Shown: positions 1 through 6,593 of the stretch, in pieces | Layout of the letters: the number at the start of each line of letters is the position of its first letter | Numbering within the stretch: position 1 is the first letter of the stretch | IMG/VR virus record: IMGVR_UViG_2541047119_000019 | Coordinates: 1 to 6,593 of that record | DNA from: a virus | Lineage: Duplodnaviria > Heunggongvirae > Uroviricota > Caudoviricetes | DNA: 6,593 nt | Direction: 5' to 3' (one strand) | Program-made: the position numbers and the translations under genes | Notes under the pieces: generated by a model | What the model was told of the DNA's origin: nothing | Databases searched by the model: none | The model's input: the letters and a program-made list of their open reading frames with translations, nothing else

Positions 1-299
1 GTTACCTCACAGCTGATACTGAGGGTTTCCGGGTCCTCTGCGAGCGATTCTGGCTGTTCGGCAGCTGCATCGAGAGTCACAGGAAGTAGCTGGGGGCTCT
101 CTGAAGAAGGTAATAGCAGCTTTCCCTCGCGCCATTGTTGTCGCCATTTGAACAACAGATTGGCGTTAATGCCATTTTCAAGAGCAAGTTTTGAGATGGA
201 TATCCCGGGTTCACAGGAGGCAGCAACGAGCTGCTGTTTAAATTCGGGAGGATAATTAGGGCAGCCTTTTCGCCTGCCGGGAGTCACATTTTTCTGCAT
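1..299 (-). CDS. IS-type transposase OrfA/TnpA, helix-turn-helix (HTH_Tnp_1 / PF01527-like), N-terminal ~99 aa; 3' end outside window
   Basis: Manual minus-strand translation from ATG (plus 299-297) gives MQKNVTPGRRKGCPNYPPEFKQQLVAASCEPGISISKLALENGINANLLFKWRQQWREGKLLLPSSESPQLLPVTLDAAAEQPESLAEDPETLSISCEV with no stop to position 1. The PEFK...GxSxxxLAxxxGI...LxxWRxQ pattern is typical of IS3/IS66 OrfA HTH proteins. It is absent from the ORF track because it has no stop inside the window. Confidence 0.7.
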   Translation of the reverse strand, partial: MQKNVTPGRRKGCPNYPPEFKQQLVAASCEPGISISKLALENGINANLLFKWRQQWREGKLLLPSSESPQLLPVTLDAAAEQPESLAEDPETLSISCEV

Positions 300-391
300 A
301 TCTGATACTTTGGTTCCCACTACTTATTTGGTGGGCACCACTTTGTCTAATTCGTCAGATTCTGACCAGACGGTTCAGGCTGTACGCTTAC
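1..391 (-). mobile_element. Terminal part of an insertion sequence (IS66-family-like), partial; body continues beyond window start
   Basis: The minus strand of 385-391 reads GTAAGCG, the motif I recall as the start of IS66-family terminal inverted repeats. It lies 92 bp upstream of the minus-strand transposase start at 299. The other end and any target duplication are outside the window, so the boundary is inferred. Confidence 0.5.
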
Positions 392-411
392 TTTTTAAGG
401 AAGGTAAATAC

Positions 412-972
412 ATGCTGATTGGCTATATACGCGTATCAACAAATGACCAGAACACCGGTTTACAAAGAAATGCGCTGGAATGTGCAGGATGTGAGCAGAT
501 TTTTGAAGACAAAATGAGTGGTAAAACGACACAGCGGCCGGGACTGAAGCGGGCACTGAAGAAACTAAAACCCGGTGACACGCTGATGGTCTGGAAACTG
601 GACAGGCTGGGGCGCAGTATGCGCCACCTTGTTGCGCTGACAGATGAATTACAGCAACAGGGGATAAATTTTCGTAGTCTTACTGACAACATTGATACGT
701 CAACCCCCATGGGGCGCTTCTTTTTTCACATAATGGGTGCGCTGGCAGAAATGGAGCGTGAATTAATTGTCGAACGGACACGGGCTGGTCTTGCAGCTGC
801 CCGTGAAAGGGGACGAACCGGCGGCAGACCCCGCCGTCTCACGCAGGAACAATACGAGCAGGTCGGGCGTTTACTGGCCGGGGGTGTCAGTCGAAGACAG
901 GTGGCACTTATTTTTGATATCGGTCTTTCAACCCTTTATCGTTATTATCCTGCGAGCGTTTCGGAAAAATAA
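412..972 (+). CDS. Serine-recombinase DNA invertase, Gin/Pin/Cin/Hin (Din) family
   Basis: From ATG 412 the product begins MLIGYIRVSTNDQNTGLQRNALECAGCEQIFEDK..., with the catalytic Ser in RVSTNDQ, the WKLDRLGRS and GINFRSLTD...MGRFFFH...ALAEMERELIVERT blocks, and a C-terminal HTH (GVSRRQVALIFDIGLSTLYRY). This is near-colinear with my recollection of Gin/Pin. SD AAGGAAGG at 397-404 sits 7 nt before the ATG. The track start at TTG 310 is rejected. Confidence 0.93.
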   Translation: MLIGYIRVSTNDQNTGLQRNALECAGCEQIFEDKMSGKTTQRPGLKRALKKLKPGDTLMVWKLDRLGRSMRHLVALTDELQQQGINFRSLTDNIDTSTPMGRFFFHIMGALAEMERELIVERTRAGLAAARERGRTGGRPRRLTQEQYEQVGRLLAGGVSRRQVALIFDIGLSTLYRYYPASVSEK

Positions 973-1071
973 GACGCTCTCTTTGTTGGGCCTTTACTGA
1001 ATTAACGCAAAATGGCGTTTATCGGTCTGTGGATATGATAATTCAGTTTATTCAGGAACAGGCTGATTATT

Positions 1072-3111
1072 ATGACGTCCAAATGGGTTCAACTATCATC
1101 AATGCCCGGAAACTTTACTGTTAAAGTTTCCGGTGGTACAGCGGCATTTCTTGAGGCTCCCTTTCCTCCGGCCGAAACAAAAGGAGGAATGACATTTGCT
1201 GACTGTCTCATCAGTTTTAATACACGGGATTGCCTGTGGGTAAGGCCAGTATCCGGTGATCCGAGTGTGGAAATTACCGGAGCGGGTATTGGTGCGGTCA
1301 TTCCGTTAAGTGCTGATGTTGCCGGTACTGCTGAACCGTCAGACTGGGATAATGCTGAAACACATACCCGTCCGTCAGGAAATGAAACTGCTTCCAGCTC
1401 CCCTTCCTGGTATTACGTGGTGGTTCTTGCTGGTCAGTCAAACGGTATGGCTTACGGTGAAGGTCTGCCACTGCCGGAGACATATGACCGCCCCGAACCG
1501 CGTATTATGCAGTTAGCCCGTCGCAGTACAGTCACGCCGGGAGGTAAAGCCTGTCAGTATAACGACATCATTCTGGCCGACCACTGTCTGCATGATGTGC
1601 AGGATATGAGTGGAAAAAATCACCCGAAAGCGGATGTGGCTAAAGGGCAATATGGCACCGTGGGTCAGGGGCTTCACATTGCCAAAAAACTGCTGCCGTT
1701 TATTCCGGCAGATGCGGGGATTCTGCTGGTTCCCTGCTGCCGTGGTGGTTCTGCATTCACGGCGGGTGCTGACGGCACGTACAGTGACAGCACGGGTGCT
1801 TCAGAGGACTCAGCCCGCTGGGGTGTGGATAAGCCGCTGTATAAGGACTTAATCAGCCGGACAAAAGCGGCACTGGCGAAGAACCCGAAAAACCGCCTGC
1901 TTGCTGTGGTGTGGATGCAGGGCGAGTTTGATATTGATGCGAAGCCGACGGAGCATTCTGCGCTGTTTCTGGCGATGGTGGAAAAATTCCGCGCAGACCT
2001 GGCTGAACAGGCGGAACAGTGTACCGGTGGCAGTGCTGCTGGCGTTCCGTGGATTTGTGGCGATACCACGTATTTCTGGAAACAGAAAAATGAACCAGCA
2101 TACCAGGCAATCTATGGCGGCTACAAAAACAAAACAGATAAAAACATTCATTTCGTTCCATTAATGACAGATGAAAATGGCGTGAATGTACCCACCAACA
2201 ATCCGGCAGAAGACCCGGATATTGAATCCATTGGTTATTACGGCTCAACGTGGCGTAACAGTGCCGCTACCTGGACATCTGCGGACCGGGCCAGCCATTT
2301 CAGTGCCTGGGCGCGCCGGGGTATTATTTCTGACCGTCTGGCCACGGCTGTTCTGACTCATGCAGGGCGAACCACAGTAAAAGCCGATGTTCCATCTTCT
2401 GAAACTGAAGCACCAGTGCCGTCACCTTCAGAAACTGAAGCAGTAACCACAACACTGCTGTCTTACCGTGTCAGTGAGTCAGAAGGAAATCTGAAAGCCC
2501 AGGGCTGGGAGCCGGCTGGCGGTAAAGCTGAAATTATCAGTGATGCAGGAGGCACAGGTGGTAAGGCAATGAAACTGACCAAGGAAACAGGTAAATCATC
2601 CTGGTATCTGGATCATGATGCCGGTACTGGTGCTGAACTGCTGAAAAATGGTGGTTTAATCAGTTGTCGTTTTAAAGTACCTGGCGACCTGGTGGCAAAC
2701 CAGTATGTCATGGCGCTTTACTGGCCGGTTTCCTCTCTGCCGCAGGGTGTCACCCTGACAGGGGATGCAGGGAATAATCTGCTGGCATCGTTCTACATCC
2801 AGACAGACGCAAAAGACCTGAATGTGATGTACCACAATGCAAAAGTGGCAACAAATAACCAGAAACTGGGAACCTTTGGTGCATTTGATAATGAATGGCA
2901 TACGCTGGCCTTCCGTTTTGCAGGAAATAACAGCCTTCAGGTTATTCCGGTTATTGATGGTCAGGATGGTGCCGCGTTTACCCTGACGCAGTCACCAGTA
3001 GGAACTTTCCCGGTGGACAAACTCCGCGTAACGGATATCACCAAAAATGCAACTTACCCGGTGCTGATTGACAGCATTGTGGTGGAAGTGAAAAAAGCGG
3101 TAACAGAATAA
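1072..3111 (+). CDS. SASA/SGNH-family carbohydrate esterase (sialate O-acetylesterase-like, resembling prophage NanS-p), with Pro/Ser/Thr/Glu linker and C-terminal putative carbohydrate-binding domain
   Basis: 679-aa ORF. It carries the YYVVVLAGQSNGMAYGEG block (GQSN catalytic-serine motif of sialate O-acetylesterase / DUF303-type SGNH hydrolases), then CRGGS and VVWMQGEFD blocks. A repetitive SSETEAPVPSPSETEA linker separates a ~220-aa C-terminal domain. Start choice (ATG 1072 versus internal ATG 1102) is uncertain. Confidence 0.78.
   Translation: MTSKWVQLSSMPGNFTVKVSGGTAAFLEAPFPPAETKGGMTFADCLISFNTRDCLWVRPVSGDPSVEITGAGIGAVIPLSADVAGTAEPSDWDNAETHTRPSGNETASSSPSWYYVVVLAGQSNGMAYGEGLPLPETYDRPEPRIMQLARRSTVTPGGKACQYNDIILADHCLHDVQDMSGKNHPKADVAKGQYGTVGQGLHIAKKLLPFIPADAGILLVPCCRGGSAFTAGADGTYSDSTGASEDSARWGVDKPLYKDLISRTKAALAKNPKNRLLAVVWMQGEFDIDAKPTEHSALFLAMVEKFRADLAEQAEQCTGGSAAGVPWICGDTTYFWKQKNEPAYQAIYGGYKNKTDKNIHFVPLMTDENGVNVPTNNPAEDPDIESIGYYGSTWRNSAATWTSADRASHFSAWARRGIISDRLATAVLTHAGRTTVKADVPSSETEAPVPSPSETEAVTTTLLSYRVSESEGNLKAQGWEPAGGKAEIISDAGGTGGKAMKLTKETGKSSWYLDHDAGTGAELLKNGGLISCRFKVPGDLVANQYVMALYWPVSSLPQGVTLTGDAGNNLLASFYIQTDAKDLNVMYHNAKVATNNQKLGTFGAFDNEWHTLAFRFAGNNSLQVIPVIDGQDGAAFTLTQSPVGTFPVDKLRVTDITKNATYPVLIDSIVVEVKKAVTE
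2398..2442 (+). repeat. Short in-frame tandem-like direct repeat (TCTGAAACTGAAGCA / TCAGAAACTGAAGCA, 30-bp period) encoding the SETEA linker
   Basis: Two 15-bp copies at 2398-2412 and 2428-2442, 14/15 identical, read directly from the sequence inside the esterase ORF. Confidence 0.85.
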
Positions 3112-3117
3112 AAAAAT

Positions 3118-3144
3118 CCCGCCGGTCATGATATGGCTGGCGGG
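3118..3144. terminator. GC-rich hairpin just after the esterase stop; possible terminator, orientation ambiguous
   Basis: CCCGCCGG (3118-3125), 11-nt loop, CTGGCGGG (3137-3144): 8 bp with one G-U pair. An A6 run precedes it, which would be a U-tract on the minus strand. No U-tract follows on the plus strand. Confidence 0.35.
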
Positions 3145-3257
3145 AGCTACCTAACCCATAAAGGAAAATAAAAATACTCCCGAAGGAGTGGTTATCAGTC
3201 GCTTCGATGTTTTTACCCGATAACGAATTATGTAGTCAATATCAAAGGTAAGGTTAT

Positions 3258-3440
3258 ATGACATTCGTTCATACAATGCTGCTTTATTTCTGCGCTGTGG
3301 TCAGTGCGTTATATCTGGTGAGCGGCGGTTATAAGGTCATCAGAAATTATATTCGCCGTAAAATTGATGATGCGGCAGCTGAAAAACTCAGTAAAACAGC
3401 ACAGGCACCGTCATCCCCAAACGACCCGACCCCGCTCTGA
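3258..3440 (+). CDS. Small hypothetical membrane protein (60 aa, one predicted N-terminal TM helix followed by a basic segment)
   Basis: ATG 3258 is preceded by AAGGTAAGG (3245-3253). The hydrophobic stretch TMLLYFCAVVSALYLVSGGY is followed by KVIRNYIRRK. No family recognised. Confidence 0.55.
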   Translation: MTFVHTMLLYFCAVVSALYLVSGGYKVIRNYIRRKIDDAAAEKLSKTAQAPSSPNDPTPL

Positions 3441-3475
3441 TAACGGGGCAATATACCTGCAAAAGGAGAATATTC

Positions 3476-3721
3476 ATGCCAGAGATTAAAGGCACGGTTA
3501 CTGAAGAGCTTGTCAAACAGGCACTTTATTCTGAAGAAGTGAACCGCGTGCTGAAGGCGCAGGTTCGCAAGGATTTTGAGGCACAAATCGACGCATATGT
3601 TGATGAAGTGCTGGCCCGAATGGTTGGCCGTTCTCCGGCTGAAAACAGCACGGAAAATGATCCTCAACCCGTAGAGCAACCAGAGCCGGTTCAGCCCGGA
3701 ACTGACGGTACTATGATGTAA
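3476..3721 (+). CDS. Small hypothetical acidic protein (81 aa), predicted helical N-terminal half and Pro/Glu-rich tail
   Basis: ATG 3476 is preceded by a strong SD AAGGAG (3463-3468, 7-nt spacing). It lies 35 bp after the previous small ORF, suggesting a two-gene unit. No family recognised. Confidence 0.6.
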   Translation: MPEIKGTVTEELVKQALYSEEVNRVLKAQVRKDFEAQIDAYVDEVLARMVGRSPAENSTENDPQPVEQPEPVQPGTDGTMM

Positions 3722-3730
3722 CAATACCGA

Positions 3731-3750
3731 CCGGCAGGTTTCCCTGCCGG
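3731..3750 (+). terminator. Candidate intrinsic terminator after the small-ORF pair
   Basis: Perfect 8-bp stem CCGGCAGG / CCTGCCGG with 4-nt loop TTTC, followed by the T-rich GTGAGTTTGTTAATG. Confidence 0.5.
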
Positions 3751-4076
3751 GTGAGTTTGTTAATGCACGTTTTGTGTATTTTCCCTCCTGGGAGAACAGG
3801 CAGGACATATCAGCATCCTGAAACAGGAAGCATTTTTGGGTTTGTATGTCTTGCCATTTTGAGATCGAGAACGGCGATAGATGAGCTGTAAGGGAGTCTT
3901 ACAGGCAGGGCAAACAGGCTCTTTCATCCATGATAAAGATCTCCTTTTTATGCATCTCTGCTTTACAGGAGACTGGGGAATATCATAGGATACGCCACGA
4001 GCTCGAAGTAAAGCATTGATGCAAAATTGTCTAAATCGGCCCAGAATAGTTCGCGCTATCTGGGTCGCTCTTTATG

Positions 4077-4112
4077 TATGTAGTATCCCATTGATTTGAA
4101 ACATACTACATA
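4077..4112. promoter_or_regulatory. Perfect 10-bp inverted repeat (TATGTAGTAT-N16-ATACTACATA); candidate operator or structured element
   Basis: Arms at 4077-4086 and 4103-4112 are exact reverse complements, in the AT-rich non-coding region upstream of com-mom. Confidence 0.3.
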
Positions 4113-4147
4113 TACGCGCGATCCTACCTTCACTATATAAAAAGTCA

Positions 4148-4165
4148 ATAAAATGATCATTTTAT
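4148..4165. promoter_or_regulatory. 18-bp perfect palindrome centred on a Dam site (ATAAAATGATCATTTTAT); candidate methylation-sensitive regulator binding site
   Basis: Read directly; a second GATC lies 11 bp away at 4166-4169 and another at 4120-4123. Confidence 0.35.
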
Positions 4166-4272
4166 GATCGTTTTCACCACCTAACTCTTCGTTTTCTTTA
4201 AGTAAATAATCACCTACCTGAATCATTGTTGATGACTTTTCAATCTATTTGTTGTATCAATTAAACAAATCG

Positions 4273-4297
4273 AATCGATCGTTTTTGTCGATCGATT
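4273..4297. promoter_or_regulatory. Inverted repeat AATCGATCG-N7-CGATCGATT with a GATC in each arm, 44 bp upstream of the com start; candidate operator / Dam-sensitive site
   Basis: Arms at 4273-4281 and 4289-4297 are exact reverse complements, with GATC at 4277-4280 and 4290-4293. Confidence 0.35.
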
Positions 4298-4340
4298 GCA
4301 TGAGAAAGGCATCAACAACAAAGCAGGAGGTTATGCGGCC

Positions 4341-4541
4341 ATGTATCGAAACATACGGTGCCGACACTGCAATAAGCTACTGGCACGGGCCAGTTTCAGT
4401 TATCTGGAAGTAAAATGTCCGCGCTGTAAAACCCTCAATCAAATCACATCTCCGAGCGCCACAGAGCACCCCACATACACAAGGAAATCCTGTCGTGGGG
4501 AACAGAAAGCAAGTCACATCCCGAATCATCAGCACGCCTGA
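4341..4541 (+). CDS. com: Com-like zinc-finger translational activator (phage Mu Com homologue)
   Basis: From ATG 4341 (SD AGGAGG 4324-4329) the 66-aa product is [34 protein letters not shown]...EHPT.... The two CxxC pairs and the IRC..CNKLL...CPRCK...EHPT pattern match my recollection of Mu Com. Its 3' end overlaps the next ORF out of frame, as com overlaps mom in Mu. The track start at TTG 4296 is rejected. Confidence 0.82.
4469..4500 (+). promoter_or_regulatory. mRNA stem-loop sequestering the predicted mom SD and GUG start (translation-inhibition-structure-like)
   Basis: CCCCAC (4469-4474) pairs with GTGGGG (4495-4500); the GTG is the predicted mom start. The 20-nt loop contains AAGGA (4481-4485). 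This is analogous to the Mu mom TIS that Com binding relieves. Confidence 0.5.
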
Positions 4542-5232
4542 ACTTATTCGCTATAACGACAATATCGTTGGTTATGGCTCCCGTGAGTTGCGGGTTGAGA
4601 CAATAAGTTGCTGGCTGGCCAGACTGGTCATCGTCAATAAACATTACAGCCACCGTTTCGTAAATAACTCCTACCTTCATCTGGGCATATTTTCAGAACG
4701 GGAACTTGTTGGCGTAATGCAATGGGGTTACGCCCTTAACCCAAACAGTGGTGCACGCGTCGTAACGGGTACGCAGAACCGAGAATATATGGAGCTTAAC
4801 CGGCTATGGCTGCATGACTGTATGCCGAGAAACTCCGAATCAAGGGCAATCAGTTACGCGCTCAAGCTAATCAGGCAGCTTTATCCGCAGGTACAGTGGG
4901 TTCAGTCGTTTGCAGATGAGCGTTGTGGCTGTCTTGGTGTCGTGTATCAGGCAAGCAATTTTGATTATGTAGGCAGCCATGAATCAATATTCTATGAACT
5001 TGATGGCGAGTGGTATCACGAGATTTGCAGGAATGCCATTAAACGAGGCGGACAACGAGGTGAACATCTGAGGGCTAATATTGACAGAGCCAATGTTCAT
5101 AAGTTCCGACAGTTTCGTTACATCCGGTTTCTGAACAAGAGGGCCAAAAAACGCCTCAACACAAAGCTATTCAAAGTCCAGCCTTACCCAAAACCACAAA
5201 CAGTTAAAACTGGTTTGAAAGAGAGTGAATGA
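4495..5232 (+). CDS. mom: Mom-like DNA modification protein (phage Mu Mom homologue; adenine N6-methylcarbamoyl/acetamido modification, anti-restriction)
   Basis: 245-aa ORF immediately downstream of and overlapping the com-like gene (4495-4541) in another frame. GTG 4495 is the first start codon after the frame opens at 4414, with AAGGA 9 nt upstream. Size is close to Mu Mom. The call rests mainly on synteny with the clearly Com-like gene; the Mom sequence was not matched from memory. Confidence 0.75.
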
Positions 5233-5263
5233 GCGCTTAAAAACTCATTCTAAAACTCAAAAG

Positions 5264-5308
5264 AAAAGCGCCGATTTAGTATCAAATAAGTTGCGTATCG
5301 GCGTTTTT
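5264..5308. terminator. A-tract / hairpin / T-tract element after mom; candidate bidirectional terminator or IS-end structure
   Basis: AAAAGCGCCGAT (5264-5275) pairs with ATCGGCGTTTTT (5297-5308), one G-U pair, around a long 21-nt loop. A second 7-bp hairpin GAATGAG/CTCATTC (5227-5250) spans the mom stop. Confidence 0.4.
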
Positions 5309-5411
5309 CAGCAGTATCAAATGAAATGCAAATCGGTATCAAAAAAATCGCCGCGCTATACTACAGGCATTTAAATTCCAGTTAAGACCAGGTGGTCAAC
5401 AGGAGCGTGAA

Positions 5412-6560
5412 ATGAGGCGCTTCGCAGGCGCATGTCGTTTCGTTTTCAATCGTGCTCTGGCGCTTCAGAATGAGAATCATGAGGCCGGTAATAAATACAT
5501 CCCTTACGGGAAAATGGCTTCCTGGCTGGTTGAGTGGAAAAACGCCACTGAAACGCAATGGCTTAAAGATGCCCCGTCACAGCCATTGCAACAGTCACTG
5601 AAAGAGCTTGAGCGGGCTTACAAAAACTTCTTCCGGAAGCGGGCTGCTTTTCCCCGATTCAAAAAGCGGGGACAGAATGATGCATTCCGCTACCCGCAGG
5701 GCGTTAAGCTCGATCAGGAAAACAGCCGTATTTTTCTGCCGAAACTTGGCTGGATGCGCTACCGGAACAGCCGTCAGGTCACGGGTGTTGTGAAAAATGT
5801 CACTGTCAGCCAGTCCTGCGGTAAGTGGTACATCAGTATTCAGACAGAAAGTGAAGTATCAACTCCGGTTCACCCTTCAGCATCAATGGTCGGACTGGAT
5901 GCTGGCGTGGCTAAACTCGCCACGCTGTCAGATGGCACAGTCTTTGGACCTGTAAACAGTTTTCAGAAAAACCAGAAGACGCTGGCGAGACTTCAGCGAC
6001 AGTTAAGCCGCAAGGTCAAATTCAGCAACAACTGGCAGAAGCAGAAACGCAAAATACAGCGACTGCATTCCTGTATCGCAAATATCCGCAGGGACTACCT
6101 TCACAAAGTCACAACGACCGTCAGCAAAAACCACGCAATGATAGTCATTGAGGATTTGAAGGTCAGCAACATGTCAAAGTCAGCAGCGGGTACGGTCAGC
6201 CAGCCGGGGCGCAATGTCCGGGCAAAATCAGGTTTAAACCGTTCGATACTGGATCAGGGCTGGTATGAAATGCGCCGCCAGCTTGAGTACAAGCAGCTCT
6301 GGCGTGGCGGTCAGGTGCTTGCTGTTCCGCCAGCGTACACAAGCCAGCGTTGCGCGTGCTGTGGTCATACAGCGAAAGAAAATCGCCTGTCACAAAGTAA
6401 ATTCAGATGCCAGGCATGTGGATATACAGCGAACGCTGATGTAAATGGCGCTCGTAACATTTTAGCGGCGGGGCACGCCGTTCTTGCCTGTGGGGAGATG
6501 GTGCAGTCAGGCCGCCCGTTGAAGCAGGAACCCACCGAAATGATTCAGGCGACAGCCTGA
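5412..6560 (+). CDS. tnpB: TnpB (OrfB) of an IS200/IS605-family element; RuvC-like RNA-guided endonuclease fold with zinc ribbon
   Basis: 382-aa ORF with SD AGGAG (5401-5405). RuvC-like motifs are present: VGLDAGV (D), IVIEDLKV (E) and [10 protein letters not shown] (D), plus zinc ribbon CACCGH...CQACGY. The in-frame upstream translation (ILQAFKFQLRPGGQQERE, 5358-5411) looks like the conserved TnpB N-terminus but has no ATG/GTG/TTG after the stop at 5322-5324. Confidence 0.9.
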
Positions 6561-6593
6561 ACGTAGCAGGGATCCTCGTCCTTCAGGGCTTGG

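Follow-up and report, generated by a model that had tools for sequence, protein, structure and literature searches.

Gene content of the window

The stretch analysed here (the window, 6593 bp in all) covers the right-hand end of an Sp18-type prophage, one of the Mu-like transposable prophages known from E. coli O157:H7 and from other STEC. From 392 to 5360 it is 99-100% identical to Sp18-type prophages that lack the insertion described below, and it has in common with them the gene order invertase, SASA/DUF6645, DUF1378, DUF826, com, mom (Table 1). Membership of the Mu-like group is indicated by the com-mom module at the right end and by variable chromosomal insertion sites, with 10 different right flanks among 10 loci. 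The chromosomal insertion site of the Sp18-type prophages of Sakai and other STEC differs from genome to genome, as expected for a transposable phage (PMC7430833).

Table 1. Features of the 6593-bp window.
Feature	Position	Strand	Basis or remark
ISEc8 (IS66 family) left end, cut by the window edge; the element continues leftwards past position 1	1-391	-	391/391 identity
ISEc8 tnpA, 5' part, 99 codons (accessory protein)	3-299	-	HTH_Tnp_1, PF01527, E=9e-13
ISEc8 IRL terminal inverted repeat (GTAAGCGTACAGC… on the minus strand)	363-391	-	aligned to the right end of the complete copy in L002
TTTTTAAG, native target bases; predicted 8-bp target-site duplication if simple insertion	392-399	.	native in 12/12 IS-free loci
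Leftover native 5' leader of the invertase gene	392-411	+	identical in 12/12 IS-free loci
Shine-Dalgarno (SD) AAGGAAGG of the invertase	397-404	+	
Serine DNA invertase	412-972	+	Resolvase + HTH_7
SASA/DUF6645 esterase-like protein, 679 aa	1072-3111	+	
Small DUF1378 and DUF826 genes	between the SASA/DUF6645 gene and com, within 1072-3721	+	
com	about 4341-4541 per relatives' annotation; longest ORF from 4296	+	Zn_ribbon_Com domain
mom	4495-5232	+	Mom domain
IS200/IS605-type element	5361-6593		homology to the prophage ends at about 5360

Unlike Mu, the Sp18-type prophage carries extra cargo between the invertase and com/mom, namely the genes for SASA (sialate O-acetylesterase) with DUF6645, for DUF1378 and for DUF826; in Mu this interval is empty. 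The SASA/DUF6645 protein may be esterase cargo of the NanS-p type. A DUF1737-SASA-DUF6645 paralogue adjoins the lysis genes of a lambdoid prophage in another of the genomes compared (L010). Upstream of com/mom, at 4139-4174, there is an AT-rich palindrome with two GATC sites (AAAAAGTCAATAAAATGATCATTTTATGATCGTTTT), reminiscent of the Dam-methylation-controlled region of the Mu mom promoter.

The right end of the prophage (…AATCGCCGCGCTATA, about 5360) adjoins an IS200/IS605-type element. In intact copies of this element (Logan contigs L014-L018, with a divergent Y1 tnpA), GTG AAA CGA stands upstream of CTACAGGCA and is likely the start of tnpB (MKRLQAFKFQLRPGG…). On this reading the prophage seems to have jumped into the very beginning of the tnpB coding sequence, within its first codons, and the window thus appears to hold three nested mobile elements, with ISEc8 inside a Mu-like prophage inside an IS605-type element. 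Two records of Stx-converting phages (LC727881.1 and LC727895.1), in which a "region of the inserted Bacteriophage Mu-like phage" is marked, carry the same invertase at 98.8-100% identity, so the Mu-like element also transposes into Stx prophages.

The left end of ISEc8 and its boundary

Comparison of the first 391 bases with known elements, as proposed in the preliminary description, gave a match to an IS terminus. More than 3000 E. coli genomes, EDL933 included, carry ISEc8 copies (annotated as "IS66-like element accessory protein TnpA") that agree with these bases at 391/391 positions, and the complete ISEc8 of E. coli O157:H7 C1-057 (NZ_CP035366.1; L002, 8283-10724) agrees at 389/391 (two mismatches). 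ISEc8 and IS629 are the predominant IS elements of O157 (PMC7430833). The minus-strand OrfA described earlier with its start at 299 is the ISEc8 tnpA; its ATG lies at 299-297, and the reading frame leaves the window at the left edge. In complete copies, identical sequence runs on into tnpB and the transposase gene; of the three-gene organisation tnpA-tnpB-tnpC expected of ISEc8, the window holds only the first 99 tnpA codons. The distance from the tnpA start to the terminus of the element is 92 nt both in the window and in L002.

The boundary could be fixed to the base. The complete L002 copy, which runs from GTAAGCGTACAGCG… to …GTACGCTTAC, and eight other copies end exactly at GTAAGCG…CGCTTAC and measure 2442 bp. 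Given these limits in complete copies, the ISEc8 of the window ends at base 391, in agreement with the IS66-like terminus read earlier from GTAAGCG on the minus strand of 385-391. This 5'-GTAAGCG start of the terminal inverted repeat is seen at the one end that lies within the window, and when the repeat was aligned to the right end of L002 its outer 13 nt (379-391) matched 13/13, followed by about 8 further matches up to position 28. BLAST matches to the prophage begin already at 391 because the C at this base is shared by chance between ISEc8 and the native sequence. With the terminus at 391, the SD sequence at 397-404 and the ATG at 412, the spacings estimated earlier (about 6 bp to the SD and about 20 bp to the ATG) hold, the exact values being 5 and 20 nt. 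As judged by a 391-nt perfect match together with a sharp break of homology at the IS terminus, rather than by a 7-mer, the junction between ISEc8 and the prophage is far beyond chance.

The insertion point and the native upstream region

The ancestral sequence upstream of the invertase was recovered by alignment with twelve IS-free loci (L001-L012). All twelve read …CACCTC-TTTTTAAG-GAAGGTAAATACATG (spelled to the start codon, …CACCTC TTTTTAAG GAAGGTAAATAC ATG), and they depart from the window to the left of 392. They also contain a gix-like palindrome, ATCCCGTAAACC-GA-GGTTTCAGGGAT (L001, 7942-7967), which occupies about 45-70 bp upstream of the ATG, with its centre at 67 bp, and which closely resembles gixR of Mu (TTTCCTGTAAACCGAGGTTTTAGATAA), located at a similar distance before gin. 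The partner crossover site lies in inverted orientation inside a tail-fibre gene, where the inverted homology begins exactly at AACC-TC-GGTTTACGGGA. The insertion point of ISEc8 corresponds to L001 8001/8002; on its upstream side the edge of the crossover site is 34 bp away, and on its downstream side the ATG follows after 20 bp. By this alignment, ISEc8 interrupts the 5' leader of the invertase gene and separates the crossover site from the ribosome-binding site. The IS-free relatives thereby bear out the earlier statement that the element lies where Gin/Pin/Cin systems keep a crossover site and the invertible segment.

Crossover sites flanking an invertible segment are present in all IS-free relatives. 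A tail-fibre segment of 1388 bp was found in opposite orientations in L003 (8553-9940) and L011 (8550-9937), with 99.8% identity when one is inverted, and its ends are imperfect inverted repeats of about 160 bp that start exactly at the crossover core. The two opposite orientations indicate that the segment inverts in nature in these relatives, and Sp18 has been described as having an invertible host-specificity region (Asadulghani et al., PMC2669165). In the window itself, a repeat scan gave no gix-like pair of crossover sites, and IS DNA fills the usual position.

A few ISEc8 targets resemble one another. A copy inserted in a terminase small-subunit gene (L027, 2583-2622 and 5060-5075) has the target …gacacctcaTTTTTTAA…, much like that of the window (…ccacctcTTTTTAAG…; window 392-399 with L001 7990-8009), although about 4 bases are missing at its left junction (…GTACGCTT|TTTTAAC), and the target in L020 has CACCTC 3 bp from the duplication. 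A minor possibility is that ISEc8 prefers targets such as CACCTC-T5-6-AA, with the reservation that the L027 copy came to light because it resembles the query, so that selection bias may play a part.

The DNA invertase

The invertase gene is intact. Its product of 186 aa has the same sequence as WP_000904930.1, a "recombinase family protein" in the annotation of both L001 and L002, and contains the domains PF00239 Resolvase (E=1e-51) and PF02796 HTH_7 (E=2e-14). It matches the structure of Gin (PDB 3UJ3) at E=2e-91 and shows 73% identity to Gin of Mu, with the Ser9 nucleophile present (MLIGYIRVS9TNDQ). Residues Gln151, Arg154 and Leu155 in helix 1 of Hin are uniquely conserved in Fis-dependent DNA invertases (McLean et al., PMC3798978), and the corresponding Q..RL motif is kept, EQVGRLLA of the invertase aligning to EQAGRLLA of Gin. 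Invertases of this group typically have a recombinational enhancer, with two Fis sites, close to the 5' end of their gene; here a scan for Fis-enhancer motifs gave one match to a degenerate consensus at +70, common to Mu gin, whereas the Mu match at +33 is not kept. Since the crossover sites are absent from the window, membership of the Fis-dependent invertases (Gin/Cin/Pin/Hin) can be certified for the enzyme only and not for the whole inversion system of this copy. The reading frame of the invertase is open back through the IS end (256-411) to a stop at 253-255, and the list of open reading frames gives a 220-aa frame from a TTG at 310; no SD or other support was found for such an extended 220-aa product.

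Transcription towards the invertase gene

All bases upstream of position -20 are IS DNA, while the coding sequence and the ribosome-binding site of the invertase are intact. The 20 native bases that remain upstream of the ATG are mostly SD sequence and leave no room in front of the SD for a -35/-10 promoter, so that, by this geometry alone, no native promoter can remain next to the invertase. On the other side of the junction, tnpA and the other ISEc8 genes read away from the invertase. A standard scan found no plus-strand sigma-70-like promoter facing the invertase at 200-411 or in the entire ISEc8, and the best match to a lenient PWM (GTCACA-17-TACTTT, 283-311) scored 7.0, within the background of random 171-nt windows (5.7, sd 2.0). 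The only plus-strand signal in the IS end was a terminator-like hairpin at 219-235. With a divergent tnpA, no promoter-like site facing the invertase and a best PWM score within background, the earlier proposal that invertase expression may depend on read-out from the IS was not sustained. Consensus and PWM scans for the native invertase promoter in the IS-free loci also gave nothing above background; as no site is recognised there either, a weak or cryptic promoter in the IS end lies beyond what such scans exclude. In gin/cin systems the promoter overlaps the crossover site. A TTTCCT-16-GATAAT pair in Mu overlaps gixR (PWM score 6.5) and is not conserved in the Sp18-type loci.

Expression of the invertase from ISEc8, through a cryptic outward promoter in its left end or a hybrid promoter formed at the junction, would place inversion under the control of the IS. 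Both kinds of promoter are well known from other IS families, and a promoter-trap survey of Paracoccus elements detected outward promoters in the IS3, IS5 and IS21 families and reported none for IS66 (PMC3281130); an IS66-family outward promoter was likewise not found in the literature searched. The open frame upstream to 256 is compatible with IS-driven expression, as are weak TAnnnT hexamers beside the ISEc8 terminus, for example TACGCT at 383-388 with CTGACC or TTCTGA upstream, but the PWM scores of the latter (4.0-4.2) fall below the background mean, and the empty promoter scans, the divergent tnpA and the hairpin at 219-235 all point the other way. Moreover, in a hypothetical plus-strand junction RNA (388-408), UUACUUUU, composed of the IS tip and a T-run, is predicted to pair with GAAGGUAA, a stretch that spans the SD. 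The 131-nt region folds with z = -3.25 relative to shuffled sequences, a value driven largely by a hairpin in the tnpA leader (311-340). On balance, we regard IS-driven expression of the invertase as unlikely.

Origin of the junction

The event that created the junction may have been a simple insertion, or an IS-mediated rearrangement such as an adjacent deletion or homologous recombination between ISEc8 copies, after which the upstream region would no longer adjoin the invertase. A rearrangement would have parted the crossover site, the invertible segment and perhaps much of the prophage from the invertase, and it fits the wording of the preliminary description, in which the native upstream region was "replaced". 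Among nine full-length ISEc8 copies sampled, six are simple insertions with perfect 8-bp duplications and three have unrelated flanks. The 8-bp flanks of these three (L023, L024 and L025, of which two lie on plasmids and one beside an IS911 remnant) imply IS-mediated rearrangement or recombination between copies. ISEc8-matching places number up to 46 per genome, with a median of 4. In favour of a rearrangement there is also the fact that the window stops inside ISEc8, with nothing to its left seen. Against it, the prophage part of the window (392 to about 5360) matches intact copies at 100% identity, which points to an event that took place recently in a prophage with no other damage. Judging from six versus three copies, a small sample, a simple insertion with duplicated TTTTTAAG is favoured about two to one over deletion or rearrangement mediated by the IS, and it is the most probable origin; rearrangement is possible but somewhat doubtful. 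Simple insertion, more likely than replacement, would merely move the upstream region 2442 bp away and leave the crossover site and the invertible segment intact. The window, which starts inside ISEc8, is itself compatible with either replacement or displacement of that region.

Searches for the junctions themselves were negative. Neither the junction, searched as an exact 42-mer and as a 33-mer, nor the reciprocal junction predicted for a simple insertion (…CACCTCTTTTTAAG|GTAAGCGTACAG…) had a match in genome contigs or metagenome contigs, and neither junction occurs in complete E. coli genomes (5426), phages, plasmids, species-representative genomes or metagenomes. In an assembly index searched by exact translation, contigs encoding the invertase were IS-free loci only, and those encoding the TnpB of the window were repeat contigs of 1.6-1.7 kb only. 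A genome designated H41, with 81% coverage of the window, proved not to contain it, as it carries a different ISEc8 insertion, in the SASA/DUF6645 gene. The lack of the junction in all collections searched could also mean an assembly artefact, that is, a chimeric join of the ISEc8 repeat to a prophage contig, and the window does start in one multi-copy repeat and end in another (the IS605-type tnpB), as is typical of the ends of short-read contigs. A misjoin inside a repeat, however, would not be expected to place the break of homology exactly at the biological terminus of the IS (…CGCTTAC, 391), and we consider an artefact extremely improbable.

Proposed consequences for the inversion system

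Taken together, our findings suggest that an E. coli prophage of the Mu-like Sp18 type received an ISEc8 by transposition into the 5' untranslated leader of its Gin-like invertase gene, oriented so that the genes of the IS read away from the invertase. The native promoter, whether at or near the crossover site or provided by read-through from the phage, would now lie at least 2.44 kb off across an antisense IS, or would have been lost. Because the promoter is displaced and no outward IS promoter was recognised, we infer that loss or strong reduction of invertase transcription is the likeliest outcome; transcription would probably be abolished or strongly reduced. The tail-fibre segment, which determines host range, would then stay fixed in a single orientation, barring the action in trans of a related Din-type invertase encoded elsewhere in the genome. 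If the insertion was a simple one, the crossover site and the invertible segment would be found just beyond the other end of ISEc8. As a whole, this explanation, an ISEc8 insertion in the invertase leader that silences the invertase and locks the tail-fibre switch, seems to us probable.

After a simple insertion, the invertase might nonetheless still be supplied, through a cryptic promoter in the IS or in trans. In that case the spacer between the right crossover site and the enhancer or gene would have grown from about 100 bp natively to about 2.5 kb, the position of the enhancer being assumed by analogy. In the Hin system the short native spacer restrains multiple subunit rotations, whereas long spacers take away this topological brake and permit processive recombination and knotting (PMC3798978). 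By analogy with Hin, the prophage would then hold a natural long-spacer invertasome with altered switching, an outcome that we consider very unlikely.

For annotation, it would be unsafe to assume that the invertase of this locus drives inversion, and the end of the contig inside ISEc8 conceals whether the remaining prophage is still attached. Beyond its source strain the case matters little; it is one example of prophage functions being eroded or frozen by IS elements in STEC-type E. coli, where IS insertion into prophage genes is routine.

Comparison with known systems

The components of the locus are already known and publicly annotated, namely ISEc8, the Sp18-type Mu-like prophage and the Gin-like invertase (WP_000904930.1). 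With the G segment and Gin of Mu, as with Cin of P1, Pin of e14 and Hin of Salmonella, the prophage shares a small serine recombinase. The resemblance to Mu extends in the IS-free copies to a crossover site (GTAAACC-GA-GGTTT) at about the same distance from the start codon as gixR and to invertible tail-fibre genes upstream, although the tail-fibre genes of the Sp18 type are unrelated to S and U of Mu (PMC2669165). The window copy differs from the Gin system of Mu in that no crossover site lies within its normal space, and from its Sp18-type relatives in having ISEc8 between the right crossover site and the invertase, a junction seen in 0 of 5426 complete E. coli genomes.

A close parallel is the ISEc8 of strain C1-057, where the same IS is found in the same prophage family and points the same way within the prophage. 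Flanked by a clean 8-bp duplication (TGTCGTTT), it leaves the invertase leader untouched and instead splits the SASA/DUF6645 gene, at a point 2.3 kb further downstream. The exact insertion site reported here, although absent from the 5426 complete genomes, is simply one more ISEc8 site, and the phenomenon is an ordinary one. It is the same as in promoter-displacing or polar IS insertions in general, in which an IS comes to lie between the promoter region and the ribosome-binding site of a gene with its own transcription directed away from that gene; what sets this case apart is only the site-specific recombination site within the displaced region.

Follow-up and report, generated by a model that had tools for sequence, protein, structure and literature searches.

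The gene at 1072..3111 (+ strand) of the 6,593-nucleotide stretch of viral DNA analysed here (the window) very probably encodes an intact NanS-p-type sialate O-acetylesterase of three modules, carried by a Mu-like prophage in a cassette that is shared with Stx phages, and mosaic in origin. This reading draws on what the domains match, on the retention of the catalytic and binding residues, on gene context and distribution, and on the mosaic pattern, as set out below. The frame is intact, encodes 679 amino acids, has exactly the coordinates given in the initial annotation, and corresponds to ECs_4993, a gene of Sp18, a Mu-like prophage in E. coli O157:H7 Sakai. NanS-p esterases are believed to allow EHEC growth on O-acetylated mucin sialic acids. 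The enzyme is of a known kind; what is new is the architecture, with its swapped N-terminus.

Esterase core, second linker and C-terminal domain

The SASA/SGNH esterase domain occupies aa 113-430 (1408..2361, +). The Pfam SASA model (PF03629) is matched with 45.9 bits (cutoff 24.8); the top structural relative is E. coli NanS (PDB 3PT5), which matches aa 104-428 at an E value of 2e-118. The esterase nucleophile, Ser123 (codon 1438-1440), lies in the GQSN motif at aa 121-124, followed by a QGEFD block at aa 283 and by His409 (codon 2296-2298) in the RASH motif at aa 406; the latter is block IV, which occurs in the RASH and RSSH variants in NanS and NanS-p. Overall, the domain is 80.8% identical to that of NanS-p from the Stx phage Min27. 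The GQSN-motif esterase proposed in the initial annotation is therefore confirmed by a significant SASA/SGNH profile match, with the catalytic motifs retained.

The C-terminal part of the protein, aa 459-679 (2446..3108, +), is a lectin-like jelly-roll domain containing DUF6645 (PF20350, 233.8 bits at aa 524-642), and its roughly 221 residues agree with the earlier estimate of about 220. Residues 459-674 match PDB 6YP6, the solved lectin-like C-terminal domain of NanS-p, at an E value of 3e-112; with E values of this order and that for 3PT5, a chance origin of the domain calls is ruled out, and the resemblance to NanS-p-type enzymes noted previously holds for both structures and both profiles. 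All four aromatic residues proposed for the sugar site (Y545, Y550, Y575 and F646) are conserved, and identity to the Min27 copy is 78-79%. The domain is not unusual for NanS-p, and the suggestion that it might set a different carbohydrate specificity is unsupported, given the strength of the 6YP6 match, the identity of about 79% and the retained aromatics. No NCBIfam model matches the protein, a search of the window against Rfam gave no match, and no signal-peptide-like or transmembrane segment was seen in the esterase.

Between the two domains lies linker 2, aa 431-458 (2362..2445, +), in which the ETEA repeat described earlier takes the form of SETEA, once at aa 443 and again at aa 453. The second unit is produced by a 30-bp duplication, marked by the 12-nt repeats GAAACTGAAGCA at 2401-2412 and 2431-2442, and is missing from the commoner 669-aa allele. 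The repeat is not reported by TRF because it amounts to only about 1.5 copies, and was established by eye and from the 669-aa allele. That shorter form was also considered as a start call at Met11, which was ruled out, the difference being a 10-aa deletion in the linker.

Among known systems, the Stx-phage NanS-p proteins (933W L0105/z1466; phi24B vb_24B_21, i.e., gp84; Min27 gp43), which are prophage-borne in STEC, have the same SASA/SGNH core with GQSN, QGEFD and RASH, the same DUF6645 C-terminal domain with its aromatics, and the same downstream order of DUF1378 and DUF826 genes. Chromosomal NanS (YjhS, 3PT5) aligns with the catalytic domain over its full length, and the serine of GQSN and the histidine of SHFS both fall within the alignment. 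NanS is a single-domain chain of 337 residues without an N-terminal or lectin-like C-terminal domain, and its gene, on the chromosome, belongs to the regulon for sialic-acid catabolism.

The N-terminal domain and its distribution

Whereas Stx-phage NanS-p begins with DUF1737 (PF08410), the window copy has in its place an unrelated domain of about 78 residues (aa 1-78; 1072..1305, +), predicted to form a cupin-like beta-barrel of six strands. DUF1737, which the initial annotation had listed for checking, gives no match in the window esterase even at E<=1, as compared with 65.4 bits in Min27 NanS-p; aa 1-64 have no similarity to the Min27 protein, and from aa ~113 onward the two are 74% identical. 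Linker 1, aa 79-112 (1306..1407, +), is Ser/Thr/Pro-rich and modeled at low confidence (pLDDT <50), and has an SSSP motif (SSP at aa 109-111) immediately ahead of the esterase domain. The swapped N-terminus, rather than the C-terminal domain, is the real difference from known NanS-p.

The N-domain is an orphan. It has no Pfam family, and fold searches returned only generic cupin-like matches, with no significant match to a known decoration or tail-adaptor protein; comparison with the prophage's tail and baseplate ORFs gave no similarity. The domain is under purifying selection (dN/dS 0.27), and its GC3 is 0.35-0.375 as against 0.54 for the esterase. A 1445-aa protein found in nine stretches (P0005) was rejected as a relative, its match being to the linker region and judged compositional, from Ala/Gly/Val/Thr-rich repeats.

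Rare in sequence searches, the N-domain turned up in E. coli and Salmonella, only within Mu-like prophages, and otherwise in a single Shigella fragment without context; it is specific to such prophages, in DUF1737's place. Of 5426 complete E. coli genomes, 205 (~4%), mostly STEC, have its DNA. The same succession of N-domain, linker and GQSN esterase is found in WP_001284083.1 (E. coli HH35), in its relatives P0009 (Shigella sonnei) and a pseudogene of E. coli DEC6C, and in P0008 (Salmonella enterica). Wherever context is known the domain adjoins a Mu-type invertase, as in Salmonella (L004), DEC6C (L007) and HH35 (L012), and in two short contigs (L008 and L010) the invertase is the sole visible context. 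In the N-domain, the HH35 copy shares 61.5% identity with the window copy and the Salmonella copy 25-29%; over the esterase domain HH35, with the motif variants QGEAD and RDSH, reaches only 69.7%, and it likewise has DUF6645 and adjoining DUF1378 and DUF826 genes. HH35, Salmonella and their kin represent diverged lineages of N-domain esterases.

The cassette, its prophage and the mosaic pattern of the gene

Two small genes follow the esterase, and were omitted from the initial annotation, between the esterase and com. The first, at 3258..3440 (+), encodes a DUF1378 membrane protein of 60 aa (PF07125, 131.5 bits) with one N-terminal transmembrane helix (Kyte-Doolittle 2.02 at aa 3-21), and shares 53% identity with its positional counterpart in Min27. 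The second, at 3476..3721 (+), encodes an 81-aa DUF826 protein (PF05696, 56.7 bits), 47% identical over 51 aa to its Min27 equivalent. The gene order esterase-DUF1378-DUF826 is common to the window and Min27, and identities of the two small proteins to Stx-phage copies range from about 39 to 53%, depending on the alignment. Beyond the cassette, on the opposite strand, is an ECs_4996-like ORF without a Pfam family (3760..4226, -), which is intact at 154 aa in Sakai, is split into ORFs of 55 and 56 aa in the window, and is annotated as frameshifted in a 100%-identical locus (L001).

The flanking genes are those of a Mu-like phage. To the left is a serine DNA invertase of the Gin/Pin type (412..972, +; ECs_4992 equivalent), with Pfam Resolvase (174.9 bits) and HTH_7 matches, a PHROG_125 DNA invertase match and an agreeing Sakai annotation. 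To the right are com (4341..4541, +; PF10122 Zn_ribbon_Com, and so annotated by PGAP) and mom (4495..5232, +; PF25680 Mom, 259.5 bits), the product of the latter being 79% identical in amino acids to Mu Mom. Within the window, nucleotide homology to Mu is confined to gin (74.6% identity over 413-801) and mom (71%). In phage Mu the gin-com spacer is only 94 bp, and is here occupied by the cassette and the one minus-strand ORF; because of that short spacer the esterase looks like inserted cargo, as first proposed. Likeness to other genomes stops at 5360, the right end of the prophage, and this right end is found at differing chromosomal sites (lsrC, yehI and sorM). The Sakai record labels the element 'prophage Sp18, Mu-like phage', and the prophage shows the features of the Sp18 type, namely Mu-type tail and baseplate genes, an invertible tail-fibre segment, a Gin-type invertase, right-end com-mom and variable insertion sites. 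Sp18 was reported to be intact, with its DNA packaged; O157 Sakai sheds Sp18-type particles spontaneously (PMC2669165).

The host element is a transposable, myovirus-type prophage, as opposed to the lambdoid phages that carry Stx-phage NanS-p. The atypical location pointed out in the initial annotation was borne out, as the gene adjoins an invertase and lies between it and com-mom, in contrast to the vicinity of lysis genes in lambdoid prophages; the canonical NanS-p site, in the lambdoid late region after stx/Q and ahead of holin S, is occupied in Min27 (between stx and holin) and is not the site found here.

Pairwise identities differ along the cassette. The window esterase is closer to that of Min27 (80.8%) than to that of HH35 (69.7%), whereas DUF1378 is closer to the HH35 copy (71.7% versus 50.8% for Min27), as is DUF826 (76.2% versus 38.8%). 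In these comparisons the N-domain, DUF1378 and DUF826 appear to group by phage type, and the enzyme body (aa ~113-679) with lambdoid NanS-p, a split grouping from which the gene is taken to be a mosaic. Such a pattern would imply recombination between paralogs, with breakpoints at the boundary of the N-domain and esterase and at the end of the ORF. Uneven evolutionary rates, rather than recombination, could partly underlie the closeness of the body to lambdoid copies.

Proposed function and significance

From the homology with NanS and NanS-p proteins that have been assayed, and from the identity of about 81% to alleles reported active, we infer esterase activity on O-acetylated sialic acids. 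The SGNH/SASA core, with Ser123 as nucleophile and His409 as base, would O-deacetylate Neu5,9Ac2 and the sialoglycans of mucin, and the lectin-like jelly-roll domain probably keeps the enzyme on its glycan substrate. Since no signal peptide is present, release would be through phage lysis, and the benefit may fall to the lysogen population and/or to the phage in mucus. Published NanS-p assays concern the EDL933 and O104:H4 alleles, as cited in reviews; a literature search for ECs4993 found no mention, although one in Rangel 2016 or Saile 2016 is possible.

How the N-domain fits into this scheme is where readings diverge. With a probability that we place a little short of even, the gene is purely a lysogenic-conversion moron, encoding a soluble cytoplasmic enzyme that is freed by the lysing fraction of lysogens and serves the bacterial population only, for which O-acetylated sialic acids would be unlocked as a carbon source; the N-domain would then serve for oligomerisation or stability, or be a remnant of the fusion event, with no role in the virion. 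This account leaves unexplained, however, both a phage-type-specific N-module that is retained through exchange of the body and the constant presence of DUF1378 and DUF826 in the cassette.

Possible, though rather unlikely, is display of the enzyme on the virion, with the N-domain acting as the Mu-type counterpart of DUF1737 and docking the esterase on an Sp18-type capsid or tail. The phage would then bear a mucin-binding, deacetylating decoration, which may later be shed by cleavage within the Ser/Pro-rich linkers. The model is phi24B gp84, a NanS-p homologue reported, in a single 2026 preprint, as a capsid decoration protein in which DUF1737 forms a capsid-bound hexamer and SSP-containing linkers are proposed as processing sites. 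In the window protein it is precisely DUF1737 that has been swapped out, and the SSSP motif is retained ahead of the esterase domain, but linker 2 has no SSP motif. Further consistent with display, the replacement domain occurs, where context is known, only in Mu-like prophages and in three diverged lineages, and has remained linked to the phage backbone, the enzyme body for its part grouping with lambdoid NanS-p; yet its fold lacks a significant match to known decoration or tail-adaptor proteins, and it showed no similarity to the tail and baseplate ORFs of its own prophage. Purifying selection on the domain, the packaging of Sp18 DNA into particles and the position of the gene directly after the tail-fibre/invertase module all favor a virion role. 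Mu-family phages are not known to have decoration proteins, which counts against it.

G7C gp63.1-like SGNH-esterase tailspikes are a further known system, in which a phage carbohydrate deacetylase is fused to a phage-specific N-terminal module. Their relationship to the window esterase is not detectable beyond the superfamily and their substrate class is different; for the window esterase, attachment to a virion is hypothetical. That the window esterase is a receptor-modifying tail enzyme of this kind, acting on O-acetylated O-antigen, capsule or colanic acid to aid adsorption, is improbable: its gene does come right after the host-range module of tail fibre and invertase, a weak PHROG 'tail protein' match was obtained (phrog_25867, E 4.3e-5, aa 210-311) and the idea is raised for NanS-p in a review, but the catalytic core shares about 81% identity with enzymes for which activity on sialic acids is reported, NanS (3PT5) is the closest structure, trimerisation or beta-helix tailspike features are absent, and the N-domain is unrelated to the prophage's baseplate or fibre proteins.

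Within the preferred reading, a mosaic NanS-p-type esterase on a Mu-like prophage, the gene is a natural domain swap, in which the same enzyme and lectin body is joined to a different, phage-type-specific N-module. We tentatively suggest, as a doubtful extension, that the orphan beta-barrel might be a second and unrelated virion anchor, holding the esterase-lectin unit on Mu-type (myovirus) particles as DUF1737 is reported to do on phi24B-type podovirus capsids; DUF1378 and DUF826 would then be indispensable companions, helping for instance with assembly or release. Were the N-domain such an anchor, unrelated gut phages would have been selected for carrying a mucin-active enzyme on their particles, which would not be a bacterial "moron" benefit, and NanS-p would be a modular, virion-displayed mucin-glycan enzyme of which gut E. 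coli phage morphotypes have swapped the anchor only. Even without an anchor role, ECs_4993 is an extra intact paralog to consider in relating nanS-p dosage to growth on Neu5,9Ac2, and nanS-p paralogs are substrates for recombination between prophages.

Some strains can do without the gene, which is split by ISEc8 in C1-057 and frameshifted in DEC6C. The DEC6C locus was also considered as an N-domain gene lacking an esterase, which was ruled out, the copy being a full one with a frameshift that continues past the end of its contig.

Enzyme body and N-terminal domain

The esterase of this Mu-like prophage belongs with a known enzyme family as a member-like variant and lacks two of the usual features, the N-terminal DUF1737 and the position in a lambdoid late region. 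The initial annotation had placed a large esterase at 1072..3111, and an uninterrupted plus-strand ORF of 679 aa is indeed found there. Judged by sequence, its body is an ordinary NanS-p. The expected SASA/DUF303-type family was recovered with Pfam (PF03629, aa 116-312, 45.9 bits against a cutoff of 24.8), DUF6645 (PF20350) covers aa 524-642 (233.8 bits), and aa 62-677 match PHROG_143, a family of unassigned function, with 1027 bits. Among PDB sequences, E. coli NanS/YjhS (3PT5) aligns end to end with aa 104-428 (E 2e-118), and the NanS-p C-terminal domain structure 6YP6 with aa 459-674 (E 3e-112). Compared with the NanS-p of the lambdoid Stx2 phage Min27 (645 aa; DUF1737, SASA and DUF6645), identity is 74% from about aa 113 to the end of the protein, with 80.8% in the esterase domain and 78-79% in the C-terminal domain. 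The SGNH blocks GQSN (Ser123), QGEFD and RASH (His409) are all kept, in the variants described for NanS and NanS-p (PMC10462455). By homology, the removal of 9-O-acetyl groups of sialic acids by a Ser-His SGNH esterase, helped by a lectin-like module, can be predicted with confidence; for the NanS-p alleles of EDL933 and O104:H4, activity on Neu5,9Ac2 and on mucin glycans has been reported (review PMC8065619).

The suggestion that the C-terminal domain sets a different carbohydrate specificity found no sign in its favor, because identity to Min27 is high there (about 79%) and the four aromatics of the sugar site proposed for vb_24B_21 (Y510, Y515, Y540, F611; PMC10462455) are all conserved, as Y545, Y550, Y575 and F646. 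No signal-peptide-like or transmembrane segment was found in the esterase. The linker described as a "PS/ETEA repeat" does contain a repeat, its nature being a 30-bp duplication with 12-nt repeats at 2401-2412 and 2431-2442. This duplication (2401-2442) accounts for a length polymorphism of 679 versus 669 aa, the single-copy 669-aa allele (protein P0045) being commoner in public assemblies, on at least 1000 contigs. In O157:H7 strain C1-057 the same gene is split by ISEc8 (locus L002, 6682-11171), with window 2665-2672 aligning on both sides of the element, as expected if 8 bp of target had been duplicated; this strain can thus do without the gene.

The real difference from Stx-phage NanS-p is the N-terminus. 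Residues 1-64 show no similarity to Min27 NanS-p and, where DUF1737 might have been expected, find no match in Pfam, not even at E<=1, against 65.4 bits for DUF1737 of Min27. The N-domain (aa 1-78) is very rare: tblastn of 50,697 phage records found it in only two, both with this Mu-like insert; a word-indexed search of 5.8 billion proteins returned E. coli fragments only, to which a profile search added Shigella sonnei (60% identity) and Salmonella enterica (29%, local alignment); and phmmer among 1.84 billion representatives gave five proteins. In every case with known context the N-domain gene adjoins a Mu-type invertase. The Salmonella locus (L004) carries baseplate Gp45/46/J/48, fibre and invertase genes; E. 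coli DEC6C (L007) has MuB, Gam, baseplate and invertase, with the N-domain gene a pseudogene; in E. coli HH35 (L012) the copy is intact (684 aa), and DUF1378, DUF826, com and mom come after it; and two short contigs (L008, L010) show upstream invertase only. Substitution patterns indicate that the N-domain is under purifying selection, with dN/dS against Salmonella of 0.27 (0.15 in the adjacent esterase segment) and dN against the Shigella/HH35 type of 0.27-0.30, synonymous sites being saturated.

Mu-like prophage setting

The atypical placement of the esterase beside an invertase, rather than in a lambdoid late region, was borne out by a Mu-like setting, as were the neighbors proposed for it: a Resolvase and HTH_7 invertase (412-972, Pfam; start codon at 412), com (4341-4541) and mom (4495-5232), the last two from Pfam and annotation. 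Many STEC chromosomes match window 391-5360 at 100% identity. The right end of Sp18, the Mu-like prophage of E. coli O157:H7 Sakai, matches it at 99%, and Sp18 is reported to be intact with its DNA efficiently packaged (PMC2669165). In matching genomes, the Mu-type genes upstream are those for tail sheath, tube, tape measure, baseplate and tail fibre. Host DNA begins directly after mom, at loci that differ by strain (lsrC, yehI, sorM), which fits expectation for a transposing phage. On the right, an IS200/IS605-family tnpB (5412-6560; NF040570, 372 bits) abuts the prophage end (5360), and the 5' part of this element was apparently the insertion site of the prophage, since the ORF aligns with the profile from position 15 onward only. 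On the left, window 1-392 is an end of the IS66-family ISEc8 (99.5% identity to the copy in L002) and stops about 20 bp short of the start codon of the invertase; it therefore parts the invertase from the invertible tail-fibre segment found upstream in other strains. Between about 5279 and 5345 there are three GTATCAAA-type repeats, which resemble the end repeats that MuA binds. Five GATC sites stand upstream of com (4120, 4155, 4166, 4277, 4290), the last two within a palindrome, and this cluster (4120-4293) resembles the region of the mom promoter in phage Mu, which is under Dam/OxyR control. In two Stx-converting prophage records of about 93 kb (LC727881.1, LC727895.1) this Mu-like phage is nested inside, and would travel along if packaged.

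The esterase gene has long been part of the Sakai reference genome as ECs_4993, "hypothetical protein", and its name in PGAP annotation is either "sialate O-acetylesterase" or "DUF6645 domain-containing protein". The presence of nanS-p in non-Stx prophages is already acknowledged in the literature; no mention of ECs4993, of a Mu-like location or of a non-DUF1737 N-terminus was found in the searchable library of papers. Among 5426 complete E. coli genomes, N-domain DNA occurs in 205 (246 places) and Sp18-type com-mom in 233 (285 places).

Cassette and mosaic structure

In phage Mu itself, 94 bp separate gin from com, and Mu homology in the window is restricted to gin (413-801, 74.6%) and mom (4564-5192, 71%), so that about 3.4 kb (972-4341) is extra relative to Mu. 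This segment holds the esterase, DUF1378 (3258-3440) and DUF826 (3476-3721), both Pfam matches lying between esterase and com, and a minus-strand ECs_4996-like ORF (3760-4226), frameshifted here into ORFs of 55 and 56 aa. In Sakai ECs_4996 is intact (154 aa), and its two CPAC motifs hint at a zinc ribbon; no family match was obtained for the ECs_4996-like ORF, and in the HH35 lineage its place is taken by another small ORF. DUF1378 carries a single strong transmembrane helix at its N-terminus. Two G+C-rich hairpins between the esterase stop and DUF1378 (3118-3144, 3176-3189) look like minus-strand or bidirectional intrinsic terminators rather than plus-strand ones, because a plus-strand A-run precedes each. 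The esterase-DUF1378-DUF826 trio is shared, with similar spacing, by Min27, where the order is stx2AB, esterase, DUF1378, DUF826, holin S, lysozyme R. No closer copies of DUF1378 or DUF826 were found in sequenced phages beyond the two Stx-phage records carrying the same Mu-like insert.

Three-way identities among the window, its Mu-type relative HH35 and Min27 show that the flanking parts track phage type, while the Sp18-type enzyme body groups with lambdoid paralogs. For window-HH35, window-Min27 and HH35-Min27 in turn, these are 71.7%, 50.8% (global; 53% local) and 50.8% for DUF1378, and 76.2%, 38.8% (global; 47% local) and 40.5% for DUF826; the N-domain is 61.5% identical in the first pair and unrelated in the others. 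The esterase domain gives 69.7%, 80.8% and 70.3%, and the C-terminal domain 72.7%, 79.3% and 68.5%. DNA similarity to Stx-phage nanS-p starts at 1406-1427 and stops at 3092-3100, and GC3, at 0.35-0.375 over the N-domain and linker, goes up to 0.54 in the esterase domain. The simplest reading of these sequences would be recombination or gene conversion among the many STEC nanS-p paralogs, the left breakpoint falling where N-domain and esterase meet. A possible example of such recombination between lambdoid and Mu-like prophage paralogs is a chimeric NanS-p (P0073; L011 608-2539, GCA_012426925.1 AASMET010000054.1), in which a lambdoid late region with DUF1737 and the first ~217 aa of a 933W-type NanS-p joins, inside the esterase gene, a Mu-type remainder followed by DUF1378, DUF826, com, mom and host flagellar genes. 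The chimera is known from one draft assembly only and may be an assembly artefact.

Possible deployment of the enzyme

The NanS-p gp84 of phi24B has been reported, in a 2026 preprint, to be a capsid decoration protein whose DUF1737 binds central hexons as a hexamer, and which is proteolytically processed, with SSP-containing linkers as proposed processing sites (10.64898/2026.04.10.717836). Relative to gp84, the Mu-type copy swaps exactly the DUF1737 anchor for a phage-type-specific domain and, as in SSP linkers of the gp84 type, retains an SSSP motif directly before the esterase domain. By this analogy the N-domain might tentatively be viewed as a virion anchor, a role made plausible by the exact replacement and the retained motif, if still a doubtful one. 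The alternative is a soluble conversion enzyme set free at lysis, with the N-domain as an oligomerisation or stabilising module. DUF826 homologues in PV340545-PV340554 (hits H155-H162; 44-50% identity over 54 aa) carry the depositors' unverified label 'head completion protein', which would be relevant if the role of the cassette is virion-related.

Follow-up and report, generated by a model that had tools for sequence, protein, structure and literature searches.

Cytoplasmic or membrane antiholins such as T4 RIII, P1 LydB and S21-71 are small regulators encoded in lysis cassettes and acting on the cytoplasmic side of the inner membrane; we know of no sequence relationship between them and the DUF1378 and DUF826 families considered here. 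The Mu releasin gp25, encoded downstream of the endolysin gene and within 5 genes of it, promotes SAR endolysin release (PMC9239132). An N-terminal transmembrane domain tethers it to the membrane in an N-out/C-in orientation; four of its residues are periplasmic, a basic motif marks the membrane-cytoplasm junction, and the cytoplasmic domain is anionic (PMC9239132). ORFs of the DUF1378 and DUF826 families have been located between nanS-p and S in Stx phages (PMC10462455), the one passing mention that our literature search on the two families returned; it returned no experiment on either. The neighboring NanS-p of phi24B (gp84) is a virion capsid-decoration protein, the N-terminal DUF1737 domain of which binds the capsid (bioRxiv 10.64898/2026.04.10.717836).

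We analyzed a stretch of 6,593 nucleotides (the 6.6-kb window), which forms the right end of a Mu-like E. coli prophage. Its genes are arranged in the order gin, nanS-p-like, DUF1378, DUF826, com/mom and IS605 tnpB, the DUF1378 and DUF826 genes being called ORF1 and ORF2 below. The features of the window are as follows.

412-972: gin, Gin-type invertase
1072-3111, plus strand: NanS-p-like sialate O-acetylesterase of 679 aa, with a SASA domain and a C-terminal DUF6645 domain
3117-3145, plus strand: upstream hairpin just past the nanS-p stop codon, 13-bp stem, -23.2 kcal/mol, z -6.4
3244-3253, plus strand: Shine-Dalgarno (SD) region of ORF1, AAAGGTAAGG, anti-SD duplex -6.6 kcal/mol
3258-3440, plus strand: ORF1, DUF1378 family (PF07125, phrog_494), 60 aa, ATG start
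3463-3468, plus strand: SD site of ORF2, AAGGAG, 7 nt 5' of the ATG, anti-SD duplex -8.7 kcal/mol
3476-3721, plus strand: ORF2, DUF826 (PF05696, phrog_311), 81 aa
3731-3750, plus strand: core of the downstream hairpin, 3' of ORF2, with a weakly T-rich tail, -22.1 kcal/mol, z -4.2
4341-4541: com
4495-5232: mom
5412-6560: IS605-family tnpB, its frame open upstream to about 5340

ORF1 and ORF2 are, with near certainty, genuine DUF1378 and DUF826 phage genes. ORF1 matches PF07125 over residues 1-59 (positions 1-59 of the 59-position model; 131.5 bits, E 1.2e-38) and ORF2 matches PF05696 over residues 1-52 (56.7 bits, E 2.8e-15), the curated gathering threshold for membership being 25 bits in each family. 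Both also match PHROGs families labeled 'unknown function', phrog_494 (E 3.5e-34) and phrog_311 (E 6.6e-30), respectively. As the proteins belong to catalogued families and are identical to RefSeq WP_000144787.1 ('DUF1378 family protein') and WP_001114104.1 ('DUF826 domain-containing protein'), the pair is already known and ordinary in this respect; the initial annotation had not recognized either protein. Its description of two small ORFs with good SD sites, 35 nt apart and lying between hairpins, proved accurate, the spacer being exactly 35 nt. No match to holin families was found for either ORF in Pfam or PHROGs. Sequence searches of the PDB gave no match for ORF1 and, for DUF826, a best match to 'N37' at E 0.18; Foldseek searches with the DUF826 model gave no match in the PDB and a best E of 3.5 in BFVD. 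A 153-aa minus-strand ORF that overlaps the pair (3347-3808) was set aside because selection acts on the plus-strand frames.

ORF1 contains a single hydrophobic segment, with a peak of 2.02 at residues 3-21 in a 19-aa Kyte-Doolittle window. The N-tail comprises 5 residues, and the hydrophobic segment is followed by a basic juxtamembrane part (residues 25-36, YKVIRNYIRRKI, net charge +5) that includes RRK at positions 33-35. The protein has a pI of 9.3 and an overall net charge of +3, and its tail after residue 36 carries merely -2. With net charges of 0 on the N flank and +5 on the C flank (0 and +3 to +5 across DUF1378 proteins), the positive-inside rule favors a predicted single-pass inner-membrane protein of N-out/C-in topology. 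AF2 modeled it as one long helix spanning residues 2-49. ORF2 is highly acidic, with a pI of 4.34, 16 D/E against 8 K/R and a net charge of -8 (-3 to -13 among DUF826 proteins), and no hydrophobic segment was found in it. Its AF2 model shows a short helix at residues 10-17 and a long one at 20-50 (pLDDT above 90), followed by an acidic, Pro-rich, disordered tail (pLDDT below 50) that ends in hydrophobic residues. This bears out the earlier portrayal of a tightly linked pair, which looks translated and in which a 60-aa protein with one hydrophobic helix and a basic juxtamembrane segment adjoins an 81-aa highly acidic helical protein.

Both hairpins are unusually stable for their composition, as none of 200 shuffled sequences was as stable as the native one in either case. 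An A-run precedes the upstream hairpin and no U-run follows it, so that it is not a canonical intrinsic terminator on the plus strand; a terminator that serves the opposite strand would have this orientation. Mu-like, lambdoid and P2-like loci share its stem, with compensatory changes. Between this hairpin and the DUF1378 start lie two conserved motifs, TTTTT and TGTCAA. A promoter scan revealed no sigma-70-like promoter in front of ORF1.

Conservation of the pair was analyzed in 80 related IMG/VR loci of the E. coli type, comprising 28 distinct DUF1378 and 37 distinct DUF826 proteins. Homologues of ORF1 and ORF2 are intact in nearly all of these loci, separated by 19 to 40 nt, and nanS-p precedes DUF1378 in nearly all of them, except at contig ends. 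Pairwise NG86 dN/dS values are 0.20 for DUF1378 (transmembrane part, 0.15; juxtamembrane helix, 0.15; tail, 0.65) and 0.28 for DUF826 (helical N-terminal part, 0.23; tail, 0.36), so that both are under purifying selection. The conserved core of DUF1378 comprises residues 1-35, i.e., an N-tail of about 5 residues, a strongly conserved transmembrane helix that ends in an (S/A)GG-aromatic motif, and a basic juxtamembrane helix; L9, Y10, F11, V15, Y19, L20, G23, G24, Y25 and R29 are invariant. The family is rare, an exhaustive HMMER search of 1.84 billion proteins yielding 27 cluster representatives. Most of its distant members are long forms of 80 to 91 aa with a helical, A/E/K-rich C-terminal extension, which are homologous to the short forms over residues 1-35 only (hhalign probability, 99%). 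The idea that DUF826 is the split-off C-terminal domain of these long forms was rejected (hhalign probability, 8.8%).

Several database entries for these families are misleading. Three proteins that appear to fuse DUF1378 to DUF826 (P0140, P0163 and P0169), each in a single-member cluster, are frameshift artefacts that join the initial 38 residues of DUF1378 to an out-of-frame stretch upstream of DUF826; the open frame in that position yields such spurious 'fusion' proteins (P0140 and P0163). Another such fusion (locus L169) stems from a visibly degraded locus. An apparent DUF826-NanS-p fusion in three loci (L041, L049 and L060; about 6221-6680 in L041) has its parts in different frames: DUF826 ends after residue 53, and an out-of-frame, diverged copy of the NanS-p C-terminal jelly roll follows. 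It has the look of a recombination scar left by a second nanS-p-type cassette. In 933W, L0106 (locus L002, 5308-5754; 148 aa, GTG start) is over-long, and only its last 90 codons represent the real DUF826; it overlaps, in another frame, a DUF1378 gene that is not annotated. In the PhiR12 and PhiR5 records (locus L003, 4887-5291), the same over-long ORF is labeled 'head completion protein'.

The trio nanS-p, DUF1378 and DUF826 keeps this order in two unrelated backbones among the 80 loci. In Mu-like prophages it lies between gin and com/mom, and in lambdoid and Stx phages it follows Q and stx where these are present and directly precedes the pinholin gene S and the SAR endolysin gene R. The Stx phage 933W has the same three genes in the same order and spacing as the window, including the hairpin after nanS-p, with about 52% identity for DUF1378 and 37 to 45% for DUF826, but its cassette is placed between stx and the pinholin gene whereas that of the window is flanked by gin and com/mom of a Mu-like prophage. 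A P2-like phage shows the order holin, SAR endolysin, Rz/Rz1, nanS-p, DUF1378 and tail genes, without DUF826. Four further loci (L127-L130) carry gin, nanS-p and DUF1378 but no DUF826, and minus-strand genes directly follow DUF1378. The esterase of the window (SASA, E 6.6e-12; DUF6645, E 4e-70) is 74% identical to 933W L0105 over 89 to 93% of its length. Unlike NanS-p of phi24B, it does not have the capsid-binding DUF1737 N-domain; about 110 aa of a different kind form its N-terminal region instead, which could mean a different mode of attachment to the virion, or none.

The constant nanS-p-DUF1378 order and the intergenic hairpin shared by lambdoid, Mu-like and P2-like backbones could indicate that the pair assists NanS-p, in folding, membrane targeting, release or capsid assembly of the esterase. 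The decoration of the phi24B capsid by NanS-p and the 'head completion protein' label of DUF826 in some records point the same way. That label, however, has no support from Pfam or PHROGs, and most of the distant DUF1378 genes described below, as well as one distant DUF1378-DUF826 pair (L091), occur without nanS-p. Moreover, the main text and one supplementary file of the phi24B virion paper make no mention of DUF826, DUF1378, gp85 or gp86, and cited literature describes recombinant NanS-p as active alone. We regard an accessory role for NanS-p as quite improbable.

The region 3100-3800 of the window is 100% identical to prophages of E. coli O157:H7 and other STEC and is present in 212 of 5426 complete genomes. 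The DUF1378-DUF826 pair is found in 1052 of the 5426 complete E. coli genomes (about 19%), often as several copies, with up to 7 per genome; a scan of species-representative genomes yielded a single locus, from Cedecea. In the Mu-like prophage, the nanS-p/DUF1378/DUF826 cassette behaves as imported cargo between gin and com/mom. A complete lysis cassette of the Mu type, with genes for SAR lysozyme, Rz, LysC and a releasin homologue (DUF2730), belongs to the prophage itself and lies about 25 kb upstream of the pair. When Mu-like backbones are considered alone, dN/dS is 0.24 for DUF1378 and 0.18 for DUF826, selection being equally strong there. As purifying selection thus acts on the pair far from lysis genes, its function cannot depend on placement in a lysis cassette.

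Other observations concern the right part of the window. The tnpB gene, directly 3' of mom, encodes OrfB_IS605, Cas12f1-like TNB and partial HTH_OrfB domains, and no tnpA is visible within the window. An otherwise identical prophage in NZ_CP066756 (L001) is devoid of the tnpB element and continues straight to a sulfatase pseudogene. Between the pair and com, the minus-strand stretch 3760-4226 contains two short ORFs, one of which, of 55 aa, has a CPAC...CPAC pattern and a sub-threshold Trm112p-like match (E 0.005). This stretch is probably a decayed gene, since RefSeq lists a frameshifted hypothetical protein there.

This setting bears on a second explanation, namely that the pair is lysogenic-conversion cargo, expressed from the prophage (e.g., by read-through from gin or nanS-p) and altering the host inner membrane independently of lysis, to the advantage of the lysogen, by way of superinfection exclusion, phage defense or another fitness trait. 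The pair stands where morons are classically found, at the end of the genome, between hairpins and far from lysis genes, and purifying selection on it persists there; it travels with nanS-p, which has been treated as a fitness gene of the lysogen (PMC10462455), and it reaches multiple copies per genome. Nevertheless, no promoter was detected upstream, no match to defense or exclusion families was obtained, and in lambdoid phages the pair lies within the Q-dependent late transcript, just before S. In distant relatives, DUF1378 is translationally coupled to spanin genes (see below), which indicates expression at the time of lysis and not in the lysogen. We consider this explanation unlikely. Of the ideas put forward in the initial annotation, that of a phage moron is retained as far as imported cargo between gin and com/mom is concerned, but the family-wide context points to lysis cassettes; that of a superinfection-exclusion factor gained nothing from PADLOC, Pfam and NCBIfam, which gave no exclusion-family match, or from the promoter scan.

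A second scan of IMG/VR yielded 41 distinct DUF1378 contexts that are not of the E. coli type. Lysis genes are found at most three genes upstream or at most two genes downstream of DUF1378 in 38 of them, and Rz/Rz1 occupies position -1 or -2 in 33. In the 27 contexts with a spanin gene (Rz/Rz1) at -1, the DUF1378 ATG overlaps the spanin stop codon by 4 nt in 22. Contigs that encode the distant cluster representatives of the HMMER search all contain lysis cassettes, with the following gene orders.

Phage BUCT709: pinholin, SAR lysozyme, Rz/Rz1, DUF1378
Distant locus: holin, lysozyme, DUF2570, LysC, DUF1378
Distant locus: muramidase, DUF7940, Rz, DUF1378
Distant locus: u-spanin, pinholin, lysozyme, DUF1378
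Distant locus: lysozyme, DUF1378, Rz
Loci L091 and L092: Q, lambda-type holin, lysozyme, DUF7940, Rz, DUF1378, DUF826, without nanS-p
Phage EKP1: DUF1378 in a lysis cassette

In the wider family, DUF1378 is thus almost always the last gene of a lysis cassette composed of holin, endolysin, Rz/Rz1 and DUF1378. The DUF826 protein of L091 and L092 (Pfam E 2.6e-15) represents the one instance of this family among distant contexts without nanS-p, and an IMG/VR scan with the L091 protein as the query found nothing. A SAR-like N-terminal segment, uncharged and Gly/Ala-rich, is present in 31 of the 33 distinct neighboring endolysins, a raw count that ignores kinship and the background rate. These SAR-like endolysins belong to at least four sequence types, and R of 933W and the lysozyme of the window's prophage are of the SAR type as well; two DUF1378-containing cassettes encode soluble endolysins. 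The holins beside DUF1378 are of at least four unrelated types. The pair would resemble antiholins as small, lysis-cassette-encoded regulators acting on the cytoplasmic side of the inner membrane, but this diversity of holins argues against a holin-specific antiholin. We found no published description of DUF1378 at the end of lysis cassettes, of its coupling to spanins or of its association with SAR endolysins. As a side observation, OM816835 (L004) and OM284015 (L093), two records named as Stenotrophomonas and Elizabethkingia phages, closely resemble enterobacterial phages in their lysis cassettes (S21-type or class II holin, R21-like SAR lysozyme, Rz), and it may be worth checking the hosts given for them.

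In about 39 of the 41 distant contexts and in five other loci (L075 and L127-L130), DUF1378 has no DUF826 beside it, which is hard to square with an unneutralized toxin. The initial annotation had proposed a small membrane-acting toxin and its partner. Such a toxin-antitoxin or abortive-infection module, with ORF1 as the membrane toxin and ORF2 as the acidic neutralizer, would fit two tightly linked small genes for a basic membrane peptide and an acidic protein; the disordered tail of ORF2, with its hydrophobic end, could be a degron, and wherever DUF826 was seen among the loci analyzed it immediately followed DUF1378, never occurring without it. Against this, searches with PADLOC, Pfam and NCBIfam revealed no likeness to known toxin, antitoxin or defense families, the pair has no promoter of its own, the putative toxin gene is the upstream one, and the pair always lies in phage late or lysis regions. 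We judge such a module to be highly implausible. Because their distant relatives almost always end lysis clusters, the two proteins are more probably lysis helpers than a toxin with its antidote.

The reading that we favor, with a rough probability of 40%, is that the pair constitutes a membrane tether and its acidic cytoplasmic partner, which would serve as a lysis accessory and, in the window, would be displaced cargo. This reading takes DUF1378 as the core component and DUF826 as an add-on partner. Judging from charge distribution, DUF1378 would insert with its N terminus out and its C terminus in, and the acidic amphipathic helix of DUF826 would bind the basic amphipathic cytoplasmic helix of DUF1378, giving rise to a membrane-tethered anionic cytoplasmic module. 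This module would tune lysis late in infection, from the cytoplasmic side of the inner membrane. Most likely, it would help SAR endolysins to leave the membrane or set the time at which they do so, in the manner of Mu gp25; alternatively, it might modulate pinholin triggering. As to its origin, nanS-p was probably inserted beside DUF1378 in an ancestor, after which the unit moved between phage backbones; the P2-like locus suggests that this insertion took place between the spanin genes and DUF1378.

The comparison with Mu gp25, whose architecture the proposed module would closely resemble, rests on several likenesses. Like gp25, DUF1378 is a small protein with an N-terminal transmembrane domain, and it is predicted to resemble gp25 in having an N-out/C-in topology with about 4 to 5 periplasmic residues and in having anionic helical material on the cytoplasmic side. 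Like gp25, DUF1378 relatives are encoded a few genes downstream of an endolysin, mostly of the SAR type. A motif of the form (A/S)GG-aromatic-basic is present where the N-terminal transmembrane domain meets the cytoplasm in gp25 (LPVVAGGAVWAMRR; locus L171, 2219-2518) and in DUF1378 proteins (LIAGGWVKIR, LVSGGYKVIR), which may reflect convergence on a common mechanism. No homology to gp25 was detected (hhalign probability, 0.1 to 0.2%), and no DUF2730 Pfam match was obtained at E values up to 1, so that the likeness to releasins is one of analogy and not of family membership.

The two systems also differ. Whereas gp25 carries its anionic domain on the same polypeptide, the DUF1378 systems have theirs in a separate protein, DUF826, or in an A/E/K-rich extension; ORF1 itself does not have an anionic cytoplasmic domain, and ORF2 would act in trans. 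In the window the pair is not near an endolysin gene, the lysozyme gene being about 25 kb away, and phages with DUF1378 usually also have a holin or pinholin. In the window's prophage, a DUF2730 gene is present besides the DUF1378-DUF826 pair. That this prophage already has a releasin homologue of its own, and that the pair lies so far from its lysis genes, count against a role in lysis, as do the two cassettes with soluble endolysins and the fact that the tightest neighbor of the pair in E. coli is nanS-p and no lysis gene.

A broader proposal is that DUF1378 defines a class of lysis-cassette genes that has gone unrecognized, encoding a spanin-coupled, membrane-tethered cytoplasmic factor in control of SAR endolysin escape or pinholin triggering; we put it forward tentatively, as a possibility that is open to considerable doubt. 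Within such a class, DUF1378 might function by itself, might be fused to an A/E/K-rich helix or might work together with the separate acidic protein DUF826. The context statistics turn the 'unknown function' of DUF1378 and DUF826 into a concrete, testable hypothesis. If the proposal is true, DUF1378 would be another 'releasin-like' solution, the second one, without sequence kinship to the first, and would be found in Stx phages as well as in about a fifth of E. coli genomes. If the pair tunes lysis by the pinholin/SAR-endolysin route, it would add a new component to the textbook scheme of holin, endolysin and spanin. In Stx phages, the pair is part of the late transcript between stx/nanS-p and the pinholin gene, and DUF1378, if the proposal holds, could modulate when Shiga toxin and NanS-p are released. 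By tuning lysis through this route, the pair would affect both the time and the completeness of the release of Shiga toxin, NanS-p and phage.

Follow-up and report, generated by a model that had tools for sequence, protein, structure and literature searches.

A putative Dam-sensitive OxyR operator in compact layout upstream of com-mom in an Sp18-type Mu-like prophage of Escherichia coli

Introduction

In phage Mu, mom region I reportedly contains three GATC sites that are bound by OxyR (MomR) when they are unmethylated. The Mu GATCs lie at about -53 to -87 from the transcription start, and the C site and a weak promoter are located between the proximal GATC and the com ATG. E. coli possesses both Dam and OxyR.

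Two further operators offer close comparisons. The agn43 (flu) operator of E. coli K-12, which regulates genes unrelated to com-mom, lies at or downstream of the transcription start, with the annotated IsrC/leader RNA beginning at the first GATC. The gtr region of phage P22 carries the GATC pairs ATTGATCGgtaacaaCGATCAAT and ATTGATCGcttgtatCGATCAAA. These pairs are positioned at -110/-97 and -46/-33, with 13 bp between the members of a pair, and each falls within one OxyR half-site (PMC2909390). Dam methylation abolishes OxyR binding at gtr, where the half-sites are 32 bp apart and thus spaced for reduced OxyR (PMC2909390); a spacing of approximately 32 bp is canonical for this form of the protein (PMC2909390, PMC4856963).

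Sp18 encodes homologues of Mom and of Mom regulators, and com is paired with methyltransferases in other Mu-like phages (PMC3299994). Our literature searches returned no description of mom regulation in Sp18-type prophages, and no methylome, OxyR-binding or expression data specific to the prophage locus. Here, we analyze a stretch of 6,593 nucleotides (the window) that includes com and mom, and describe a conserved 52-bp block upstream of com that is probably an OxyR operator under Dam control.

Results

The window is the right end of an Sp18-type Mu-like prophage

We identify the window as the right-hand end of a Mu-like prophage of the Sp18 type from E. coli. Apart from a single base, positions 391-5360 agree with a prophage of O157:H7 strain ECP19-798, and the region 3700-4560 is present in 233 of 5,426 complete E. 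coli genomes. The phage ends at 5359/5360, beyond mom, and is followed by a host insQ/tnpB-type gene. The start of mom overlaps the end of com (4495 versus 4541), and the predicted Mom is 79% identical to that of Mu. With Mu, the prophage shares the com-mom operon, the type of phage and host, and a phage-encoded C homologue. Rfam (E <= 1) returned no RNA family for any part of the window. The features discussed below are collected in Table 1.

Table 1. Genes and candidate regulatory features of the window
Feature	Position	Strand	Details
Serine invertase	412-972		
DUF6645/SASA esterase-like protein	1072-3111		
DUF1378	3258-3440		
DUF826	3476-3721		
Frameshifted pseudogene (RefSeq), ORF	3760-4226	minus	
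Promoter-like site TTGACT-16-TAGGAT	4121-4148	minus	9/12 matches; number of sites not above shuffles
Distal palindrome ATAAAATGATCATTTTAT	4148-4165		18 bp, perfect, centred on GATC 4155; GATC 4166 and 4120 nearby
Conserved block, putative OxyR tetramer operator	4246-4297		52 bp
Promoter-distal OxyR-type half-site ATTTGTTGTATCAAT	4247-4261		7/10; centre 31 bp upstream of the proximal half-site
TATC, probable relic of the third (distal) GATC of a Mu-type triplet	4255-4258		By-eye alignment with GATC1 of Edwardsiella locus L012 (GATCgttaaaacaaat) and GATCAAT of other loci
Proximal palindrome AATCGATCG-N7-CGATCGATT	4273-4297		GATC 4277-4280 and 4290-4293, 13 bp apart
Promoter-proximal OxyR-type half-site ATCGTTTTTGTCGAT	4278-4292		7/10 versus ATAGnTnnnAnCTAT; overlapped by both GATCs
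Candidate com-mom core promoter	4285-4315	plus	TTGTCG 4285-4290, 19-bp spacer, CATCAA 4310-4315
com Shine-Dalgarno AGGAGG	4325-4330	plus	
com, Zn-ribbon translational activator of mom	4341-4541	plus	Pfam Zn_ribbon_Com E = 1.9e-12; RefSeq annotation
mom, adenine modification enzyme	4495-5232	plus	Pfam Mom E = 2.6e-77

GATC sites are clustered upstream of com

An earlier sequence-only reading of the window had drawn attention to five clustered GATC sites in what it called the com-mom leader, and to two palindromes there as candidate binding sites for a methylation-sensitive repressor or activator. A recount places the five sites where they had been reported (starts at 4120, 4155, 4166, 4277 and 4290), and counting GATC across the window and the prophage reveals that they are locally enriched. 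The 178 bp that hold the five sites (30% G+C) would be expected to contain 0.35 to 0.7, whereas the window as a whole has 13 GATCs against 21 to 25 expected. Composition-preserving shuffles of the 178 bp have a mean of 0.45 GATC, with a P(>=5) of 5e-5. The Poisson probability for the cluster ranges from 3e-5 to 8e-4, varying with background density, and from 0.001 to 0.03 after correction for the window scan. Nowhere else in the 38.8-kb prophage are GATC sites as densely clustered.

The two palindromes are likewise present as described, the distal one being perfect over its 18 bp with GATC 4155 at its centre, and the proximal one having perfect 9-bp arms that contain GATC 4277 and 4290. The designation as com-mom leader is appropriate for 4227-4340, the 114 bp that make up the only intergenic stretch 5' of com. 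It does not apply to 4120-4226, which contains three of the GATCs and the 18-bp palindrome and lies within a minus-strand ORF.

A 52-bp block upstream of com is nearly invariant

Seven E. coli Mu-like prophages were aligned for a phylogenetic footprint, and identities to the window are given for the three most diverged, M18, M1 and CI5. Over 4246-4297, these three match the window at 50 to 52 of 52 positions (96 to 100%). Directly downstream, at 4298-4312, only 8 to 11 of 15 positions are identical, and in the upstream 130 bp, M1 and CI5 match at 20 to 24 of 61 and at 33 of 70 positions. Conservation resumes at 4313-4340, which includes the Shine-Dalgarno sequence (27 to 28 of 28). As the block is near-invariant beside segments that have diverged, its flanks being 33 to 73% identical to the window in these prophages, it is a discrete conserved cis element.

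The GATC pair within the block is also found well beyond E. coli. Loci retrieved by way of Mom homologues, 146 kb in total, contain ten GATC-N9-GATC pairs, and nine of these immediately precede com or mom. The pair occurs in Mu, Edwardsiella, Symbiopectobacterium, Pantoea, Apirhabdus and further Enterobacteriaceae. A third GATC usually lies 18 to 19 bp upstream of the pair; the window has TATC there.

These data bear on whether the cluster is simply a chance feature of A+T-rich intergenic DNA that has no regulatory function. In favor of chance, the distal sites are not conserved, and when the whole window is simulated by a first-order Markov model, any such cluster has a modest P of 0.03. In contrast, the proximal pair keeps its position and spacing across genera, lies within an invariant block, and matches experimentally defined operators, which makes the chance explanation extremely unlikely.

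The conserved block contains two OxyR-type half-sites at tetramer spacing

The inner 15 bp of the proximal palindrome form the half-site ATCGTTTTTGTCGAT. Half-sites were scored as matches to the generic OxyR half-site consensus ATAGnTnnnAnCTAT over 10 positions, on which scale the validated half-sites of agn43, gtr A and gtr C reach 8/10 and those of Mu and opvAB OBSD 7/10; functional opvAB half-sites score 7 to 8/10 (PMC4856963). Taken alone, a 7/10 match is only weakly unusual in such an A+T-rich region (P = 0.045, with three hits in 4227-4340).

Every offset from the GATC-pair half-site was scanned in 18 regulatory regions, and a sharp peak of consensus matches is seen at -31 (-32 in agn43, gtr C and loci L145 and L025). 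Among the non-redundant com regions, 11 of 12 have a half-site of at least 6/10 at -31/-32, compared to a background of 5.9% (binomial P ~3e-13). In the window, the partner is ATTTGTTGTATCAAT, and the two half-sites together cover 4247-4292, which is as long as an OxyR tetramer site.

On sequence grounds, then, the element looks in every respect examined as would be predicted for a Dam-sensitive OxyR operator of the kind known from Mu mom, agn43 and gtr. Its GATCs form a pair 13 bp apart within one half-site (ATCG-N7-CGAT), a second half-site is found one tetramer spacing away, and by-eye alignment indicates homology to the experimentally defined sites of Mu region I and agn43.

The proximal palindrome resembles the operators of Mu, agn43 and gtr

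In Mu, the counterpart of the proximal palindrome is GATC sites 2 and 3 of mom region I, to which it is orthologous. The Mu sequence, AATCGATCG-N7-AGATCGATT, has the arms and N7 spacing of the window. Aligned more widely, Mu cGATCgaatcaattAAATCGATCGgtaatacAGATCGATTatg and window AATCGATCGtttttgtCGATCGATT have common arms and an equal N7, and the longer regions upstream of com, cGATCgaatcaattAAATCGATCGgtaatacAGATCGATTatgcccc in Mu and ATCAATTAAAcaaatcgAATCGATCGtttttgtCGATCGATTgc in the window, are alike in arms and 7-bp spacer. What the two have in common can be written as AATCGATCG-N7-(A/C)GATCGATT, preceded by ATCAATTAAA and by a partner half-site 31 bp upstream. They differ in that Mu has three GATCs and the window two, the third being TATC in the window, and in the distance from GATC to the com ATG, which is 78 bp in Mu versus 51 bp here.

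In the agn43 operator, tATCGATCGtttatatCGATCGATaag, both 8-bp arms (ATCGATCG and CGATCGAT) are identical to those of the window and the N7 spacing is equal, with TTTATAT and TTTTTGT as the spacers in the agn43/window comparison. Both loci have a third site 19 to 22 bp upstream and a partner half-site at 31 to 32 bp, although agn43 keeps all three GATCs and the window two. P22 gtr, with ATTGATCG-N7-CGATCAAT, has the arm type and spacing of the proximal palindrome. In the OxyR-Dam switches of P22/Salmonella gtr and of opvAB, GATC pairs 13 bp apart fall within one OxyR half-site. At gtr, the -46/-33 pair overlaps the promoter. Like the putative operator of the window, such an element is carried by a phage and serves a modification function. 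However, gtr and opvAB contain three or four half-sites, and OxyR can occupy these in alternative ON and OFF configurations, whereas only two are evident in the window, so that a bistable switch is not implied by the sequence.

With its inverted arms, the proximal palindrome might instead act as an RNA or DNA hairpin, either a minus-strand terminator or part of the com mRNA leader, rather than as a protein operator. A terminator scan does flag the minus strand here (9-bp stem, 7-nt loop and T-rich tail), and the stem folds at -10 to -11 kcal/mol. Yet this folding energy is ordinary compared to shuffled sequences (z = -1.0 and -1.4), no minus-strand gene ends at the palindrome, and what relatives keep is the GATC pair and its spacing, not the complementarity of the arms (6/9 in locus L014). 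We therefore assign the hairpin next to no likelihood and favor a protein operator.

The distal palindrome is most likely not part of the com-mom switch

The sequence-only reading had proposed both palindromes as binding sites for a methylation-sensitive regulator. While homology and architecture support this for the proximal palindrome, the 18-bp palindrome and the three distal GATCs fare differently, as they are not conserved in diverged relatives. Conservation of the distal palindrome and of GATCs 4120, 4155 and 4166 is limited to near-identical prophages. M18, with 72% identity over 4115-4175, keeps GATC 4120 and 4155; it loses 4166, and its version of the palindrome, CAAAATGATCAATTTAT, has two arm mismatches. 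M1 and CI5 are unrelated at the distal site (20 to 24 of 61 identical) and lack GATC there, having a single GATC elsewhere. The distal GATC spacings of 35 and 11 bp and the arms ATAA-N10-TTAT are unlike an OxyR half-site. In addition, the 14-mer core of the palindrome, AAAATGATCATTTT, occurs in at least 120 unrelated contigs in an IMG/VR scan and is uninformative.

The distal palindrome and its GATCs are 110 to 220 bp away from com, in or next to a divergent unit on the minus strand. The ORF of this unit is frameshifted in the window, leaving fragments of 55 and 56 aa, and is intact in O103 RM8385 (154 aa). We do not consider it a reliable gene: homologues are found only in E. coli and differ from one another by frame changes at the C-terminus, Pfam gives no domain, and the homologous DNA of M18 lacks such an ORF. 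GATC 4120 overlaps the 3' end of the -10 hexamer in a promoter-like site on the same strand (Table 1), relative to which the 18-bp palindrome would occupy about -34 to -51. M18 keeps both hexamers (TTGACT-16-TACGAT), with a spacer that is only 9/16 identical. Because the promoter scan gave no excess over shuffles, we treat this site as a lead, not a finding. A Fur box was also considered for the distal palindrome by eye and rejected, as the arm lengths do not fit.

Could the distal palindrome and its three GATCs nevertheless be a second methylation-sensitive operator, acting at a distance on com-mom or on the divergent minus-strand promoter? For a perfect 18-bp palindrome centred on GATC, base composition gives a rough chance expectation of 0.03-0.09 per window, and the placement of GATC 4120 and of the palindrome on the minus-strand site, together with the retention of both hexamers in M18 despite a diverged spacer, would fit such a role. 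Set against this are the degraded palindrome and lost GATC 4166 of M18, the lack of GATC in M1 and CI5, a GATC spacing and arm geometry unfit for an OxyR half-site, promoter-scan sites no more numerous than in shuffled sequence, and a core that is common in unrelated A+T-rich viral DNA. We consider a second operator unlikely. Most likely, neither the distal palindrome nor its three GATCs take part in the com-mom switch; if functional at all, they would belong to the divergent minus-strand promoter region.

The putative operator lies too close to com for a Mu-type promoter

The conserved block ends 44 bp before the com start codon, and its proximal GATC is 51 bp from the com ATG. A site in this position has to overlap either the core promoter or the transcript's 5' end. 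The Mu-like layout implied by the sequence-only reading, in which the operator is 5' of a C-dependent promoter, is not what we find: the GATC-to-ATG distance is shorter than the 78 bp of Mu, no late-promoter box was detected, and the space downstream of the operator is too small for the C box plus promoter of Mu. With the spacing of Mu, transcription would start within com itself. The window would be more agn43-like, with the operator close to or over the transcription start, not far upstream of it.

A survey of 53 distinct com upstream regions from IMG/VR shows two distance classes, with 71 to 78 bp and 50 to 57 bp from the proximal GATC to the com ATG. The long class comprises Mu and loci L145, L156, L014, L015 and L025. 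The short class includes the window as well as com variants only 65 to 75% identical to the window com. Downstream of these variants lies Mom, a C5-cytosine methyltransferase (PF00145) or an N6/N4 methyltransferase (PF01555). The fixed distance between GATC and com suggests that the promoter is interleaved with the operator. The methyltransferase cassettes and locus L140 have a near-consensus -10 (TATACT, TATCAT or TATAGT) 7 to 9 nt after the proximal GATC, which places the GATC pair at about -37 and -24 in those relatives.

The window lineage has TGAGAA at the position of TATACT/TATCAT in these relatives, and its candidate core promoter uses a hexamer further downstream (Table 1). In five E. 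coli variants, the 12 nt of 4298-4309 vary in sequence and are constant in length, and the downstream hexamer is TATCAT, TATCAA or CATCAA. A sigma-70 scan of 3650-4600 gave no plus-strand site in 4227-4340, with the candidate at 4285-4315 falling below threshold, and a total number of sites not above shuffles. With the consensus scan empty on this strand upstream of com, the promoter positions given here come from comparison and geometry. An alternative promoter further upstream, ATGACT (4232-4237)-17-TATCAA (4255-4260), is kept in the E. coli variants; we rejected it, as it is absent from loci L114, L092 and L012. With the promoter placed as in the relatives or as proposed for the window lineage, the operator overlaps the -35 and the spacer. 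A protein bound there would be expected to repress by occlusion, which is how OxyR acts at the gtr BC site.

The proximal palindrome is not a general late-promoter element

It was correctly observed in the sequence-only reading that the window has no C/Mor ORF, and the idea that an activator is supplied from outside it is supported by a C homologue in the same prophage. This Mor/C-family late activator is encoded at 14125-14550 of locus L033, ~27 kb upstream in the prophage and directly before the lysozyme gene, and it is 39% identical to Mu C (E = 8e-33).

The presence of a C homologue raises the question of whether the proximal palindrome binds the late activator (Mor/C family) or another phage protein, with the GATCs being incidental or modulatory. 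Activators of the Mor/C family recognize dyad-symmetric sites that overlap the -35 or lie just upstream of it, and the short leader would put the palindrome at about -25 to -50. Moreover, no separate C box was found upstream of com. The promoters upstream of the lysozyme gene (Plys) and of the head protease gene (PI) share the box TCCGCAAARCCYGCC-N22-TAYGCT, and a search for this box on the plus strand of 3722-4340 gave a best match of <=9/15, which would allow for a diverged box; a C box in common with other late promoters was thus not found at com-mom.

Several points contradict binding by the late activator. Plys and PI have their common box and nothing palindrome-like, and the proximal palindrome occurs once in the 43-kb prophage locus, only upstream of com, which argues that it is not a general late-promoter element. 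Neither agn43 nor gtr has a C protein, yet both carry the 13-bp GATC pair and the partner half-site at 31 to 32 bp. The C site of Mu is the TTATgccccaATAA region, which is downstream of the homologous sequence and does not include it. Together, these observations leave binding by a late activator or other phage protein very unlikely, and OxyR is the favored candidate for the binder.

Discussion

Our analysis suggests that the block at 4246-4297 is probably an operator for OxyR, a host LysR-type regulator that binds as a tetramer, with two half-sites 31 bp apart through which com-mom would be repressed under the control of Dam. The proximal GATC pair is the control element expected for a relative of Mu, here in a compact layout, and the apparent position of the operator resembles that of the agn43 or gtr BC site, unlike that at Mu Pmom. 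We infer that OxyR is the binder, that methylation blocks it, that the promoter is placed as outlined above, and that the effect of binding is repression.

When GATC 4277 and 4290 are unmethylated, OxyR would bind 4246-4297. Because no more than 44 bp separate the end of this site from the com start codon, OxyR bound there would cover the com-mom -35 and spacer, or the first bases of the transcript, and block transcription. Once both GATCs are methylated by Dam, OxyR would be unable to bind and the operon could be transcribed. Synthesis of Mom would then still require Com for translation.

Although the finding in itself is expected for a relative of Mu, it would extend the classic Dam/OxyR control of Mu mom to the Mu-like prophages of the Sp18 type carried by ~4% of complete E. 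coli genomes, many of which are EHEC. It also points to one type of operator-plus-com cassette upstream of three different DNA-modification enzymes, with the operator and com joined to an interchangeable modification gene (Mom, C5-methyltransferase or N6/N4-methyltransferase). Whether mom expression phase-varies is a question that was left open in the gtr study (PMC2909390). As the compact layout resembles the phase-variation switches of agn43 and gtr, this question becomes directly testable at the com-mom locus. A bolder proposal, which we advance tentatively and think improbable, is that in the short-geometry class, with the operator on the core promoter and no C box, the cassette is ON in a heritable minority of lysogens, independent of lytic induction. 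If true, this would be an epigenetically phase-variable, prophage-encoded DNA-modification system, and part of a clonal population, or the phage released from it, would be resistant to foreign restriction systems.

Exchangeable genes around com

To either side of com, gene content differs among the Mu-like prophages. The interval between DUF826 and com (window 3750-4230) is a variable cargo region, seen also in comparison loci L006, L007, L008, L038, and L039, and unrelated small minus-strand genes occupy it in different prophages. Among the prophages of the window's own lineage there is in addition a hypervariable patch at about 4025-4078. Downstream, mom is replaced after the same operator and com by a C5-cytosine or N6/N4 methyltransferase in several loci (L005 4641-5847, L042/L114, L119, L092, and L112), and two of them, L112 and L005, have an upstream region almost identical to that of the window. 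The modification gene 3' of com is interchangeable, with the junction at about window position 4508.

Features of the window and of the DUF826-com slot in related prophages
Location	Feature	Strand	Remarks
Within 1-390	Transposase ORF, incomplete	minus	Continues past window edge; Pfam HTH_Tnp_1, E = 9e-13
3719-3762	G+C-rich hairpin CCGGCAGG-N4-CCTGCCGG, then T-rich tail		Immediately 3' of DUF826
4077-4086 / 4103-4112	Perfect 10-bp inverted repeat TATGTAGTAT / ATACTACATA		16-nt loop
4217-4239 / 4305-4327	23-nt inverted repeat, 78% complementary		Arms either side of conserved operator block
5412-6560	insQ/tnpB-type gene, host flank		Found in most E. coli genomes
M18 (E. coli prophage), slot	175-aa Zn-ribbon protein	minus	
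M1 and CI5 (E. coli prophages), slot	86-100-aa proteins	minus	
Other prophages, slot	66-aa ORF	+	

Transcriptional context of com-mom

The hairpin that follows DUF826 looks like a terminator that would shield com-mom from late transcription upstream; if com-mom is insulated in this way, it would therefore need its own promoter. As for the late promoters themselves, the two clearest ones of the Sp18-type prophage, which lie outside the window (L033 14554-14610 and 22482-22540), have TCCGCAAARCCYGCC-N22-TAYGCT in common, a candidate for the box bound by this prophage's C homologue. It differs from the C box of Mu.

Two further inverted repeats lie in the region around the com upstream sequence. 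Within the longer pair, TTGTTGATG and CATCAACAA form a perfectly matching part, and the alignment with M1 and CI5 reveals no conservation of the left arm in these two prophages.

A palindrome with GATC sites is found at another type of locus. In the IMG/VR loci L060 and L086, ATCGATCG-N7-CGATCGAT and a third GATC sit between two genes, one for an adenine methyltransferase of the Dam family (D12) and the other, divergent, for an LPS glycosyltransferase of family 25. This could be a further OxyR/Dam-type switch, acting over surface glycosylation and the dam homologue.

Ends of the prophage sequence

Identity to the reference prophage last holds at 5359/5360, which marks the right end of the prophage. 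The 5' end of the host insQ/tnpB-type gene beyond it seems to be the insertion site of the Mu-like phage, because the match to the HTH domain of this gene begins only at profile position 20.

At the left, window positions 1-390 are completely different in sequence from the reference prophage, and this stretch terminates at 390 in GTAAGCGTACAGCC (minus strand), which we take to be an IS66-type terminal repeat. Since the divergent stretch holds both the transposase ORF and this repeat, an IS element appears to have inserted 21 bp 5' of the invertase start codon (412), an event that could separate the invertase from its own invertible segment or promoter.

Follow-up and report, generated by a model that had tools for sequence, protein, structure and literature searches.

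The DNA analyzed here (the window, 6,593 nucleotides of a caudoviricete virus record) carries two overlapping genes on its plus strand: com (4341-4541), which encodes a 66-residue protein from an ATG, and mom (4495-5232), which encodes a 245-residue protein from a GTG. In the ORF listing of the window the com frame opens at an upstream TTG (4296), and the 66 residues are counted from the ATG. The genes share 47 nt and are read in different frames (4495-4341 = 154 = 3x51+1), bearing out an earlier reading of the sequence alone, which placed a 245-aa ORF in the position of mom, overlapping com out of frame. The same two coding sequences occur in the RefSeq annotation of a 99.98%-identical prophage (locus L001, 20142-20342 and 20296-21033, corresponding to window positions 4341-4541 and 4495-5232). 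As is characteristic of the Com family, com adjoins and overlaps the gene that it is predicted to control and lies 5' of it. The proposed identity of the pair was upheld by Pfam and PHROG matches for both proteins and by their identity to the phage Mu counterparts, at 79% for Mom and 47% for Com; a scan of Com, Mom and the neighboring esterase against NCBIfam returned no family for any of the three, a result that is uninformative given the strong Pfam and PHROGs matches. The module is present in 226 of 5426 complete E. coli genomes (approximately 4%), counting those that contain at least 80% of window positions 4200-5400, where it is annotated as "protein mom" or "Mom family adenine methylcarbamoylation protein".

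Comparison of the 245-aa product with Mom-family profiles gave a full-length match to Pfam PF25680 (E 2.6e-77, profile positions 1-202 of 202) and a match to the PHROG "Mom-like DNA modification protein" (1.4e-83). The 79% identity to Mu Mom extends over 229 aa, and residues 5-233 match the solved Mu Mom chain 8bv8_A (crystal structure 8BV8) with an E value of 1.7e-123. By homology to that structure, the protein is predicted to adopt a GNAT core with a helix-turn-helix (HTH)-like insertion and to act as a DNA adenine N6 modification enzyme. A family search collected 1539 members, the nearest cluster (1318 member sequences) standing at 98% identity. All nine key residues of Mu Mom, whose roles are reported to be essential or important for activity (PMC7261163, PMC13219725), are conserved: W48, H58, Y59, R111, S124, D149, R151, Y159 and W181 in the 241-aa numbering of Mu correspond here to W40, H50, Y51, R103, S116, D141, R143, Y151 and W173. 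The Mom-specific HTH-like insertion (approximately residues 175-209 of Mu) is identical at 28 of 35 positions and aligns without gaps, and in the alignment the mom GTG falls on the GUG with which the 231-aa form of Mu Mom begins, the form studied in the two reports cited above. The suggestion of a divergent enzyme with an unknown target specificity thus finds no support in a protein that is 79% identical to Mu Mom and keeps both the tested essential residues and the HTH-like insertion; as judged from sequence, nothing suggests a changed Mom activity.

The smaller protein matches Pfam PF10122, Zn_ribbon_Com (E 1.9e-12; 46.9 bits against a cut-off of 22.9), and the PHROG "gpCom control of modification" (7.8e-13). 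Its cysteines C7, C10, C26 and C29 align with the zinc cysteines C6, C9, C26 and C29 of Mu Com, and by this homology it is a putative zinc-ribbon translational activator.

Elements corresponding to those that govern mom translation in Mu can be recognized in the mRNA. The sequence GAGCGCC-ACA-GAGCACC (4454-4470, plus strand) perfectly matches the motif selected in SELEX experiments for Com binding, GAGNNCC(N)2-3GAGNNCC (PMC6483171), and is a putative Com target; it is the sole match in the window, where 0.004 would be expected, and of 80 loci from other genomes 31 have it upstream of mom as well. It abuts, as in Mu, a predicted hairpin (4469-4500, plus strand; -14.3 kcal/mol) of the translation-inhibition type, in which CCCCAC (4469-4474) would pair with GUGGGG (4495-4500), including the GUG start of mom, with the Shine-Dalgarno sequence AAGGA (4481-4485) placed within the loop. 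The Mu stem at the same place is UCCCAC/GUGGGA, such that the outer U-A pair has been replaced by C-G, a compensatory change. Among 19 diverse com-mom loci folded, the start codon was predicted to be paired in 17, fully in 14 and partly in three. The small Com-binding hairpin contains a C.A mismatch and is weakly predicted. A scan of the whole window against Rfam yielded no family at the gathering threshold, and there seems to be no curated model for the com-mom leader.

Upstream of com lies a 9-bp inverted repeat, AATCGATCG-N7-CGATCGATT (4273-4297), which contains two GATC (Dam) sites, at 4277 and 4290, and is a candidate methylation-sensitive regulatory site. Between the last GATC and the com ribosome-binding site there are 27 nt, 33 fewer than the 60 nt of Mu. 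When the promoter regions of Mu and the window were aligned with MAFFT, the result proved unreliable upstream of the ribosome-binding site, and the regions were instead anchored by eye on "GATCGATT", which aligns with the third GATC site of Mu. The Mu arrangement of OxyR sites, C site and weak -35 and -10 elements, in that order, cannot be transferred one to one. It is possible, if somewhat doubtful, that the same enzyme is produced under upstream control unlike the OxyR/C scheme of Mu, for example by another methylation-sensitive repressor or by read-through from the esterase block. Consistent with such a departure are the shortened spacer between GATC and com, the perfect 9-bp inverted repeat with two GATC sites where Mu has three, a scan of positions 3700-5420 for sigma-70 promoters that detected none between 4226 and 4340 (with total counts no higher than in shuffled sequence), and a search for a late-activator site that found only scattered chance matches among 10-mers that the sequence upstream of com has in common with the remainder of a near-identical 38.8-kb prophage, none being common to the regions upstream of its other late operons. 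On the other hand, a GATC cluster is still found upstream of com, with the alignment of "GATCGATT" to the third Mu site; a Mor/C-family activator gene resides beside the lysis genes in the near-identical prophage; and late promoters of the Mu type are activator-dependent and would escape a consensus scan.

The segment that follows mom (5233-5360, plus strand) constitutes the right end of a prophage (attR), terminating in ...CGCCGCGCTATA. This boundary is defined by sequence common to prophages at five other chromosomal sites, which continues up to 5360 and then diverges. The last 82 bp contain three GTATCAAA repeats, at 5279, 5314 and 5336 (all within 5279-5343), compared with 0.26 expected in the whole window, and three inverted counterparts, TTTGATAC, occur at the left end of a near-identical prophage (L007), with the first motif placed 17 nt from the terminus at both phage ends. 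Insertions of this lineage were found in flgG, betT, a TerB-family gene, sorM, the interval between an IS600 element and a TOTE conflict-system primase-domain gene (L003/L010) and, in the window, tnpB; a target duplication of 4 bp accompanied five of five insertions, where Mu generates 5 bp. The 5'-TG...CA-3' termini of Mu are not found in this form, as the left end reads TGTA... and the right end ...CTATA, that is, TA. An earlier statement that the module lacks Mu-like end sequences is contradicted by the end at 5360, the transposase-site-like repeats at both ends and the target duplications.

Beyond this boundary, and outside the module, is an IS200/IS605-family tnpB (InsQ/TnpB; 5361-6560, plus strand), cut 29 nt after its start. 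An intact copy (L006, 1493-2701) is colinear with the window from 5360/5361 onward, and the Pfam HTH_OrfB_IS605 alignment of the TnpB protein begins at profile position 20. The gene that had been described as a neighbor of the module is the disrupted target of the phage insertion. A functional link of TnpB to com-mom was considered and rejected, as the gene is cut by the insertion and other genes take its place elsewhere. The exact junction of prophage and tnpB is absent from the 5426 complete E. coli genomes, which makes the left end and target duplication of this particular insertion unreadable.

On the opposite side, the window opens with the end of an IS66-family insertion sequence (1-391, minus strand), also outside the module and 20 nt upstream of the gin start codon. 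Positions 1 to approximately 402 match thousands of E. coli IS66-like copies at 99%, a tnpA accessory gene lying under the match; the typical IS66 terminus ...CGCTTAC ends at 391, the position at which homology to L001 and to prophage Sp18 of E. coli O157:H7 Sakai begins. From there to 5360 the window is 98.97% identical to Sp18 (ECs_4992-4998); with the right end of another Mu-like prophage, complete at 38,826 bp, the identity is 99.98%. The genes of the latter include a repressor, ner, Mu-type A and B transposition genes, gam and a Mor-family activator, as well as a gpT head, a contractile tail and an invertible tail-fibre region. The window itself spans the prophage from gin to the right end only, and the A/B, head and tail genes are seen in the near-identical prophages.

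The neighbors named in the sequence-only reading are real genes: a serine invertase (412-972), a SASA/DUF6645 esterase (1072-3111) and TnpB (5412-6560). The first, on the plus strand, is a gin-type serine DNA invertase corresponding to Sp18 ECs_4992 (Pfam Resolvase, 2.2e-51; HTH_7, 1.9e-14; PHROG DNA invertase, 1.3e-95). It is followed by a block of three plus-strand genes of Stx-lambdoid type (1072-3721; Sp18 ECs_4993-4995), assigned by Pfam matches as the SASA/DUF6645 carbohydrate esterase (1072-3111), DUF1378 (3258-3440) and DUF826 (3476-3721), and then by a frameshifted hypothetical gene on the minus strand (3760-4226), without a Pfam match, which is intact (154 aa) in sister prophages. 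The Mu order of gin, com and mom is therefore kept with extra genes between gin and com, as originally recognized. At the nucleotide level the esterase block is 78-82% identical to Stx-phage genes that carry the annotation 9-O-acetyl-N-acetylneuraminic acid deacetylase. It is cargo of Stx-lambdoid origin, typical of this lineage and with a fixed place between gin and com. A functional link of the esterase to com-mom was also rejected, in view of this 78-82% identity to Stx-phage genes and of the minus-strand gene that precedes com.

Taken alone, a 6.6-kb window without transposase A/B or structural genes and flanked by IS elements could suggest a free-standing, divergent Mom-family module outside a Mu context, carried as cargo between an esterase and an IS200/IS605 element and possibly of new target specificity; that its Mom departs from that of Mu at 21% of positions and is 12 residues longer at the C-terminus might be read in the same way. 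We regard this as highly improbable, however, since this 5-kb stretch also forms the right end in complete Mu-like prophages, a phage terminus with terminal repeats is present at 5233-5360, TnpB is cut by the insertion, and the functionally tested Mom residues are all conserved. The module does not lie outside a recognizable Mu context, as had been supposed: window positions 391-5360 represent the right end of an Sp18-type Mu-like prophage.

These findings are most easily reconciled with a Mu-like transposable prophage of the Sp18 type, from Shiga-toxin-producing E. coli (STEC), whose right end carries a canonical com-mom late operon, a reading to which we assign a probability of roughly 0.93. 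It draws on gene identity, key residues, the RNA motif, the predicted hairpin, the phage-end position and near-identity to Sp18, each of which is directly apparent; from close homology to Mu we infer the mechanism, including transcriptional control, expression and DNA modification. The operon would be transcribed late in lytic growth, a step that in Mu requires the late activator C and Dam methylation of the upstream GATC sites. With the mom GUG start presumably locked in the mRNA hairpin, the four-cysteine zinc-ribbon protein Com, itself made from this mRNA, would bind the GAGNNCC-N3-GAGNNCC site that abuts the hairpin and open it, permitting translation of mom. By analogy with its Mu counterpart, the GNAT-fold Mom would then move glycine from Gly-tRNA(Gly) to the N6 of adenine in double-stranded DNA, and rearrangement of this adduct would give N6-carbamoylmethyl-adenine (6-NcmdA), with the expected outcome that many restriction enzymes are blocked.

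Whether this operon would be expressed from the particular prophage in the window is a separate consideration. An intact module could be silent if the prophage were crippled by the IS or by lesions elsewhere, and the late activator not supplied. The IS66-family element 20 nt upstream of gin and the frameshift in the neighboring minus-strand gene are in keeping with such decay, as are the location of the remaining prophage outside the window and the absence of its exact tnpB junction from the 5426 complete genomes. Yet com, mom, the RNA elements and the right end show no damage and match their counterparts in prophages taken to be intact at 99-100% identity, Sp18 is itself predicted to be intact (PMC2669165), and the lineage has transposed recently, as its many different insertion sites show. 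We consider a silent remnant unlikely.

As a discovery, the module carries little weight. Its two genes have been annotated in Sakai since publication of the genome, as ECs_4997 and ECs_4998 ("DNA modification protein"), and published work names them as a pair of Mom and Com homologues. The present analysis is of use mainly as a correction, as a short window with IS sequence at both edges made a normal phage end resemble an orphan module. Many restriction systems are probably ineffective against the DNA that Sp18-type phages package in STEC; such protection would bear on the spread of a phage type that disrupts flgG, betT and sorM and inserts into Stx phages.

Among known systems the closest is Sp18 of E. 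coli O157:H7 Sakai, which is the same element: its Com (ECs_4997) is identical, its Mom (ECs_4998) differs at two of 245 residues, and the order gin-esterase-DUF1378-DUF826-(minus-strand ORF)-com-mom-right end is that of the window. The Mom and Com homologues of Sp18 have been mentioned previously (PMC3299994). The window prophage differs from Sp18 in its location, in tnpB next to gltX rather than in sorM, and in having both an IS66-family element upstream of gin and a frameshift in the minus-strand ORF. A relative of Sp18 is Phi804-3 of FRIK804 (H6), where the match falls at the right end of Phi804-3. A sister Sp18-type prophage matches at 96.5% identity from gin up to a point 13 nt beyond the GUG; there the exact mom slot is occupied by the gene for a C5 cytosine methyltransferase of 350 aa (com and methyltransferase together at L011 6953-8159), and homology is regained at the phage end; this methyltransferase allele is found in approximately 10 genomes, compared with approximately 226 for the mom allele.

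Likeness to phage Mu itself (gp54/gp55) extends from the position at the right end after gin to the out-of-frame com/mom overlap, the GUG enclosed in a hairpin with the Com motif just upstream, the GATC sites upstream of com, and the proteins, with Mom at 79%, Com at 47% and the essential Mom residues all kept. The differences include 3.3 kb of Stx-lambdoid-type genes between gin and com, two upstream GATC sites rather than three in a promoter region 33 nt shorter, a 2-residue N-terminal insert and the 12-residue C-terminal extension of Mom, target duplications of 4 bp rather than 5 bp, and a right terminus of TA rather than CA, a departure from Mu proper that is typical of the Sp18 lineage. 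Other Mu-like phages carry com-linked DNA methyltransferases in the place of mom, namely B3 (ORF47/48), FluMu (hin1523) and Pnme1 (nma1821) (PMC3299994); in these the com-gated slot at the right end accommodates interchangeable DNA-modification genes, whereas the window holds a true Mom. With odds that we judge to be about even, com, its RNA site and the start-codon hairpin may form a fixed translational "socket" for swapped DNA-modification enzymes in Sp18-type phages, the window representing the mom allele of a polymorphic anti-restriction locus, and the 4-bp duplications and TA terminus may hint at a geometry of transposase cleavage or stagger unlike that of Mu.

Most of the DNA that flanks com and mom in the window belongs to a single element, a Mu-like prophage. 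Positions 391-5360 are 99.98% identical to a Mu-like prophage in NZ_CP066748, whose match to window 4200-5400 is 100% identical and where the stretch forms the right end of a complete 38,826-bp element. The same positions are 98.97% identical to ECs_4992-ECs_4998 of Sp18, a known Mu-like prophage of E. coli O157:H7 Sakai that is predicted to be intact (PMC2669165); the Sp18 Com protein is the same as that of the window, and its Mom differs at two residues. Membership of the Sp18 lineage is thus indicated directly, by 99% nucleotide identity. From its left end, the NZ_CP066748 prophage carries a repressor, a ner-like HTH gene, Mu transposase A, the AAA ATPase B and gam, followed by a Mor-family activator, lysis genes, portal, protease and the gpT major head, then by sheath, tube, tape measure, baseplate, tail fibre and an inverted tail-fibre-assembly gene, and finally by invertase, DUF6645 esterase, DUF1378, DUF826, a minus-strand ORF, com and mom, beyond which is a truncated flgG. 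Elsewhere in this prophage, outside the window, RefSeq places a "tRNA-OTHER" gene (NZ_CP066748 3257212-3257292; positions 6-86 of our locus L001) between the genes for head morphogenesis and virion morphogenesis.

When 5426 complete E. coli genomes were searched by megablast with window 4200-5400, 226 had matches covering 80% or more of the query. Most of these are O157:H7, O26, O111 and other STEC, and there the genes are labelled "Com family" and "protein mom" or "Mom family adenine methylcarbamoylation protein". In strain FRIK804 the element matched is Phi804-3, a related copy (PMC7430833). The com-mom pair has been annotated and published before, as part of a common prophage of STEC. The sequence-only reading, which set the pair outside any recognisable Mu context, is contradicted by these identities; the prophage was missed because IS sequences occupy both edges of the window.

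Its recognition of a Mu-like com-mom pair was nevertheless sound. On the plus strand, an ATG-started ORF of 66 aa (com, 4341-4541) overlaps a GTG-started ORF of 245 aa (mom, 4495-5232) by 47 nt in a different frame, according to the ORF listing. The shorter product matches Pfam Zn_ribbon_Com (E 1.9e-12, exceeding the curated cut-off) and the PHROG "gpCom control of modification"; it is 47% identical to phage Mu Com, and alignment shows all four cysteines retained. The longer product covers the whole of Pfam PF25680 "Mom" (E 2.6e-77), matches the PHROG "Mom-like DNA modification protein" (E 1.4e-83) and is 79% identical to Mu Mom across 229 residues. Mu Mom is a GNAT-fold enzyme of solved structure (8BV8), which transfers glycine from Gly-tRNA(Gly) to the N6 of adenine in double-stranded DNA, where the adduct rearranges to 6-NcmdA; R111, S124 and R151 are essential, and W48, H58, Y59, D149, Y159, W181 and an HTH-like insertion are important (PMC13219725, PMC7261163). 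Residues 5-233 of the window protein align with the solved chain 8bv8_A (E 1.7e-123), a homology that points to the same GNAT fold. All nine of the essential or important residues are retained, as are 28 of the 35 positions of the HTH-like insertion. The GUG start of the 231-aa form of Mu Mom aligns with the GTG start in the window; the window protein is longer than that form by a 2-residue insert close to the N-terminus and by 12 residues at the C-terminus. Each of the family-defining traits of Mom and Com that we tested was found, and by homology the proteins would have the corresponding activities; the proposal of a divergent Mom enzyme is unsupported, given the identity to Mu Mom and the retention of its key residues.

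The mRNA carries the elements predicted for translational control of the Mu type. At 4454-4470 on the plus strand, GAGCGCC-ACA-GAGCACC matches perfectly the bipartite Com-binding motif derived by SELEX (PMC6483171), and is the sole match in the window (0.004 expected); in other genomes, 31 of 80 loci likewise have this motif upstream of mom. Adjoining it is a predicted plus-strand hairpin whose stem is formed by CCCCAC (4469-4474) and GUGGGG (4495-4500), the second of these being the mom start codon and three further bases, with the Shine-Dalgarno sequence in the loop. The Mu hairpin at the equivalent place is UCCCAC/GUGGGA, so that the outer pair, U-A in Mu and C-G here, has changed in a compensatory manner. 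Among 19 folded com-mom loci, ranging from Enterobacterales to Desulfovibrio and Rhodospirillales, 17 have a base-paired mom start codon in the predicted minimum-energy structure (complete in 14, at two of its three bases in 3), a count made without a shuffled control and hence supportive rather than statistical. Because the Com motif, the start-codon hairpin and the Com cysteines are all present, we infer by analogy with Mu that Com would bind beside the inhibitory hairpin and so free the mom start.

Across loci L019-L091, which are mom-homologue loci of many distant bacteria, the pattern GAG-NN-CC...GAG-N'N'-CC recurs ~100-150 nt ahead of the mom matches, with variable dinucleotides that are complementary (GG/CC, GA/TC, AA/TT, AC/GT, CG/CG). 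This covariation is consistent with a small Com-binding hairpin having a C-G loop-closing pair; the corresponding stem in the window contains a C.A mismatch. Control by Com is not universal in the family, since some mom homologues in Symbiopectobacterium, Yersinia and Serratia (L013, L016, L018, L022-L026) have an ATG start and no recognisable com upstream; the upstream DNA of the Symbiopectobacterium loci L016 and L018 is rich in GATC.

The explanation is weakest on transcriptional control. Upstream of com, a perfect 9-bp inverted repeat, AATCGATCG-N7-CGATCGATT (4273-4297), holds two GATC sites (4277 and 4290) that recall the Dam/OxyR-controlled GATC cluster of Mu, the third GATC site of which aligns with GATCGATT in the window. 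The distance from GATC to the com ribosome-binding site is 27 nt in the window versus 60 nt in Mu, 33 nt shorter. A promoter scan detected no sigma-70-like promoter upstream of com, and a comparison with late regions elsewhere in the prophage revealed no sequence in common; the near-identical NZ_CP066748 prophage contains a Mor/C-family activator gene.

Pfam matches bore out the neighbours previously named, a serine invertase (gin, 412-972), a SASA/DUF6645 esterase (1072-3111) and TnpB (5412-6560). The end of an IS66-family element (1-391, terminating ...CGCTTAC at 391) lies 20 nt upstream of the gin start codon, and in this copy of the prophage it separates gin from the invertible tail-fibre segment and the native upstream region. 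Compared with Mu, the Sp18 lineage has an extra 3.3-kb gin-com block. Its esterase, related to phage sialate O-acetylesterases, stands with DUF1378 and DUF826 (1072-3721) between gin and com in every Sp18-type prophage examined. The block genes are typical of the Stx lambdoid late region and 78-82% identical to genes labelled 9-O-acetyl-sialate deacetylase; the block looks like a module moved from lambdoid to Mu-like phages.

The right end of the prophage is window 5360, five copies at different chromosomal sites being alike as far as ...AATCGCCGCGCTATA and then diverging. The window sequence after 5360/5361 runs colinear with an InsQ/TnpB gene (IS200/IS605 family) that is intact in the chromosomal gltX-yfeD interval of other E. 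coli; the prophage joins this gene 29 nt past its start, and the Pfam alignment of the window TnpB begins only at position 20 of the N-terminal HTH profile, so that TnpB is a disrupted target. As a candidate partner of com-mom it was rejected, the prophage having interrupted it. The exact junction was absent from the 5426 complete E. coli genomes.

Three GTATCAAA repeats, the sole three in the window (0.26 expected), lie in the last 82 bp of the phage, and the left end of a near-identical prophage (L007) has three TTTGATAC motifs in opposite orientation, the first motif being 17 nt from the terminus at both ends. Transposase-binding sites of a Mu-like element would be expected to have this arrangement, and the earlier statement that Mu-like end sequences were lacking is accordingly wrong. 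A 13-mer, ATGAGCGCTTAAA, occurs once near each prophage end in the same orientation (window 5229-5241; L007 17857-17869, reverse strand); the right-end copy overlaps the mom stop codon within a small palindrome (5227-5250), and could be a chance occurrence or a functional site.

The methyltransferase allele, the 4-bp duplications and the altered promoter spacing are modest leads. Sp18-type termini read 5'-TGTAACC...GCGCTATA-3' (window 5356-5365; L001 21147-21170; junctions of L007-L010, L092 and L093), ending in TA where Mu has CA on the right. The target duplication is 4 bp in all five insertions compared (ATCG, CAAC, CGCA, TATC and TAAA common to both flanks), whereas that of Mu is 5 bp; a 4-bp duplication is likewise annotated by the depositors of LC727895, a sister Sp18-type prophage whose host element is an Stx1a phage. 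This sister prophage is 96.5% identical to window 391-4508, to 13 nt beyond the mom GUG, and retains com with the Com RNA motif and the predicted start-codon hairpin. Past the divergence point lies a gene for a 350-aa protein whose C-5 cytosine DNA methylase domain is full-length (Pfam DNA_methylase, E 2.1e-42), homology being regained at the phage end (L011 6953-8323 against window 4341-5360). This allele occurs in 10 of the 5426 genomes, versus ~226 for mom, and its linkage of com to a C-5 methyltransferase parallels the com-linked adenine methyltransferases of the Mu-like phages B3, FluMu and Pnme1 (PMC3299994).

Follow-up and report, generated by a model that had tools for sequence, protein, structure and literature searches.

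Translation of the mom gene of phage Mu requires the protein Com (PMC3378877). The RNA element involved, made up of a Com operator and a translation inhibition structure (TIS), was described by Wulczyn & Kahmann in 1991 and by Hattman et al. in 1991 and has been summarised more recently (PMC6483171). The motif that Com recognises, CC(N)2-3GAG, was worked out by means of SELEX and SHAPE. It lies in the loop of a hairpin that adjoins the TIS, and it is the stem of the TIS that contains the GUG start codon of mom (PMC6483171). Binding of RNA by Com, and the dependence of mom translation on it, are known only for Mu and for the Com protein of H. sputorum (PMC6483171, PMC3378877). The Com operator has been compared to HIV TAR-Tat, the likeness being CC(N)2-3GAG in a hexaloop, a C-G closing pair and a short stem (PMC6483171). 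TAR-Tat, however, acts on transcription elongation in a eukaryotic virus and is of unrelated origin, so that this is a resemblance only. Protein-controlled hairpins at the ribosome binding site (RBS) occur in other phages as well, namely the coat protein operators of MS2 and Q-beta and the RegA targets of T4, and there, as with Com, a small phage protein acts on a hairpin at or beside the RBS. The MS2 and Q-beta coat proteins and RegA are repressors that bind the start-containing structure itself, whereas Com activates from beside an inhibitory structure, and we know of no sequence or protein homology between any of these systems and Com.

The Mu-like prophage Sp18 of E. coli O157 strain Sakai encodes homologues of Mom and of the Mom regulators (PMC3299994) and was predicted to be intact in a published analysis (PMC2669165). 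The DNA examined here, which we call the window, is the whole stretch of 6,593 nucleotides at positions 1 to 6,593 of the IMG/VR virus record IMGVR_UViG_2541047119_000019; Sp18 serves as a comparison prophage only and the window is not equated with it. We consider it very probable that the segment 4456-4500 of the window is the orthologue of the com-mom translational control element of Mu, and this estimate covers our best explanation as a whole, that is, orthology together with a block of mom translation that is relieved by Com.

The com-mom region of the prophage

The window includes the right-hand terminus of a Mu-like prophage of the E. coli O157:H7 type, and its features are listed in Table 1. 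From 3900 to 5360 it is 100% identical to the Mu-like prophage in E. coli O157:H7 strain ECP19-2498. This identity ends at about 5360, where ECP19-2498 continues into flgG and the window into the tnpB/insQ gene, and these differing flanks show that the same prophage lies at different chromosomal sites, which is expected of a transposable phage. In Mu, com comes directly after gin, whereas in the window three genes (1072-3721) intervene, and these are the genes for the SASA (sialate O-acetylesterase-like)/DUF6645 protein, DUF1378 and DUF826 that lie between the invertase and com. Upstream of com, 5 of the 13 GATC sites of the window are clustered at 4120-4297, and AATCGATCG-N9-GATCGATT (4273-4297) can be aligned to the Dam-site region that precedes com in Mu. 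About 36 nt of the Mu sequence between the GATC sites and com, a promoter-proximal segment, are missing in the window, however, and because of this the promoter layout of the window, as read from the sequence, probably differs from that of Mu Pmom.

Table 1. Positions of the features in the window and the basis of each assignment
Feature	Position	Strand	Basis
Gin/Cin-type invertase, recombinase domain	~412 to 972		Pfam
679-aa protein with SASA-esterase and DUF6645 domains	1072-3111		Pfam
Two small DUF genes (DUF1378, DUF826)	3258-3440, 3476-3721		Pfam
com, 66-aa zinc-ribbon translational activator	4341-4541 (ATG 4341, TGA 4539-4541)	+	ORF list, Pfam, RefSeq
Putative Com operator hairpin, GCGC-CACAGA-GCAC	4456-4469	+	motif, spacing, covariation
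TIS, CCCCAC (4469-4474) with GUGGGG (4495-4500), 20-nt loop	4469-4500	+	folding, conservation, model match
Predicted inner helix in the TIS loop, ACA(A)GG with CCUGU, pairing the GG of the SD	4479-4493	+	MFE and centroid folds
mom Shine-Dalgarno (SD), AAGGA, 9 nt 5' of the GUG	4481-4485	+	read from the sequence; partly paired
mom, 245 aa, GUG start 4495-4497	4495-5232	+	first start after in-frame stop, Pfam, RefSeq
IS200/IS605-type tnpB/insQ gene	5412-6560		

The protein encoded by com matches Pfam PF10122 (Zn_ribbon_Com, E 1.9e-12) and is 47% identical to Mu Com. The gene is intact, the zinc-ribbon cysteines are kept in a C-x2-C...C-P-x-C motif, AGGAGG (4325-4330) is found 10 nt 5' of the ATG, and RefSeq annotates the com coding sequence identically in the identical O157:H7 sequence. 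Mom matches Pfam PF25680 (E 2.6e-77), and compared to Mu the identity is about 79% at the protein level, counted from residue 5, and 71% at the nucleotide level. The two genes are on the same strand and overlap by 47 nt in a Mu-like arrangement. The GUG at 4495 is the first possible start of mom after an in-frame stop at 4411-4413, it is the start given by RefSeq in the identical O157:H7 sequence, and the GUG of Mu is at the homologous place. The hairpin element described below supports GUG 4495 as the correct start of a gene that RefSeq names only 'hypothetical protein'. As for Mu Mom itself, RefSeq starts it at an ATG (L001:1108-1110) that is 30 nt 5' of the GUG of the literature (L001:1138-1140); this upstream ATG is missing in the window and in several other lineages, which favours the GUG over the ATG as the start of Mu Mom.

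Predicted folding of the mom start region and of the putative Com operator

The sequence from 4469 to 4500 reads CCCCAC AUACACAAGGAAAUCCUGUC GUGGGG, and its two arms form a perfect 6-bp stem with five G-C pairs in which the mom GUG sits in the 3' arm. This stem was present when 4440-4520 (-14.3 kcal/mol) or 4465-4504 (-12.6 kcal/mol) was folded, both in the minimum free energy (MFE) structure and in the centroid. When seven contexts of 40 to 550 nt were folded, all six pairs had a probability of 0.98-1.00, and the predicted unpaired probability of the mom start codon was at most 0.01. The TIS alone has a predicted energy of -11.5 kcal/mol. An inner helix is predicted in the loop, with the pairs A4479-U4493, C4480-G4492, A4481-U4491, G4483-C4490 and G4484-C4489; it contributes about 3 kcal/mol (-12.6 versus -9.6 kcal/mol) and leaves the SD residues G4483 and G4484 with a predicted unpaired probability of 0.02-0.03. 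In the relatives L027 and L028 the same GG of the SD is paired with CC elsewhere in the loop. Since the GUG is in the 3' arm and the GG of the SD is in the inner helix, both the start codon and the SD core are sequestered in the predicted fold, and by these folding models the hairpin at 4469-4500 is confirmed as real.

A preliminary description of the sequence had placed a GC-rich 6-bp stem, CCCCAC/GTGGGG, wholly inside com with the GTG start of mom in its 3' arm, had named the two genes as com and mom, and had suggested that 4440-4520 be folded. The pairing, its position inside com, the start, which is shared with RefSeq, and the two gene identities all agree with what we found, and the stem appears in the suggested fold and in the other contexts with no pair below 0.98. 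That description had also put the SD inside the loop, and this is so as far as the position of AAGGA is concerned, but the SD is not open there because its two G residues are predicted to be paired in the inner helix.

Energy turned out to be a poor guide to whether such a hairpin is more than chance. Against dinucleotide shuffles the 81-nt segment had a folding z-score of -0.98, the 40-nt segment one of -2.18 and the hairpin by itself one of -2.07, and the Mu TIS, which is experimentally established, has -8.7 kcal/mol and a z-score of -2.57 and is no more significant than that of the window; folding z-scores, being this weak, were therefore rejected as deciding evidence. In the window there are 80 perfect 6-bp stems per strand with loops of 3-20 nt, and 17 per strand, about 12 of them distinct, have at least five G-C pairs. 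Occlusion of the RBS (-14 to +3) was also measured for 66 distinct loci with 100 shuffles each. In the window clade the mean unpaired probability was 0.38 versus about 0.61 in the shuffles, which corresponds to z-scores of about -1.5 to -1.9, and 1-9 of the 100 shuffles were equally occluded. This metric was dropped as a test because it does not detect this class of element, Mu itself having a z-score of -0.2. As the validated Mu TIS does no better by z-score or by occlusion, thermodynamics cannot settle the question either way, and the above-chance status of the hairpin rests on its position and conservation and not on its energy.

Just 5' of the TIS, the sequence CCACAGAG (4459-4466) has the Com recognition motif in the form CC(N)3GAG, and it is followed by CAC and then by the TIS stem. 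In the putative operator hairpin formed around it the closing pair is C4459-G4466, the other pairs are G4458-C4467 and G4456-C4469, and C4457·A4468 is mismatched; alone, this hairpin is predicted to have only -1.7 kcal/mol. The C·A mismatch is unique to the window clade, every other aligned lineage having four standard pairs. In the close relative L021 (1454-1513) there is a U in place of C4457, which is a synonymous change in a Ser codon and gives the full 4-bp operator stem, and L021 scores 34 bits versus 28 for the window in the leave-clade-out covariance model described below. An operator that is mismatched and, by prediction, barely stable could weaken the binding of Com. When every copy of CC(N)2-3GAG in 89 distinct loci was counted, without preselection on the stem, a stem of at least 4 bp accompanied 68 of the 147 copies at com-mom junctions compared to 29 of the 517 copies elsewhere. 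An operator list preselected for stems of at least 4 bp had been dropped as circular, and this count of all motif copies replaced it.

Likeness to the Mu element and conservation among relatives

In Mu the com frame reads GCC UGC GAG CAU CCC ACG GAG AAA CAU UGU GGG AAA, and in the window it reads GCC ACA GAG CAC CCC ACA UAC ACA AGG AAA UCC UGU CGU GGG GAA. The stem core CCCAC/GUGGG is identical in the two, the mom GUG is in the 3' arm of both, and the TIS is located at the same com codons, its 5' arm encoding E-H-P-T and its 3' arm Cys/Arg-Gly. The spacing in CCACAGAG-CAC-stem of the window is the same as in CCUGCGAG-CAU-CCCAC of Mu, a C-G pair can close the operator loop in both, and in both a single nucleotide belongs to the operator as well as to the TIS. 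Pairing of the first SD G residues is another common feature, by G·U in Mu and by G-C in the window. What differs is that the TIS loop is 20 nt in the window and 11 nt in Mu, the window having three extra com codons and forming the extra inner helix with this longer loop, that the SD is AAGGA in the window and GGAG in Mu, that the outer TIS pair is C-G in the window and U-A in Mu, and that the operator stem is GCGC/GCAC with the C·A mismatch in the window and AUGC/GCAU in Mu. The window TIS is also predicted to be about 3 kcal/mol more stable than the Mu TIS (-11.5 versus -8.7 kcal/mol).

For a covariance model, R1, we used Mu and 12 other lineages and left the window clade out. It matched the window once, at 4448-4507 on the + strand, with 28 bits and an E value of 5.4e-8. 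The runner-up, CCCAC...GUGGGAA at 308-382 on the - strand near the start of the invertase, had 8.1 bits and an E value of 0.33 and is most likely a chance match. Among 60 related loci the model gave 20 matches (E up to 1), all of them on the + strand and upstream of or at the mom match, and it gave no match in those of the 60 that have mom and in which no com was found. In a search of Rfam the only match in 4200-4650 was to IS102 RNA, with 17.9 bits compared to the gathering score of 46 and an E value of 0.99, and the Mu element appears to be without an Rfam family. The preliminary description had held that the hairpin mirrors the TIS of Mu mom, that the regulatory logic is conserved although the sequences differ, and that covariation should be looked for across homologous loci. 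The shared com codons, the common stem core and the match of a model made without the window clade uphold the likeness to Mu, and the covariation given below bears it out. The conservation also stands, but it is the loop and the SD that differ; since the stem core is identical to that of Mu, it points to orthology and not to a shared logic carried by unlike sequences.

With Mom as the query, 80 viral and 52 genomic loci were retrieved, and 19 distinct enteric-type sequences from these align cleanly. In these 19 the TIS is paired in 100% of cells, with loops of 11, 14, 17 or 20 nt. The outer pair of the TIS covaries, being U-A in 10, C-G in 8 and U-G in 1, and the pair adjacent to the loop has one U-G. 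The other four pairs are invariant and so are uninformative on structure, and the mom start codon and the overlap of two reading frames place further constraints on the 3' arm. The covariation of the outer pair splits largely by two clades and may represent only one or two evolutionary events. In the operator all four pairs covary, with changes on both sides. None of 500 shuffles reached the observed pairing or covariation score, pairing fell from 97.7% to 23-62% when the partners were slid, and RNAalifold independently predicted the same two hairpins, that is, the operator and the TIS. With this comparative set, it seems, the operator hairpin and the outer pair of the TIS are supported by covariation for the first time. 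The Pro codon in the 5' arm (4470-4472) is CCC in 19 of 19 sequences, the four-fold degenerate base 4472 always being C, and CCC is a rare Pro codon in E. coli. At the Pro codon of the zinc-finger CPRC, in contrast, the same 19 sequences have CCG in 9, CCT in 5, CCA in 3 and CCC in 2. As the 5'-arm Pro codon is always CCC while all four codons are used in the zinc finger, the codon usage points to selection at the RNA level.

Beyond the enteric-type sequences, the SD and/or the start are likewise covered by a stem in the distant com-mom loci L033, L071, L072 and L075, although its sequence is quite different there, and the same is true of the Pseudomonas- and Desulfovibrio-type loci. Four close relatives of mom without com (L084, L087, L089 and L104) have neither a GUG-GGx start nor the hairpin. 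In the distant com-mom lineages of Pseudomonas, Desulfovibrio and Rhodospirillaceae (L107, L110, L114, L116, L119 and L122-L128) there are often two tandem CC(N)2-3GAG hairpins about 20-80 nt 5' of mom. In the MFE folds of these loci GCCAUGG of the second operator pairs with CCAUGGC at the mom start, around a CCUC/GAGG hairpin that hides the SD. This long helix between operator and mom start is paired in 82% of cells in the distant lineages and its covariation was matched by 30-81 of 500 shuffles. In the Yersinia/Serratia-type mom loci (L073-L082, L093-L097 and L118) no com zinc-finger ORF was found. These have a different conserved region about 110 nt 5' of mom with a strong hairpin (GCCCCGGA...UCCGGGGC), and in their fold the GGAG SD and the UUG/AUG start are paired. 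This upstream region may represent a different control of mom.

Proposed control of mom: mechanism, alternatives and meaning

The structure, the homology to Mu, the conservation with covariation, the motif and both genes were observed at the locus in the window, and the steps by which they would act are modelled on Mu. The hairpin at 4469-4500 would lock the mom GUG in the 6-bp G-C-rich stem and the GG of the SD in the inner helix, and with these locked there would be no 30S initiation on mom. Com would be translated from the same mRNA, on which its gene precedes and overlaps mom, and, by analogy with Mu, would bind CC(N)3GAG on the small hairpin at 4456-4469 that adjoins the TIS. Binding would destabilise the TIS and expose the start signals of mom, as it does in Mu, and translation of mom would in this way depend on Com. 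The toxic Mom, a DNA-modifying enzyme, would then be made only late in lytic growth, after Com has accumulated.

Because the hairpin falls entirely within the com frame, and the end of com is 44 nt beyond the mom start, it has to be melted by each ribosome that passes along com. It could be argued from this that the hairpin is opened in cis by these ribosomes, that is, by coupling, or that it is a constant damper, and that Com binding is minor or absent. That the operator of the window clade is barely stable and weakened by the C·A mismatch and that the TIS of the window is about 3 kcal/mol stronger than that of Mu are both in line with this argument. We nevertheless regard it as unlikely, because Mu has the same com/mom overlap and yet Com is essential there for the translation of mom (PMC3378877; PMC6483171). 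The window has also kept the CC(N)3GAG motif, the C-G closing pair and the spacing to the TIS, its com is intact with the zinc-ribbon cysteines, and the covariation of the operator across the family indicates selection for a hairpin that binds a protein.

It is very unlikely, in our estimate, that the complementarity has no function at the RNA level and is a by-product of overlapping coding or of chance, in which case H-P-T and C/R-G of com, the mom start and Gly2 of mom would simply happen to give complementary arms. The modest energy z-scores, the dozen or so comparable G-C-rich 6-bp stems per strand in 6.6 kb and the invariance of four of the six pairs in a sequence that is doubly coding could all be read in this manner. 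Against it, the third base of the 5'-arm Pro codon is C throughout while the other Pro codon varies, the outer pair changes on both sides in ways that are synonymous for His of com and Gly of mom, and indels of 3, 6 and 9 nt in the loop have left the complementarity of the arms intact. Moreover, the stems of L033, L071, L072 and L075 cover the SD or the start in spite of their different sequence, closely related mom genes without com are also without the element, and the C-terminal tail of Com that the element encodes has no ordered structure and is not needed for binding RNA (PMC6483171). A hairpin that is stable, rich in G-C and located in an operon could also be mainly an element for RNase processing or stability, or a transcriptional pause or terminator inside com, and to this we give hardly any credence. 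The start codon is in the 3' arm in every enteric-type relative, which argues for control of initiation, and Rfam has no matching family. The terminator reading was rejected since the stem is followed by AACAGAAAG and not by a U-tract and since the terminator scan found nothing on the + strand at the hairpin, the only terminator-like call nearby being on the minus strand at 4466-4450.

The preferred reading, a TIS that is relieved by Com, leads to the question of the nucleotide that the two hairpins have in common. In the window C4469 can pair with G4456 in the operator and with G4500 in the TIS, and in 19 of 19 sequences the shared position can pair with both of its partners, the combinations being G/C/G, A/U/A, G/U/A and A/U/G. 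In Mu both registers are at -10.5 kcal/mol and thus isoenergetic; for the window, -13.1 kcal/mol is predicted for the TIS register and -10.1 kcal/mol for the operator register, and the lead of about 3 kcal/mol for the TIS results from the C4457·A4468 mismatch in the operator. According to these energies, the TIS would lose only about 3 kcal/mol if C4469 went over to the operator, and this would not open it. In the Pseudomonas- and Desulfovibrio-type loci, as judged by eye from the alignment, the predicted anti-SD hairpin seems to have two nucleotides in common with the operator's 3' arm. In L071 the predicted fold overlaps this arm by all four nucleotides, and in several loci pairing is possible between the mom start and the loop of the operator. 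It is conceivable, though we hold it to be rather doubtful, that operator and TIS together make up a genuine RNA switch with two states, built on shared nucleotides and conserved well beyond Mu. If this were so, Com would act by capturing the operator conformer, and the O157 clade, with its mismatched operator and its TIS reinforced by a 9-nt insertion, would be set to a firmer off state and require more Com.

The hairpin is a new example of a known control device and leaves the understanding of the mechanism unchanged; only what the comparison says about the operator and the shared nucleotide goes beyond the published descriptions cited here. The relatives provide natural variants for studying how Com opens the TIS, with loops of 11-20 nt, a mismatched operator and, in the distant lineages, tandem operators. 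For the prophage itself, what the finding means is that the translational hold of Mu on a toxic anti-restriction enzyme has probably been kept, its stem nearly base for base, in a prophage of E. coli O157:H7.

Follow-up and report, generated by a model that had tools for sequence, protein, structure and literature searches.

Prophage right arm and IS609 segment

The stretch of DNA analysed here, referred to as the window, is 6,593 nucleotides long and comprises positions 1 to 6,593 of the IMG/VR virus record IMGVR_UViG_2541047119_000019; all features described below lie on its plus strand. Positions 1-5360 correspond to the right arm of a Mu-like transposable prophage, recognized by Pfam domains and by identity to relatives, with gin, a SASA/DUF6645 esterase gene, com, mom and the right terminus, and positions 5361-6593 belong to IS609, an insertion sequence of the IS200/IS605 family. 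The gin-type serine invertase ORF (Pfam Resolvase and HTH_7; 310-972) encodes 220 amino acids if read from TTG 310; relatives are annotated with a 186-amino acid form, and the true start is probably an internal ATG (MLIGYIRVS...). Downstream, the 679-amino acid esterase with SASA (sialate O-acetylesterase) and DUF6645 Pfam domains (1072-3111) is a cargo gene between gin and com, whose homologues with approximately 78-82% DNA identity occur in Stx-converting phages, where some are annotated as yjhS, 9-O-acetyl-N-acetylneuraminic acid deacetylase. The com gene (Pfam Zn_ribbon_Com; start at 4296 or 4341, end at 4541) and the mom gene (Pfam Mom; 4495-5232) follow, and together with gin they are the only Mu-like genes in the window itself. 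Positions 391-4508 share 96.5% identity with regions that Stx phage records (LC727881 and LC727895) label as an inserted Mu-like phage, and positions 4200-5360 are 100% identical to prophage right ends located at many chromosomal sites, for example beside rihA, betT and hofQ.

A repeat search in the terminal part of the arm revealed three direct repeats, GTATCAAA(N8), starting at 5279, 5314 and 5336 (5279-5351); related prophages have an inverted copy, TTTGATACCGAC, 17 nt inward from their left end. These repeats are presumed, by analogy with R1-R3 of Mu, to be binding sites of a Mu-type transposase. The right terminus itself, GCGCTATA (5353-5360), was delimited by comparison of relatives, for which other insertion sites were found by a look-up of the Mom protein. 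Ten relatives, representing at least nine distinct sites (L019 and L020 having a flank in common), are identical through ...CGCGCTATA (...TCGCCGCGCTATA) and then diverge, the next base being A, T, T, T, G, T, T, T, C and C, respectively; therefore, the phage terminus corresponds to position 5360 of the window. With the window included, at least 10 distinct flanks follow an identical ...GCGCTATA, as is characteristic of transposition into many sites and not of site-specific integration.

One complete relative (L004), 39.5 kb in length, interrupts rihA and encodes a protein with the Mu transposase C-terminal domain, an AAA ATPase, Gam, Mor, gpT and other proteins, Mu-type late gene products among them. 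The transposase gene lies at its far end, and the adjacent AAA ATPase gene would, by analogy with Mu, encode MuB. In all three related prophages for which both junctions could be read, those in rihA, lsrC and a sulfatase gene, the prophage is flanked by 4-bp direct repeats. The repeats are AAAG, TGTC and TATA, and the base adjoining them on each side is constant and is therefore assigned to the phage, so that the ends of this prophage family read ...CTATA (terminal TA) on the right and TGTAACC on the left; the left end begins TGTAACCAGGTGAATC.... Junctions were located at positions 2700-2715 and 42180-42195 of L004, at about 796 of L023, at about 124 of L024, and at about 10861-10866 of L014 and L017.

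The affiliation of the remaining part of the window with IS609 follows from nucleotide identity: positions 5361-6593 are 97.7% identical to the K-12 copy (1232 nt, annotated as mobile_genetic_element IS609), 99.4% identical to the O157 copy and 99.7% identical to IS609 contigs in Logan. Positions 5200-6593 match 5017 of 5426 complete Escherichia coli genomes, mostly with 95-99% identity and in a median of two places per genome, where the matched feature is annotated as RNA-guided endonuclease InsQ/TnpB family protein; all IS609 matches begin at window position 5360, or at 5368 in the case of more divergent phage copies.

Most of this segment is occupied by the remaining tnpB (insQ) ORF (5412-6560), the 382 codons of which correspond to residues 21-402 of IS609 TnpB, as judged from the ORF, Pfam and NCBIfam matches and alignment to PDB structures. 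The Pfam families PF12323 (HTH_OrfB_IS605), PF01385 (OrfB_IS605, RuvC) and PF07282 (Cas12f1-like_TNB, zinc ribbon) are all matched above their gathering thresholds, and the NCBIfam family NF040570 is matched with a score of 387 bits (cutoff, 100). In the alignment to the TnpB of ISDra2, the RuvC residues D (5898-5900), E (6150-6152) and D (6438-6440) coincide with the motifs that contain D191, E278 and D361, and the two CxxC motifs of the zinc ribbon are located at 6351-6362 and 6408-6419. The initial annotation, made from the sequence alone, had described a TnpB with an intact RuvC triad and zinc ribbon, and both the ISDra2 alignment and Pfam bear this out. The 382-amino acid product differs from the O157 copy by three residues and from the K-12 copy by nine, and an exact-protein look-up found it encoded identically on intact IS609 contigs, with matches confined to short contigs of this kind. 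The nine differences of K-12 InsQ include a Y for C within the first zinc-ribbon motif, which reads CAYC there as against CACC in the window; the CxxC pair is kept.

The limits of IS609 were derived by comparing the empty ytfA site of K-12 with the insertion in O157 and from the annotation of IS609 in K-12. Insertion takes place 3' of TTAT. The first bases of the element are CCGGTGCG..., the left-end hairpin being CCCCGTCCTTCAGGGCGGGG, and its sequence terminates ...GGAGGATGTCAA with the right-end hairpin CCACGTCCTTCAGGGCGTGG, 43 nt past the tnpB stop. Accordingly, 33 of the 43 nt of the right end (6561-6593) are in the window, including the subterminal hairpin at 6574-6593 (CCTCGTCCTTCAGGGCTTGG), and the last 10 nt, AGGATGTCAA, are beyond it. 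The stem of this hairpin, a perfect 8-bp helix in K-12 (CCACGTCC/GGGCGTGG), contains one mismatch in O157 and two in the window, which might weaken recognition by TnpA or the 3' hairpin of the omega-RNA. In ISDra2, the approximately 116 nt that immediately precede the guide make up the essential omega-RNA scaffold, which overlaps the tnpB 3' end (PMC10097598). By analogy, a scaffold formed by the tnpB 3' end and the right end is predicted at 6488-6593, a region that folds in structure prediction; the window would then hold nearly the whole scaffold, with the guide starting about 10 nt past its last base. Rfam gave zero matches to any part of the window at E<=1, so that no curated omega-RNA family was available for comparison. 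The right end and the omega-RNA had originally been expected to extend beyond the window, which holds only for the last 10 nt and the guide flank.

Reading frame and ancestral start of tnpB

Upstream of the 382-codon ORF, the frame is open from the in-frame stop TGA at 5322-5324 to the next in-frame start, ATG 5412, with the ORF running from this ATG to the stop at 6560. The codons at 5325-5411 translate as NANRYQKNRRAILQAFKFQLRPGGQQERE and contain no ATG, GTG or TTG, in agreement with the initial annotation, which had also noticed that the sequence ahead of ATG 5412 resembles the conserved TnpB N-terminus. Pfam, NCBIfam and the alignment to IS609 all show this N-terminal sequence to be genuine. 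The Pfam HTH_OrfB_IS605 match (E 1.3e-13) begins 17 residues before Met5412, and position 1 of the NF040570 profile falls on the F of AFKF; the 382-amino acid form enters this profile at position 15, with a drop of 15 bits in score, and the entry point into the NF038281 profile shifts from position 2 to position 20. The Pfam and NCBIfam profiles thus start 14-19 positions upstream of Met5412, and therefore the upstream similarity is not due to chance. The nucleotide sequence of 5361-5411 likewise agrees with intact IS609, the entire IS609 part of the window having 3-8 mismatches to intact copies. This interval is an orphaned, startless 5' coding sequence of IS609 tnpB, namely codons 4-20 of 402 (LQAFKFQLRPGGQQERE), as identified by alignments to the copies in O157, a Morganella phage, RCS47, K-12 and the Logan contigs and to Pfam, NCBIfam and PDB entries.

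In intact IS609, the sequence reads CCT GTG AAA CGA CTA CAG GCA TTT AAA TTC, the codons from GTG onward encoding M K R L Q A F K F; the gene encodes a TnpB of 402 amino acids (MKRLQAFKFQLRP..., that starts MKRLQAFKF), with a divergent tnpA that starts 7 nt upstream. The O157:H7 copy, inserted in the TetR-family pseudogene ytfA, comprises tnpA on the minus strand, which bears the annotation IS609 family transposase, and a plus-strand tnpB of 1209 nt (402 amino acids) separated from it by 7 nt. The annotation of K-12 gives IS609 a length of 1748 bp, with the tnpA pseudogene yncK and with insQ (b1432) of 402 amino acids. The insQ of phage RCS47 likewise has 402 codons, with ATG at the codon where other intact IS609 have GTG, and retains the frame and the position of the start codon despite about 10 substitutions within those 60 nt. 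Alignment to full-length IS609 TnpB, proposed with the initial annotation as a means of locating the ancestral start, puts it 20 codons upstream of ATG 5412, at GTG, which is also the start in curated and RefSeq annotation of intact IS609 (ATG in RCS47). In the window, no start codon precedes the conserved WED beta1 strand, since the ancestral GTG is absent together with the 6 nt that follow it.

The existing annotation of this N-terminus is not consistent: the gene calls on five Logan contigs (L007-L011) and in Morganella phage IME1369_01 use the internal ATG (382 amino acids; 2553-3701 in the IME1369_01 copy, L003), as opposed to the 402 amino acids used by RefSeq, K-12 and RCS47 (2493-3701 in L001 and 3158-4366 in L006). 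The upstream GTG is present in these records, and in IME1369_01 the 382-amino acid product is labelled putative virulence protein. A group of P1-like phages, RCS47 (L002, 2393-2500), SJ46 and vB_EcoM-813R1, carries a 95%-identical insQ with an ATG start, in which the first approximately 20 codons are far more divergent than the remainder, the upstream sequence is unlike IS609 tnpA and tnpA is not annotated; this gene may be a tnpB-only derivative or another truncation.

These discrepancies raise the question of whether ATG 5412 could be the true or main start of IS609 TnpB, such that the upstream similarity is a relic and the copy in the window encodes a normal protein. A Shine-Dalgarno-like AGGAG (5401-5405) is located 6 nt before ATG 5412 and makes for a much better ribosome-binding site than that of the GTG of intact IS609, which is preceded by no recognizable Shine-Dalgarno sequence, and gene callers and one phage record give the 382-amino acid form even where the GTG is present. 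The AGGAG sits within codons Q-E of full-length TnpB and is kept in intact IS609 and RCS47. However, the profiles and the structure of ISDra2 TnpB place 17-20 conserved residues, including WED beta1, upstream of Met5412, the divergent RCS47 gene preserves both frame and start position, and the curated K-12 and RefSeq entries use 402 amino acids; furthermore, even if this start were the correct one, the window no longer contains the native upstream region, where the promoter must lie. We consider this alternative quite improbable: the outcome that would have overturned the initial annotation, namely ATG 5412 proving the normal start and the upstream similarity spurious, was not observed.

The prophage-IS609 join

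At the join, the window reads ...CGCCGCGCTAT-A-CTACAGGCATTT, in the place where intact copies carry GTGAAACG. Five more contigs with intact IS609, in which the same 382 residues are encoded, also have GTGAAACG. The start codon of tnpB and the next six bases are thus not mutated but missing, with unrelated sequence in their place, and the window lacks GTGAAACGA along with all IS609 sequence to the left of it. The phage end and IS609 have a single nucleotide in common, A5360, a coincidental overlap; homology therefore did not produce the join, and a misjoin in a repeat-driven assembly is unlikely. Neither the ORF list nor Pfam reveals a tnpA in the window, which is also devoid of the IS609 left end with its subterminal hairpin 3' of TTAT; both the Y1 transposase gene and the left end are presumed to lie beyond the prophage.

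A point mutation of the start, for example from ATG to the ATA at 5358, was rejected, given that this ATA is phage sequence and that the ancestral GTG was two codons further upstream, in the missing sequence. An IS1341-type element with tnpB only was rejected as well, the closest relatives being tnpA-containing IS609 with the divergent tnpA 7 nt upstream. It is also conceivable that a non-canonical start in the phage or junction sequence, such as ATA 5358-5360, yields a near-full-length chimeric TnpB, and this codon is indeed in frame, two codons ahead of LQAFKF. Nevertheless, the upstream bases, AAAAAAATCGCCGCGCT, contain no Shine-Dalgarno-like sequence, and the codon exists only through the accident of the junction. 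Moreover, ATA initiates very poorly in E. coli, and we regard such a start as hardly credible.

Taken together, the position of the join at the exact terminus of the phage and the loss of the adjoining IS609 sequence make it very likely that a Mu-like prophage integrated into IS609 at the very beginning of tnpB (insQ), in its first few codons, and that the window covers the right junction. Such an insertion would have left tnpB from nt 10 onward (window 5361 onward) abutting the right terminus ...GCGCTATA. The left end, tnpA, the tnpB promoter region and the first tnpB bases, including the GTG, would have been displaced across a prophage of about 39 kb; if 4 bp were duplicated, the displaced part of tnpB would extend to about nt 13. 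By reference to the 4-bp repeats of the relatives, the CTAC at 5361-5364 (tnpB nt 10-13) is predicted to be the right copy of the target duplication, and the event appears to have been a simple insertion. The predicted left junction reads ...CCTGTGAAACGACTAC|TGTAACCAGG...; tnpA and then the left end of IS609 would come behind CCTGTGAAACGACTAC. The far end would then be laid out as the IS609 left end after TTAT, tnpA on the minus strand and CATTTGGCCTGTGAAACGACTAC|TGTAACCAGGTGAATCATTTGATACC, that is, left end-tnpA-GTGAAACGACTAC before the left end of the phage.

The occurrence of a conserved N-terminus in frame without a start codon is explained by the displacement of the GTG, and the same insertion, by splitting IS609, accounts for both the missing start codon and the missing tnpA. 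In the initial annotation, an eroded 5' end had been offered as one of three possibilities, and it comes closest: the 5' end is indeed lost, most probably through the splitting of IS609 by the prophage at 5360 and not through gradual erosion. Similarly, tnpA is absent from the window, as had been noticed, the cause being the split element rather than a tnpB-only one. The insertion is probably recent, judging from the intact ORF, RuvC triad and zinc ribbon and from a phage end that is 100% identical to other copies.

Searches for the junctions themselves were negative. The 33-mer that spans the right junction had no exact match in genome, metagenome or viral contig collections; the predicted left junction, allowing a variable gap of 0-8 nt, had no match in the same three kinds of collections; neither junction was present in 5426 complete E. 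coli genomes; and the exact-protein look-up with the junction-spanning 49-amino acid ORF gave zero matches. That the left junction was found in none of the collections searched would fit with a Mu-type rearrangement. Replicative transposition may have been followed by a deletion or inversion next to the prophage, or the IS609 sequence may be variable host DNA that was packaged with the right end of a virion genome; in either case, the 5' part of IS609 would be deleted or elsewhere and not at the other end of the prophage. Replicative transposition of Mu yields adjacent deletions and inversions, and headful packaging adds host DNA at the right end, so that both processes could produce such joins. 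Against this, the right terminus in the window is exactly that of 10 other integrated copies, and each of the three relatives that were inspected is a simple insertion flanked by short target repeats, and we deem a rearrangement unlikely; the outcome for tnpB would in any case be unchanged, the start being lost at the phage end. Insertion of the prophage into tnpB thus remains the preferred explanation, and under it the locus is an ordinary insertional disruption of a known gene, IS609 insQ/tnpB, by a known kind of prophage, not new biology.

Expression, annotation and comparison with known systems

We infer that a full-length TnpB cannot be produced from the copy in the window. The native upstream region of tnpB lies inside tnpA and is lost from the window, and no sigma-70-like promoter was found on the plus strand between 5100 and 5500. 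A transcript crossing the junction, for example by read-through from mom, could be translated from ATG 5412 into a protein lacking residues 1-20. In the structure of ISDra2 TnpB, strand beta1 of the WED beta-barrel comprises residues 1-12, the REC domain (residues 13-116) comes next, and N4 stacks onto the first guide:target base pair (PMC10097598). The 20 untranslatable residues of the window copy align with this WED beta1 strand and the start of the first REC helix, and by analogy the 382-amino acid protein is expected to be misfolded or inactive. As it stands, the copy is unlikely to be the active RNA-guided nuclease that the initial annotation had considered. The notion that such a TnpB without WED beta1, expressed by mom read-through during lytic growth together with the adjacent omega-RNA, might have an altered or regulatory activity has, in our estimation, a negligible probability. 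The split IS609 itself has probably lost its mobility, with some 39 kb now separating its left end from its right end; copies of IS609 elsewhere in the genome can, presumably, still supply TnpA and TnpB in trans.

The proper annotation of the locus is a pseudogene of IS609 tnpB that was truncated at its 5' end when a Mu-like prophage inserted, rather than an intact nuclease of 382 amino acids or a tnpB-only element. More generally, automatic gene callers routinely choose the internal ATG for IS609 TnpB, and the profiles and the ISDra2 structure favour the 402-amino acid form. For the mining of TnpB nucleases, the window copy is unsuitable as a source of the N-terminus; beyond annotation, the significance of the locus is little. 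Our literature search on experiments with IS609 TnpB/InsQ yielded solely a mention of IS609 TnpB as one of nine purified orthologues (PMC12781874), and start-site data were not found.

With respect to the characterized omega-RNA-guided nuclease, the TnpB of ISDra2 from Deinococcus radiodurans (PDB 8H1J, 8BF8/8EXA), residues 3-376 of IS609 TnpB are collinear with residues 3-372 (E 4e-54), and the D/E/D triad and the zinc-ribbon cysteines are conserved. ISDra2 is nevertheless a different insertion sequence, with the target motif TTGAT, whereas the motif deduced here for IS609 is TTAT. Compared with the IS609 of K-12 and other copies, the window has the same tnpB frame, stop and right-end hairpin, but the left end, tnpA and the initial 9 nt of tnpB are missing, and in their place stands the terminus of the prophage.

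On the phage side, the right-arm order in the window, gin, com and mom followed by terminal repeats of transposase-site type, is that of phage Mu and of the Mu-like prophages (Sp18 type) of enterohaemorrhagic E. coli. Unlike Mu, the prophage in the window has the SASA/DUF6645 esterase gene between gin and com and ends on the right with TA instead of CA, and the flanking repeats of the three relatives are 4 bp long, whereas the target duplications of Mu are 5 bp.
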